Shown here: positions 1-64,000 of the stretch, piece after piece
Layout: each line of letters begins with the position of its first letter
How positions within the stretch are numbered: position 1 is the stretch's first letter
From: the human T2T-CHM13v2.0 reference genome, Homo sapiens
NCBI RefSeq assembly: GCF_009914755.1
Contig: NC_060928.1
Length of the DNA: 64,000 bases
Reading direction: 5' to 3' (one strand)
Notes under the pieces: generated by a model
What the model saw: the letters and a program-made list of their open reading frames with translations, nothing else
Told to the model about the DNA's origin: nothing
Database searches by the model: none
Translations under genes and position numbers: made by a program

Positions 1-2494
1 GACCATTGATGCTAGGAAAAAACTGCATCAACTAACAGGCAAAATAACCAGCTAACATCATAATGACAGGATCAAATTCACACATAACAATATTAACCTT
101 AAATGTAAATGGGCTAAATGCCCCAATTAAAAGACACAGACTGGCAAATTGGATAGAGTCAAGACCTATCAATGTGCTGTATTCAGGAGACCCATCTCAC
201 ATGCAAAGACACACATAGGCTCAAAATAAACGGATGGAGGAATATTTACCAAGCAAATGGAAAGCAAAAAAAAAAAAAAAAAAAGCAAGGGTTGCAATCC
301 TAGTCTCTGATAAAACAGACTTTAAACCAAAAAAGGTCAAAAAAGACAAAGAAGAGCATTACATAATGGTAAAGGGATCAATGCAACAAGAAGAGCTAAC
401 TATCCTAAATATATATGCACCCAATACAGGAGCACCCAGATTCACAAAGCAAGCTCTTAGAGAGCTATAAAGAGACTTAGACTCCCACACAATAATAGTG
501 GGAGACTTTAACACCCCATTGTCAATATTAGACAGATCAACGAGACAGAAAATTAACAAGGATATTCAGGACTTGAACTCAGCTCTGGACCAAGCAGACC
601 TAATAGACATTTACAGAATTCTCCACCCTAAATCAACAGAATATACATTCTTCTCAGCACCACATAGCACTTATTCTACAATTGACCACATAATTGGAAG
701 TACAACATGCCTCAGCAAATGCAAACAGAAATCATAACAAACAGTCTCTCAGACCACAGTGCAATCAAATTAGAACTCAGGATTAAGAAACTCACCGAAA
801 ACTGCACAACTACATGGAAACTGAACAACCTGCTCCCAAATGACTACTGGGGGGTAAATAACAAAATTAAGGAAGAAATAAATACGTTATTTGAAACCAA
901 TGAGAACAGAGACACAACGTACCAGAATCTCTGGGGCACCGCTAAAGCAGTGTTTAGAGGGAAATTTATAGCACTAAATGCCCACAGGAGAAAGCAGGAA
1001 AGATCTAAAATCGACACCCTAATATCACAATTGAAAGAACTAGAGAAGCAAGAGCAAACAAATTCAAAAGCTAGCAAAAGGCAAGAAATAACTAAGATCA
1101 GAGCAAAACTGAAGGAGACAGAGACACAAAAACCCCTTCAAAAACTCAATGAATCCAGGAGCTGGTTTTTTGAAAAGATTGACAAAATAGATAGACCACT
1201 AGCCAGACTAATAAAGAAGAAAAGAGAGAAGACTCAAATAGACACAATAAAAATGATAAAGAGGATATCACCACTGATCCCACAGAAATACAAACTACCA
1301 TCAGAGAATACTATAAACACCTCTACGCAAATAGACTAGAAAATCTGGAAAAAATGGATAAATTCTGGGACACATACACCCTCGCAAGACTAAACCAGGA
1401 AGAAGCCGAATCCCTGAATAAACCAATAACATGTTCTGAAATTGAGGCAGAAATTGATAGCCTACCAACCAAAAAAAGCCCAGGACCAGAAGGATTTACA
1501 GCCAAATTGTACCAGAGGTACACAGAGGAGCTGGTACCATTACTTCTGAAACTATTCCAAACAACAGAAAAAGAAGGACTCCTCCCTAACACATTTTATG
1601 AGGCAAGCATCATCCTGACACCAAAACCTGGCAGAGACACAACAAAAAAAGAAAATTTCAGGCCAATACCCCTGATGAACATCAGTGCGAAAATTCTCAA
1701 TAAAATGCTGGCAAATTGGATCCAGAAGCACATCAAAAAGCTTATCAACCATGATCAAGTCAGCTTCATCCCTGGGATGCAAGGCTGGTTCAACATATGC
1801 AAATCAATAAACATAATCCATCACATAAACAGAACCAATGAAAAAACCACATGATTATCTCAATAGATGCAGAAAAGGCCTTTGATAAAATTCAACACCC
1901 CTTCATGCTAAAAACTCTCAATACACTAGGTATTGACAGAATGTATCTCAAAATAATAAGAACTATTTATGACAAACCCACAGTCAATATCATACTGAAT
2001 GGGCAAAAGCTGGAAGCATTCTCTTTGAAAACCGGCACAAGACAAGGATGCCCTCTCTCACCACTCTTATTCAACATAGTATTCGAAGTTCTGGACAGGG
2101 CAATAAGGCAAGAGAAAGAAATAAAGGGTATTCAAATAGGAAGAAAGGAAGTCAAATTGTCTCTGTTTGCAGATGACATGATTGCATATTTAGAAAACTC
2201 CATCGTCTCAGCCCAAAATCTCCTTAAGCTAATAAGCAACTTCAGCAAATTCTCAGGCTACAAAGTCAATGTGCACAAATCACAAGCATTCCTATACACC
2301 AATAATAGACAAACAGAGAGCCAAATCATGAATGAACTCCCATTCACAATTGCTACAAAGAGAATAAAATACCTAGGAATCCAATTTACAAGGGATGTGA
2401 AGACCTCTTCAAGGAGTACTACAAACCACTGCTCAAGGAAATAAGAGAGGACACAAACAAATGGAAAAACATTCCATGCTCATGGATAGGATGA

Positions 2495-2632
<138 letters not shown>

Positions 2633-3150
2633 TAGCAAAGACAATCCTAAGCAAAAAGAACAAAGCTGGAGGCATCATGCTACCCGACTTCAAACTATAC
2701 TACAAGGCTACAGTAACCAAAACAGCATGGTACTGGTTCCAAAACAGATACATAGACCAATGGAACAGAACAGAGGCCTCAGAAACAACGCCACACATCT
2801 GACAAAATTTGATCTTTGACAAATCTGACAAAAACAAGCAACGGGGAAAGGATTCCCTATTTAATAAATGGTGTTGGGAAAACTGGCTAGCCATATGCAG
2901 AAAACTGAAACTGGACCCTTTTCTTATACCTTTATACAAAAATTAACTCAAGATGGATTAAAGACTTAAATGTAAGACCTAAAACCATAAAAAACCCTAG
3001 AAGAAAACCTAGACAATACCATTCAGGACATAGACATGGGCAAAGACTTCATGACTAAAACACCAAAAGCAATGGCAACAAAAGCCAAAATTGACCAATG
3101 GAATGTAATTAAACTAAAGAGCTTCTGCACAGCAAAAGAAACTATCATCA

Positions 3151-3727
<577 letters not shown>

Positions 3728-5064
3728 CTATCATCAGAGTGAACAGGCAAATTACAGAATGGAAGAAAATTTTTGCAATCTATCCATCTGACAAAGGGAT
3801 AATATCCAGAATCTACAAGGAACTTAAACAAATCTACAAGAAAAAAAAAAAACATCAAAAAGTGGGCAAAGGATATGAACAGACACTTCTCAAAAGAAGA
3901 CAATTATGTGGCCAACAAACATATGAAAAAAAGCTCATTAGAGAAATGTAAATCAAAACCATAATAAGATACCATCTCACACCAGTTAGAATGGCAATCA
4001 TTAAAAAGTCAGGAAACAACAGATGCTGGAGAGGATGTGGAGTAATAGGAACACTTTTACATCGTTGGTGGGAGCGTAAATTAGTTGAACCATTGTGGAA
4101 GACAATGTGGCGGTTCCTCAAGGATCTAGAACCAGAAATACCATTTGACCCAGCCATCCCATTACTGGGTATATACCCAAAGGATTATAAACCATTCTAC
4201 TATAAAGACACATGCACATGTATGTTTATTGCAGCACACTTCACAATAGCAAAAACTTGGAACCAACCCAAATGCCCATCATTGATAGACTGGATAAAGA
4301 AAATGTGACACATATACACCATGGAATACTATGCAGCCATAAAAAGGATGAGTTCATGTCCTTTGCAAGGACATGGATGAATCTGGAAGCCATCATTCTC
4401 AGCAAAGTAACACAGGAACAGAAAATCAAACACTGCATGTCCTCACTCATAAGTGGGAGTTGAACAATGAGAACACATGGACACAGGGAGGGGAACATCA
4501 CACACTGGAGCCTGTTGGAGGGTGGGGGGCTAGGGGAGGGATAGCATTAGGAGAAATACCTAATGTAGATGACGGGTTGATGGGTGCAGCAAACCACCAT
4601 GGCACGTGTATACTTATGTAACAAACGTGCACGTTCTGCACATGTATCCCAGAACTTAAAGTATAATAATCATTTTTAAAAAAGAAATACTTTTCTCTCC
4701 AATTTTCCTGAAAACAAAGAAATAAAGATGGCAGACAGTTCTAGTATGAAGTGTTATTGAAGTGCTAAATTAGCAAGTTTCCCTGCATTTTTAGTTGAAT
4801 ACTATTTACAGTAGTAAATAAAATAAAATAAACAATTTTATTTTTAAAACATTTTCAGTAAAATTTTGAATATGCTCAAATAACACTACCCCTGAGGTAG
4901 AGTTGGATCAGTCTGTTGTTAACAGGCCTTGGTTTCATTTTAAGTTTAACAAAGACTGTTTCCCCAACATTTCCATGGAAACTGAACTTCTTAGCACCTA
5001 TAATAATGTGTCCCCTCATATAACAATAATTTATTTTGCTTATACTATAAAGGCCTATAATGGT

Positions 5065-5300
5065 TAGAAGGAGGCTCCAGAGTCAGAGGGGTTCAAATTC
5101 AAGCTCCACATTATTAGCTTAGAGACCCTCAATGAGTTACAGAAAAGCTCTGTGCTTCTGGTTCCTCATTTGCAACATGGATATAACAGTATTTATCCCA
5201 TGAGGTCTTACGAATATTAAGTGAGATTAATGTATGTGGAGTACTTAGAAATAGACCTGGATCATAATAAGCACATAGCTAATGTTAGCCATTATTAATA
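5065..5300 (+). mobile_element. MIR SINE
   Basis: GGTTCAAATTCAAGCTCC...TTCCTCATTTGCAACATGG...ATGTTAGCCATTATT resembles the MIR core and 3' end. Confidence 0.7.
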
Positions 5301-6079
5301 TTAGATGTTGCAAGGATACACGAAGAATCAGAGTTCTGGCCCTGAGGGAGGCTGGCTTTATGACTATTAATAATGATAACATAAATAAGGATAGTATTAT
5401 GCCTTTTGCATGCATAGCATTATTTGCATGCATTAACTTTTCTGATTGTGCTACAACTCTGTGAGACAGAGCTCAGACCCATTAGATAGCTCAAGAAACT
5501 GAGGTCCAGGAGAACAATTCAAATGACAGGATTCCCCACTATAGAGATTTTAGCTAAGGGCTAAGGGAGGCTTTGTTCTAAAGGTACAAATTAGAGAAAA
5601 AGGTCTAAATAGCATCAGTCCTCACAATATGATCCAATGGGGAAAAACTAGTTGAGAGTTTGTGACCTCCTTTTTAGTTGACAAAGTAATTTGGACGGGT
5701 TTGGAGTTTTTAATGGTATAGTAAAACTTGAGTAATCATTAATCAAGGCATGAATTGTAAGTAACTTATTTTTTTTTCAGAGAAAATGACTGAAAGAAAA
5801 TTCCAAAAGCAGCACTGTGAAAACTGTTTTAGCAGCCATATCCTAAGAGTTCATGAAATATGATTATTCCCCAGACAAGTCTAGGTTTCCAGCTTCAAAA
5901 TCATATTAGAGTCCCAAGACAGGAAGTTAGCACTTTTTTGCCCCTCAAATACAAATGAAGAGAAGATCACTATTTGAAAATACTATGCTTGTAACAAAAA
6001 TGGTAGAATTTGTAGCAATTTATATAATAAATCCTGGCCCCTTTTATGCATTACTATACAGAAATATTATTAAATAGTT

Positions 6080-6450
6080 ATATTTTTATTAGTTTTTTGG
6101 AACTATATAAAAACATTTTTATTGTGGAAAATTATGAAAAAGAAAATGAAAAACCACCCTAAATTCCACAACCCCAAAATAAAGTCAATACTGTAATGTT
6201 TTTTATATGCATGTTATGCACATGTGCACGTATACTTATGTACATTACCTCTACTTACAATGTCATTTGACTTTCTGCAAATTATTTTTTAACAATATTT
6301 TTTACGTCATCATAAACTGCTTTCTCTCACCACTGGGATACTGTGTACGCTGCTTTGTCCTGCTTGCTTTTCATTTTTATATTCAATATTATATCGGGAG
6401 CATTTCCCAGGTTACGAAGTATTGTTTGAAGCGGTATTTTTAGTGGCCTT
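6080..6450 (-). mobile_element. Old L1ME-type 3' fragment
   Basis: AT-rich degenerate similarity to L1ME 3'UTR. Confidence 0.4.
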
Positions 6451-8708
6451 TCTATGTTGCTCTCTCACCTTTTTTAAATAGTAAGTGGATTCAAGAATGT
6501 TCTGCCTTTCAAATCTCTCTGATACAATATGGAGATCTAAGTTTCATGACCCCCTGATAACACCAATTAGCACATGTAAAATTGTCTCAAGCAACTTAGG
6601 AATGTAATTAATATTGCCTTAAAATATCAGAGGAAAGCTTTTAGTTAAGAGTAATTCCTTCTGTTTGCATTTTTAAAGGCCTGTTTTGAGTACTTCAAAT
6701 CCTTTGGCGATAAAAGCTTTCCTTAGCTTTATGGGTTTCCCTGCCTAAAAAGTAAAGGTAAAAGTAAAATATTATTATGAAATTCTTACAAAAAATCTAA
6801 TTGCATCAGTTATTACTTTTTAAAAATATGTTCCTGGGTGAATATTGTCCATAATATTGTATTTTGAAATCATTTTGTAGTTTTATATACACACAAGAGT
6901 GATCTCCGCAAAATTTGAGTTTGACTTGGCTATTTCTTGCTCTCAAGCCACGTGTTACATACATATTCAATCCACATATATCTCTGACTATTCATCCAAA
7001 TAAAGTTGGCTCCTTTTCATCAAGAAATCTTTTCCCCACTGGGGTAAATACACATCTAAACCTACAAAAAGTCTACTTAGCACCAGTTACTCTGTAACAT
7101 AGCAAGGTACACTTTCTTCTAATTTGCTAGCTCCCCAACTGAAAAAGGCTTTGTTGAAATCTAACTTTATTGGTTCTGGTTGGAAATTGAGCTATATGTA
7201 GTGGATATGCTGATTTTAAAAAAGAAAGAAAGAACTACAATAATGGTGGTGTGGTCCCTTGAGAATACATTTGTTTCTGCAGTATAAAACAAAATTAAAT
7301 TCTTCAATCTCAAAAACTATTAAAAGGTTGTATTTAAAATGCATGAAGCATTAAAAAGACATCAAAATTAAAATAATCTCATAAATCTCTTCATTTAAAA
7401 GACTTATTAGAATACAGATCGAGGCAGAAAACAGCTGCCCAGCCCTCCAGAGCAGTAAATTATAACTATTTTAACTTTTTTCATTTTCATCATTGAAAAT
7501 TCTTTTCCAGAATAATTGTATTGCTGTAGCAAGACCAACTGTCCCACATATTTAACATGTGAGTAGTAAATTGCTTTCAATGAACTCCGAAACAGATACG
7601 CTGTATATTCTTTTAAAGATCAGCCAACCACAGGGTTATGCCCTGACAAAGGATACAGAAGGTACAAGCAGAAATTAGTTTTTAATGTAAAATTGATCAA
7701 AATAATTAATTATTTCAATTCACTTTGCCAGAGCACCAGGGGAGCCTTAGGAGAAACCTGATAGTTTTCCTATAGAAAACCTGATAGTAAGAATTTTATT
7801 GTCATTCGCTTTTTTCCTGGATCTGCCAGCTAAAACCCAATGAAAAAAATTATCATGGGAAGGACAGTTACATGTGTCCAATTGCCGTCAGTCATTAAAA
7901 CTTGAATGTCTTTTGTAAATGACTGACAACTAGGTGAAGGCTTTTTTAAAAAAAAATAAAGATTCTCACTTCATAGACCACCATGTGTCAGTCTTGATTG
8001 TACTGGAGCATTCCTTGGAGTACAATTAAACTATCATGTTGATTGCACCTCAGTGCAGTAGAATCCTGAAAAGAGGAAAAGAAAAGCCAGATGGCTAACC
8101 ATGATGCCTCATGCCTGTTGCCCCTCCTCATATTCTTGAAAAATATACTGTGAAATGAGCAGAGCTATTTTTTATAGAAAGCAGCCAGATATGCTTTGAA
8201 AGTCTCATCAGGCGATAAAAGGTATGTTCCCATAAAGCTGCCTCCCATTTTTATCACCTTCCCTTCTGTAGGCGCACTCTGACATCATTCCTCCTTAACA
8301 GAGATAAGATTAGTAAACAGTGGGCTTTATTAGGAGCTACTTAGAACATCATTAATCCAATTTAATTGATGGTGTAGTGGTACCAGATCTTTTTGTCCTT
8401 TCTCTTTCTGGAAGACAACATGGGTAGCAGAATCAGACTTCTTTCCAGAAACAGCATCTATCTTTGGAATTCTGCACACTTTCCCGTTGCCTCAGCGCGC
8501 ACAGGCTGAGCAAAGCTCCTTATCTAAGACTCTGAAAAGGATAACAGGACTGCTCGAGTATAAAAACTGCAAGTATTTTATTTATCTCTCTTTCTTTCTG
8601 CTTAGATTACCATTATCTTTGGTCACTGAATTTTGTCTCTTAGGCTTCAAATGAAGAGCGAAGTCAACCAGATGGTACAGCTCTAAACCCCATGGATTAC
8701 TGCTCCAT

Positions 8709-8712
<4 letters not shown>

Positions 8713-8740
<28 letters not shown>
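8713..8740. repeat. (CA)n microsatellite
   Basis: About 14 CA units. Confidence 0.97.
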
Positions 8741-8742
<2 letters not shown>

Positions 8743-8810
8743 CTTTTTCTGGCCTTTCTTTGGCTTTACCTTACCTTAGGGTTAACTTGCTCATGAATGG
8801 TTTCTGATGA

Positions 8811-9170
8811 TTCTACAACCTTCCTGGCAAAATATTTATGCTGAAGAACAATGCAGGTGCTACAAAGGCCTCAGTAACTACTACTTATGCTGCAGCTGAA
8901 ATGGGAGTCAAGCAAATGAGCTGTTGAAAACCAAGCTAGAGATCTGCAGGAGGAGGGGAAATTGCATGAAATAATTGTGAACATGAATTTCAATTCCATC
9001 CATTCATTCTTTTCTATAGCCACATAGAAGCCATTGAAGAAGCCACGGAGATAGATTGAGAAACGGCCCTTCCTGTAAAAGGCTTCCAATCAAAATAGAC
9101 ACAGGCATATGAATATAGCCCTGTGATAACTAAGACAAGAATAACATAACATACGCACCCTTGCACACTG
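8811..9170 (-). pseudogene. Possible highly decayed PIF/Harbinger (DDE_Tnp_4-like) transposase relic
   Basis: Ordered minus-strand motifs RKGRFS (9057-9074), NFPSS (8949-8963), LLDS (~8904-8915), LLRP (8866-8877), ARKVVE (8811-8828); spacing imperfect. Confidence 0.35.
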
Positions 9171-9528
9171 CATGGTAATAGTATTAAATCAATTGTTAAG
9201 CAATGTCCTATGGGCATGCGTGATTAACTCTCACTAGAGGGATCAGGGAAGACTTCATAAAGGAGGATGCAAAGGAGTTCCATTATTAGTGAGTAGGGAA
9301 AAGGGCACCTAGGATTAAGGAACAGCATGGGCAAACACACAGAGAAGTGAAAACACTTGGAACAGATTCCTGCTGCCCCATTTCTGTCGTCAGTACCACA
9401 TGCACAATTCTTGCCACGTCCTTGTGTCATCTGTACTAGTATTTGCTTAACGTTCTTTTTAAGTGACTCCATTTTTACTGAAATAGTTTTTTTAAAGAAT
9501 AATTTATGGCATAAAAAAGAAAATTTTC

Positions 9529-9655
9529 GCCGGGCATAGTGGCTCACATCTGTCATCTCAATGTTTTGGGAGGCCAAGGCAGGAGGATGGCGTGAGGCCA
9601 GGAGTTTGAGACCAGCCTGGGCAACATAGCAAGACCCTGTTTCTACAAAAAATAT
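9529..9655 (+). mobile_element. Free left Alu monomer (FLAM-like)
   Basis: Single ~125-bp Alu monomer ending in an A-rich tail. Confidence 0.85.
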
Positions 9656-10389
9656 ATATGTTAAAGAGAAATTTTATGGCACTAATTTAAATAAAAGCCC
9701 AGTGTCACTTCCCCCAAGTAAGAAGTAACTGTAAAGATAATAAATGAGAACAAAACCATGGCCCTCCAGCTAAATACTTTGTCTGAGCCTGCTTTCTCTT
9801 TGCTACAAAAGAAAGTGAGAATGTCAATATGTTAATGACTCCCCCATATGCAACTAAGAATTCTTCCTCAAGGGATTCCAAAGGGGTGAGAGAGAATTCT
9901 AAACTGCATAAATTACTCATGTGGTAACTCGGGTTTACTCACGGCCATGTTAGTGTACCACCTAAGGTCATTTTGAGTCATTATCCCACACTCTGGGAAA
10001 CCATGAGATCCAAGGAGCTGGCTGAGAGAAGGATACAAGGAGAGAGAAGGCAGAAAGCAGATTTGTAACTTGTATGGACCCTGAAGTTCACGTCTAGGGA
10101 CCCTGAAGTTCATGCTTAGCACTTCACGACCTTCACTTGAGGTGCTAAGAAGTCATTTCAGGTAGACAGATCTTTAAGAAGAAAACGCTGGTTGTGGTAC
10201 TAAAGATAATTGAACAGAGAAGAGATGAAAAGCTAAGAGATCAGCTCATTTGAGATAAGCCAAGCATCTTAACTAAAGTAATAGGAGAAGGGATGGAGAA
10301 TAGGTAAATGTTCCTCCCCAATGGTACCACGCTTGCACGCTGTATGTTTTCCATACTGCTCCGTCCTTTACATGAACCAAGTCATTATG

Positions 10390-10572
10390 ACTGCATTTTA
10401 TCAAATCTAAGATGCTATCAATTGTGAGATGCACCATTATTTTATATGCCACTAAGAAAGAAAAATGCTGCCAATTAAATGATGATACACCATCACTTGT
10501 AAGAAGCATCCAATTTCAGAGATGCTAAAATGTGGGGGAAAAAATGCTTGGCTTGGAATCAGTGAGACACAT
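10390..10572. mobile_element. Tc2-family MITE (MER104-like)
   Basis: Degenerate terminal inverted repeats CTGCATTTTATCAAATCTAAGATGC ... GGCTTGGAATCAGTGAGACAC; ~180 bp. Confidence 0.6.
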
Positions 10573-10719
10573 TATTAATCACTATTGCTTAAAAGCAAAT
10601 AATATAGAGCTTGGGAGTTAATTGGTTTTCAAAAACAATGAAAAAGCATATCTTGTACAATGTCCTTCCTGATATAACTAGAGCTATAAATTGTCAGCCT
10701 CTTGAGATAAGACAACATA

Positions 10720-10840
10720 AAACAGTGGTTCAGACCTGAGCTAGAAATACCTGGGTTCAAGTCCTACTTCTGCCACTCACCAGCTGTGGCACCTTAGACG
10801 AATAACAAACTTCCAAAACTTCTGTTGGTTTATCTGTAGC
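10720..10840 (+). mobile_element. MIR fragment
   Basis: CCTGGGTTCAAGTCCTACTTCTGCCACTCACCAGCTGTG. Confidence 0.7.
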
Positions 10841-13051
10841 ATCTTCTTTGTATTTTTCAATATGTAAAAACCCTCCCAAAGGAAAACTCAAAGTAAGGAC
10901 CCTGAGCATTTCCCCGCCTAGATTAATCCAAACTGATTTTTAATGAAAGCTAATTATTATGTGTAACTAATATTATCAGTGGTAATACAGTTAGTAAAAT
11001 AGTTTGTCCTCTTTTCCTTATTATACCCAAAGAGCCACAGTGCCCACAGGTCTTAGGTTATCATCATCACATCAGTGGATTGATGCTCACTTAAATAATA
11101 TAGTATATGAGGACTGATCACTGACAAATAAGTTGGGGTCCATATGGTTGGATTCATTTGGGTTGGTCAATGTACAACCCCAGATTCAAGCTCCATGAGA
11201 TTTTCTGTTCCAAGGCTCCTCCTGGACATTAATAAGTCTGTAAATGTGAATCATTCTGAAGACAAAATGTGGAATTATCTATCTCCATGCTACTGTGGAA
11301 ATAGGAAGCTGTTCTTCCAACGGACAGAGCAGCATCTCTTTAATTTGTGGATTACCACACCAGGTGTTTTCAAGCTGGGACACGATCTGAGCCTCACACC
11401 AAGCCAGGGAGTTAAGACAGGCATTGCTGTTCCAACTCACGGAAGAGGAAGTTGAGGTTCAGGGAGGACACAGTGGAGCTTGTCCAATGTCACACCATTG
11501 TAAGTGGCAGGGCCTGGAAGGAAGCTCAAGTATGGCTCCAAATGTGGTGCTCACCTTGCCCCTCCATGCTTCCACATGACTAAAAAACAATATTCTTTAA
11601 AAAATAATTACATTATTTTTCTCTCCACCTGCATTCTACCTTCTCATTTTTGGTTGGTAACTCACTCTTGATCAGTCTTCCAAGCCTTCACACTGGCCTT
11701 CAATCCATTGCTCACCTCCTTCTAGTGCTCTGAAGATGCAACAAGTGTCCGAGAGACTCAACCTGTTACTGATCCCACATCTCCTGGGGCAGAGCCGGGC
11801 AGACACTGGGTCCTTGGTCATCAGGGTGCCGGGGACAGTGCTGTTCTCAGGTAGAGCCACCAGGGAGCAGGGTGACTCAGTGTGCAGCCAACCTGCTCCA
11901 GAGCAGGTGTGCAGTCCAAACCCTTAGAGCAAGTGCAGGACGATGGGGGCGGCTCAGAGGCAGCAGCGCGTCAAGGAATATGGTAGTTCAGTATATGACT
12001 TACACATGCTCATTCTAGATTTGCTTCTGCAGCTGACGAGCTGGGGAGTGCTAGGCAAATCGCTTCCCCCAGTCTCTAAGAGAAGGTCTCTAAGAGTTGT
12101 TGACTCGTGACCTTTATAGTCCAGCACTAAAGTACTCCCATAGCATCCTTCCTGTGGGTGACCTCCCTGGGCAGATCAAATGCCACAACGTTCACAAAAT
12201 GCTCACAACTGAAAGAATGCCGACATGGCTGTCTGTGAAGCATCCTCTAATAGATAGATGGTATCATCAAAATCTTCTCCAGCTAAAGAAGAATTCCTAT
12301 TTTAGGATGTCTCCCATTTTTTTTTTCTTCTGAGACCTGAGCAAGCAGGATTCAGAGAACCCTAGCTATCAGTTTAGGGGGCAAAGAGCACCGCATTGCT
12401 CCCCACAGCTCACACTTCAAACACACAGCATCTAACCCTCTCCCTGGTACCCCTTCTCTATTCCCTTTCGGCTTTTTTGATTCCTTCATAAAAAGGTCCT
12501 CTAATTTCTGCAACTAAAACACTAAAGAAGTCTATAGACTCAAACAGAACTTGCACAAATCCTGGTCCCTTTTGGTGTGATGAGGAGAGCTTTTCATCAC
12601 TCTCCAGTTACAAAATGGTACTCTCATGCATCCTCTATTCCAAGACTCTCAGAAACACAATTTTTCTGCTTTACAATTAACATGATAAAGTGTCAATAAC
12701 TTTAGAATAAAGTGATTAGCAAACAGTTAAGAAAAACAACTAAGCCAAATGACTCCATGCACATGAGACATGAACCAAAATTACACAAAAGATAAAAAAT
12801 AAATGGCTAATAAATTATAGAATAAAATTTCAGCACACACTAGTAATCAAAGAAGAGTAAATTAAAATATGACGCAATCTTAAATGACTGACAATATTAC
12901 AAAACTTATTATACCCAGCGTTGATAAGAGTGACATAAATGAGGCCTCTGAGTCTACTGGAACCGGCCAATTTTCCTGAAAACAATGTAGAAGAATACAT
13001 TAAAAGTCCTATGCTTGCACTGAGATGCAAACATGAGGAGGAGGATTTATA

Positions 13052-13460
13052 ATGTACTATGATCCTCCAATATCCACTCTCCCCTTCCTCTTTAGGAATA
13101 AATCCCCAATTTTTTAACTGGGTACATGGCCATTTGTAATAAAGATTACATTTTCTAGTCTCTCTTGTACCTAGCTGTGGCTCTGTAAATGTGTTCCATC
13201 CTAAGGAATGTAAGTGGGAATGAGGGGTGCAAATTCCAAGTGATATCCTTAAAAAGAGACATACTTTCTTCTCCCTCTTGCTCACTCTTTCCTTCTGGCT
13301 GGAACGGATGACTAGCGCTCCAGCAGCCATCTTGGTTGTTGAGGTGGTTTTAAAATGAAAGTCAGATGTGGTGGAGCAACAAGGTAGAAAGATCTGCACC
13401 TACAACCTCCAACCTTTTTGAGTCACAGTAATTTGAAGTTTTACTTGCAGCCAAATCTAA
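13052..13460 (+). mobile_element. MaLR LTR (MLT1J/I-like)
   Basis: ATTACATTTTCTAGTCTCTCTTGTACCTAGCTGTGGC and GCTCCAGCAGCCATCTTG are typical old MLT1 blocks. Confidence 0.65.
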
Positions 13461-13579
13461 CTGCAGACAACATAAGTATTAATAGCAAATATAGTGCAAA
13501 ATATTTTGCTTAAAACAGCGAGATGCAAAACAGTGTATAAAATGCTAGTACTTACATAAAAAGAGGAAAACTAAAAGGC

Positions 13580-13760
13580 TATGTGGTAACTAGGTCTATA
13601 CTGACTCAGGCCTCCCTGTGTTCACATCCTTATATAGTCCCTTCCTACACTGAATATGAGCTTGCCATGTGTCTCATCTAAACCAGTAAACTCTGAAAAA
13701 AGTGACACTGCCAATTCCTAGCCTAAGCCTTAACAAGACCTAGCCGCTTCTGTCAAGATG
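13580..13760 (+). mobile_element. MLT1 LTR 5' fragment within an old L1M tract
   Basis: TGTGGTA...GTGTTCACATCCTTATATAGTCCCTTCCTACACTGAAT. Confidence 0.5.
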
Positions 13761-15412
13761 CTCTTTGCAGAATTGTTTATAATAGCAAATAAATAAATCC
13801 AACTTTATAAGAACATTTACACTGTGGAATTTCTTTATTAACATATATAGCACAATGATGGGAAATGATTATTATATAGAAAAAAAGATAGCATATAAAA
13901 TCATACTCATATGGAAGACTATGTCTAACCTGTAAAGCAGATCTATAAAATACACAGAAATACTTTATATGTAACAGAATAGATTATATTTAAAAATTAA
14001 CATTTCTGGCCTCTGAGTGAGAGAATAATAGTTAATTTATGGTGGCTCCATTATTCTTTTCAAATTTCTTACAAACAGAATGTTTTACTTTCAATTTTAA
14101 TAATTCTATTTTTATTTCTAGATGTTATACTTGGTCTTCTTTTAAATCTTACTAGTTTTTCTGATATATTTTTGATACATACATTATTTGGGATTAGTCT
14201 GTAATTTTGTTCATGTTTTCAGTTCCCTTCTTTCATTGAACATTCTAAATTTATTTACCATGTCCTCTTTTCTGTAGCATCACAACTCCAATACATGAAG
14301 TACTTGCAGCTCTCATTCTGCTATTTGTGTTTCCCTTGATTCTTAAATACAAGATGACTACATTCTTCATGTGTCTGTAATCCTGGATTGTAAGATCACA
14401 TGAGGCTGATCTGAAACTGTGGGATGCCAGAGGGCCTGGGGTTAAAGTGCATTTCTCCAGCGGTTAATGTGCATTTCTCCACATCTTCTAGGCACTCTGA
14501 GCACCCCAATCCAGGACCTCTAAAATCAAGATTTCTTCCAGATCTCTCAGGCAGGAGAATTTCAACCTCCAAAGCCAAATGAGGGCAGGGCTGTTGTGAA
14601 AATATTAGGAAGAAGATATTTTCCCCACCCAGAGGTAAAGCTAAAATAACTCTCTTGGCCAACAGGAGGATTTATTTTTACTAATATACTTTTTTATAGA
14701 GAATGTAGCCCTGCAAGGGTCCCAGCTGTATTTTAGGATTTCAACTTCCCACACTGCAAGGGCCCAAAGCCTGGTTTCCGGTCCCCAGTCAAAGCACAAG
14801 AATCTAACCCTGTTCTCAGCAAATGCTCTCAGCGAAAACCCTCAGCTTATGCTTCCCGCCAAGCTTCCACCTTCCTATCTGTTTTTAGTCCCTGGAAATT
14901 TCACTCACTTTTTTTGCAGATGTCATGAAAATATGTTAGTTATATTTTATCTAGCATTCTTAGGTCCTTTGAGTGAGGTCATTTACCAGAATACCTGGGC
15001 AACCCACTATATAGCCACAATTGGAAATTTAGGCTGATGTTACTTTTATAATGAGAAAAAAGTATATTAAGTACAAATGAACCTATCCCTACACAATGGG
15101 AGAAATTTCACCTATTAACTGTTCTGAAAATTTCTCTGACAGGTTGCTTTTTCCATAACTAAAAATTATTCAGCATGGAGAGGCAGCTCCAGGAAAAACC
15201 TTACACTTCACTGGGACTGAAGTTAACTAATTTATCACCACAGCAAAAGGACATTATGTGTAAGTCAAGAACTTCCACAGGTGAGCAGAGAAAGTGGGAT
15301 GTGGGATAACATCCAGGGGCCAGAACATTGTAGGTTTTTATTAAATATTTATATTAACAAAATACGAACACTCATTTCCACCAGACAATATTTTGGAAAT
15401 GGGTACCAGTAG

Positions 15413-15776
<364 letters not shown>

Positions 15777-15840
15777 GGGAGGAATCTCTTTAAATATTCT
15801 ATGGAGTAATTCTTAAGTATTCAAAGAGCTGAAATACACT

Positions 15841-16290
15841 TGTGATGGTTAATACTGAATGTCAACTTGATTGGATTGGGGGATACAAAGTATTAGTCCT
15901 GGGTGTGTCTGGATGGGTGTCGCCAAAAGAGATTAACATTGGAGTCAGAGGGCTGGGGAAGGCAGACCCACCCTTAACCTGGTGGGCACAATCTAATCAG
16001 CTTCCATCGAATATAAAGCAAGCAGGAAAATGTGAAAAGGAGAGAGATGGGCCTAGCCTGCCAGGCTACATCTTTCTCCTGTGCTAGATGCTTCCCACTC
16101 TCAAACATTGGACTCCAGGTTCTTCAGTTTTGGGACTCAGACTGGCTCTCCTTGCTCCTCAGCTTGCAGAAAGCCAGTTGTGGGATCTTGTAATTGTCTA
16201 AGTTAATACTTAATAAACTCCCATATATAGGAGATATATCTATATATATCTTATTAGTTCTGTCCTTCTAAGAGAACCCTGACTAATACA
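15841..16290 (+). mobile_element. MLT2A1-like (HERV-L) solo LTR, complete
   Basis: TGTGATGGTTAATACTGA...CTGACTAATACA with TG...CA ends; perfect 5-bp TSD ACACT at 15836-15840 and 16291-16295. Confidence 0.9.
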
Positions 16291-16702
16291 ACACTCCTCT
16301 CCCCTTCCCTGTGTTGTAACTATTGCCAGCAATGACATTGACACACTTGCTTTAATCTGTAGGTGTCTAATTTGCAGAAACCTTCATTTTATGTTCTAAT
16401 GTGAGAATTTAATGAGCTGGCCCAGTCAAAGCGCTTAGCACCTAGCTCATCGTAAGACTGTCAGGTTGATGGTGGGGAGGATGATGAAAATGGTGACGAA
16501 GATGGTGATGATTTTTAAAAGCACCTATGTAAAATGTGAGGCAGATATGCCAAGTGACTGAAACTAAAATCAATGAAGGACAAATGGAGCATTCTTTGTT
16601 TTAAACTTAAAACTCCAAAGAGGCATGATTCAAAGTTGTTTACTTGTATCTGGAACATATGAACCTGTATCAGGTCTAAGTAGGTACTTTAAATATACCT
16701 GA

Positions 16703-17012
<310 letters not shown>

Positions 17013-17239
17013 ATACCTAATATTTTCAAAAAATATTAGCATTGTCATGAGGGTATGACAGTAATTATTATGATGGTGCCACTCACAAACATTAGGTTTC
17101 AAACTTCCATTATCGGGCCAATGAACACGTTTGCCCATGAGTCCAAGGTCCACGAAGAATTCTCCACACTTCATGTTCTAGCTTGCTTACTGCTCCAGAG
17201 AGAAAGAACCGCACCCACCTTTCAGAGCTGAGGATGATG

Positions 17240-17680
17240 GTTAATGTTTACTGAGCATGTACTATGTGCCAAGTTTGATGCTCAGTTTTTCCCTCTTATC
17301 TCATCCAATCCTCACAAAAACCCTTTAAGATAAATTCTTAGTATCCCATCCTATTGGGGAAAGAGCATGGCAGAGTCGTTAAAAGCACAGATAGAATCGC
17401 AGCTGTCATTTGCCTTGAACCAAGCTACTTAATCTCTCTATGCCTCAATTTCCTAATCTACAAATAGGCATGACAATAGAAGGTAACTCAAGGCTGATGA
17501 GAGGTGAGTGGGTTGGTACATGTGAAGTGCCTGGAACATAGTAAATATCAGTAAACATGTAAGTCTTGGCTATTATTTACTTTACAGATGAAGAAACTGG
17601 GGTTTAAAGAAGTCAAATTACTTAGCTTGTAAAAAGCAGTGCTGGGACTCAAATCCAGGCAGTCTGGCTTCAGACCCTTG
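17240..17680. mobile_element. Cluster of MIR fragments in both orientations
   Basis: TTTACTGAGCATGTACTATGTGCCA, GCCTCAATTTCCTAATCTACAAATAGG, TTTACAGATGAAGAAACTGGGG. Confidence 0.7.
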
Positions 17681-17709
17681 ACATAAAGAGGGAAATGGAA
17701 ATACAGCAC

Positions 17710-18150
17710 CCACTCCGCGGCTGCTCTGAAGCTTCATCTGCACACGTAAGTGCTCTCGCCCCACCCCAGTCAAGGGAAGCGCTGCTGAATAGAACTCTAT
17801 TTGGTTGAGGTGGCAGCAGAATACAGGAAAGGCCTGGCCTTCTGGCCTGCTTGACTCCATCCTACCCCACTCCGTAACCTGCCACAGCACAGCACTGTTG
17901 CAGAATGGCGGACGTGGACCAATGGTTGAGCGGTGGAGAGAGATACTCCTCAGGGTTCTTGGACTCTGCAGCGGCTGCTACAGCTGTCTCCCCAGCGACA
18001 GGAAAGGATCGCCAAGACAGAAGGGGGAGCTGCCGTGTCTTCCCCAACCAACATGCGAGCTGTTTGAGAGCCCAAACGGCAACAACAGCCGCCATTTAAC
18101 AAACACTTCCATTGGCCAGGTGGTGCTAGGCATGTGACAGGAACGTCTTA
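17710..18150. promoter_or_regulatory. CpG-retaining unique segment with YY1-like motifs and a CCAAT box; candidate enhancer or weak promoter
   Basis: About 17 CpG in ~440 bp by hand count; AATGGCGG 17904-17911; CCAAT 17919-17923; GCCGCCATTT 18088-18097. Confidence 0.4.
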
Positions 18151-18290
18151 ATCTGATCCCCATGACAATCCGATGAGGCATGGGTTTGTCACTATGTCCT
18201 CTCTGCAGATGAGGAACCTGAGAATTAGTGAGGTCAGGTACATTGCCCGAGGACAGATAATTAAACACCAGAGCCAGGGCTCAGCCCAGA
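18085..18290 (-). mobile_element. MIR
   Basis: CAGATGAGGAACCTGAGAATTAGTGAGGT core. Confidence 0.7.
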
Positions 18291-18504
18291 GCTGGGTCAC
18301 AGTTTGTCCTAAGACAGTACACACCAGAGATGAGGACTGGAATAAAACGGCAAATGTAGCAACAATGAGCTTCCTTTCCCCAGAGGCCTAGTGGACAGAG
18401 CCCACCAGCCAAACACTTGGGAGACAGAGGTTCCAAATCTGAGCTTGGCTCCTCACTCTGCTCCCTACTCACCAAGCACCTTGAGGCTGCCCACAAATAG
18501 CAAG

Positions 18505-18850
18505 CATCATTTATTGAGGACCTACTATGTGCTCAGCTCTATGCTTGGTGCTAGATTGTACGCCCTACTTGGGCAGGAACAGCATCTGTCTCATTTGCTA
18601 ATGTATCCCCACAGCCTAGTATGATGCCTGGCTCTCATTAGGGGCTGAATGAATACTTGGAGAATTAATGAATGAACGAGTGAAAATATTCGCTCTGATC
18701 CTTACAACTGCTGTAAAGTAAAATTTGAATCCTCTGTATGTAGGAAAAGAAATTAAGTTCAGAGCAGCCAAATCCCCTGTTCAAGGTCACATAGTTAATG
18801 AGTGCTACAGCGGGATTCAAACCTAGCCTATCTGGCTCCCAAATCCTACT
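18505..18850. mobile_element. L2/MIR fragments
   Basis: ATTTATTGAGGACCTACTATGTGC; L2 3' end GAATTAATGAATGAA; CAAGGTCACATAGTTAATGAGTG. Confidence 0.6.
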
Positions 18851-19677
18851 TTTTCCTCTCTATTTCTCTTCCCCAAAAGGACACAATGCCACTCTCCCAC
18901 CTCCCACGGCTATCATGAAGATGAAATGAGATAAGGTGGTTGAATGGGTTTTGTAATCACTGTACTTGGAAAGGTTGGTAACTGTGATTTTTAACACAAA
19001 ATCAAAGCCTAAAGTCAAAACAGCACAACTTCAGTGGAACGTTAAGCTCTGAGAAGAAATAGGAGTATTTGGGGCCAAGAAGGTTTTTGCTAGCTTTGAA
19101 ATCAAATCACACTGCGTACTCGCAGCCACCTTCTCAGGATGTGGGTGAGGAACAGAATCCCCAGATTTAGAATTGCAGAATTGCAGAATTATGCAAAGGC
19201 CACCCAGCACAGCATTCCACCCAGTGCGGCACCCTGGACAGATTGTCACCTCATCTCTGATTGAACAGAAATGTGACAGCATAAGACCAGAAAGAGATAC
19301 CAGAAATGTAGGTCTCAAAACAAAATACCCGCTGGATACAATCACTTCCCCAGAAGATCTCTTAGGCTCATGTTGTTTTTCCATTCCTGGGTGATCTGTC
19401 TAACCTGTAACTTCCATGGTTAAATCAAATGATTTAATTAAGCTTCTGCAGTAAATTAGAATTTAGCAACACTTTATATCTAAGGAATTTTTAAAACCAT
19501 GATCATCTCTCTCTCTCTCTTTCTTATAATAATCTTATCCTCATTTTCCGAATAAGAAGAATCTAGACACAGCACAAAAATTTGCCCACAAAATCAGGAA
19601 ATTAAGGCTCAAATGCAAAAGTGAAGGCTAGGTAGAATTCTACCTTCAAACTCTTCATCCCTTTAAAAGGTGACTGA

Positions 19678-20089
<412 letters not shown>

Positions 20090-20609
20090 TCAGCGTACAG
20101 TGGCTAATAAAGTAAAAATCTTTAGTGAGTCTTCAAATCCTGACTCATCAGGATTGGGAACTCACAAGGGAGGATCTTGCCAACTTCTTTTTAAAAGCTG
20201 ATAAGCGAAGGCATGGAGAAACTGAAAGATATATATTAAAAACAGTGCAAGAATGCTGTCCCCAGTATAAGGTACTAACATCCTTATTCTCTCTCAGCAG
20301 AGGGGGCAACTCAAGGCCTTCTTGATCCAAAGTTGGCAAACTAAATGAGTGACTTCTCAGGCATTAGGACGTGGCAAATGGTGGCCACTGGCAACTCAGT
20401 CTTACCTAGATAGAATACAGGCTCGATGTTGCCAGATTTTATATTTTTCAAGAGAAGCCAAAAGTCCTTTTCTTTGGCAGAGTTGGGATTGAGGAAAGAA
20501 GACCTTCTTATTTCTAAATATTGTCAAATTCAAGCAACTTCAAACTGCCAATTTGTGACTGCAGCTTTTTCCCTCCTGAGTAATATCACGGTACTACACA
20601 ACAAGCCCA

Positions 20610-20790
20610 AATAAGACTCTGAAGACCTAAGTTCCAGTTCTGAATCCTTCAATGATCACTTACGCACACTTTCAAAAGGTCACTTACACTTCCCTGGGCT
20701 TCAGTTTCCTCATCTGCATAATGGACTTAATGATGCCTGCCTAATTAATTTCATACAATTTTTGCATGAATCAAATAAAATAAGTTATTC
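20610..20790 (+). mobile_element. MIR
   Basis: CTGGGCTTCAGTTTCCTCATCTGCATAATGG core. Confidence 0.7.
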
Positions 20791-21539
20791 AAAAACAAGG
20801 GCTTTATGTCCCCAGGGATGAAAAATAAAATAAAAATAAAATAGTCAATCAAAATAAAATAGAAATTAAAAGTTTGTTGAACTGAAAAGCACTTTGAAAA
20901 CGGTCAAGCAGGTATTAAATGCAAAATGTCACACAAACTGCTAGTCCTCAAAATCTTTCTAAGTTGTATGAAAAGGTGGTTTTCTTTTTCAAGAAAAGAA
21001 AAAGTATTTTCCCCTCCCCCCAAAAAGTTTTTCCAACAAAAGTAATTGACAGTATCTGTTTAGTAACTTGAGAGAGAGAAGAGCGAGAGCTTTTATGCAA
21101 ATTTGATTTCCCTATAATAATCTAGAGCTATTCTGCTAGAAGGAATTATCTCCGCAGGCTGGCAGCTGTGGTAGGCAGTGAATTAAAAATGGCTCTGTAT
21201 ATGGGAAAATCTGTTCTATAATCAGTGCTATTCTTGGAGAGGACATCAATCTAGCGCAGCTCCCATGGTGCTCCACGCCTGTGAATGACATACAAGCATG
21301 AGGTAGAAACTCCCATTACATCACGGCTGGGGATTCTGTCCTGCCTGAGACATTGAACTGCTATCCCAAGGTGAGAATGGATCCAATGGTAGCCTCCAAC
21401 CAGCCAGTATGGCCAATCCCCTTAAGTTAGGAAAGAACACATTAGAGGACAAAAAAAAATCTTCCAACAATGATTTATTCAACTCAACTCGAACTGCCCA
21501 GTCTTAGGGTTATTATAAGGCTTCTACATGTTTTCTTCA

Positions 21540-21690
21540 CTCTCCCCTTTCTTTTTTCTTCCTTCTTCCATTTCTGTCTTCCTCCTTTCCTTTCTTCTTT
21601 CCCTCCTTCCTTCCCTCCTTCTTGCCTTCTTTTCTTCCTCCCCACTCTCACTTCTCTCTTTCCCTTCCTTCATTTCTTCGTTTTCCTCCC
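21540..21690. repeat. CT-rich low-complexity tract
   Basis: Almost only C/T. Confidence 0.9.
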
Positions 21691-23414
21691 TGCTATTCTG
21701 ATACAGAATCTAAGGTTCGATTCCTAAATCACAAGATGCCAGGCAAAGAAATGCTACACAAGGGCTCTTTGTCCATGGGAAAGGCACACGCTACAGAAAA
21801 GTATTTTAAGAAGCCAGCAATGACTGCAGTGCTGCACGTAAAATGTCATCATGTTCTTAATGAGGCAATTGCTTGGTCAGTAAAAATACTCTCGCCCTGG
21901 ATGGTTAGTATGTTGAAGTTAACTTGGACACTGCATGTGGCAGCCACAGCCATCTTCCCACAAGAAGTTAGGCTGCATGTAAATAAAGCCATCACCTACC
22001 CCCAAGTGAATCCTATCTCCTTCATTGGACATGGAATTTTCCTGGGAACCTGTGTCCCTGTGCTTCTGGCGAGGTGTCTTCTTTCCTTAAGTCGAGTGCA
22101 CCATTATTGTGTCTGTTTGGAGTACTGGATATCAAATTAAACTGTGTGAGTGTGTCTGCATATCTCTGTCTGTGTAAAGGGATTTGGAATTATGCTGATT
22201 TAAGTCACTCAGTGTCTTTTAAAATAACTAAACGTCAATGCTAGAAATGCCAAGAAATTGCACTTCGGAATTGGAACTAGTCATCTCTCCCTTTCAAACA
22301 TTGTTAAGAAATGGCCTTTGTCCAACATGCCACGTCCTAGAGACCCACAGAGCTGAGCATACACATGCCCACAGTGGAAGGTCAAGGTCTCCAAAATGTT
22401 GAGTCTTCTACTGAGGTTAGAGCTAGCAGCTCCAGCAGTGTGGGCATATCTGCATGAAAAGGCAGAGAACAACCTAATGAGATTGACAAGCAGTGAATCT
22501 GTTTGAGACCACATTGAGCCTGGCCATCCAGCACCAAGATGGCTTGAAATAGCTCTCAGAGAGGCCAGAAATGCTGTCTTTCAAACATGTTCCCTGGAGA
22601 AAGGGAATTGTTCCTGCTACCAGGGCCCCTCAGGGATCAGTATCCTCTTGCTGCTCATTCTCAGGCAGGAACCTTTCTCTGTGCTCTTCTTGGGTTCTGT
22701 TCTTTTGAGCCTTTTCTTTTTCAGCTATGGTGGCCATAGATACATACCAGGCACCACCAGACATGCATGTATTTCTTGAACCACCTCCACTCTCTCTGAA
22801 GCTCCGGAGGCCTCCAAAGTCTTCACGAAAGGCACAAAAGCTGCCTACATTATCACTTTGGTAGGAAAGCAAAACAGGGTGGCACTGCAGGGTTAATTTA
22901 AAAGACAGCTGCATCCATTTTGCTCATTACTCTTCATGTATAAACTGCAAATTGCATTTGAAAATATTTTCTTTAAAATAAAATTGTCATTTCTGAGCCT
23001 CCTGCAGGCACCCAGTGTCTGGGTAAAACAAGTAGCACTAACATGAAACGAGGGCGTCATCCCTGCCTCCTTTACAGAGGTAGCAGGCCACACCCTGCTG
23101 ACCCCACTACACAATGAATAATGCAATGAGTGGGAGAATGTTCTGGTAAAATCAATCATTCTCCAACATTGGGAAGCTGGGGCAGAATTTGCTGCACAAG
23201 CATCTGCATTCTCCCAGATCCAGTCCAGTGACATCGATTTTAAGAGGAGGCAACTAAATTTGTGACTGCTTCATTTCACCCTCCCATTGACCTTGCTCTC
23301 TTTCGCTCAGACCTAAGTTGGTTTCCCCCAGGAATCCTGGAAACAAGAACTAATCCCTTTTGGAAATGAGAATTAAACAGAAGGCATCTGCTGTTTGAAT
23401 GTTGGACATAGGGG

Positions 23415-23560
23415 GTCTGAGCCTCAGTCTCTTCCTCTGTAAAATAGGGATAATTGTAGTACCTCTTTTATTGGGTTGTTATGAAAAATAAATCCATTAA
23501 TTCATGTAAAGTATCTGAAATGCTGCCTGACACATAGTTAGCACACAGTAAATGCAGATA
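23415..23560 (+). mobile_element. MIR
   Basis: GAGCCTCAGTCTCTTCCTCTGTAAAATAGGGATAAT. Confidence 0.75.
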
Positions 23561-23679
23561 TAGATACATAAATATAGACTCATTCCAAACTCATTTCCTG
23601 ATCCTGCAAAATGGGAGACAGCTACTTAAAATCTTCTTCTTAAAAGGCCTCGTTTGGAGTAAGGAGCTCTGGATTCAAC

Positions 23680-24840
23680 ACTTGAATCTAAAAATCAATT
23701 TTAATATCACCAAAGAGAGACAAACTGATTTTGTACTTCCTGGTGTGATGCAATTAGACATACACACCACCACCCACAAAGTGTTTCTACCAAAATCTTG
23801 GACCTGAACTTGAGTGAGCTTCTGGACCCAACAGTTTACAAGAGGAAGATAAAAGGGACCGAGGAACATCATGGATACATACAGCAAAATCCAGGCCATG
23901 GAAATTTCAACAAGACAAACTACTCTGCTGCTTCAACACGTAGATTTCAAACAAAGAAAAAAAAAAGACAGGAAATATCTTAGAATAAAAGAAAACACAA
24001 AAGGCATATCTACCAAATGCCATGTGTAGATTTTCATTTTGATACTGCTTTGAAAAAAAAAAAACCTATAAAATAGCAACAGTTCAAATTGGGTCAATTC
24101 AAACACTAATTGAATATTGTGATCGCAAATAATTGTTCTTAAATTTTTTTGCTGCTTCTCCCATTGAGGGGCAATCTGATTCCCCTCCATTGGATCTGAG
24201 GTGGCCTTAGTGACTTGCTTCTCTACGACCTCTAAGCCTAGGTCATGAGAACCTTGCAGCTTCTACACAAGTGTCTTGAAACTCTTGCTCCTAGAATATT
24301 TCTTCTTGGGACCCAGCAGCCATGCTGGGAGAAGCCCAAAAGCATGGAAAGACCATCTGTGGGACCTAAAGAGCTGACACCTCCACCTGAGTCCCCAGCT
24401 GACAGTCATATCAGTAGGCCACTCTGGAGATCCAGCCCACTGGTATCTTTAGATGACTCTAGCCCCAGCTAAAATCTGATTATAGTCACATTAGAGACCC
24501 CAGACGAAAACCGCCCTGCCGAGCCCAGCCAGCCCACGGAAACACGAAACATAACAACAAACTACTGTTTTAAGCCATCAAGTTTGGAGGTAATTTGTTA
24601 TGCAGAAAAGGTAATCAGAAAACTTTCTCTTAAAGATGTGTTCTTAAAGATTTATAGAAGAAATGATATGATAGTTGGGATATTCAAATTAATCCAGTTG
24701 AGGAGGGGGGTAGAGTTAAAACAAGCTTGCCCACATGCTGCTAAGGCTAACACTGGGAAGCTGGATCATAGAAAGTCATTATATTCTTCTCTATAATCTT
24801 GAATATTTTTTAAATGTTTTATAATAAAAAGTTGTTTTTT
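23680..24840 (+). mobile_element. Old L1ME-type 3' region interrupted by an MLT1 LTR
   Basis: Degenerate L1ME 3'UTR ending TTTTATAATAAAAAGTT. Confidence 0.45.
24150..24622 (+). mobile_element. MaLR LTR (MLT1G/H-like)
   Basis: GCCTTAGTGACTTGCTT ... TTTTAAGCCATCAAGTTTGGAGGTAATTTGTTATGCAG 3' end. Confidence 0.75.
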
Positions 24841-26199
24841 TAAGATCTCTGGATTTGTCAAGACAAAGTTTGAAGACTACAGAGAAAAGAATACTAGCTG
24901 TTAGGTTAGTGTATGTGGTAGGCATCACAGATGTTATTTTAATGTGCAGAATTGGTAATTCATTATTACCTGTCCAACCTCAGCATGTCCATCTTTAAGA
25001 AGACAGTAAATGGAGTTAAAAGAACCTGCAGTCAAGAGTAAAATTCAAATCCCAGCTCTGCCTTCTCCTAGCTGAGATTCCTTTGGCACATTCTTCAACA
25101 TCTCTGGGTTTCACTGCTTTATGTGCAAAGAATTTTTTTTCCTGATGAAGTTGCCCAATTCCTAAATACTTAAAGGGACAGTGTACACCGGAAAGTGCTA
25201 CAAAATCACAGATACTAGTGTTGCAAGCTGTAATGAAAAAGAAATTATTTACTCTTAAGGCCCTGACAATATTATATCACTATAGATCATCTACCTACCA
25301 TGTAAATGATGTTAAATTTCTGTTCTTTTCTCAATTACATTCAGGAGCTGGACAGATGTTTCTTCACCAGGGAGGATGTGCTGGGGTGGCCTGACTAAAC
25401 TATAAGACATGTAGGGTGTGCATGGCTCATTTTTGGGGTGTGGGGCATCTTGAGAAGATATTTGCTCACCACCCAGGTCATCAAAAATGGGGTTTTACAT
25501 GACTGCATGTGATTGTTAATCCAGAGAGTATATGTTTGGACCAGAAAACCATGTGTGCTCCAATGGGAGGTAAACAAACCTGCCCTTTGCTGTGGTCAAC
25601 TCCACAGAGGGGACAGCAAAATGTGCATCTATTGTGGGATAATTGATAATTCTCCCAAACAACAACCAAAGAGGTTAGCAAGCCATTAACTTCACTAATA
25701 AATTAATCCACTCAAATGTGTACTGCTGTATCAAGAACTACAATTCTACGTACAGCTCTATGTAGTGAGTTTGGAAAAAGCCAAGTATCCGTAACTGAAG
25801 CAGATTCCTCCATTAACTTGTCTTTACATTTCAATGGTCTGTTACTATTGAAAAAATTGTGAAAATAATTAATAAAATAATCTAAGAAGTCAGCTTACAT
25901 TCACACATTTGCCAATGGCTCATAGTTTTGTAATAAAACATAACAACATAAAAGGTAACATTAAATAACAATAGAATATTATATATACACATACACATAT
26001 GTGTATGGATACACATACACGTATTTTCCTACATATACAAATATATATAACAAATGGAAAAATAGAATACAAAAAGTTTTGCGTGTGTTCATCTTTTCTA
26101 TGGTATTAATTGAAATGCCTTAGGCTAGCATTTCCCAAAGAGTGCCCGCAGACTCCTGCCCCCACCAACTAATTTTAAAAATTTATATTTATTAATGCT

Positions 26200-26718
26200 T
26201 GTGATGTTCAATACTGAGCGTCAACTTGATTGGATTGAAGGATGCAAAGTATTGTTCCTGGATGTGTCTGTTAGGATGTTGCCAAAGGAGATTAACATTT
26301 GAATCAGTGGTCGGGGTGAGGCTGACCCACCCTCAATCTGGGTGGGCACAATCTAATCAGCTGCCAGCACAGCTAGAATAAAGCAGGCAGAAGAACACAG
26401 AAGGACTAGACCTGCTGAGTCTTCCAGCCTCCATCTTTCTCCTGTGCTAGATGCTTCCTGCCCTCGAACATCAGACTCCAAGTTCTTCAGCTTTTGGACT
26501 TTTGGACTTACACCAGTGGTTCGCCAGGGGCTCCCAGGCCTTTGGCCACAGACTGAAGGCTGCACTGTCGGCTTCCCTACTTTTGAGGTTTTGGGACTCT
26601 GATCCACCACTGGCTTCCTTGCTCCTCACCTTGCAGACTGCCTATTGTGGGACTTCATCTTGTAATTGTGTGAGTCACTTCTCCTTAATAAACTCCCTCT
26701 CATATATACATCTATCCT
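26200..26718 (+). mobile_element. MLT2A2-like (HERV-L) LTR, 3' end slightly truncated
   Basis: TGTGATG..AATACTGAGCGTCAACTTGATTGGATTGAAGG start; paralogous to 15841-16290 with an extra internal segment. Confidence 0.88.
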
Positions 26719-27049
26719 GAAATCATATATATGTTTGGGAAATGTTAGGTTAAACAAGCTTAATGAGGTTTTTGCATTTGGTGGCGGCTGTTTTTAATGA
26801 CAACTCTTCTCAGAAATGTTAATGTGCACATTGTGAATCTCCAAGAGGTACCCAGAAATGATTTACTCAAGAGCTCTTCCTCCAGACTCTTCTTCCTCAG
26901 GACACCCCAGGAGGAAGAAGAGAAGCCGACTGTCCTGGGTAACTAACATTTGGATAGCAGCTTCCCATTTACTCAGTGCTTTACAATTAACTCATAAGCT
27001 CTGCAGCACTGCTGTGAGTTGAGCAGGTATCACTAACATTATTTTTCAA

Positions 27050-27882
27050 TAGGTTTTATAATTTTAGAGATGTTTTAGGGTCACAGCAAAATAGAGTGGC
27101 AAGTACAGAGAGATCTCATATACCCTCTGCCCTCACACAGGTGCAGCCTGCCCTACTATCAACATCCCAGGCCAAAGTGGTGCATTTGTTACAATCTGTG
27201 AACCTACATTGACACATCATCACCCAAAATCCATAGTTCACATTAGGGTTCACGGTTGCTATTACACATTCTCTGGGTTTTGACAAATGCTTTAGGACAT
27301 GCAACCACCACTGTAGTATCATACGGAATAGTCTCTCTGCTTTAAAAATCCTGTGTTCCATCTCTTCATCTCTCCCTCCCCAGTAACTCCTAGCAACCTC
27401 TGATCTTTTTAGTGTCTCCATCACATTGCCTTTTCCAGAATGTCATATAGTTGGAATCACAGAGTATGCAGCCTTTTTACATGGGTTTCTTTCACTTAGT
27501 TACATGCATTTAAGTTTCCTCCATGTCTTTTCATGCTTGATAGCTCATTTGTTTTTAGCACTGAATAATATTCCATTGCCTGGATATATCACAGTTTATC
27601 CATTTACCTACTAAGGACATCTTGGTTGCTTCCAAGTTTTGACAATAGTGAATAAAGCTGCTATAAATATCCATATGCACATTTTTGTGTGGACATAAGT
27701 TTTCATCTCCGTTTGGGTAAATATCAAGGAGCGTGATTGCTGGATCATATGTTAAGAGTATGTTTAGTTTGGTAGGAAACTGCCAAACAGTCTTTCAAAG
27801 TGGCTGTACCATTTTGCATTCCCACCAGCAATGAATGAAAGTTCCTGTTGCTCTACATCCTTGCCAGAATTTGGTGTTGTCA
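27050..27882 (-). mobile_element. L1MC-type 3' end and ORF2 tail
   Basis: GGTTCACGGTTG...; GTGGCTGTACCATTTTGCATTCCCACCAGCAATGAATGA. Confidence 0.85.
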
Positions 27883-27987
27883 TTTAATCTGATATTCAAA
27901 ATGAAGAAACAGTCCAGCCTCCAAGTGAAATGACTGGAACCAAGGTTTTCTAACTGCAATCAGTATGCTCCTTCCATTTCACCAGGG

Positions 27988-28641
<654 letters not shown>

Positions 28642-29529
28642 CACAGAAGAATCAGACCCGATTAGAAGCATCCTCTCAATGAAGAAAATCCTAGGCTTCG
28701 TAATGGTTTTCAACCAACAAATGAGAAAATATATTCAAAGGCAGTTTCTTGTATGGCCCTCCTCCCCATAGAATTCTCTTTCTTACTTTCCCAGACATTT
28801 TAGCATTGTATAGGCAGTGATGCTACACATAGGAAGTATTGAATTTTGACTCCGCCAACAGTAAAGAGTACTGTCGCTAAGATTCAGACTGTGTTTTCCC
28901 CTTCAAGGGAGCTAAGCAGCATCCTGCCTGGCTTCATTTTTTTTTTTTTTTTTTGCCTTAAGGTTTGTTTATACTCAGCAGGAGGAAAGGTAAGGAGATA
29001 AAAGCAACGCAGAATGAATAAAGGAAGACAAGACTACAGCCAAACACGGGGAAGGCAAGATTAGAGGAGCAAGCCCCAGGGAAGAAAGTTTACAGGTTAC
29101 CAACTGAGTAGATGGAAAGGGAGATTATGCCAGGAACACAGTGGCCAGAAGGAAGAATCCCAGAGACAAAATCGCCACAGGCAAAGGTTATTTCAATGCA
29201 CAAATCTCCCAAAGTGTGGATCAAGTCGCCGAAATAATTAATTTAATTCTGGCTATTAGCTTCTTTAGCCGGCTGGGATCCCCACTGGTATTTTAACCCA
29301 GATCCTTGTGGGGGGGTAGGGATCATTTAGGAAAGGAGCCATGGGAAACAGGAAGACCGTTTGAATCTGCAATTCCTTCTTTCCGCCGCTGGCTTCGCAG
29401 CTGGAGAGGAGAGGAGAAAGATCTCTTGCCCAACATCAGCCTGAGAAGACCCTGATATTTTAAGCTCTTGAAAAGCAGAAAAGATGACCTTTTCTCAGCA
29501 TCCCCCAAAGTAATCTTATAAATGATAAT

Positions 29530-29770
29530 GAGAGGCCAGTCACTGAATGCTTGCGATATGCCAGGCCCCAGATTAGATCCTTCCCATATGTTAAATGTCT
29601 TTAATCCTTACAACAACCCCTTGAGTCAAGAAATACTACCGGGATTTTGAAAAGGAGATTTTGAGAAGTCAAATGACAAGGCTGGTAAAAAGCAAAAGTG
29701 AGACTCGAACCCACGGTTGTCGGTCTCCAAAGCCCATGCTCTGAAACCACCATGAGACACTGTCTCCCAG
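29530..29770 (-). mobile_element. MIR
   Basis: TTTAATCCTTACAACAACCCC ... GACTCGAACCCA...CTCCAAAGCCCATGCTCT. Confidence 0.7.
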
Positions 29771-30136
29771 TAAGCATTTGTTAATTACCATAAAGCACTA
29801 AATTAATCAAACACAAGCTACAGGATCCAAACTGGGTTCCTTCTAGCCATCACATGTACTTATTTGTGCTAAATTATGATGATATTATTTATAAACATAG
29901 CTTTGAAACATTGCAGATTACAAAGTGATTTCATGTACATTTATCTCATTTAATTTTGCCCAAAAGCCTGGGTACATTTGCTTTTGGGCAGAATTAAATG
30001 AGAATGAAATGGAAAGGAATAGTGGGTGCCTAACCAATATCTTTTATTCTCTTCTTTTTCTCCTTCCAGAGCAGTAGCAGTAGAAAATTATGTGTCCAGC
30101 CACCTGATAGATAGGGGCAAAGGATGAACTATAATT

Positions 30137-30235
30137 AGAGTCACCGTACCTCTAGGTTCACCTGGGATAAGCCTGGTTTATGCTCCTTTCACTCTGAACA
30201 GCCCCATTTAGATGATAAATTATATGATCACCCTA
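30137..30235. mobile_element. hAT-Blackjack MITE (MER94-like)
   Basis: AGAGTCACCGTA ... TATATGATCACCCT terminal similarity. Confidence 0.5.
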
Positions 30236-30238
30236 GTT

Positions 30239-30413
30239 CAGTGGTCCCCAGTCTCGACAATCCAATTGGATCCCCTGGGGTCATTTAAAAATACTGAGTC
30301 CTGACCCCAACCATAGACATTCTGATTTAATTTGTTTGCAGTGAGGCCCAATATAGGTACTTTTTTAAAGCCCCCTTGTGTTTCAAGTATGCAGCTGGTG
30401 CTGAGAAGCACTG
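30239..30413. mobile_element. MER5-family hAT MITE
   Basis: CAGTGGTCCCCA ... ATTCTGATTTAATT ... TGAGAAGCACTG. Confidence 0.7.
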
Positions 30414-30488
30414 TGCACCAGCTCTAAGCCAAAGTTGTTAGGTACAACTTCTGGATAATTTGTTTTAAAACTGCTTGAAGAGAGATTA

Positions 30489-30920
<432 letters not shown>

Positions 30921-31509
30921 AAAGCCACACACTAAGGGGCAAAACAGAGAAGAGGAGCTGGGGTCATCGATAGTTGTGGAGCTAGGGACTATCTCCAGAC
31001 TTTATTTATAAGAAAGAAAAATAAATCATTCCATTTTCAAGCCACCATATCAAATGTCTATTACCAATAGCCACACAGCAATTCTTAAGTAACATAGTAG
31101 GCAACCTTATGTTACAAATGAGAGAAGTGGCCCAGGGTAATACCAGTTTATAAGTAGCAGAGGCCAAAGGTTTTGATTCTAGTCTTGTGACCTTTCTTCT
31201 AGAGGGGATGGGGCAGAGTATATTTTAAGGACAAGAAAAGGGTTCCCACTTACAAAAGCAGACCTTTCCAGCCAACTCTACTGACCTTCTGAGAAGTTAT
31301 TTCTGAATCCCATTTGTATGTGTTGCCAGAACACTGAGAAAGAAGAGGGTTTGATAAGTAATGGCAATTACGAATACATATAAAGTTTGTTTTGCTTGAA
31401 GAACAGAGAGTTCTTAATTACATATTCAGAGATGTTCGTCGTAATTTTGCTGTATACTGCAAATATTCTGTATTAGTTATAAATTTATGTAAAATGTTTT
31501 AAATCTAAA

Positions 31510-32960
31510 ATTATTTATTCACAAATAGTTTTTGGAGAATCTGGTATGGGGATAACACTTATACTAAGGTTGAGGAGTGAGATTGCAGGGATTTGAGAAA
31601 GATACAAGCTCCTACCCATGAGGAGATTAAAATGTACAGTGGGACATAAAACATGTACATGAATAGCTACAATGGATGTTTTGTACTGCCAGCAAGGGGT
31701 CGTGATTAATTTTTTAAAAATTACCTTGGGCTTAAGGAATCAGGAAAGGCTTCATGGAAGAGGTGGTAATCGTGTTTTAAGACCTTAAAATGCAGATGGA
31801 TACAGGCAATTCAGGCCCAGGAAGTGATCCAAGAAAGGCTCAGAGCCAGTTACGAGGCAAGTGTGTTAAAGAAGTTTCAAGAAGTCCAGACACACGGAAG
31901 CACAATGTCTTATGCTAGAGAACCAGGGTAGATGGGACTAAGAAGGTAGCTTAAGGTCAAATTACAAAGACTCTTGAAGGCCAGGCTAACAGCTTTGTAA
32001 TCTATTTAGTATACAGTGTGGATCAGAGCAGTGACCTCAAAAGATAAATGTGCCAAGCCTGTGCAAAATGAATTTGCCAGGGAGAAAAGAGAGGCACGGG
32101 ACCATGTGAGAGGCTACTGCAATAGTCCAGGCAAGAGGTCAGGAGTGCCAGAATTAGGGCATAGGCAGTGGGAATGGGAGAGAAGGGCTGAGGGCCAGAG
32201 ACAAAGACCTGACTGCACTTGGCAAGATGTGTGAGACTAGGCGAAGGGATCAGGTGACTCAAGACTCTGGCTGTGGAAATGAGAAGCTTTAATTAGAAGT
32301 CCTGGGCCCAGGAACGCAAATATCTAACTGTCGATAGGAAGCATGGAACTGGCCCGTGGGAGAGGCATCAGGATTGAAGTTTTAGATTTGGGAGTCATGT
32401 GTCTGGAAGTGATAGATGAAGCCATTAAAAACAGGGAAACATGGCTTGGCACAGTGGCTCACGCCTGTAATCCCGGCACTTTTGGAGGCTGAGGCATTTG
32501 GATCACCTGAGGTGAGGAGTTTGAGACCAGCCTGGCCAACATGGCCAAACCCCGTCTCTACTAAAAATACAAAAATTAGCCAGGCATGGTGGCGTCTGCC
32601 TGTAATCCCAGCTACTCGGGAGGCTGAGGCAGGAGAATCGCTTAAACCAGGAGGCGGAGGTTGCAGTGAGCCGAGATCACACCATTGCACTCCAGCCTAG
32701 GCAACAGAGCGAGATTCCATCTCAAAAAAAAAAAAAAAGGGAAAGAGTGGAAAAGGAGAAATTTGGGGATAGGAACTCAAGTAACAGTGACAACTGGTAG
32801 GAAAGGAAGGAGAGTTGGAAGGGAGTTAGGGAGGAAGTGAAAGAAGAAAGGAAGATCAGAGAAGCAGGGAGGAAACAGAATGTAAAGTTACAGAGGAAAA
32901 GGAAGAAAAGAGTTTAAAGAGGGAGTTCTATTAACAGTATTAAAGCAGTCAAATCACCTT
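31510..32960 (-). mobile_element. L2 LINE fragment interrupted by an Alu
   Basis: GAATCAGGAAAGGCTTCATGGAAGAGGTGG, GAGGCTACTGCAATAGTCCAGGCAAGAG, GATTTGGGAGTCAT. Confidence 0.7.
32443..32738 (+). mobile_element. Alu (AluSx-like)
   Basis: Full dimer with A tail; AGGGAAA on both flanks. Confidence 0.95.
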
Positions 32961-33249
32961 CTCCAGTTTGTTTTTCTTAAACTTGACTTTTCTTTTGTAG
33001 GGGTAACTCAGTTCTGTTGAGGAACAACTCCCAGCACATGCCAAGAATCCCTTCCTTCCCCTGGGAAGAAATGGCCACAGCCACCAGATAGGTTTTGAAA
33101 CCTCACTGATGAAGCAGAAAAACAGTTGTCAGTGATTTGAGAGCCCTGAAATCTGGTCCAAGTTCTGCCTAGCAAGTAAATTTCACAACCTCTCTGGGTG
33201 TATGTAAATTCCCCTATAAAACAATGGGTCAAGATTAATTGCACAAAGA

Positions 33250-33620
33250 TACACATTGAAGGATGCTTGTTGTAATATTGCTTTATTATAGCAAAAGTCT
33301 GGAAACAACCCAAATGTCCAGCAACAAGGTATTGGTTACATAAATTGATATGTTCATCTAGCAGGTCACTTTGCAGCCATTAAAGGTTACAATGTAGAAA
33401 TAATTTGTCGACACATAAAGATGTATACATTATATTGAGTTCAGAAGCAAATTATAAAACATGATCTTTTTATAACATATATGTATAGAAAAAATTTATA
33501 GATGATATAAATTTCTAAAAGGAAAGATGAGTGGTTGCATATTTCATTTTGCTCATCTGTACCTTCTAATTTTTCTCAAATAAAAACTGCAGGTAAAAGT
33601 TCAAAAACATACTTTTTAAA
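33250..33620 (+). mobile_element. L1ME-type fragment
   Basis: TTTATTATAGCAAAAGTCTGGAAACAACCCAAATGTCCAGCAAC. Confidence 0.7.
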
Positions 33621-35044
33621 GTGAAATGACTTCTATATGGCTATAAGACTAACCCTCCACCATCAGACTATTTATTTTGTTTTTTCTGTAAGAATATTTA
33701 TTATATATACATAAAAATAATAAGAATATTATTCATTATATGTCATTTTAATTAATAAAAAATTGTGTGGGCTTTTGTGAACTTGGAGCTGCCTTAAAAA
33801 CCCTTAAATCTAAAGTGAGAAAACCTGAACTCAACAAGTGCAGCCACCATGGGAAGCTTCCTTAACTCCAGAGTTCCAGCTTCTTTGTTTCGTAAAATTC
33901 AATGATATTCCCCACCCCATAGAACTTGGCGTCTGAGGTTGAGTGAGCTGAAATAAAGTGTATTCCAGTTCTTCTAAGCAACAGAGGGCCATCCACATCT
34001 AAAGCTGTTATTACATTCGCTACATCAAGCGTTAACTAGTGTTCTAATTAAACACCATGGAATCTTCCAGCTCTCTGGCATTTATCTATGGGTAGAACAA
34101 ATGTATACTGAAGTCCTACATGAGCCAGCCAAGCACTATGGCAGGTCCTGGAGATGCAATGAGAAGCAACACAGACATTCTCTTTGCCTTTATGTTCCAT
34201 TATCAAGTCATTTTCTAAACACCGAGACACAAGTGTTAGACTCTAACAGACCTAATTCTAATTAGAGCTTTTAAAGGTGTTAGAACCCAGGCCAGGTATG
34301 AACCTAGCTACACTATCATTTACTTATGTGCCAAAGAGTTTGATCATACCCATTTCAAAGATCTATTCTAAAGATTAAGTAATTATACAAAAATGCCTGG
34401 AACATAGCAGGACCTCTATAAACATAGCTATTACCATTTTCATTATGAATCCCATTGTTTGCTGATTTAATTACCAACATACCCTCCACACATTTCTTTT
34501 CAAGTCACTTAACAGCAAATTTAATTTCACCAGACACACCTCAATGTCAGTCAATTCCTCATCTTTCACTATTTAGGAAATATTTTTGCTAATCATCTGC
34601 CAGAATTCTTGTTATTTTCAGAGTAACTTGTGTAGCTGTTATTCAGTTTTCACTCTTTGACACTCTTAGTAGATTCTTTGTTGGTTTCTTTTCTTCTCTG
34701 GGACAATAGTAAGGTGTCTAGGTTTCAAATACTTAGCTTCTATTCAAAAAGGAAAAAAAATACTTTTGGATAATGATTGTTTCCTTAGTGGTTAAAAACA
34801 GAGGGAAAAGAAGCAGGAGAGGGGGCTGGCACAAAGAGAGATGCTATGACACTTAGCATCTTCCAGAATTTTGGTCGTCTCTACTGAGAACATTTCCAGC
34901 AGATGAACACCAAAGAAAAAGGCACACAGGTCAGGACGCCATCTGTTGCTCAGTTGGAACAGACCATTCTGCTCAGAAACCACGGAAGTGTGATATTGCC
35001 CTTCACTTCCCACTCCCTGACCAACACAATTCCTAACAAATCTT

Positions 35045-35047
<3 letters not shown>

Positions 35048-35075
<28 letters not shown>
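35048..35075. repeat. (TG)n microsatellite
   Basis: About 14 TG units. Confidence 0.97.
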
Positions 35076-35296
35076 CTTATGCAACAACACAAACCCAGGA
35101 AACATCACACCCTAAACAAATAATCCCCTTCCCCTTAGCAGCATCCTAGATACACAAAGTATGCAATAGAATCCAAAGAACCCTACAATCCCGAAAAACA
35201 CAGAGATGAAAAGGCTGCCCTCTCCCAATTTCAGCCTTGGAGAACTTCCTTAATGCCACAGCCGAACTATGTAATTGTGACCACACTTCCTTATGG

Positions 35297-35318
35297 CTGC
35301 AGTGCCACCTAGCGGCCA
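35297..35318 (-). promoter_or_regulatory. CTCF core motif
   Basis: Minus strand TGGCCGCTAGGTGGCACTGCAG matches consensus TGGCCACCAGGGGGCGCTA at the key positions; lies in unique sequence. Confidence 0.7.
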
Positions 35319-36466
35319 GGTGAGCTAGGGGCGCACTCATTCTCAGTCTGAAAAAGCAACTTTTATCTGCTGACTCTTCAATTCTTTCCAGAGAGGAACA
35401 GAAGTGGCTGGTGCACATGACGGCCAGAATTAGGAATCATCAGGGTTCTATCACATTCAAACTATTTCCTGATTATAATCACATCCAAATCACCCAGAAG
35501 AGACAAAAGAGGATAGAAAAATTCCTGCCAACTTTAGGTTTTCATGTCCAAATGCATCCTCATACAAACTCACAAACTAGCACAAATATTGAGTCTAAAT
35601 CCAGGCAACCTTGTGTATTTTAAAGTCTTCAAGGCATGCAATTATATACATTAAATTATTTTCAAACAAAAAGAAAAGTGAAAAATAGGCTCTAAAGAAC
35701 CAGTAATGAGATTCTTCTTTTCTCTTTTCCATAAACAGTTCTGTCAGTTGCTGACATTTCTGATGCCATCAGACACTTATAACTGGACTGCAACTTTATC
35801 TGCATAGAATAACCAAAAGCGTATGCACCTTTTACAGATGACAGCTTAAATAATGTAATTTGTTTGAGACTTAACGTGGGGATACACAACCTAATTCAGT
35901 TCATTTTAAACCCAAATTATTCTGGTTAATAGCCTGGTAAATCTCAGAACAGAAAGTGTGCACCGCTGCTAAGTATTCCATATTAAAAATAGTTTGTGAT
36001 GGGATGTGCTTTTTTTAATTTAAAGTTTAATGTACATTAACATTTTTAGATGAAAAACTGACAATCTGAGAACAGTTCTAAATTCTCCTTTGATTATTTT
36101 TCCGGCGCGTTGAAGGCATGATATAGCTACATAAATAGGCTAACACTCTGGTTCTTTGGAAGATTAGTGTCTGTCCGATCGTATGCCCGTTTTTATAACT
36201 CTCTAGTGGGTTTTTAATGCAGAATGGATCATGTCCACACTCCCGGCTGGGATTCCAAGTCACAAAAGTCTTTCTTAATTTCTGATCCATACCTCCTGGT
36301 TGACTTACTCACTGTCCCCTGCTGAGATCCACCCTAGACTAAATTTTAAGCAGGCCAAGTTGATTCTTTCCTGCCCACACTTTCCACACAAGCCAGCAGC
36401 CCTCCCCTACCACTTGGCACATTCTCCAACCGATTCTTGCTGTTGAACCGGGGTAGCGTTCCCAGA

Positions 36467-36826
36467 TGTCTTGGTCTGCTTGGGTTGCTATCACAGAAAA
36501 CCTTAGACTGGGTAATTCATAAACAACAGAAATTTACTGCTCACAATTCTGGAGCCTGGGAAGTCCATGATCAAAGCACCAGCAGATATGGTGTCTGGTG
36601 AGGGCCTGCTCCTCATAGATGGTGCCTTCTACATGTCCTCATATGGCAGAAAATGTTAAAAGCATTCCCTCAAGCCTCTTTCATAAGGTCACTAATTCCA
36701 TTCTTGAGGGCAGAGCCCTCATGATCTAATCACCTCCCAATGACCCCATCCTCTCACACTATTGCATTGGGGATTTAGGTTTCAACATATACATTTTGGA
36801 GCGACATGCACACTCAGATCATAACA
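36467..36826 (-). mobile_element. MLT1A-like MaLR solo LTR
   Basis: TGTCTT...ATAACA ends; 5-bp TSD CCAGA/CTAGA. Confidence 0.85.
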
Positions 36827-36981
36827 CTAGATTTAGAAAAAACAACAAACAAACAAAAAATCAAGATGAGACATCCAGTTGTATTTGAATTTCAGATAAA
36901 CAGAAAATTTTTTAGCAGGAGTATGTCCCAAATATTGTATGGGATATACTTAAATCAAAACATTATTTATTGTTTATCTAG

Positions 36982-37302
<321 letters not shown>

Positions 37303-37756
37303 AACAGTTTACATTTGATCCAACAACTCTAGCCCAGAGGAGCCCTGGTCTTCCACGCAACAGCCCCTGCTGTGAGTCCTTCCTCAGCCACTGCCTCCAT
37401 GATGCGTACCTGTCAGCATTCTTTCAAGACATCTAAGTAAGCAGTACTGAAATCTGAGAGTCAAATTTTAAGCTGTCTTGTGGTGTGCATACAATTAGTA
37501 GTACATGCCTTTATCATTTTGTTCTTGTTATGTTTATTTTTTGGTGATTCCTTATTAAGGACATATAATACTGCTTTTCCATGGTAGTGATAGAGAGCTC
37601 CTTATAAATTAAACTTAAGTTGTTGGTTAAAAAAAAAATAACGTAAGTCAGTTTAAGGGGAAAAATTAAGTAAACAATATTGCAGATGCTACTCAGATTA
37701 AACAATATAATGAGTCGTACTAAAAGGATTGAAGTTCAGGAAACAATTACCTAAAG

Positions 37757-37990
37757 CAGGGGTCAGCAAACTATGGCCCATAGGCCAAATCCGGCCCACT
37801 GTCTGTTTTTGTAAATAAAGTTTTATTGGGACACAGCCCACCATTCATTTATTGTATCATCCATGGCTGTTTTCATGCCACAGCAGAGCATACAGCAGAG
37901 TCACATAGTTGCAATAGAGACCATGTGGCTCATGAAGCCTATAATATTAACCTTCTGGCCCTTTACAAAAGAAAAGTTTGCTGATCTTTG
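37757..37990. mobile_element. MER58A hAT-Charlie MITE
   Basis: TIR CAGGGGTCAGCAAACT; perfect 8-bp TSD ACCTAAAG at 37749-37756 and 37991-37998. Confidence 0.9.
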
Positions 37991-39585
37991 ACCTAAAGCA
38001 TCACTCATCCTAGATTGTCAAAGGAAAAGCTAGAACGTTGAAAGTCCTCATGATGGAGATATTTTTGGACAGAGCAGATATATGGCACAATACAGTCTAA
38101 AGCTGACAGGGGCCTCCATTTCCATTTCAGATTCTTTTTATTAACCTCTTTCCCATGACCAGATCTGCCTAAGCTTTCCATCTTTCATTCTCATGTTTTA
38201 AGATTCGGAATAAAATCTGCTTTTTCCAGTAAGCCTTCCCTTATTAACTCAGACCCACCTACACCCTGAGCTACATAGTAGTAAGTGAATATGCCTTTTA
38301 TTGTGTTCTCTTTAAAAATGAAAAAAAAAAAAAAAAGCTATTTGCTCACATAGAGAACTATGACCATATAAGGCAAGCCCTTCTTAATAACCCAACAACA
38401 CAATAATTTAGTACAGAATTTGTTAAAGTTAGCATAAATAGGTAACACAGTAACTTCCATAATCATGCACAAATTACTTCTGAAACAATGGGTAGGCTCT
38501 GGAAATAAAGCTTTAATCAGTTGCAAATGCCTGAGTAAGCATAATTGCACCCCACTAGTTAAGCATCCTTAAGCATGATAGCGTTCTAATCCACAGGTCA
38601 GCAGTATTGCAGCATCCCATGCCGATTCACTAAGGTGGGAAGACATAGACACCTTGGATTTAAAATAAAATTAAAATACAGCCCCTATTATGCTGTTACA
38701 GATATTGAACAGTTGTAGAGATTTTCCCAACCTTGGAAAACACCATATATATACATGGTGTTTATAGATATAATACACACACACACAGACACAAAAACAT
38801 TTGAATTCCAGCTCAGTGTCACCTCCTAAATGAGCCTTCCCACACTGGCATAGACAAAAATCATTGCTCCTCCCTCTGGAGGTCTGTAGATACTGGTTGC
38901 TCTCACAAGTCCAGTATTCACCAACTTGCCATAATCATGTATGTGGTGACAAATCAGTGACCCGGTTGCCTCCAAATTAAGACCCATGTTTGACTTGCTT
39001 TCTCCAGTGCCTAACACGTGATAGGGCTTGATATGTTTTTGCTAAAAGATGAGATGAAACCCTCTAAAGTCATTCCAAATTAGATCCAAGGAGAATATGA
39101 CCATTCAGTTCTGTTAAACTAGCAGAATAAAACAAAACTAAATAACTATTTCTCACTAATCAAAGAAGTATTCTATTTGTAATCCAGCTTGGTTGACAAG
39201 TTATGACTATCAAAGCAAGATACATGAGCTGTGTTGGGGGGCTGGGGGGGTGTCCCATGACCTCTAGTCTTTCCCTTTTTGTATGCTATCATATAAAAAG
39301 TTTGAGTTGAGTTTTTGTCATTGGTTGAGTTTTTATCATCTGCCTAATGCTACTGCTTTTTCTCTTAGGAAATATGTCATTGTCAGTTATTTGCACATTA
39401 GTATGAATAAGACAATTCATTACCTGTCTCAGCCTCAATTCCAACTGAGGCTGTAAAAGCATTATTTCAAATTAAAGGAACTGACAACAAAAGCAACAGA
39501 CCAGGGAAAAGTCAAACACTACCAACGCTGCCTACAAGTCAGGCCCATCTGGATGGACTGTGACCTTGGCTCAACTAGACACATA

Positions 39586-39597
39586 CAAAATGGCGGC
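39586..39597 (+). promoter_or_regulatory. YY1 consensus motif
   Basis: CAAAATGGCGGC in unique sequence. Confidence 0.4.
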
Positions 39598-39779
39598 CAT
39601 GATGGTGGAGATCGAAATACCAGTGACAATTCTTTTTGGCACCTTTTCTAGATCTGAGTCTCACTTCATTGATTTTAAAACATGATAATACAGTATTTAA
39701 AACTAACTGGTACATGTATAAAAGTAAAGATCTTGAGAAGAAATGGAAAACTTGGGGGAAACTTTTACTGTATCCATAA

Positions 39780-40266
<487 letters not shown>

Positions 40267-42907
40267 GCTATACACACTTTTTAAGTAAACATCTGGAAAT
40301 CGGAGAGTGAAGCAAATGCTAAATCCAGAAGGAACTATGTACTTTAGGTTCCAGTATCCATCCCAGTTAGAATGCCATAGTCCCAAGCGAGATGCACTAT
40401 AAAAAGCATAATTTGAGCATCATCTCTCATCATTCAATATAGTTTTTCAACCCTTTCAAAATTACATTGAAAAATCTATATAATGTGTGCTTAGATTAAT
40501 GAACTGTTTGAATCTGGATCAATAAGCACTCGAGGCTCTGTGCCGTTGACACCTGCTGGGAACATCTAGAAGAATGCTTCGTAGAGGGCAGAGCCAGTCG
40601 GCACTTTGAAACTACAGGGGTTCCACTTAATAAACAAGCAATCTAATATATGACCTCTGCAGATTAATTTTCTGAGAGCAAGCAAATAATCTGGATTCAA
40701 ATTTTCCCTGATTATGCATATAATTACAGTATCACTTACCAATTAACACATTGATTTAAACCTTCTTGGGATTATGTATTTCAGAGTATAAAAGAGATCA
40801 TCCAAACGCTCAATGCCTCTCCAGTTTGGCAAAGAATCACATGGAATGCAACTTCCCACCCATCTGATTTCTCTTATGGAAGAAAAAAATCTGTGATGGT
40901 AACAGATTACAGAGGATACCTTAAAATATCACGGGCCATAATTATTGTCTCAATAACTGGACCACAAGGACACACATTATAACATAATAGCCAAGTCTTG
41001 GGGAAACTTTGTCATCTCCTGAAATATTTCTGTAGAATCATATATTTATAAAACTGCTTCTCTAGCTTGGATTATTATTATTTTTTAATTTACTGCAGCA
41101 CCCAGGGTATAATTTATCCACCATTAGACAGTTACATAAATAGACAAAGATATATGGTGGAGATTCTTCTCTACTTTAGACAAGTATAATAATTAATGTT
41201 AGTCGTTTCTTATTCCTACATAAAATTTCCCATTAAAAATGTTAATATGCTCCTTCATAAGTCCAGATAGTGATGAAAACAGAAGATACAAGGAAAATAG
41301 CTACATAGCATGCATACATATGTAAAAGAAGTTAAAAGTAATAAATCAACATGGCCAATATAACGAAGCCTGCTGTCCAACAGTAAAAGCTGTCAGAATG
41401 AGGTTTCATTATTAAGACCTTGATATCCAACCGTTGGGCTGAATAAAATCATTCATATCACTTCTGCACTTTCAGGGAGAGAATTCACATCTAGGATCAA
41501 ATTGTCATGGTGCCGAATTCCTGATTTTTTCCCCTTGTGTTACTTTCTGAATAATTATTTGAATCTCCACAGGAAATGAAAGTTGACTAAAGCTAACAAC
41601 GAAATAACAAGCTTTTACACACAAAGAAATTACTCTATGGTGTTTTATTTAACAATAAATATTTCAAAAAGGAATGCTTACACATTTGAAAAAATAAAGA
41701 TCTGACTAATTCAAATTCCAGCCCTACTGTTTTCTCAGTAAGATAAGTAACACAAGCAATCATAAATATGGTTTAAAATTACAACGGGGAGGGAACACTT
41801 GCAATCAGTTAAGTTTAGACCTTGTCCTTATTTCTTCTTACAGAAGAAGGTAGAGAGGTAAAGCCCTCTAATATAATACTTCGTAATTCCAGAACATATA
41901 CTATTGATATTGTGATTCTTTCTGAGACATAATAACTAATTATTCAGAAAGTGTCAGAAAATAAATCCAACTCCTCCTCTAACCTTAGTCCCTAATTTAA
42001 AGGGGAAGAAAAACAGGGCTTCTAAGGATGAAAAGTCCCAAGTGCCATTTAAAAATAAAAGGAACATTTCAAATAAACTTCAATCTCCTTGACAGCATAC
42101 GAACAAAAACAGCAGCGATATACCAGCTTCTTCCCAAAACAAAACCCAGTGAAATTACTGAGAATTTCAGCTACTGTAATCCAACTATGTGAAACTCTGG
42201 GGGTGTCAGCAGCTACTCAATAAAAAGGAAAAGTGAAAATAGTACAAAAATGGTTCCTAATAGCAATAATGTATAGTTTTGTGGTCATTACTGGTCAGAT
42301 AATAACCGGCAGTGACCTTAAAACCATGCATTATGGCTTAAGTATGGGCTAGTGCTCATTGCAGATGTGTAGCTTAGAAATAAGCAATACAATCTTGCCA
42401 TAAAAGCTCAAACTGTTCCAAGTCTGGCTTGCGTGCATGGATTTTTCCCTCTCTAGTGTTATCACACCAGGAATCTTATAATGATCTGAAAAATATGTAC
42501 CTTAGGGCAATAGTTCTATACTGAAAAGATAAATACTCGGGCCAAGGCAATCTAAAACATACACAGAGAGCGGGCTCCAGTAAGGCAGGTGAATGTTTTT
42601 ACAACAGAGACTCGGGTACATTTTGACCTTTTTTAAGTTTCAGCTGTCAGGAAAGCTGCAAGAATCTCAGTTAATATGTTCTTCACCTCCGTGAAATGAC
42701 ATATCAATATTCCCATTCTGCAGATCAAAACACTGAGGCACAGGTAAACCAGATAACCTGTTGGGGAGGAAGCAAGGCAATGATGCTGAGAATTAACTGC
42801 TTTGTAGGGCAGGCTTAGGTTCCCATAGTAAGGTCAATTTTTTTACAATTTTCTAATGTCCTCATTACAAATTCACTTGTATTTCTTTTCTGCCTCCTGT
42901 AAACTGA

Positions 42908-43220
<313 letters not shown>

Positions 43221-43352
43221 GACCTATCCAGTTTGTTTTTTCAGGTGAAACACTCAAGAGTCTGCAGAGCCAGTGGAGACCTGCCCAACGGTGCTGGATC
43301 TGCCTCACAGCTGCAGCGTGCCATAGGTGGGTGGGCCAATATCTGTCTAGAA

Positions 43353-43876
43353 CAGGGGTTCTCAAGGGGCTGTGATTTTTGTCCCTTGGAGTCATTCTGG
43401 AGACATTTCGGGTTGTCATAACTGGAGGTGTGGCAGGAGGGGTGGTTACTGGCATCTAATGAATGTAAAGGTCAGGAGATCCACAAGAAAGTCTCCCACA
43501 ATAAAGAATTATCCAGCGCTGGCCAGGTGCACTGGCTCACACCTATATTCCCAGTGCTTTGGGAGCCTGAGGTGGGAGGATCACTTGAGGCCAGGAGTTG
43601 GAGACCAGCCTGGGTCACATAGCAAGACCTCTTTTCTATAAAAAAAAATTTTTTTAATTAGCCAGCCATGGTGGCATATGTCTTTAGTCCCAGCTACTCG
43701 GGAGGCTGAGGGGTGAGGATCACTGGAGCCCAGGAGTTTAAGGTTGCAGTGAGCCATGATGGCACCACACCACTGCACTCCAGCATGGGTGACAGAGTGA
43801 GAGAGACCCTGTCTCCAAAAAAAAAAAAAGAATTATCCAGCCCAAATGACCATAGTGCCAAGACTGAGAAGCTCTA
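43353..43876. mobile_element. MER20 hAT-Charlie MITE interrupted by AluJ
   Basis: CAGGGGTTCTCAA...TCTGGAGACATTT...AAAGAATTATCCAGC...TGAGAAGCTCTA; TSD GTCTAGA(A/T). Confidence 0.85.
43521..43828 (+). mobile_element. AluJ
   Basis: 15-bp TSD AAAGAATTATCCAGC at 43503-43517 and 43827-43841. Confidence 0.95.
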
Positions 43877-45343
43877 GTCTAGATTCCTTGCTGTTTAGAA
43901 CAGGCGTCTTCCTGATATTCGCACGCATCCCAGCGCCTCTCCTGGTGTCTAGTGTATAGAAGACCCTCCATCAGTGCTGGCAGAGAGAATGGCCAAAGGC
44001 AGTCAATGGCAAGAGAGCCAAGATTTCTTCTTTCCCTCTCTCTCTCTTTTCCCCCTGCCTACTCCCTCTCTCTTATTTTACTCTCTATTCTTTCTCTTTG
44101 CTCAAAATGCTACATTTGGAGAATGGTTCACAGTTTCCAAAGCAGCTCAGCTTATGTGATCTTCAAAACAATCCTGTAGGGGTAATATTATACCTTACTC
44201 TACACAGAGCAAAACAAAAGTTCACAAAATATAAGGAATTTCTCAAAGATTACCTAAGTGACTAAGTTATAAAGGGGAAGCTGGATGCATGTCTACCTTC
44301 AGAAACAAGTGTTCTCTCCAAGTAAAGGACACCCTTTGACAGTACTTGGTCTTGTTGCAAGGAGTGGCTGGTACATCTTCTAAAATGATTCAAAACTATT
44401 CATAAGTAGTTGGGTAGCAAGAATAACATAATAGGAAGATATTCAGGCTGACACCCCTCCTCTCTTTCCTGTGGTGATTGGAAGCCCAACATTCCCAGAC
44501 TGAAAAAATGAAATTGTATCTTTCTTATCATTAGGCATACAAATGTCTTATTTTAAAAGCCTCAGGCCATGGGATAATCTCAGGCATTATGAGGACAGAG
44601 TACAGTTGACATTGGACCCAGTACCACAAGCCATTGACCTCTGGAAGTGATGAGAGACCCAACAAAAGGTCAGAAACTGGTGTCAGATTGCTGCCGGCAC
44701 ATGACAAAATACATGTGAAATTTCTCTGCAAATTCCCATCTATTTGGCCTGGAACAGTGGCAGAGTACACCCTTGTGGTCAGTAGCTGGCCTGAGCAGGC
44801 ACTGGGCGAGGTAGTAAATACACAAAAGTGGTAAAAAAAGAAAACTCAGACGTGAGCTGTGTGCGTGTGTACACATATTTATAACGTCCAAAGAACTCGT
44901 GTCTATTTTTCTGTGCTGTGTATACACTTGCTCACACTCTCTCTCTCTCTCCCTCTGTTTCACACACATGCAACACACACACACTCACACAGTTTTTTAT
45001 ATTTCCTGAGTTCTTTGGTATATCAGGCCCTTTGCTAGATGCCAAAGACACAAAGATGAGTTGGTCTCCTGCGTCACCCCCTACAAGGCCTAATGAGGGA
45101 GACAAAGGCATATTAGCAGGTGAATCACATTACAAAAAGGCCAGTGTTCAATGGGAGATCAGGAAGCTTGACACCCACAGGGGAAGGGAAACAAATAACT
45201 CTGCCTAAAAAGGGCCAGAGAAGGGACATTGAAGCTAGGACATGAAAAACAAGAAGGGGTTTGCCAACAGAAAAGCAAAGCAGCCTGAGGGCAGGAGGGG
45301 AAAGGCATGGAGCAGGCAGAGCCATGTGCAGGGACAGTGAGAA

Positions 45344-45642
<299 letters not shown>

Positions 45643-45947
45643 TGACAGTGAGAATTTATCTGCATGTGACTTCAGAAGAGTTTTCTTGAGATCCAGTCCT
45701 GGTCCTATGTAAGAACCTGATGAGGAAGATTGAGGTGGAACTGGAAAAAGCCTTACATGCCAAGTGAAAGAATTTAGATTATCCCCTAGGACCCAGCACT
45801 TTTTAAAACTTTTCTGATGCTGCCCAAAGACACACATTTTACATCACAACCTAGCACATACACGCAAGTATCTATAACAGAAATAAAAAGTTCACATAAC
45901 AACACTAGCCCTTTCTATGTGAAATTCACCCCGATATTTTGTATTTC

Positions 45948-46230
45948 TTTTTTTTTTTTTTTTTTTTTGAGATTGAGTCCCACTCTGTCTCCCAGGCTGG
46001 AGTGCAGTGGCGCGATCTCAGCTCACTGCAACCTCCGCTCCTGGGTTCACGCCATTCTCCTGCCTCAGCCTCCCGAGTAGCTGGGACTGCAGGCGCCCGC
46101 CACCACGCCCGGCTAATTTTTTTTTTGTATTTTTAGTAGAGACGGGGTTTCACCGTGTTAGCCAGGATGGTCTCGATCTCCTGACCTCGTGATCCCCCTG
46201 CCTCGGCCTCCCAAAGGGCTAGGATTACAG
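45948..46230 (-). mobile_element. AluY-like, ~20 nt 5'-truncated
   Basis: Ends at GGATTACAG; GTATTTC on both flanks. Confidence 0.94.
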
Positions 46231-46527
46231 TATTTCCTATTTTTTTATTTTTGTTGCAACCCCCTAAAATGATCTCATGAGCAACAAATCAGTTGTATCC
46301 CACAGTTCTTCAAACCCTGCTATGGGCCACAGGGAGGCAAGCAGGGTGTTTTTTTAACTGGGAAGTGACAAAATCAGGTATATTTAGTGTGATAATTTCA
46401 GTAACAAGGTGAAAGGGGAACTGAACTAGGAAACCCTGGAGCCAGGGAAGCCTGCTACAAGGCAAGAGTCCAGAAGAGACATGGTATGAGTCTGAAGTAA
46501 GGCACAGACCCTGAGACAGAAAGTAGG

Positions 46528-46920
<393 letters not shown>

Positions 46921-48519
46921 CTACAGTGGGGATGCAGGAGAGATTTCTAGATGGAAAGATTGATGGGATGATGTCAACATTAACTAGGATAGAGAACACA
47001 GAGAATAGAACATGTTTGGGTGATAGGAGGTTCCCTGTTTGTACTTGGTAAATATGAGATGTATACAGGAAACCCCAACAGAAATGTCCAGTAAATGACT
47101 GGATAGAAGAATGCAAACTCTGCAAAATATAACTGAGATAGAAACATGGATACAGATGAAATTAGCTGAAACATCATCATTAAAGCCTCCAAGTGGATAA
47201 AATCTCTTAGAGGGTCAGGTGTTAGAAAAAGCAGGGAGAATAGACCAGTCACCCTGGGATCGCCAACATTCAAGGACCAGAGAGAAGAACCAGAAAGACC
47301 GTCGAATGTGCTGGAAGAAAGTGTAGTGGCAAGTGGCAGAAGGTACTTTGTGGCCTCATCATTTTCCAACACAATACTTTCCATTCATCTCCATACATAT
47401 TTGTGTCCTGTTTCCTCCACTAGAATAAAATATGCCGCTGAATCTCCAGAAGCTAGAATAGGGCCCCTAGCACATGGTAGGGATCAATAAATATTTATTG
47501 AGTAAGTGAATGGATAAGTACATAAAATCAAGCCAGGGAAGGAAAGTATTTCAAAATATGGGAGTTGTCAACCAAGGCAATTGCTTTAAAGAATCAAGAA
47601 AGAGGGCTGAAAATAGGTCATTAGATTTGAAAATTAGGTTGTTGGGAACCTTAGAAAGATCCATTTCAATAACATGTTAGGATAAAAGCTAAATGGTTAT
47701 GGCTTCAGGGAAAATGGGGGTGAGGTCACAAGTTGCAAGGGAGTAGGAAGAAATGTCAAGAGAAGGTTAATTTGGAGGAAGAGAGATGAAAGCAATCAGA
47801 GATCATGTATAGACTCAGGTGAATAAGACAGAGGAAAGAAAGTGAAGTTAAAAGAGGGGGAAAGCAAAATTGTAAGGTAGCGGTAAAGGTGGAAGGGGTT
47901 AGGAAGTCCAGTATACAGGTGAAGACGTTGACCTTAATAAGCTTTGTCTGTGACAGAAAAGAAGAGGAGGAGAAGATGTGCCTGCCATGGGTGATAAGGA
48001 TCTTTTTTTCTCTCTCTGTGAAAGATGAGGGAAGATTTTCTGCACAACCTGCACAGGGTGAGGGAGAGCTCATTTTGGATGTGCTGCCATCAGGGATTGG
48101 AAGGTAGCTAACCGAGGAGAGCAGAGGGATTTCATGAAGCACCAAAGACTTAGCGCAAATCAGATAGACTGACTTCATATGGTGTCAATCAGCATGGTCA
48201 TGGAACTCCATTTAGCGATGCATAGAGCGCCAGAGCAGATGCAGAGAAAAACAAATTGGACTCACCCAGCATCCAGAGCGTGGTCTAATGAGAGGTGCCC
48301 TGGAAGAAAGCCTCCCTTTCTTCTCTGCCCATAAGCACAGTTAGCTCCAGTCTTAGCCCCACTGGATGGGGTTGTGTGATCCTGAGTGTGTCACCATACC
48401 TCTGTGAGTGTCTTGTCTACAACTGGGGACTGTAATATCTTTCTAGTCTCACTGGCTTGTGGTGGGGCTCCAATCAGATAATTGATTTGAATAACTGTTA
48501 CCAACTCCTAAATGCTGCT

Positions 48520-49790
48520 CAGGTGGCCGCCTTGCGGTTCCCCTGAACCAAACTTCTGCCATCTTTCATAATGCAGCTCTGGGAAGACACACCAGCCTCT
48601 ACCAGGCACCTGGCAATCTCTCTTTTTGCCCCATGGGTGTCACATTTTTGACCTATAAAACAAGAACAATTTTCAGACGAGACCCTAAACTCGTTCAGTA
48701 TCTATTTAAATTACTTCCCCATGAAAAGAACTTCTGCCGACTCTAATGCCTTAGAGATGGAACCAGGGAGAGAGAAATTTGCTTTTGTTAGCGGACTCCA
48801 TAATTAGATGGAGATATGTCCACCTGGGTAATAGCTAATGGGTTTTTTAAACTTTTTATATAAATATTTCAGTTTCCTTCCCTGCCAGATTGACTTTTTC
48901 TCAATATTAATTGCCTCCATAGTCTTAGTCTATAGCAACATTTCCAACCACTGTCCCTGTATGTTTTATTTCTTTCTCAGGAGGCTGCTATTGGATGACT
49001 TCATTTAAATTTTTTAATACCATGAATAAATATTACCTTACTTCGCTCTGGGGGGGACAGGCAATTCTCGGGAGGGAGACTGTCAACTCCTCAGCAGTTT
49101 ACTTCATGAAATAGGTTACTGGGTTTTATTCCGGCCTACAAGTTTCATAAACTAGGAAAATCCCCATCTCTTTTAACCCATGCTAATTATCATTATCTGC
49201 AGGAGGGGCATATAAACTCTCATTTTGAAAGCTCCTTTCTACAGGCTTTGAGTTTATGAATGATGCCTCTTGCCTAAAGGATTATTTGACAGCCTTTTAG
49301 ATAACGACTTTCCTCTCCTTGTTGATTCTCAGATCCCACATGACGGGGTAATGTGGGATGCTATGTTGCAGCCATAAATTACTCCTTTTTCATCATCTCT
49401 CTCCTCTGCCAATGCAGAGGGTCATCTTAGGCCCCCTATACTTTTTAAATAAGCTCTAACTCCTCATCATTCCTGAGCACATGTTCTGTTCCCTGGACAG
49501 CCCGATTTTTATTGCTGAAACTCAAGAAGCTATTAAGTCTCCTCAACCTGGCAGGGCCCCAGGACCAGATGGTGTTCTCCTGGTTCTTATAAAGCCTTTA
49601 TTAACAAAAGGACACCACAAGCCTCGCTGGCCGCCATAATGACTGCTTTTCCCACCCACGGAAGACCCTAGCTGGGGAGGACAACCTGTTGATTGCTATT
49701 CTTGTCATCATTGTCAAAACATCTTGCCATCTCCACGTTGCCCTGAATTCTTTTCTGATCCTTTGCAGGGTACTGATTAGAACTGCTCTC
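48520..49790 (+). pseudogene. Ancient L1/Tx1-clade non-LTR retrotransposon ORF2 relic (APE endonuclease to start of RT)
   Basis: Colinear motifs ISLFAP, ADSN, WRYVH, IDFF, ISNHCP, FFNT, LWGGQAILG, SLDSPI...GRAPGPDG, YKAF, AILVIIVK, ILCRVL. Confidence 0.7.
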
Positions 49791-51049
49791 TCTACCCAAA
49801 AGAGGAAAGAAAGAAAGGAAAGAAGGAAGCATTTAAACTAATGAGAGATATAAACAACAGATGACAGAGGGGGCTTTGCTATGAACTCACCACCTCTCAT
49901 ACGGATTTTTAACAGTTTGGCAGTGATGAGGCCCCCTCAGGAAAGTCGGATCTGTTCATTGCTAAGCTAGAATCATGAGATTTTTCACGGAGGATTTGCT
50001 TTCAGACTGAGGTAGCTTTTCATCATGAGCTGATGCAGCATGCCACATGTGACTCTGAGTGTCACAGCTATATCAGGGTGCCCGGGAGAGCTGAGAGAGT
50101 CAGTAATGGTATATAGAATTTCTCACCTCTGGATCACTAGTTCAAATGCAAAAGGCCATAAAAAGCTGTTATCTTCTGGCGGACTCAGTGAAAGTTTCCA
50201 GGCGATATCAGCTGCCACAAATGGCGCTCGCGTGACAAATGCTCGGTGCACAGGGTCTCAGGGTGGGGCCCCTGGAAACTCATGCTCTCTAAGGTCATGG
50301 TCGGCTTGGGAAAGCAAAAGGCTCAGACAGAATAAGTGGCCCCTTTCCACCTGTTCTGTGATCTCCATGGGGAATGGATTTTGCCAACATCAGATTGTTC
50401 ATAAACGCAGATTGCCCCTCGATGCATTGTTGGGATTACTTTAAAAGTTCAACAGCTTCACTCTTGCTCTCACCTAATTCTTTTGTCCATTCATGACAGG
50501 CCCATGGAAACCTTTCAGATTCCTCCAAAACTCATCCACCTCGTGGGGAGAATGGGTGCTGTCAATGACAGCTGCCCGTACATTTTGTTCAGAAATGTTA
50601 ACACACCAGGGAATTTTCTCAGCCCTGGCACTTTACAGCTCAGGACCTTTTCTTGCTGAATACTTAAGTTATTTCTGGAAAAATAACTTTTATTTCCAAA
50701 GAAATACGGCAGGTGACACAGAAACGTCCCTTCTTGTTTATTCACTGTCTGTCGTAAGGTTGGCTGTCTTTGCTTTAACTCTTTTTCCTCTTTCTTCACG
50801 CTGTTGGGCTTCTCCTGCCCCTTTCTGGGACCTTCTCTAGAAATACAGCCCTATACCTAGACTTCAGTTCCTGCCTTTGAAGGCAGAACTGTTCTTCCCT
50901 CAGGTAGTATTAGAAGGACAGTGAAGCACCTGGAACTCATCCTCCCTGTATCACCGAGGGCCCAGCAAGAAGTCTGATAATGGCACAATGACATCATAAA
51001 TTACATAAATTAATGCTCTGCCCTCCAGTTGCACTGGCATTTGCTCACT

Positions 51050-51570
51050 TCTGCAGACAGGCCATGCCTTTGCCCACACTGGGTCTTTGCACAAGCTGTT
51101 TCCCCTGCATGGAAGCCCTTCCTACTTGCTGTGCCTAGTAAACTCCTGTTTTCTCATCAGATCTCACCTAGATCATGGCTCCCTGGAGGAAGCTCTCCCC
51201 AAGGCTCTCACAGATTGGGGACTTAACATGTTTGTGACTCAGACAAATGTCTACCTCCTCCACTAGATTGCAAGCTCCAGAAAGGTGAGACAACCTCTCC
51301 TCATTTCACTGCCTCACCTTTGAATCCCAGAGCTAAGCCCACAGCTGGCACATTTTCAGCACCCTGTAGATAGGATTGGAATGAACCAATCATTTCATTT
51401 AACGTTTACAACCACCCCACTAAGAGGTGATTTTTTAAAATTTCCATTTTACTAACAAAGATACTGAGGTTCAAGGAAGACAAATCACTTGCCCTAAACC
51501 ACACAGCATATAAGTAGGCAAAAGCAAGATTTGAACTTGAGACCAAGAGATGCCCAAGCCCTGCTTTTTC
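51050..51570. mobile_element. L2 3' fragment (+) followed by MIR (-)
   Basis: TCTTTGCACAAGCTGTTTCCCCTGCATGGAA, CCACTAGATTGCAAGCTCC; CCATTTTACTAACAAAGATACTGAGGTTCA. Confidence 0.7.
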
Positions 51571-51829
51571 TGCAATTTAGTTATGACCCTGCTACCGGGC
51601 CTCAGTCGCTAATACTGAGCTGTTAAAAAAATAACTGTGAAATGTCCTAGCCCCTGATGTGTACCACTCTTGTTTGTCAGTTTAGTAGCATGGGCTGCTA
51701 GGTTGCATCCACCCAACTCTATACACATGAGCCACTGTCACTCCTCAACCACTATTCCACTGAGCCAAATTAAGCCTCTAATTCCTTATATTGCATATTC
51801 CTTAGATATTCCCGATCAATATAATGTTC

Positions 51830-52050
51830 CCAGCCAGGATAAAAGTGAAGCCGGTGAGATACTGGCCTTGGATACAAAACTTAATGGGTCACCAAAATCT
51901 CAATAAGCAAGATAGTATTTTAATGCAATGTATAAATTTGACACCAAAAAATTGATGATGAGCAAAATGTCAAAATTTGAAATAAAGACAGGATGGGTGT
52001 GACTGATTTTTCCACTGCCTCAGGCTCCAATGTGGCTCGACACAGCACCG
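51830..52050 (-). mobile_element. hAT-type DNA transposon fossil (MER96B-like)
   Basis: GCCTCAGGCTCCAATGTGGCTCGACACAGCAC end and AAATAAAGACAGGAT block. Confidence 0.45.
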
Positions 52051-52088
52051 CTCTGTGCAGCTCTCACAGGTGAGCAGAGGTGGCCAAC

Positions 52089-52634
52089 GAGTTGACATCT
52101 ATGAGCCATCCCATAGCCCTGGTCACAGAGCTGACATCGATTGGCCATCCCATAGCCCTGGTCACACAGCTGACATCAATTGGCCACCCCAGAGCCCAGG
52201 TCACAAAGCTGACATCGATTGGCCACCCCAGAGCCCGGGTCACACAGCTGACATCGATTGGCCACCCCAGAGCCCGGGTCACAGAGCTGACATCGATTGG
52301 CCACCCCAGAGCCCGGGTCACATTGCTGACATCGATTGGCCACCCCAGAGCCCAGGTCACAGAGCTGACATCGATTGGCCACCCCAGAGCCCGGGTCACA
52401 GAGCTGACATCGATTGGCCACCCCAGAGCCCGGGTCACAGAGCTGACATCGATTGGCCACCCCAGAGCCCGGGTCACAGAGCTGACATCGGTTGGCCACC
52501 CCAGAGCCCGGGTCACAGAGCTGACATCGATTGGCCACCCCAGAGCCCAGGTCACAGAGCTAATATCTATTGGCCACCCCAGAGCCCAGGTCGTAGAGCT
52601 GACAGCGATTGGCCACCCCAGAGCCCAGGTCGCA
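52089..52634. repeat. Minisatellite/VNTR, 14 x 39 bp (GAGCTGACATCGATTGGCCACCCCAGAGCCCGGGTCACA)
   Basis: 546 bp = 14 exact-length units; central units nearly identical, terminal units diverged. Confidence 0.98.
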
Positions 52635-53250
52635 CCCAGGAGTGTCTGGCGGGCTGGCTCTAGGGAGACCTCAGCTGAGCAGGGGGAACACATGGGTATT
52701 TTCTTTGCCAACATGTGATCGTGTTTGTTCCTCCCCATTAGATGTGAAACTCCAAACCTGAAAGTCACAAGTTCTCCCTTTCTTTCAAGACTGGGCTTTT
52801 GTTTACTCAATAATAAGCAAATACGCATGGCAATGTCAGATTGGGATACGATCTTTGAAGGAAAGACAAGGGATGATGAAGGACTGCTTCATGGCACAGC
52901 CTCAGGGACCACCTCTAGCCCTGTGTTCTGTGGGAACAGCAGCCCCTGGAGGTGAAGAGGCCACAGCTCTAGGGTACAGATGGACAGAAATGGAGGTTCC
53001 CAGTGGCCACGTTAGCTGGGGTGGTCAGGGAGGTGCTCTCCAAGGAAAAGACAGATAGCTGAACACCTGAAGGGCAGACATGAGCCAGCTCAGTGCTGAG
53101 GGAACGGGGGGTCCTAGGGCTGCCATAGGCTTGGTATCCAAGATTTAGAAGGGAGACATGAGTAGCCGGACACAGTGACCCAGGTAGAGAGGTGCAGGAG
53201 ATGAGGCTGGCAACCCCTCGGGGCTCTGAAGACTTTGTGAAGGACTTTGA

Positions 53251-53667
<417 letters not shown>

Positions 53668-54527
53668 TACAGCAGGGTTTCAGCTGGAGAGTGGCAGGCC
53701 CATGCTCATTCTGGTGATGAATAACTGCAAGGAGCAGCACAGGAGGGACAGATCCAGCAAGAGGACACAGCAGAGTCCAGGATTGGACCAGGGGTCGCCA
53801 GGGAGATGGAGAAAGATAACCTGACTCAAGACCTAATCCAGAGGTAGCACTGATGACAGCCCTTGGGGATAGATTTGATGTGGAGGAACAGGAAAAGGGA
53901 GGATGATCCTTGGGTTTCACCTCACACAACAGGATGGAATTGCTGGGGTAATAAAAGCCTGAGTAAGAAACAGATGTGAGAGTTGGGGCTGGAATGAAGG
54001 GACCATTATCCCATTCTCTCCAGAGCAGGGATTTTCCACCAGAGGCGAGGGTATGATACTAGAGAAGAGAATACATTTCTGTGGATAATACCCATACCAC
54101 TGGCTGAAAACAATTATCCAAAATTTGAGTCTCCATCAATCCTCCCACTTGTGTCTCACTCGTGGCAATAAAGTTTATTCCCAATAATAATATTGCAATA
54201 TTTTATTCATCATCCTTGTGTTTTAGAATTACCATAGCAGTGAAATTTATATGCAACAGCATTATTACAATTTTCGGCTACTAATGAAATTATTGTTTCT
54301 GTTTGCGATGTGTTTTGGCGCTATAATGATAAACATTTCCTCTCAAAAATACCACTGCAATGTTTATGTTCTCAAAACCTGCCATAAATGACAAATTACA
54401 GAATGCCTTTGAGCAGTTAAACTCTCTTCTTGGAAAAGCTGGGCTTCTCATTGCTATCATGGTGGGATCTGAGTCCGTTAGTGAAAGGGATTTGAAATAC
54501 AAAAGGTTGAAATTCATCATCTAGTAT

Positions 54528-54823
54528 ACTGGCCTCCAAATATTTTTGACCCTGTGTCTCATTAGTCAAATAAAAAAATAAAGTGGAGCACATACCCCCA
54601 GAATGTATTTTTTAATTTATCATATAATGGAATGGAATCTATTATATAATTTATTATAAATTAGACTGCACTAATATATTATGCACATTATAACACAAAC
54701 GAAAAGGAACTGGAAAAGGATGAGATACAAAATAAATTGACATAAAAATTCCAGTATCTCCTTCCCTCTCCCCCACAGCTTTGCGACCCCCTGGGTAAAC
54801 GTTCTGCAGTTTGGAAAGCACAG
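54528..54823. mobile_element. hAT-Charlie-like DNA transposon fossil
   Basis: CTGGCCTCCAAA...CAGTTTGGAAAGCACAG termini with CTAG-containing flanks. Confidence 0.4.
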
Positions 54824-56210
54824 CCCTAGAATATTGTCCTCCCTGCATTTCCACACCCATCTCTGATTCTTCTCCATCCTTCTCCTTCTTTAAGAGAAGA
54901 ACTGATGCAATAATGGCTTTCCAACCCCTAAGGCTAAACGCAGCACCCTAAGGAAAGGCTCAGGTGAGAGGAGGTAAGAGAACCATTTTCATCTGTTTTA
55001 AACTTGGGGGCTTTGAATGAGTTCAAATGAACAAACAGCTTTGTAGTTAATAAGACCAAGTCTGAAAACCACTGCTCTACTGAGCAGCTAGGACTTATGC
55101 TTGCCAGTTAGAAGTCATTGGTATGCTCCCTTCCATTCTCTGCACTTGCTATAATTTTTTTCCTGTAATCTTCACTTCTTCCAGGTTCAAGGTTAAAAGT
55201 CATTCAAGGAGTACCCACTGACTATTTATAATGTTTAACTGGTATTGGGCAGACTGTCATACCTAGGGACTATATGGCCACCATCTGGGTACTACCAGCA
55301 ACTGCTTTCACGTGAAAAAAAGATTTCCAGAAGAAACGGGAAGAATTCCAAGACAGCATTAGAAAGCGTCTCAACAGTAGGCATAGGGATTCTGCGGTAG
55401 CTCTGTAGAGACTTCTGTTATAACCACTCTGATCTTTGCACATCAAAAATCCAAGATAAATCCTGATAAAATGACCAGTTGATGGTTATACAAATAGGCT
55501 CTGGGGTTCTAGGCTTGGATTTACCATGATTTTACTGTGCATTCATGGGAACATGACTCAACCCTCAGAGCCAAATCCCTTAAGGTCCAAGAAGGAGACT
55601 TTTTCTCCAAAAGGAATTCTTCCAAAAGAGAAGCCAATTCAGTGCTTTGCTCTAATTTCTCTCCTCATTATTCAAACTGTTTTGGAGAATCTTCCTAATC
55701 TTTTAATCCCTGTTCAAATCCCTTGCCCTATATTAAGCACAAAAAGAGGTCTCCTTCTTTTCTCTGAGTCCCTATAACAATAATTATGTGTGCAATTTGT
55801 TTCACAATTAATCCTAGAAGGTCTATGTATTGTTGTTCTGAACTGTTATCTCAATATTGTGGTGGTGATGGTGAACTTTTCATACATCCCTCCAGTGTTC
55901 AGAGGTGGACCAGAAATATCTGCAGGGCAGGAAACTCTTCTACATCTTCCTACAGGGGACCACATGGGTTCTGGCACATAGTAGGTCCTCAGGAGACATT
56001 TGTTGAATTTTTCTTTCAAGCTCCTCATCGGTTTTTTCCTTTAATTCCCATGGAAGGGAAGAGCAATACCGACCCCATGGAGCTGGGCTGAGGTTCAGCC
56101 AGTTCACGCAAAGTACAGAACATGGCACATGGCAGGCCACAGTTGGAAACTGACACATGCCTCCCACCGACATATTTATTTCAGAGTGTTCATTACTTTT
56201 CAGATTTCTT

Positions 56211-56520
56211 GGCCGGCCGCAGTGGCTCACGCTTGTAATCCCAGCACTTTGGGAGGCCGGGATGGGCGGATCACTTGAGGTCAGGAGTTTGAGACCAGCC
56301 TGGCCAACATGGTAAAACCCTGTCTCCAATAAAAATAAAAAAATTAGCTGGGCATGGTGGCACATGCCTGTAGTCCCAGTTACTCGGGAGGCTGAGGCAG
56401 GAGGATAGTTTGAGCTGAGGAGGTCAAAGCTGCAGTGAGCAGAGATTGCACCACTGCATTCCAGCCTGGGTGACAGAGTAAGACTCTGTCAAAAAAACAC
56501 AAACAAACAAACAAAAAAAA
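56211..56520 (+). mobile_element. Alu (AluSz/J-like)
   Basis: Full dimer with (AAAC)n tail. Confidence 0.95.
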
Positions 56521-57339
56521 ACAACTCTTATTTAATTGCCAACATTTAAAAATCAGGAAATTTCATACACACACAAAATCAAATCAGCCAACCTGGAATC
56601 TGCTTCTGTTGAAAACTCAGCACTCATCACTGATGCAGCATGTCTACCTAGCAACGATTGACGGAGAAGCAGCTGCTTCCCCCAGAAAAGCATAGGTTTT
56701 TCTGGCTCACAGGTTCCCCACCATTCCCAAGCAATCTAACACAACATTAAGCTAAGATTTGCAATAACATAAAAACTCTTGTTTCTTAAAAACAGTCTTC
56801 AGTTCATCAGTTGTTTGTTAGAGAGATACTGTGGAATGGTGGGGACTGTGACAAAGGGACAAATACAAGCTCCAGTCATCACCCACCCAGAATGTCATGC
56901 TGCCTGGCTCCTGTAGTCACAGAAGTATTCCACCCTAGCAGGTGCTTACGAAATGATAGCTTCCTGACCACTTCTTCTTCTAGCTTTGATTTATTCTGTC
57001 TTGTAATAACCTAATTGTTTCTGTCCTTTCATTTCCCCTTCTGATTTGTATTCCCCTGCCCCCTTGTGCCCGTGGGGTGCTGCTGGGAGGACATCAGAAT
57101 CAGACCTTACCTCATTCTCAGAGTCTAAGCTACTGCAGTCTGACTGCTGAAGAGCAAGTAAATAAGCAGGACCATCAGGGCCAGAAGTAGGGAAGAGGTA
57201 CCACCCGGAACAAAATTCATTCCTGAGGCATGTTACAGGACATAGGAGGAGGGACAGCCACCCTGAATGTCCTGTTGCTGCCCCAGCCCAAGGTTGGCCT
57301 CACATCTGTCACCCCTACAGCCCTGGCTATTGTCCAAAA

Positions 57340-57495
57340 AAAAGGAAAGAAGGAAATAGGGAGGGAGGAAGAAACAGAAGGAAGGAGGGAAGAAGGAAGA
57401 GGAGGGAAGGAAGAAAGGAGGAAAGGAGGAGGGGAGGAAAAGGGTGGAAGAAAGGAAGGAGAAAGAAGAGAAAGGAGGGGAGGAGAAGGGAGGCA
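57340..57495. repeat. GA-rich low-complexity tract
   Basis: Almost only G/A. Confidence 0.9.
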
Positions 57496-59229
57496 GAAAC
57501 TCTGAGCTCTCAACAACATGCTCCTCAGAGAGATGGTTCTTAGCTCAAGAGCATGCTGCTCCCTGATTTAAGCAAAGCTACAAATGCAAAATGCAGCTTG
57601 TCCTTAAAATTCAGTAGCATCAGAATGAAAAAGAAATGCTATGCCGAGTTGTGACATTTAAGTGGTCATGCATTTTTCAACGTATCAGTTATGCAAAGAT
57701 GTTTATATTCATTTTCTCCTTGGTCGTGTTTCATTTAAATAGAGTGGCAAAAAGTCTTCAAAAAGTTTAATTAAATAAATCAGAATCGTGGAAATCAAAG
57801 TTAACTGAAATAGACTTTAGAGTTCAAAAAAAAGTAGAAATATAAATTACATAAATAATAATGGAAAAATAAAAGCAGATGAGTAAACTAAATATTCTTG
57901 TTATCTCTACCTCTTGCTGTTTCACCTCCAAGTGTATTTTTATCTTGTATTATATTTCTAAAAACTCAAAAAGAAAAATGTCAGTAGATGACAACATGAA
58001 AAGGTTCATGGGTTGCTGAGCTAATCTAAAACCTTTAGCAGTAAGGGGAAAAAAAATCTTCATTTAAAGAGGCAATTTATTTTTTAAAAAATGTGGGGCT
58101 GCATGGATAGTTTTAATTCGTAATCTTACAAGCATGCAAAATGAAGTTCAAAAAGGTCTCATAGAAACCCCAGATAAATTTAAGATCATCCATTTCATTC
58201 CTATGTTCATAAATAACAGTTTTAATATGTAAGAGAATGACAGCAACAATAATGACCTTAACTTGGGTAATCCATTTGTTGACAGCAGGTGATAATTCGG
58301 CCTTCCTGATAGTAATCTGTTTTTTGGCAAACAAGAGAGGGGGCTATCTGCCACATACATTTATTTTTATGGGGAGGACATGTTTTATAAAGCTGAATAT
58401 GGGACAGTACAGGTGTGGAATTAATTGTCCAAGTTGCAAAATATGTTAGAGATGGTATGCTAAATCTACGGCACACAGTGGCCCTGAAATGATTAAATGT
58501 TCACTTCTATTAAGTAACCACGAGCCTGTATTTCCAATTATGGTGGTGAACTGCTTTCTGCTGAGTGGATTAGCTTAGTACTTCATTCTGCTGGTAGTTT
58601 TATGATCTGAGATCTTTAATTTTCCCAATTCAACTCTTAGGGACGCAAAGACAAGCTGCCTGACTTTTAAATAATATATTCCCCTTTTAAATTTCTGCCT
58701 TCTGCCATTTCCTAGGAGCGCCATTTCCTGTCACCATAATTATAATAATTTGTATGTAGTTCCTGGGATCACATTTCTAATTGAGTCCTAAATTGGTTAA
58801 CCTCATGAAGTTATTAATATGCTTTTTTAACCTGCACAAATTATATATTTGTTTGGTTGGTCAAATAACGTTCATCATTACACACATTCCTTACCTCTCT
58901 TCCTTCAGTTTTAACGTCACTATTTTAGTTTGAAAAATGTATGGGTTTTTTTTTTTTTTTAAATAATATACCACAAACTTCAGAACCGTAAAGAGTAGGG
59001 AAGGAAGGTCCAGTCCAGTGACCAGTGAAAGCCCAGGATCAGCAGAATGAGAGATGACGTCACACCTGAACACCAGGAAACAGCTCATCTGGCTCTGGCA
59101 CTGGGGAAGGGAGAATGTGGAAACATAAAGGTGGGAACTGAAAGCACAGGCAAGAATGACCAGGTCATGGAGGCTGTGCAGAGTGTCGGAAACCACACCA
59201 AAGGCAATGGTACCCACCAGAGGGCTTTT

Positions 59230-59543
59230 GGTTTTTGTTTGTTTTTGTTTTTATATATTTATTGAGACAGAGTCTTGCTCTGTCACCTAGGCTGAAGTGC
59301 AGTGTCAAAATCTCGGCTCACTGCAACTTCTGCCTCCTGGGTTCAAGTGATTCTCCTGCCTCAGCTCCCTGAGTAGCTGGGATTACAGGCGCCTGCCACC
59401 ATGCCCGGCTAATTTTTTTTTTTTTTGTAAATATGGGGTTTTACTATGTTGGCCAGGCTGGTCTCGAACTCCTGACCTCGTGATCCGCCTGCCTCAGCCT
59501 CCCAAAGTGCTGGGGTTACAGGCTTGAGCCACCGCGCCTGGCC
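59230..59543 (-). mobile_element. Alu (AluSg-like)
   Basis: Perfect 17-bp TSD CCCACCAGAGGGCTTTT at 59213-59229 and 59544-59560. Confidence 0.96.
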
Positions 59544-59715
59544 CCCACCAGAGGGCTTTTAAACAAGGAATTACCACAGCCAGATTTGTTTTAGAAACTT
59601 TGTTTTCAGGTGGTTCAATTAAGAGTCTACTACACTTGCCCAAGCAAAAAACAAACAATGAAAGCAAGGAGTAAAGTTGTTGCAAAAAGGACAAGTCAGC
59701 TTTGAGAGTAATTTC

Positions 59716-60071
<356 letters not shown>

Positions 60072-60467
60072 TAAAAACTTTGTTTTTAAGTGGTTCAATT
60101 AGGAGTCTACTGCACTTATCCAAGCAAAAAAAATTTAAAAATTTAAAAAAAAAATAAAAGCTAGGGGTAAAGTTGTCACAAAGAGAACAAGTCAGCTTTG
60201 AGAATCATTTCTACACCCAAAGAGCCTAAAGTCTGGACTGGAAAATGAAGCAACACAGTGAAACAGAGAACAGTACAGGGTCATGCATGAGCCATTGCTA
60301 TATGAACATCACAGAAGGTGAGAGATTGATGTAACTTAGAAAGTCAGGATTGGCCTCCTAGCAAAGACCACCTTAAACTTGGGAAGAACTGATTCTGGGA
60401 TAGTAGCCTGAGTGAATATTAGACGAGCAAGTGAGTCTGTATCTGCTTGAAAGAACAAAGAGACAAA

Positions 60468-60770
60468 AGCCAGGTGCAGTGGCTCCAGCCTGTAATCTCA
60501 GCAATTTGGGAGACAGGCAGATGGCTTGAGCACAGGGGTTTGAGACGAGCCTGAGCAACATGGTGAACCCTGTCTCTAGAAAAGTTGTAAAAATTAGCTG
60601 GACGTGGTGGCGCACACCTGTAGTCCCAGCTACTCGGGAGGCTGAAGTGGGAGGATTGCTAAGCCCAGGAGGTGGAGGTTGCAGTGAGCTGTGATTGCGC
60701 CACTTGCACTCCAGCCTGGGCAACAGAGCAAGACCCTGTCTCAAAAAAAAAGAGAGAGAGAGAGAGAGAA
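60468..60770 (+). mobile_element. AluJ-like
   Basis: Diverged dimer with A/(GA)n tail. Confidence 0.93.
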
Positions 60771-61476
60771 AACCACAGCTACTTGAGCATCCCTACACTG
60801 ACCTGACAATCCTGAACAGTGCTTCACATTGAAGTAGTCATCTCAGCAAATCCTCTATGGCTAATCCCTCTTAGAGTCTCCCAAAATGTTAAGACCATCA
60901 CCCCAGTCAACAAGGAACAAACCGTCTGTGGTCACTGGCATTCACAGGTGTGAATAAGATCTCAAGACTGATTGTTTTTCTATACTGAAGACTTATCTAA
61001 TGCCTCTGCTCTGACTGGTCTTTCATTTAAACGTTTCCTAAACCATGTGTCCGTAAGGCTGTGTGGATACAAAATCGATATCTTGACAATTCCTTTTTGT
61101 CTATTCTGATGACACAACCAGATTGTCAGTACTGGATTCGTATATTTTACACAGGCCCTGTTTGGAATACACACAGTGGGTTTTCTGATTATTATAAAAT
61201 AATAACAATTTTCATGCAGTGGATTAGATTCTTCCAAACCTCTCAGGAAACATGTTGGTATATGTGAAGCTTCGCACTGAAAGTATTTCAGAGGGTAAGT
61301 CAAGATCACATCTGTAGCTCCTTTAATCTGGGTGGGGCAAGACAGGACATGAAAAGCATCAGAAAATCCCACCATTATACATTTCTGGGTCTAGTGGGCA
61401 GGAAGGGGATGCCTTCATTTGCCAAATGTGTTCTGAGAATCTGGAGAACATTGCTGGTTAAAAGATACTTATTCAG

Positions 61477-62160
<684 letters not shown>

Positions 62161-62281
62161 TTCCTTCAAGGGGAAAGAGGAGACAAAGACTATTTTAGCG
62201 AAGTAACAGTACAGAGGTGTGCTAACGGCCAGAGGAAAAGAAAAGGTCTCTCACAGAGCAGGTGAAGTGGAAAACACTGAA

Positions 62282-62587
62282 TTTTTTTTTTTTTTTTTTT
62301 TTTCTTGATGGAGTCTTGCTCTGTCATCCAGGCTGGAGTGCAGTGGTGCGATCTTGGCTGACTGCAACCTCCGCCCCCTAGGTTCAAGCAATTCTCCTGC
62401 CTCAGCTTCCTGAGTAGCTGGGATTACAGGTGCCTGCTACCACGCCTGGCTAATTTTTTGTATTTTTCAGTAGAGACGGATGTTTTGCCATGTTGGCCAG
62501 GCTGGTCTCAAACTCCTGACCTCAGGTGATCCACCCGCCTCGGCCTCCAAAAGTGCTGAGATTACAGGCGTGAGCCACCACTCCCAG
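62282..62587 (-). mobile_element. AluSx-like
   Basis: Poly-T followed by antisense dimer; TGAATTT on both flanks. Confidence 0.95.
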
Positions 62588-64000
62588 ATTGAATTTATTA
62601 ATGCTAGAGAACTATCTCACAACTTTGCCTTATTTTACAAGTTAAAACCCACCCACTGAATCAAAGACACCCCTTTCTAGAGAAGGTCCTCAGCCTCTGG
62701 CAGCATCGTCTATCTGACTGCTGCTACTCCAAGACGGCCTTGCTCCAGCCCTCCCTTAGAGACACCCTGGAATTCTCTAGAATTCTCCACAGGCCAGGCC
62801 AGCTACTGAGCCCCAACAGAGCCTTCTCCAAGAAGTAACTGTTAACACTCTCCTCCCTCCCCTGCCAAGTGATCCCAAGGCTCTGGAGAAACAGAAGATG
62901 GCTCTTCACAAAACAACAACAATTGACACTTCCATCATTGCCCTGCCCAGCTCTGCTGAGTACACAAGGGACCATCATCACCAACCAGGGGCTGAGCCAA
63001 ACAGAGCTGCCCTCTGGAAAAATGGAACTAAGTCAACCAGAGAAGGGACACAGGAGAAGTGAGACAATCAGGGAAGCTGAGGAGCCCAGGGATGCGGCAC
63101 TGGAGCTGAAAAAGTGATGATGTGGAAACAGGGCTGGCAGCCATTGGGCTGAAACTCAGGCCAGGTGAGTCAGTGCATAAAGGGGCTCCTAGGAAGGTCA
63201 GCAGTCTCGACCTTGCCTCTGCAGAGCCCAGTCCCACTTCACAGGAGATGTGGCTTCACCTCACTTTCTCACCTTGGAGTCCATGATGTGTCTGAATCCT
63301 CGTCATGCATCTGCTGTCCAGTTGAGTGGGTTTCCTCCTTGCAAACAAAGGAACCTGAACAAAAGCAAAGGACAGGGACCACGTCCCTGGGCTCCTCAGT
63401 TTCCCCAGTTGTCTCACTTCCCCCACATATACACTCAACCCACCTCTGCCCCATTTAGGTCCTAAACGTTAGGAGAAAACATCGGCATGAAACAGTCCCA
63501 GAAGACATCCTTTCCCACAGAACAACAGGAGGCAATGGCCTGCAGCATCTAGAGACTTCATCACCAAGCCCTTCAAGCCAGGCAATCGTTCTGCTCCATA
63601 ACTAACAAAACACAGGTTTGCTTATTTAGACATTAAAACACGCATTTTTAAAAACACCAGAGGGTTCCCAAGAGTACACAGAGCGTGTCTGCTGCAGTGC
63701 ACCCTTCTCATCTACCACTGAATTCCAGCTCCTCACAAAGAACCGTGGACATCTGCCCTTAACGAGCTACTAAACTTTTATCACGCTAGATTTTTTTAAA
63801 TCTCCCCTTTAACCCAAGCAAACATTATTTTCCTATATAACTGAATGTATCATTGCTCCACACTTTACAGTAATCTAACTTGATGAAACAGCCTTGGCCC
63901 AGGAGGCTGTTTAACGTTTGAGGAGCCCACGTCAGATTGATCAGTTGCACTTCCTACCAAATACACAGATGTCCCTAGAATGCTGGTAAGCAGAGGCAGC

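What the first reader, a model, noticed from the sequence alone, without database searches (positions are those of the whole stretch)
48520..49790. Hidden ~1.25-kb fossil of a non-mammalian-type L1/Tx1 retrotransposon ORF2 in apparently unique DNA
Seen: the + strand encodes the landmark motifs of APE-endonuclease/RT ORF2 in the correct order. These are ISLFAP 48616-48633 (NIYAP), ADSN 48736-48747 (GDFN), WRYVH 48809-48823 (WRxxHP), IDFF 48889-48900 (IDY/H), ISNHCP 48940-48957 (SDH), FFNT 49010-49021 (FFET), LWGGQAILG 49046-49072 (LWxxxKAVxRG), GRAPGPDG 49550-49573, YKAF 49588-49599 (after a 1-nt shift), AILVIIVK 49695-49718 and ILCRVL 49758-49775. The stretch 48962-49573 stays in one net frame with 7 stops. 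The 44 codons from 49442 align without gaps to this window's own L1PA ORF2 (FWDTY...SPGPEG) at 13/44 identity. Knowledge: GKAPGPDG..FYKAF and WRxxHP are typical of fish/amphibian/reptile L1 and Tx1 elements, whereas mammalian L1 has KSPGPDG..FYQ, and this DNA lacks the A-richness of mammalian L1. Inference: a very old, possibly pre-mammalian insertion. Staying readable this long would suggest slow evolution or exaptation, for example as an enhancer. The ORF track misses it entirely.
Basis: partly seen in the sequence, partly recalled or inferred. Interest (0 to 1): 0.8.

Follow-up and report, generated by a model that had tools for sequence, protein, structure and literature searches.

The report
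Short dead relic of ancient L1-like retrotransposon
About 160-175 bases of this human intron are a genuine, broken leftover of an ancient L1-like jumping gene that looks more like lizard, frog and fish L1s than human ones, but the claimed 1.25-kb fossil with an endonuclease half is not supported, and relics of this kind are already catalogued.

Summary
Only one stretch beats chance: window 49442-49599 (at most 49617), + strand.

This stretch is the ORF2 segment just before the reverse-transcriptase core (LDSPI..AIKS..GRAPGPDG, then SYKAF). It has one TAA stop and one -1 frameshift.

I built a scoring matrix from 50 full-length L1-type ORF2 proteins chosen without reference to the locus. Against it the stretch scores 56.9 bits. 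Dinucleotide shuffles reached 26.0 at most (0 of 250 as high). The 30 codons before APGPDG rank first of 117,816 positions. HMMER gives E 7.9e-4 window-wide.

The best matches are lizard, frog and fish ORF2s and unnamed ones, at up to 23 of 53 identical. The window's own human L1PA matches 14 of 53.

The endonuclease half (48520-49441), AILVIIVK/ILCRVL and everything downstream are at chance level.

KAPGPDG is not a non-mammalian marker, because old human L1 copies carry it.

Hundreds of such protein fossils in human DNA are already described (PMC9004415). Verdict: real but small, a new member of a known kind. Age and exaptation are untested.

The parts
49442..49573 (+). Frame-2 part of the relic: 44 codons ending in GRAPGPDG. 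It aligns to the ORF2 segment just N-terminal of the RT core (model columns 428-471).
   Evidence: Frameshift-aware alignment. The flank-only score of the 30 codons before APGPDG is 25.25 bits, first of 117,816 positions (next 15.69). HMMER domain 49505-49576, E 7.9e-4.
49457..49459 (+). In-frame TAA stop inside the relic.
   Evidence: Sequence and translation.
49550..49573 (+). Hallmark octapeptide GRAPGPDG.
   Evidence: The APGPDG-coding pattern occurs 238 times in the genome, against 121 for the reversed control.
49573..49599 (+). Frame-1 part after a -1 frameshift directly behind GPDG. It ends in SYKAF, aligned to (E)FYK(K/A)F of the references. With the human-L1 matrix the alignment runs on to 49617.
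48520..49441 (+). Claimed endonuclease and linker half. Not distinguishable from chance.
49618..49790 (+). Claimed continuation (AILVIIVK, ILCRVL). Not distinguishable from chance.

Best explanation
Window 49442-49599 (at most 49617; T2T chr4:24,415,442-24,415,599), + strand, is a dead relic of about 160-175 bp from one small part of an L1-superfamily LINE ORF2. It covers the 50-odd residues just before the reverse-transcriptase core: L(D/N)xPI...E..AIKS...G(K/R)APGPDG, then (F)YK.F.

Shown: the homology, the strand, one TAA stop, one -1 frameshift, and that the best matches are non-mammalian vertebrate L1-type ORF2s.

Inferred: an L1-like element was copied into this intron by target-primed reverse transcription in a distant ancestor, probably from a lineage other than the one that gave today's human L1 families (I put this at about 0.6). 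The rest of the copy (endonuclease, RT core, C-terminus, tail) has been deleted or has decayed past recognition. It encodes nothing now. Any present role could only be as non-coding DNA, and that is untested.
For: (1) References chosen blind to the locus. 120 ORF2-like proteins were found with an old human L1 piece as query. The 50 full-length ones were aligned and turned into a scoring matrix.

(2) The frameshift-aware local alignment scores 56.90 bits at 49442-49599. Dinucleotide shuffles gave mean 19.65 and max 25.99, with 0 of 250 as high; the Gumbel fit gives 2.8e-11 per 1.5-kb block. Of the other 79 blocks in the window, only two score comparably (78.59 and 47.87), and both are ordinary L1 fragments. 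The rest are at or below 33.26.

(3) The flank alone, meaning the 30 codons before APGPDG, scores 25.25 bits. That is first of 117,816 positions in the six frames of the window (next 15.69).

(4) A plain hmmbuild/hmmsearch on the same alignment gives 11.2 bits, E 7.9e-4, over 258 frame-blocks. It is the second-best hit outside the L1PA element.

(5) Identity is up to 23/53 (P0010, P0016). Further values: 22/53 P0019 (Podarcis), 21/53 P0069 (frog) and P0051 (fish). The window's L1PA gives 14/53, P0005 11/53 and P0006 14/53.

(6) 20 chance APGPDG sites elsewhere in the genome score 14.8-20.7 with the human-L1 matrix. This site scores 28.7.

(7) 9 of the 13 best non-self genome matches of the 59-aa frame-2 piece lie at the same site of L1 ORF2.
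Against: - Only 53 codons carry the signal, and HMMER's own E-value is modest (7.9e-4).
- A profile made only from decayed human L1 copies chosen by RT similarity gives no significant hit: -4.3 bits, E 5, rank 8.
- The human-L1 matrix gives 28.73 bits against 26.56 for the next block. That is about 0.06 window-wide by the Gumbel fit.
- My first 17-bit result came from copies picked for similarity to the query, so it is biased.
- Pfam, PDB and the 1.84-billion-protein search found no LINE match.
- The reference set was gathered through a 5-residue word index from a query that itself holds APGPDG, so the hallmark columns are enriched. The flank-only test avoids this.
- The matrix, gap and frameshift penalties are my own.
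- The best two references are unnamed, so their taxon is unknown.
- The lineage call rests on 47 flank residues. The best decayed human row reaches 14/47, against 17/47 for the best reference.
Confidence: 0.88

Rival explanations
1. One reading: one 1.25-kb fossil running from the APE endonuclease (NIYAP, GDFN, WRxxHP, IDH, SDH) through the linker into the RT, all colinear on the + strand.
For: The strings exist in the right order. WRYVH, IDFF and ISNHCP give ungapped segments of 12.9, 11.3 and 12.7 bits at similar offsets (+116 to +134 nt) against the non-mammalian matrix. The reference P0017 does read WRLLHP, RIDFF and ISDHAP.
Against: - No Exo_endo_phos or RVT_1 match in any frame.
- Best local score in 48520-49441 is 15.68, below the null median of 17.33 (n=124 blocks).
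- On-diagonal segments have mean z of -0.84 (n=10) and -0.11 (n=20).
- The best colinear offset bin sums to 105.5, against shuffles at 133.0 +/- 19.0, with 284 of 300 shuffles as high or higher.
- The 61-aa piece holding FFNT/LWGGQAILG has no non-self match in the genome.
- HMMER reports nothing there above -6 bits.
Confidence: 0.06
2. It is an ordinary, very old fragment of the mammalian L1 lineage (L1M/L1ME type), not of a separate, non-mammalian-type lineage.
For: Old human L1 copies read KQKAPGPDGFTGEFYQTF. One (L208) even reads RAPGPDG. Such copies are very numerous: about half of the 238 APGPDG sites. The best decayed human row has 14/47 flank identities, not far from the 17/47 of the best reference.
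Against: - BLOSUM62 sums over the 53 positions are 82-96 for the best non-mammalian-type references. They are 50 for the window's L1PA, at most 57 for any of the 28 human rows, and 13 and 47 for P0005 and P0006.
- A content is 0.27, below all 15 old L1 copies (0.30-0.44). Identity over the 66 nt before the hallmark averages 0.36 to those copies, which share 0.46 among themselves.
- Recognised old copies score 71.6-245.5 bits with the human-L1 matrix. This site scores 28.7.
Confidence: 0.25
3. Chance resemblance: unique DNA that happens to spell APGPDG with a lucky flank.
For: About 121 APGPDG-coding sites are expected by chance in the genome (reversed-pattern control). Standard tools with mammalian references give only borderline values: tblastn E 0.035 for one of five query pieces, and the unbiased human HMM E 5. 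KAPGPDG also occurs in an unrelated phage protein family.
Against: The flank-only score is first of 117,816 positions. 0 of 250 shuffles come within 30 bits. None of 20 chance APGPDG sites has a comparable flank. HMMER gives E 7.9e-4.
Confidence: 0.04
4. The relic survives because it was exapted as a non-coding regulatory element of the PPARGC1A upstream region. This is an add-on to the main explanation, not an alternative.
For: Orthologue-like ORFs from other mammals are 87-92% identical in amino acids over the core: 22/24 in P0001 by tblastn, and 26/30 in P0003 counted by hand from the alignment. My hand estimates for the stretches just upstream are about 40-70%. PMC9004415 reports that many such old fossils are conserved and overlap regulatory marks (passages read).
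Against: - Only two informative species, of unknown identity.
- The comparison is of translations, not of DNA.
- Indels shift the frame in the flanks and lower their apparent identity.
- The RefSeq enhancer in the window lies elsewhere (28852-29555).
- No conservation track or chromatin data could be consulted.
Confidence: 0.15

Closest known systems
TE 'protein fossils' in the human genome (Frith 2022, Mol Biol Evol 39:msac068, PMC9004415)
   Same: Short, frameshifted, stop-ridden remains of TE proteins in DNA that looks unique. They include L1 and L1-Tx1 types otherwise known from non-mammals and are often conserved. The paper reports 1,641 novel TE fossils in human. Among pre-amniote ones it lists 137 L1 (22 already known) and 12 L1-Tx1 (passages read).
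   Different: I could not check whether this locus is in that catalogue. PPARGC1A is not in the main text, and the one held supplement has no entry for it. The age of this relic is unknown.
L1-type ORF2 proteins of lizards (Podarcis muralis, Anolis carolinensis), a frog (Leptobrachium leishanense) and a fish (Denticeps clupeoides), as named by UniRef
   Same: The same segment before the RT core, with L(N/D)xPI..E...AIK....GKAPGPDG(F/L)..(E/K)(F/Y)YK.F. Identity to the relic is 20-22 of 53.
   Different: Those are full ORF2s with endonuclease and RT Pfam domains. Here only 53 broken codons remain.
Old human L1 families (copies reading KQKAPGPDGFTGEFYQTFKEE)
   Same: The same hallmark and the same position in ORF2.
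   Different: Lower similarity to the relic. They are A-rich, with A at 0.30-0.44 against 0.27. They remain recognisable over hundreds of codons, at 71.6-245.5 bits against 28.7.
Tx1 clade of L1-like LINEs
   Different: No curated Tx1 protein was available. 'Transposon TX1' is an automatic name on grapevine proteins, and these match the relic poorly (plants/fungus median 8 of 47). Tx1 membership is therefore undecided.

Membership tests
APE-type LINE ORF2 (any clade) | Segment before the RT core with the (K/R)(A/S)PG.DG hallmark in its usual context | tested here: met
   56.9 bits. The flank is first of 117,816 positions. HMMER E 7.9e-4.
APE-type LINE ORF2 (any clade) | Apurinic-type endonuclease domain upstream | tested here: not met
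   No Pfam match. Scores are at or below the null.
APE-type LINE ORF2 (any clade) | RT core (RVT_1, motifs with GTRQG and F/YADD) downstream | tested here: not met
   No RVT_1 in 49600-52600. HMMER finds no domain. The offset-bin hint of 7/300 shuffles vanishes against real DNA, where 18 of 80 are as high.
APE-type LINE ORF2 (any clade) | 3' tail and target-site duplication | not tested
   No element ends could be defined.
L1 superfamily rather than CR1/L2/RTE-like | FYK/FYQ-type continuation and an AIK-type flank, rather than the LLK type | tested here: met
   FYK-type references give 20-23/53. Among the lowest of the 50 references are P0099 7/45, P0111 7/46, P0103 8/46 and P0080 12/51; P0080 is one whose motif region reads LLK. 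The frameshift that yields SYKAF is chosen by both matrices, but its own gain is small.
Therian L1 lineage (L1M/L1P families) | DNA-level similarity to family copies and an A-rich sense strand | tested here: not met
   66-nt identity is 0.36 against 0.46 among copies. A is 0.27 against 0.30-0.44. Whole-genome DNA search finds only the locus itself.
L1-Tx1 clade | Closer to curated Tx1 ORF2 than to L1 ORF2 | not testable with these tools
   No curated Tx1 reference could be obtained.

The most novel reading that the evidence does not exclude
The relic is what is left of an L1-like element of a lineage extinct in mammals. It inserted before the mammalian radiation, possibly before amniotes. It has stayed readable because this ~170-bp piece was taken over as a cis-regulatory module in the large regulatory region upstream of PPARGC1A.
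Probability: 0.12. Interest if true: 0.4.

Novelty: new member of a known kind. Interest (0 to 1): 0.2.

Why it matters
In itself it matters little. It adds one more small ancient L1-like protein fossil to the hundreds already catalogued in human DNA (PMC9004415). If orthologues in marsupials, monotremes or sauropsids showed it to be very old and constrained, it would mark a candidate regulatory element of PPARGC1A, a metabolic master regulator.

The method lessons matter more:
- Eye-matched chains of 3-5-residue motifs over three frames were indistinguishable from chance here. Only the one information-rich hallmark with its flank was real.
- A profile built from copies picked for likeness to the query gave a falsely strong result: 17 bits, against -4.3 bits for the unbiased profile.
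- Intact references from other vertebrates settled the question. Decayed copies from the same genome did not.

Tried and rejected
- Pfam on all six frames of 48400-49900 and on the + frames of 46400-48500 and 49600-52600: no endonuclease or RT family.
- PDB sequence search with the 500-aa read-through and with the 59-aa piece: nothing at E<=10.
- Search of 1.84 billion representatives with the 59-aa piece: 3 orthologue-like short ORFs and one artefact, a TIG-repeat protein.
- Protein atlas: 30 nearest clusters without a Pfam family; an RVT_1 cluster only at 0.89.
- Whole-genome DNA search: only self.
- Genome protein searches: the 61-aa piece and the 28-aa piece found only self. For the 78-aa piece, 0 of 6 hits were L1.
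- Degenerate motif scans to obtain non-mammalian LINEs. Viral contigs gave 0 hits, then 120 loci that were nearly all a phage ribonucleotide-reductase-like protein. Genome contigs gave 0 hits.
- The profile from query-selected L1 copies (17.0 bits) was rejected as biased after the unbiased profile gave -4.3 bits.
- The hint of a downstream RT continuation (7 of 300 shuffles) was rejected after the real-DNA null, where 18 of 80 were as high at threshold 8 and 75 of 80 at threshold 10.
- Earlier findings were not open.

Full report
**What is there**

The window is human T2T chr4:24,366,001-24,430,000, inside the long upstream part of PPARGC1A.

Frame 2 from 48962 to 49573 holds 7 stops in 204 codons. 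That is not fewer than random DNA would give. I counted the 13/44 ungapped identity to the window's own L1PA ORF2 by hand.

The + strand of 48520-49790 is not A-rich (A 0.25, T 0.32). The window's L1PA ORF2 has A 0.43.

**Standard searches found nothing**

- Pfam on all six frames, with stops read as X, gave no endonuclease or reverse-transcriptase family. The + frames of the flanks 46400-48500 and 49600-52600 gave none either.
- The PDB, which I recall holds human L1 ORF2p (no call confirmed this), gave no hit at E<=10.
- The stop-free 59-aa frame-2 piece (49460-49636) was searched against 1.84 billion representatives. It returned only three short ORFs that are plainly the same locus in other mammals (P0001, P0002, P0003) and one artefact from a repetitive TIG protein.
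- A whole-genome DNA search found only the locus itself.

**Tests with human L1 as reference, and a trap**

tblastn of the window's own L1PA ORF2 pieces against the other 59 kb put 49490-49573 first. The margin was small: 26.2 bits and E 0.035 for one of five pieces, with the next hits at 24.3 and 22.7.

The 59-aa piece has 13 non-self matches in the genome at E 1.7-6.8:
- 9 lie at the same site of L1 ORF2.
- 3 do not.
- 1 gave no alignment on re-check.

These copies descend from one sequence, so they count as one observation.

A profile built from those nine copies gave 17.0 bits, against 1.7 for the next hit. That profile is biased, because the copies had been picked for likeness to the query. 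A profile from 28 rows, taken from 29 L1 copies chosen only by RT similarity plus the window's own L1PA, gave -4.3 bits, E 5, rank 8.

My frameshift-aware alignment with a matrix from the unbiased copies gave 28.73 bits at 49490-49617. The next blocks scored 26.56, 26.51 and 26.11. 0 of 400 shuffles reached it. The Gumbel fit gives 7.4e-4 per block, about 0.06 for the 80 blocks of the window. At that stage the case was only borderline.

**Census of the hallmark**

The DNA pattern coding APGPDG occurs 238 times in the genome, against 121 for the reversed control. I could fetch 39 of the 238 sites:
- 19 lie in old L1 ORF2 copies on the right strand (15 unique). They read KQKAPGPDGFTGEFYQTF.
- 20 do not.

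So KAPGPDG does not mark non-mammalian elements.

With the human-L1 matrix, the 20 non-L1 sites score 14.8-20.7 and the recognised L1 copies 71.6-245.5. This site scores 28.7, between the two groups.

The flank-only p-value depends on which human rows are used: 46, 249 or 7,134 of 117,816.

**The decisive step**

I used a 169-aa stop-free piece of an old human L1 copy (L208) as query. The 5.8-billion-protein search returned 120 ORF2-like proteins. They include proteins that UniRef names as from Podarcis muralis, Anolis carolinensis, Denticeps clupeoides and Leptobrachium leishanense, as well as plants, a fungus and many unnamed ones. They were chosen without reference to the locus.

The 50 full-length ones were aligned and turned into a 1,238-column matrix. 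Results:
- The locus scores 56.90 bits over window 49442-49599, model columns 428-480. There is one in-frame TAA (49457-49459) and a -1 frameshift directly after GPDG that leads to SYKAF.
- Shuffles gave mean 19.65 and max 25.99, with 0 of 250 as high. The Gumbel fit gives 2.8e-11 per block.
- The 30 codons before APGPDG alone score 25.25 bits, first of 117,816 positions. The next is 15.69. This test does not depend on the hallmark, which the word index may have enriched.
- Only two other blocks of the window score comparably (78.59 and 47.87). Both are ordinary L1 C-terminal fragments.
- Plain HMMER on the same alignment gives 11.2 bits, E 7.9e-4, at 49505-49576. It is the second-best hit outside the L1PA element.

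**The rest of the claimed fossil**

With either matrix, nothing in 48520-49441 or beyond 49617 exceeds chance:
- The best endonuclease/linker score is 15.68, against a null median of 17.33 (n=124).
- On-diagonal segments have mean z of -0.84 (n=10) and -0.11 (n=20).
- The best colinear offset bin upstream sums to 105.5, against 133.0 +/- 19.0 in shuffles. 284 of 300 shuffles are as high or higher.
- WRYVH, IDFF and ISNHCP do give 11-13-bit segments at similar offsets. Such segments are common in shuffled DNA.
- Downstream, a hint of 7 of 300 shuffles disappeared against real DNA from the same window: 18 of 80 as high at threshold 8, and 75 of 80 at threshold 10. HMMER sees nothing there.
- The frame-3 piece with AILVIIVK/ILCRVL has 0 of 6 genome hits in L1.
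- The FFNT/LWGGQAILG piece has no non-self hit.

**Lineage**

Over the 53 aligned positions:

| Reference | Identical of 53 |
|---|---|
| P0010, P0016 (unnamed) | 23 |
| P0019 (Podarcis), P0031 | 22 |
| P0069 (frog), P0051 (fish), several lizard proteins | 21 |
| Window's L1PA | 14 |
| P0006 (close to the old human L1 query) | 14 |
| P0005 (close to the old human L1 query) | 11 |
| Best of the 28 human rows | 17 |

Flank identities out of 47, by group:
- lizards: median 13
- fish and frog: 15 each
- plants/fungus: median 8
- unnamed: median 9

Among the lowest of the 50 references are P0099 (7/45), P0111 (7/46), P0103 (8/46) and P0080 (12/51). P0080 is one whose motif region reads LLK. I read the LLK type as CR1/L2-like from recall.

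At the DNA level, the 66 nt before the hallmark are on average 0.36 identical to 15 old human L1 copies. Those copies share 0.46 among themselves. A content is below all 15.

I read this as an L1-superfamily element, probably (about 0.6) from a lineage other than the therian L1 lineage. Tx1 versus L1 is undecided, because no curated Tx1 reference could be obtained.

**Conservation**

P0001 and P0003 match 49232-49726 colinearly, with several indels and frame changes. So the locus is shared with other mammals and is not under coding constraint.

The core is 22/24 (tblastn) and 26/30 (my hand count) identical in amino acids. My hand estimates for the stretches just upstream are about 40-70%. This is a weak hint of slower change in the core. 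It rests on two species of unknown identity and on translations only.

**What is known**

Frith 2022 (PMC9004415; I read passages and searched the one held supplement) describes exactly this kind of object. The paper reports 1,641 novel TE protein fossils in human DNA. Among pre-amniote ones it lists 137 L1 and 12 L1-Tx1, many conserved and overlapping regulatory marks.

PPARGC1A does not occur in its main text or in the held supplement. The full lists on GitHub and Zenodo could not be consulted, so I cannot say whether this locus is already listed. I ran one literature search and do not claim that the locus is absent from print.

**Limits**

- The matrices and penalties are my own.
- The best two references are unnamed.
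- No vertebrate genome alignments, Dfam or chromatin data were available.
- Only 39 of the 238 hallmark sites could be fetched.

Noticed in passing
window 27503-27884, - strand: Ordinary L1 ORF2 C-terminal fragment (zinc-knuckle region onward). It scores 78.6 bits with the ORF2 matrix and HMMER 20.3 bits, E 1.4e-6, and overlaps the NCBI-masked 27482-27870.
   Followed up: partly
window 61859-62158, - strand, and 33237-33374, + strand: Two more small L1 ORF2 C-terminal fragments. The first scores 47.9 bits. The second scores HMMER 9.0 bits, E 0.0036, hmm 1167-1212. The 33.3-bit block at 32651-32854 looks like a low-complexity E/K-rich match, not a real one.
   Followed up: partly
window 52089-52631: Minisatellite of 13.9 copies of a 39-bp unit, 93% matches. 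A (TTG)n run lies at 53286-53329.
   Followed up: no
own genome, 238 sites; loci L174-L212: The APGPDG-coding pattern is twice as frequent as its reversed control (238 against 121). The excess is explained by old L1 copies reading KQKAPGPDGFTGEFYQTF (19 of 39 sampled). L184-L188 are five near-identical copies on contig C1, which looks like a segmental duplication.
   Followed up: partly
IMG/VR loci L054-L173: 105 of 120 phage contigs with KAPGPDG carry it in a conserved ..GGFKAPGPDGL.. context of a large protein. That protein weakly matches the B12-dependent ribonucleotide reductase insertion domain (22.1 bits, below the cut-off of 27). The heptapeptide is therefore not specific to LINEs.
   Followed up: partly
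proteins P0001, P0002, P0003: Public protein collections hold 'proteins' of 52-182 aa that are spurious ORFs called on non-coding mammalian DNA orthologous to this intron. They can serve as makeshift orthologues.
   Followed up: partly
window about 3170-3780, inside the L1PA element: The L1PA copy is interrupted by an Alu-like stretch and a long purine-rich (GAAA/GGAA-type) simple repeat, seen as K/E/R-rich and S/F/L-rich ORFs on the two strands.
   Followed up: no
window 49795-49830: Purine-rich GAAA/GGAA-type simple run about 180 nt after the relic. Too close to the relic to be the tail of the same element if the element were complete. Origin unknown.
   Followed up: no
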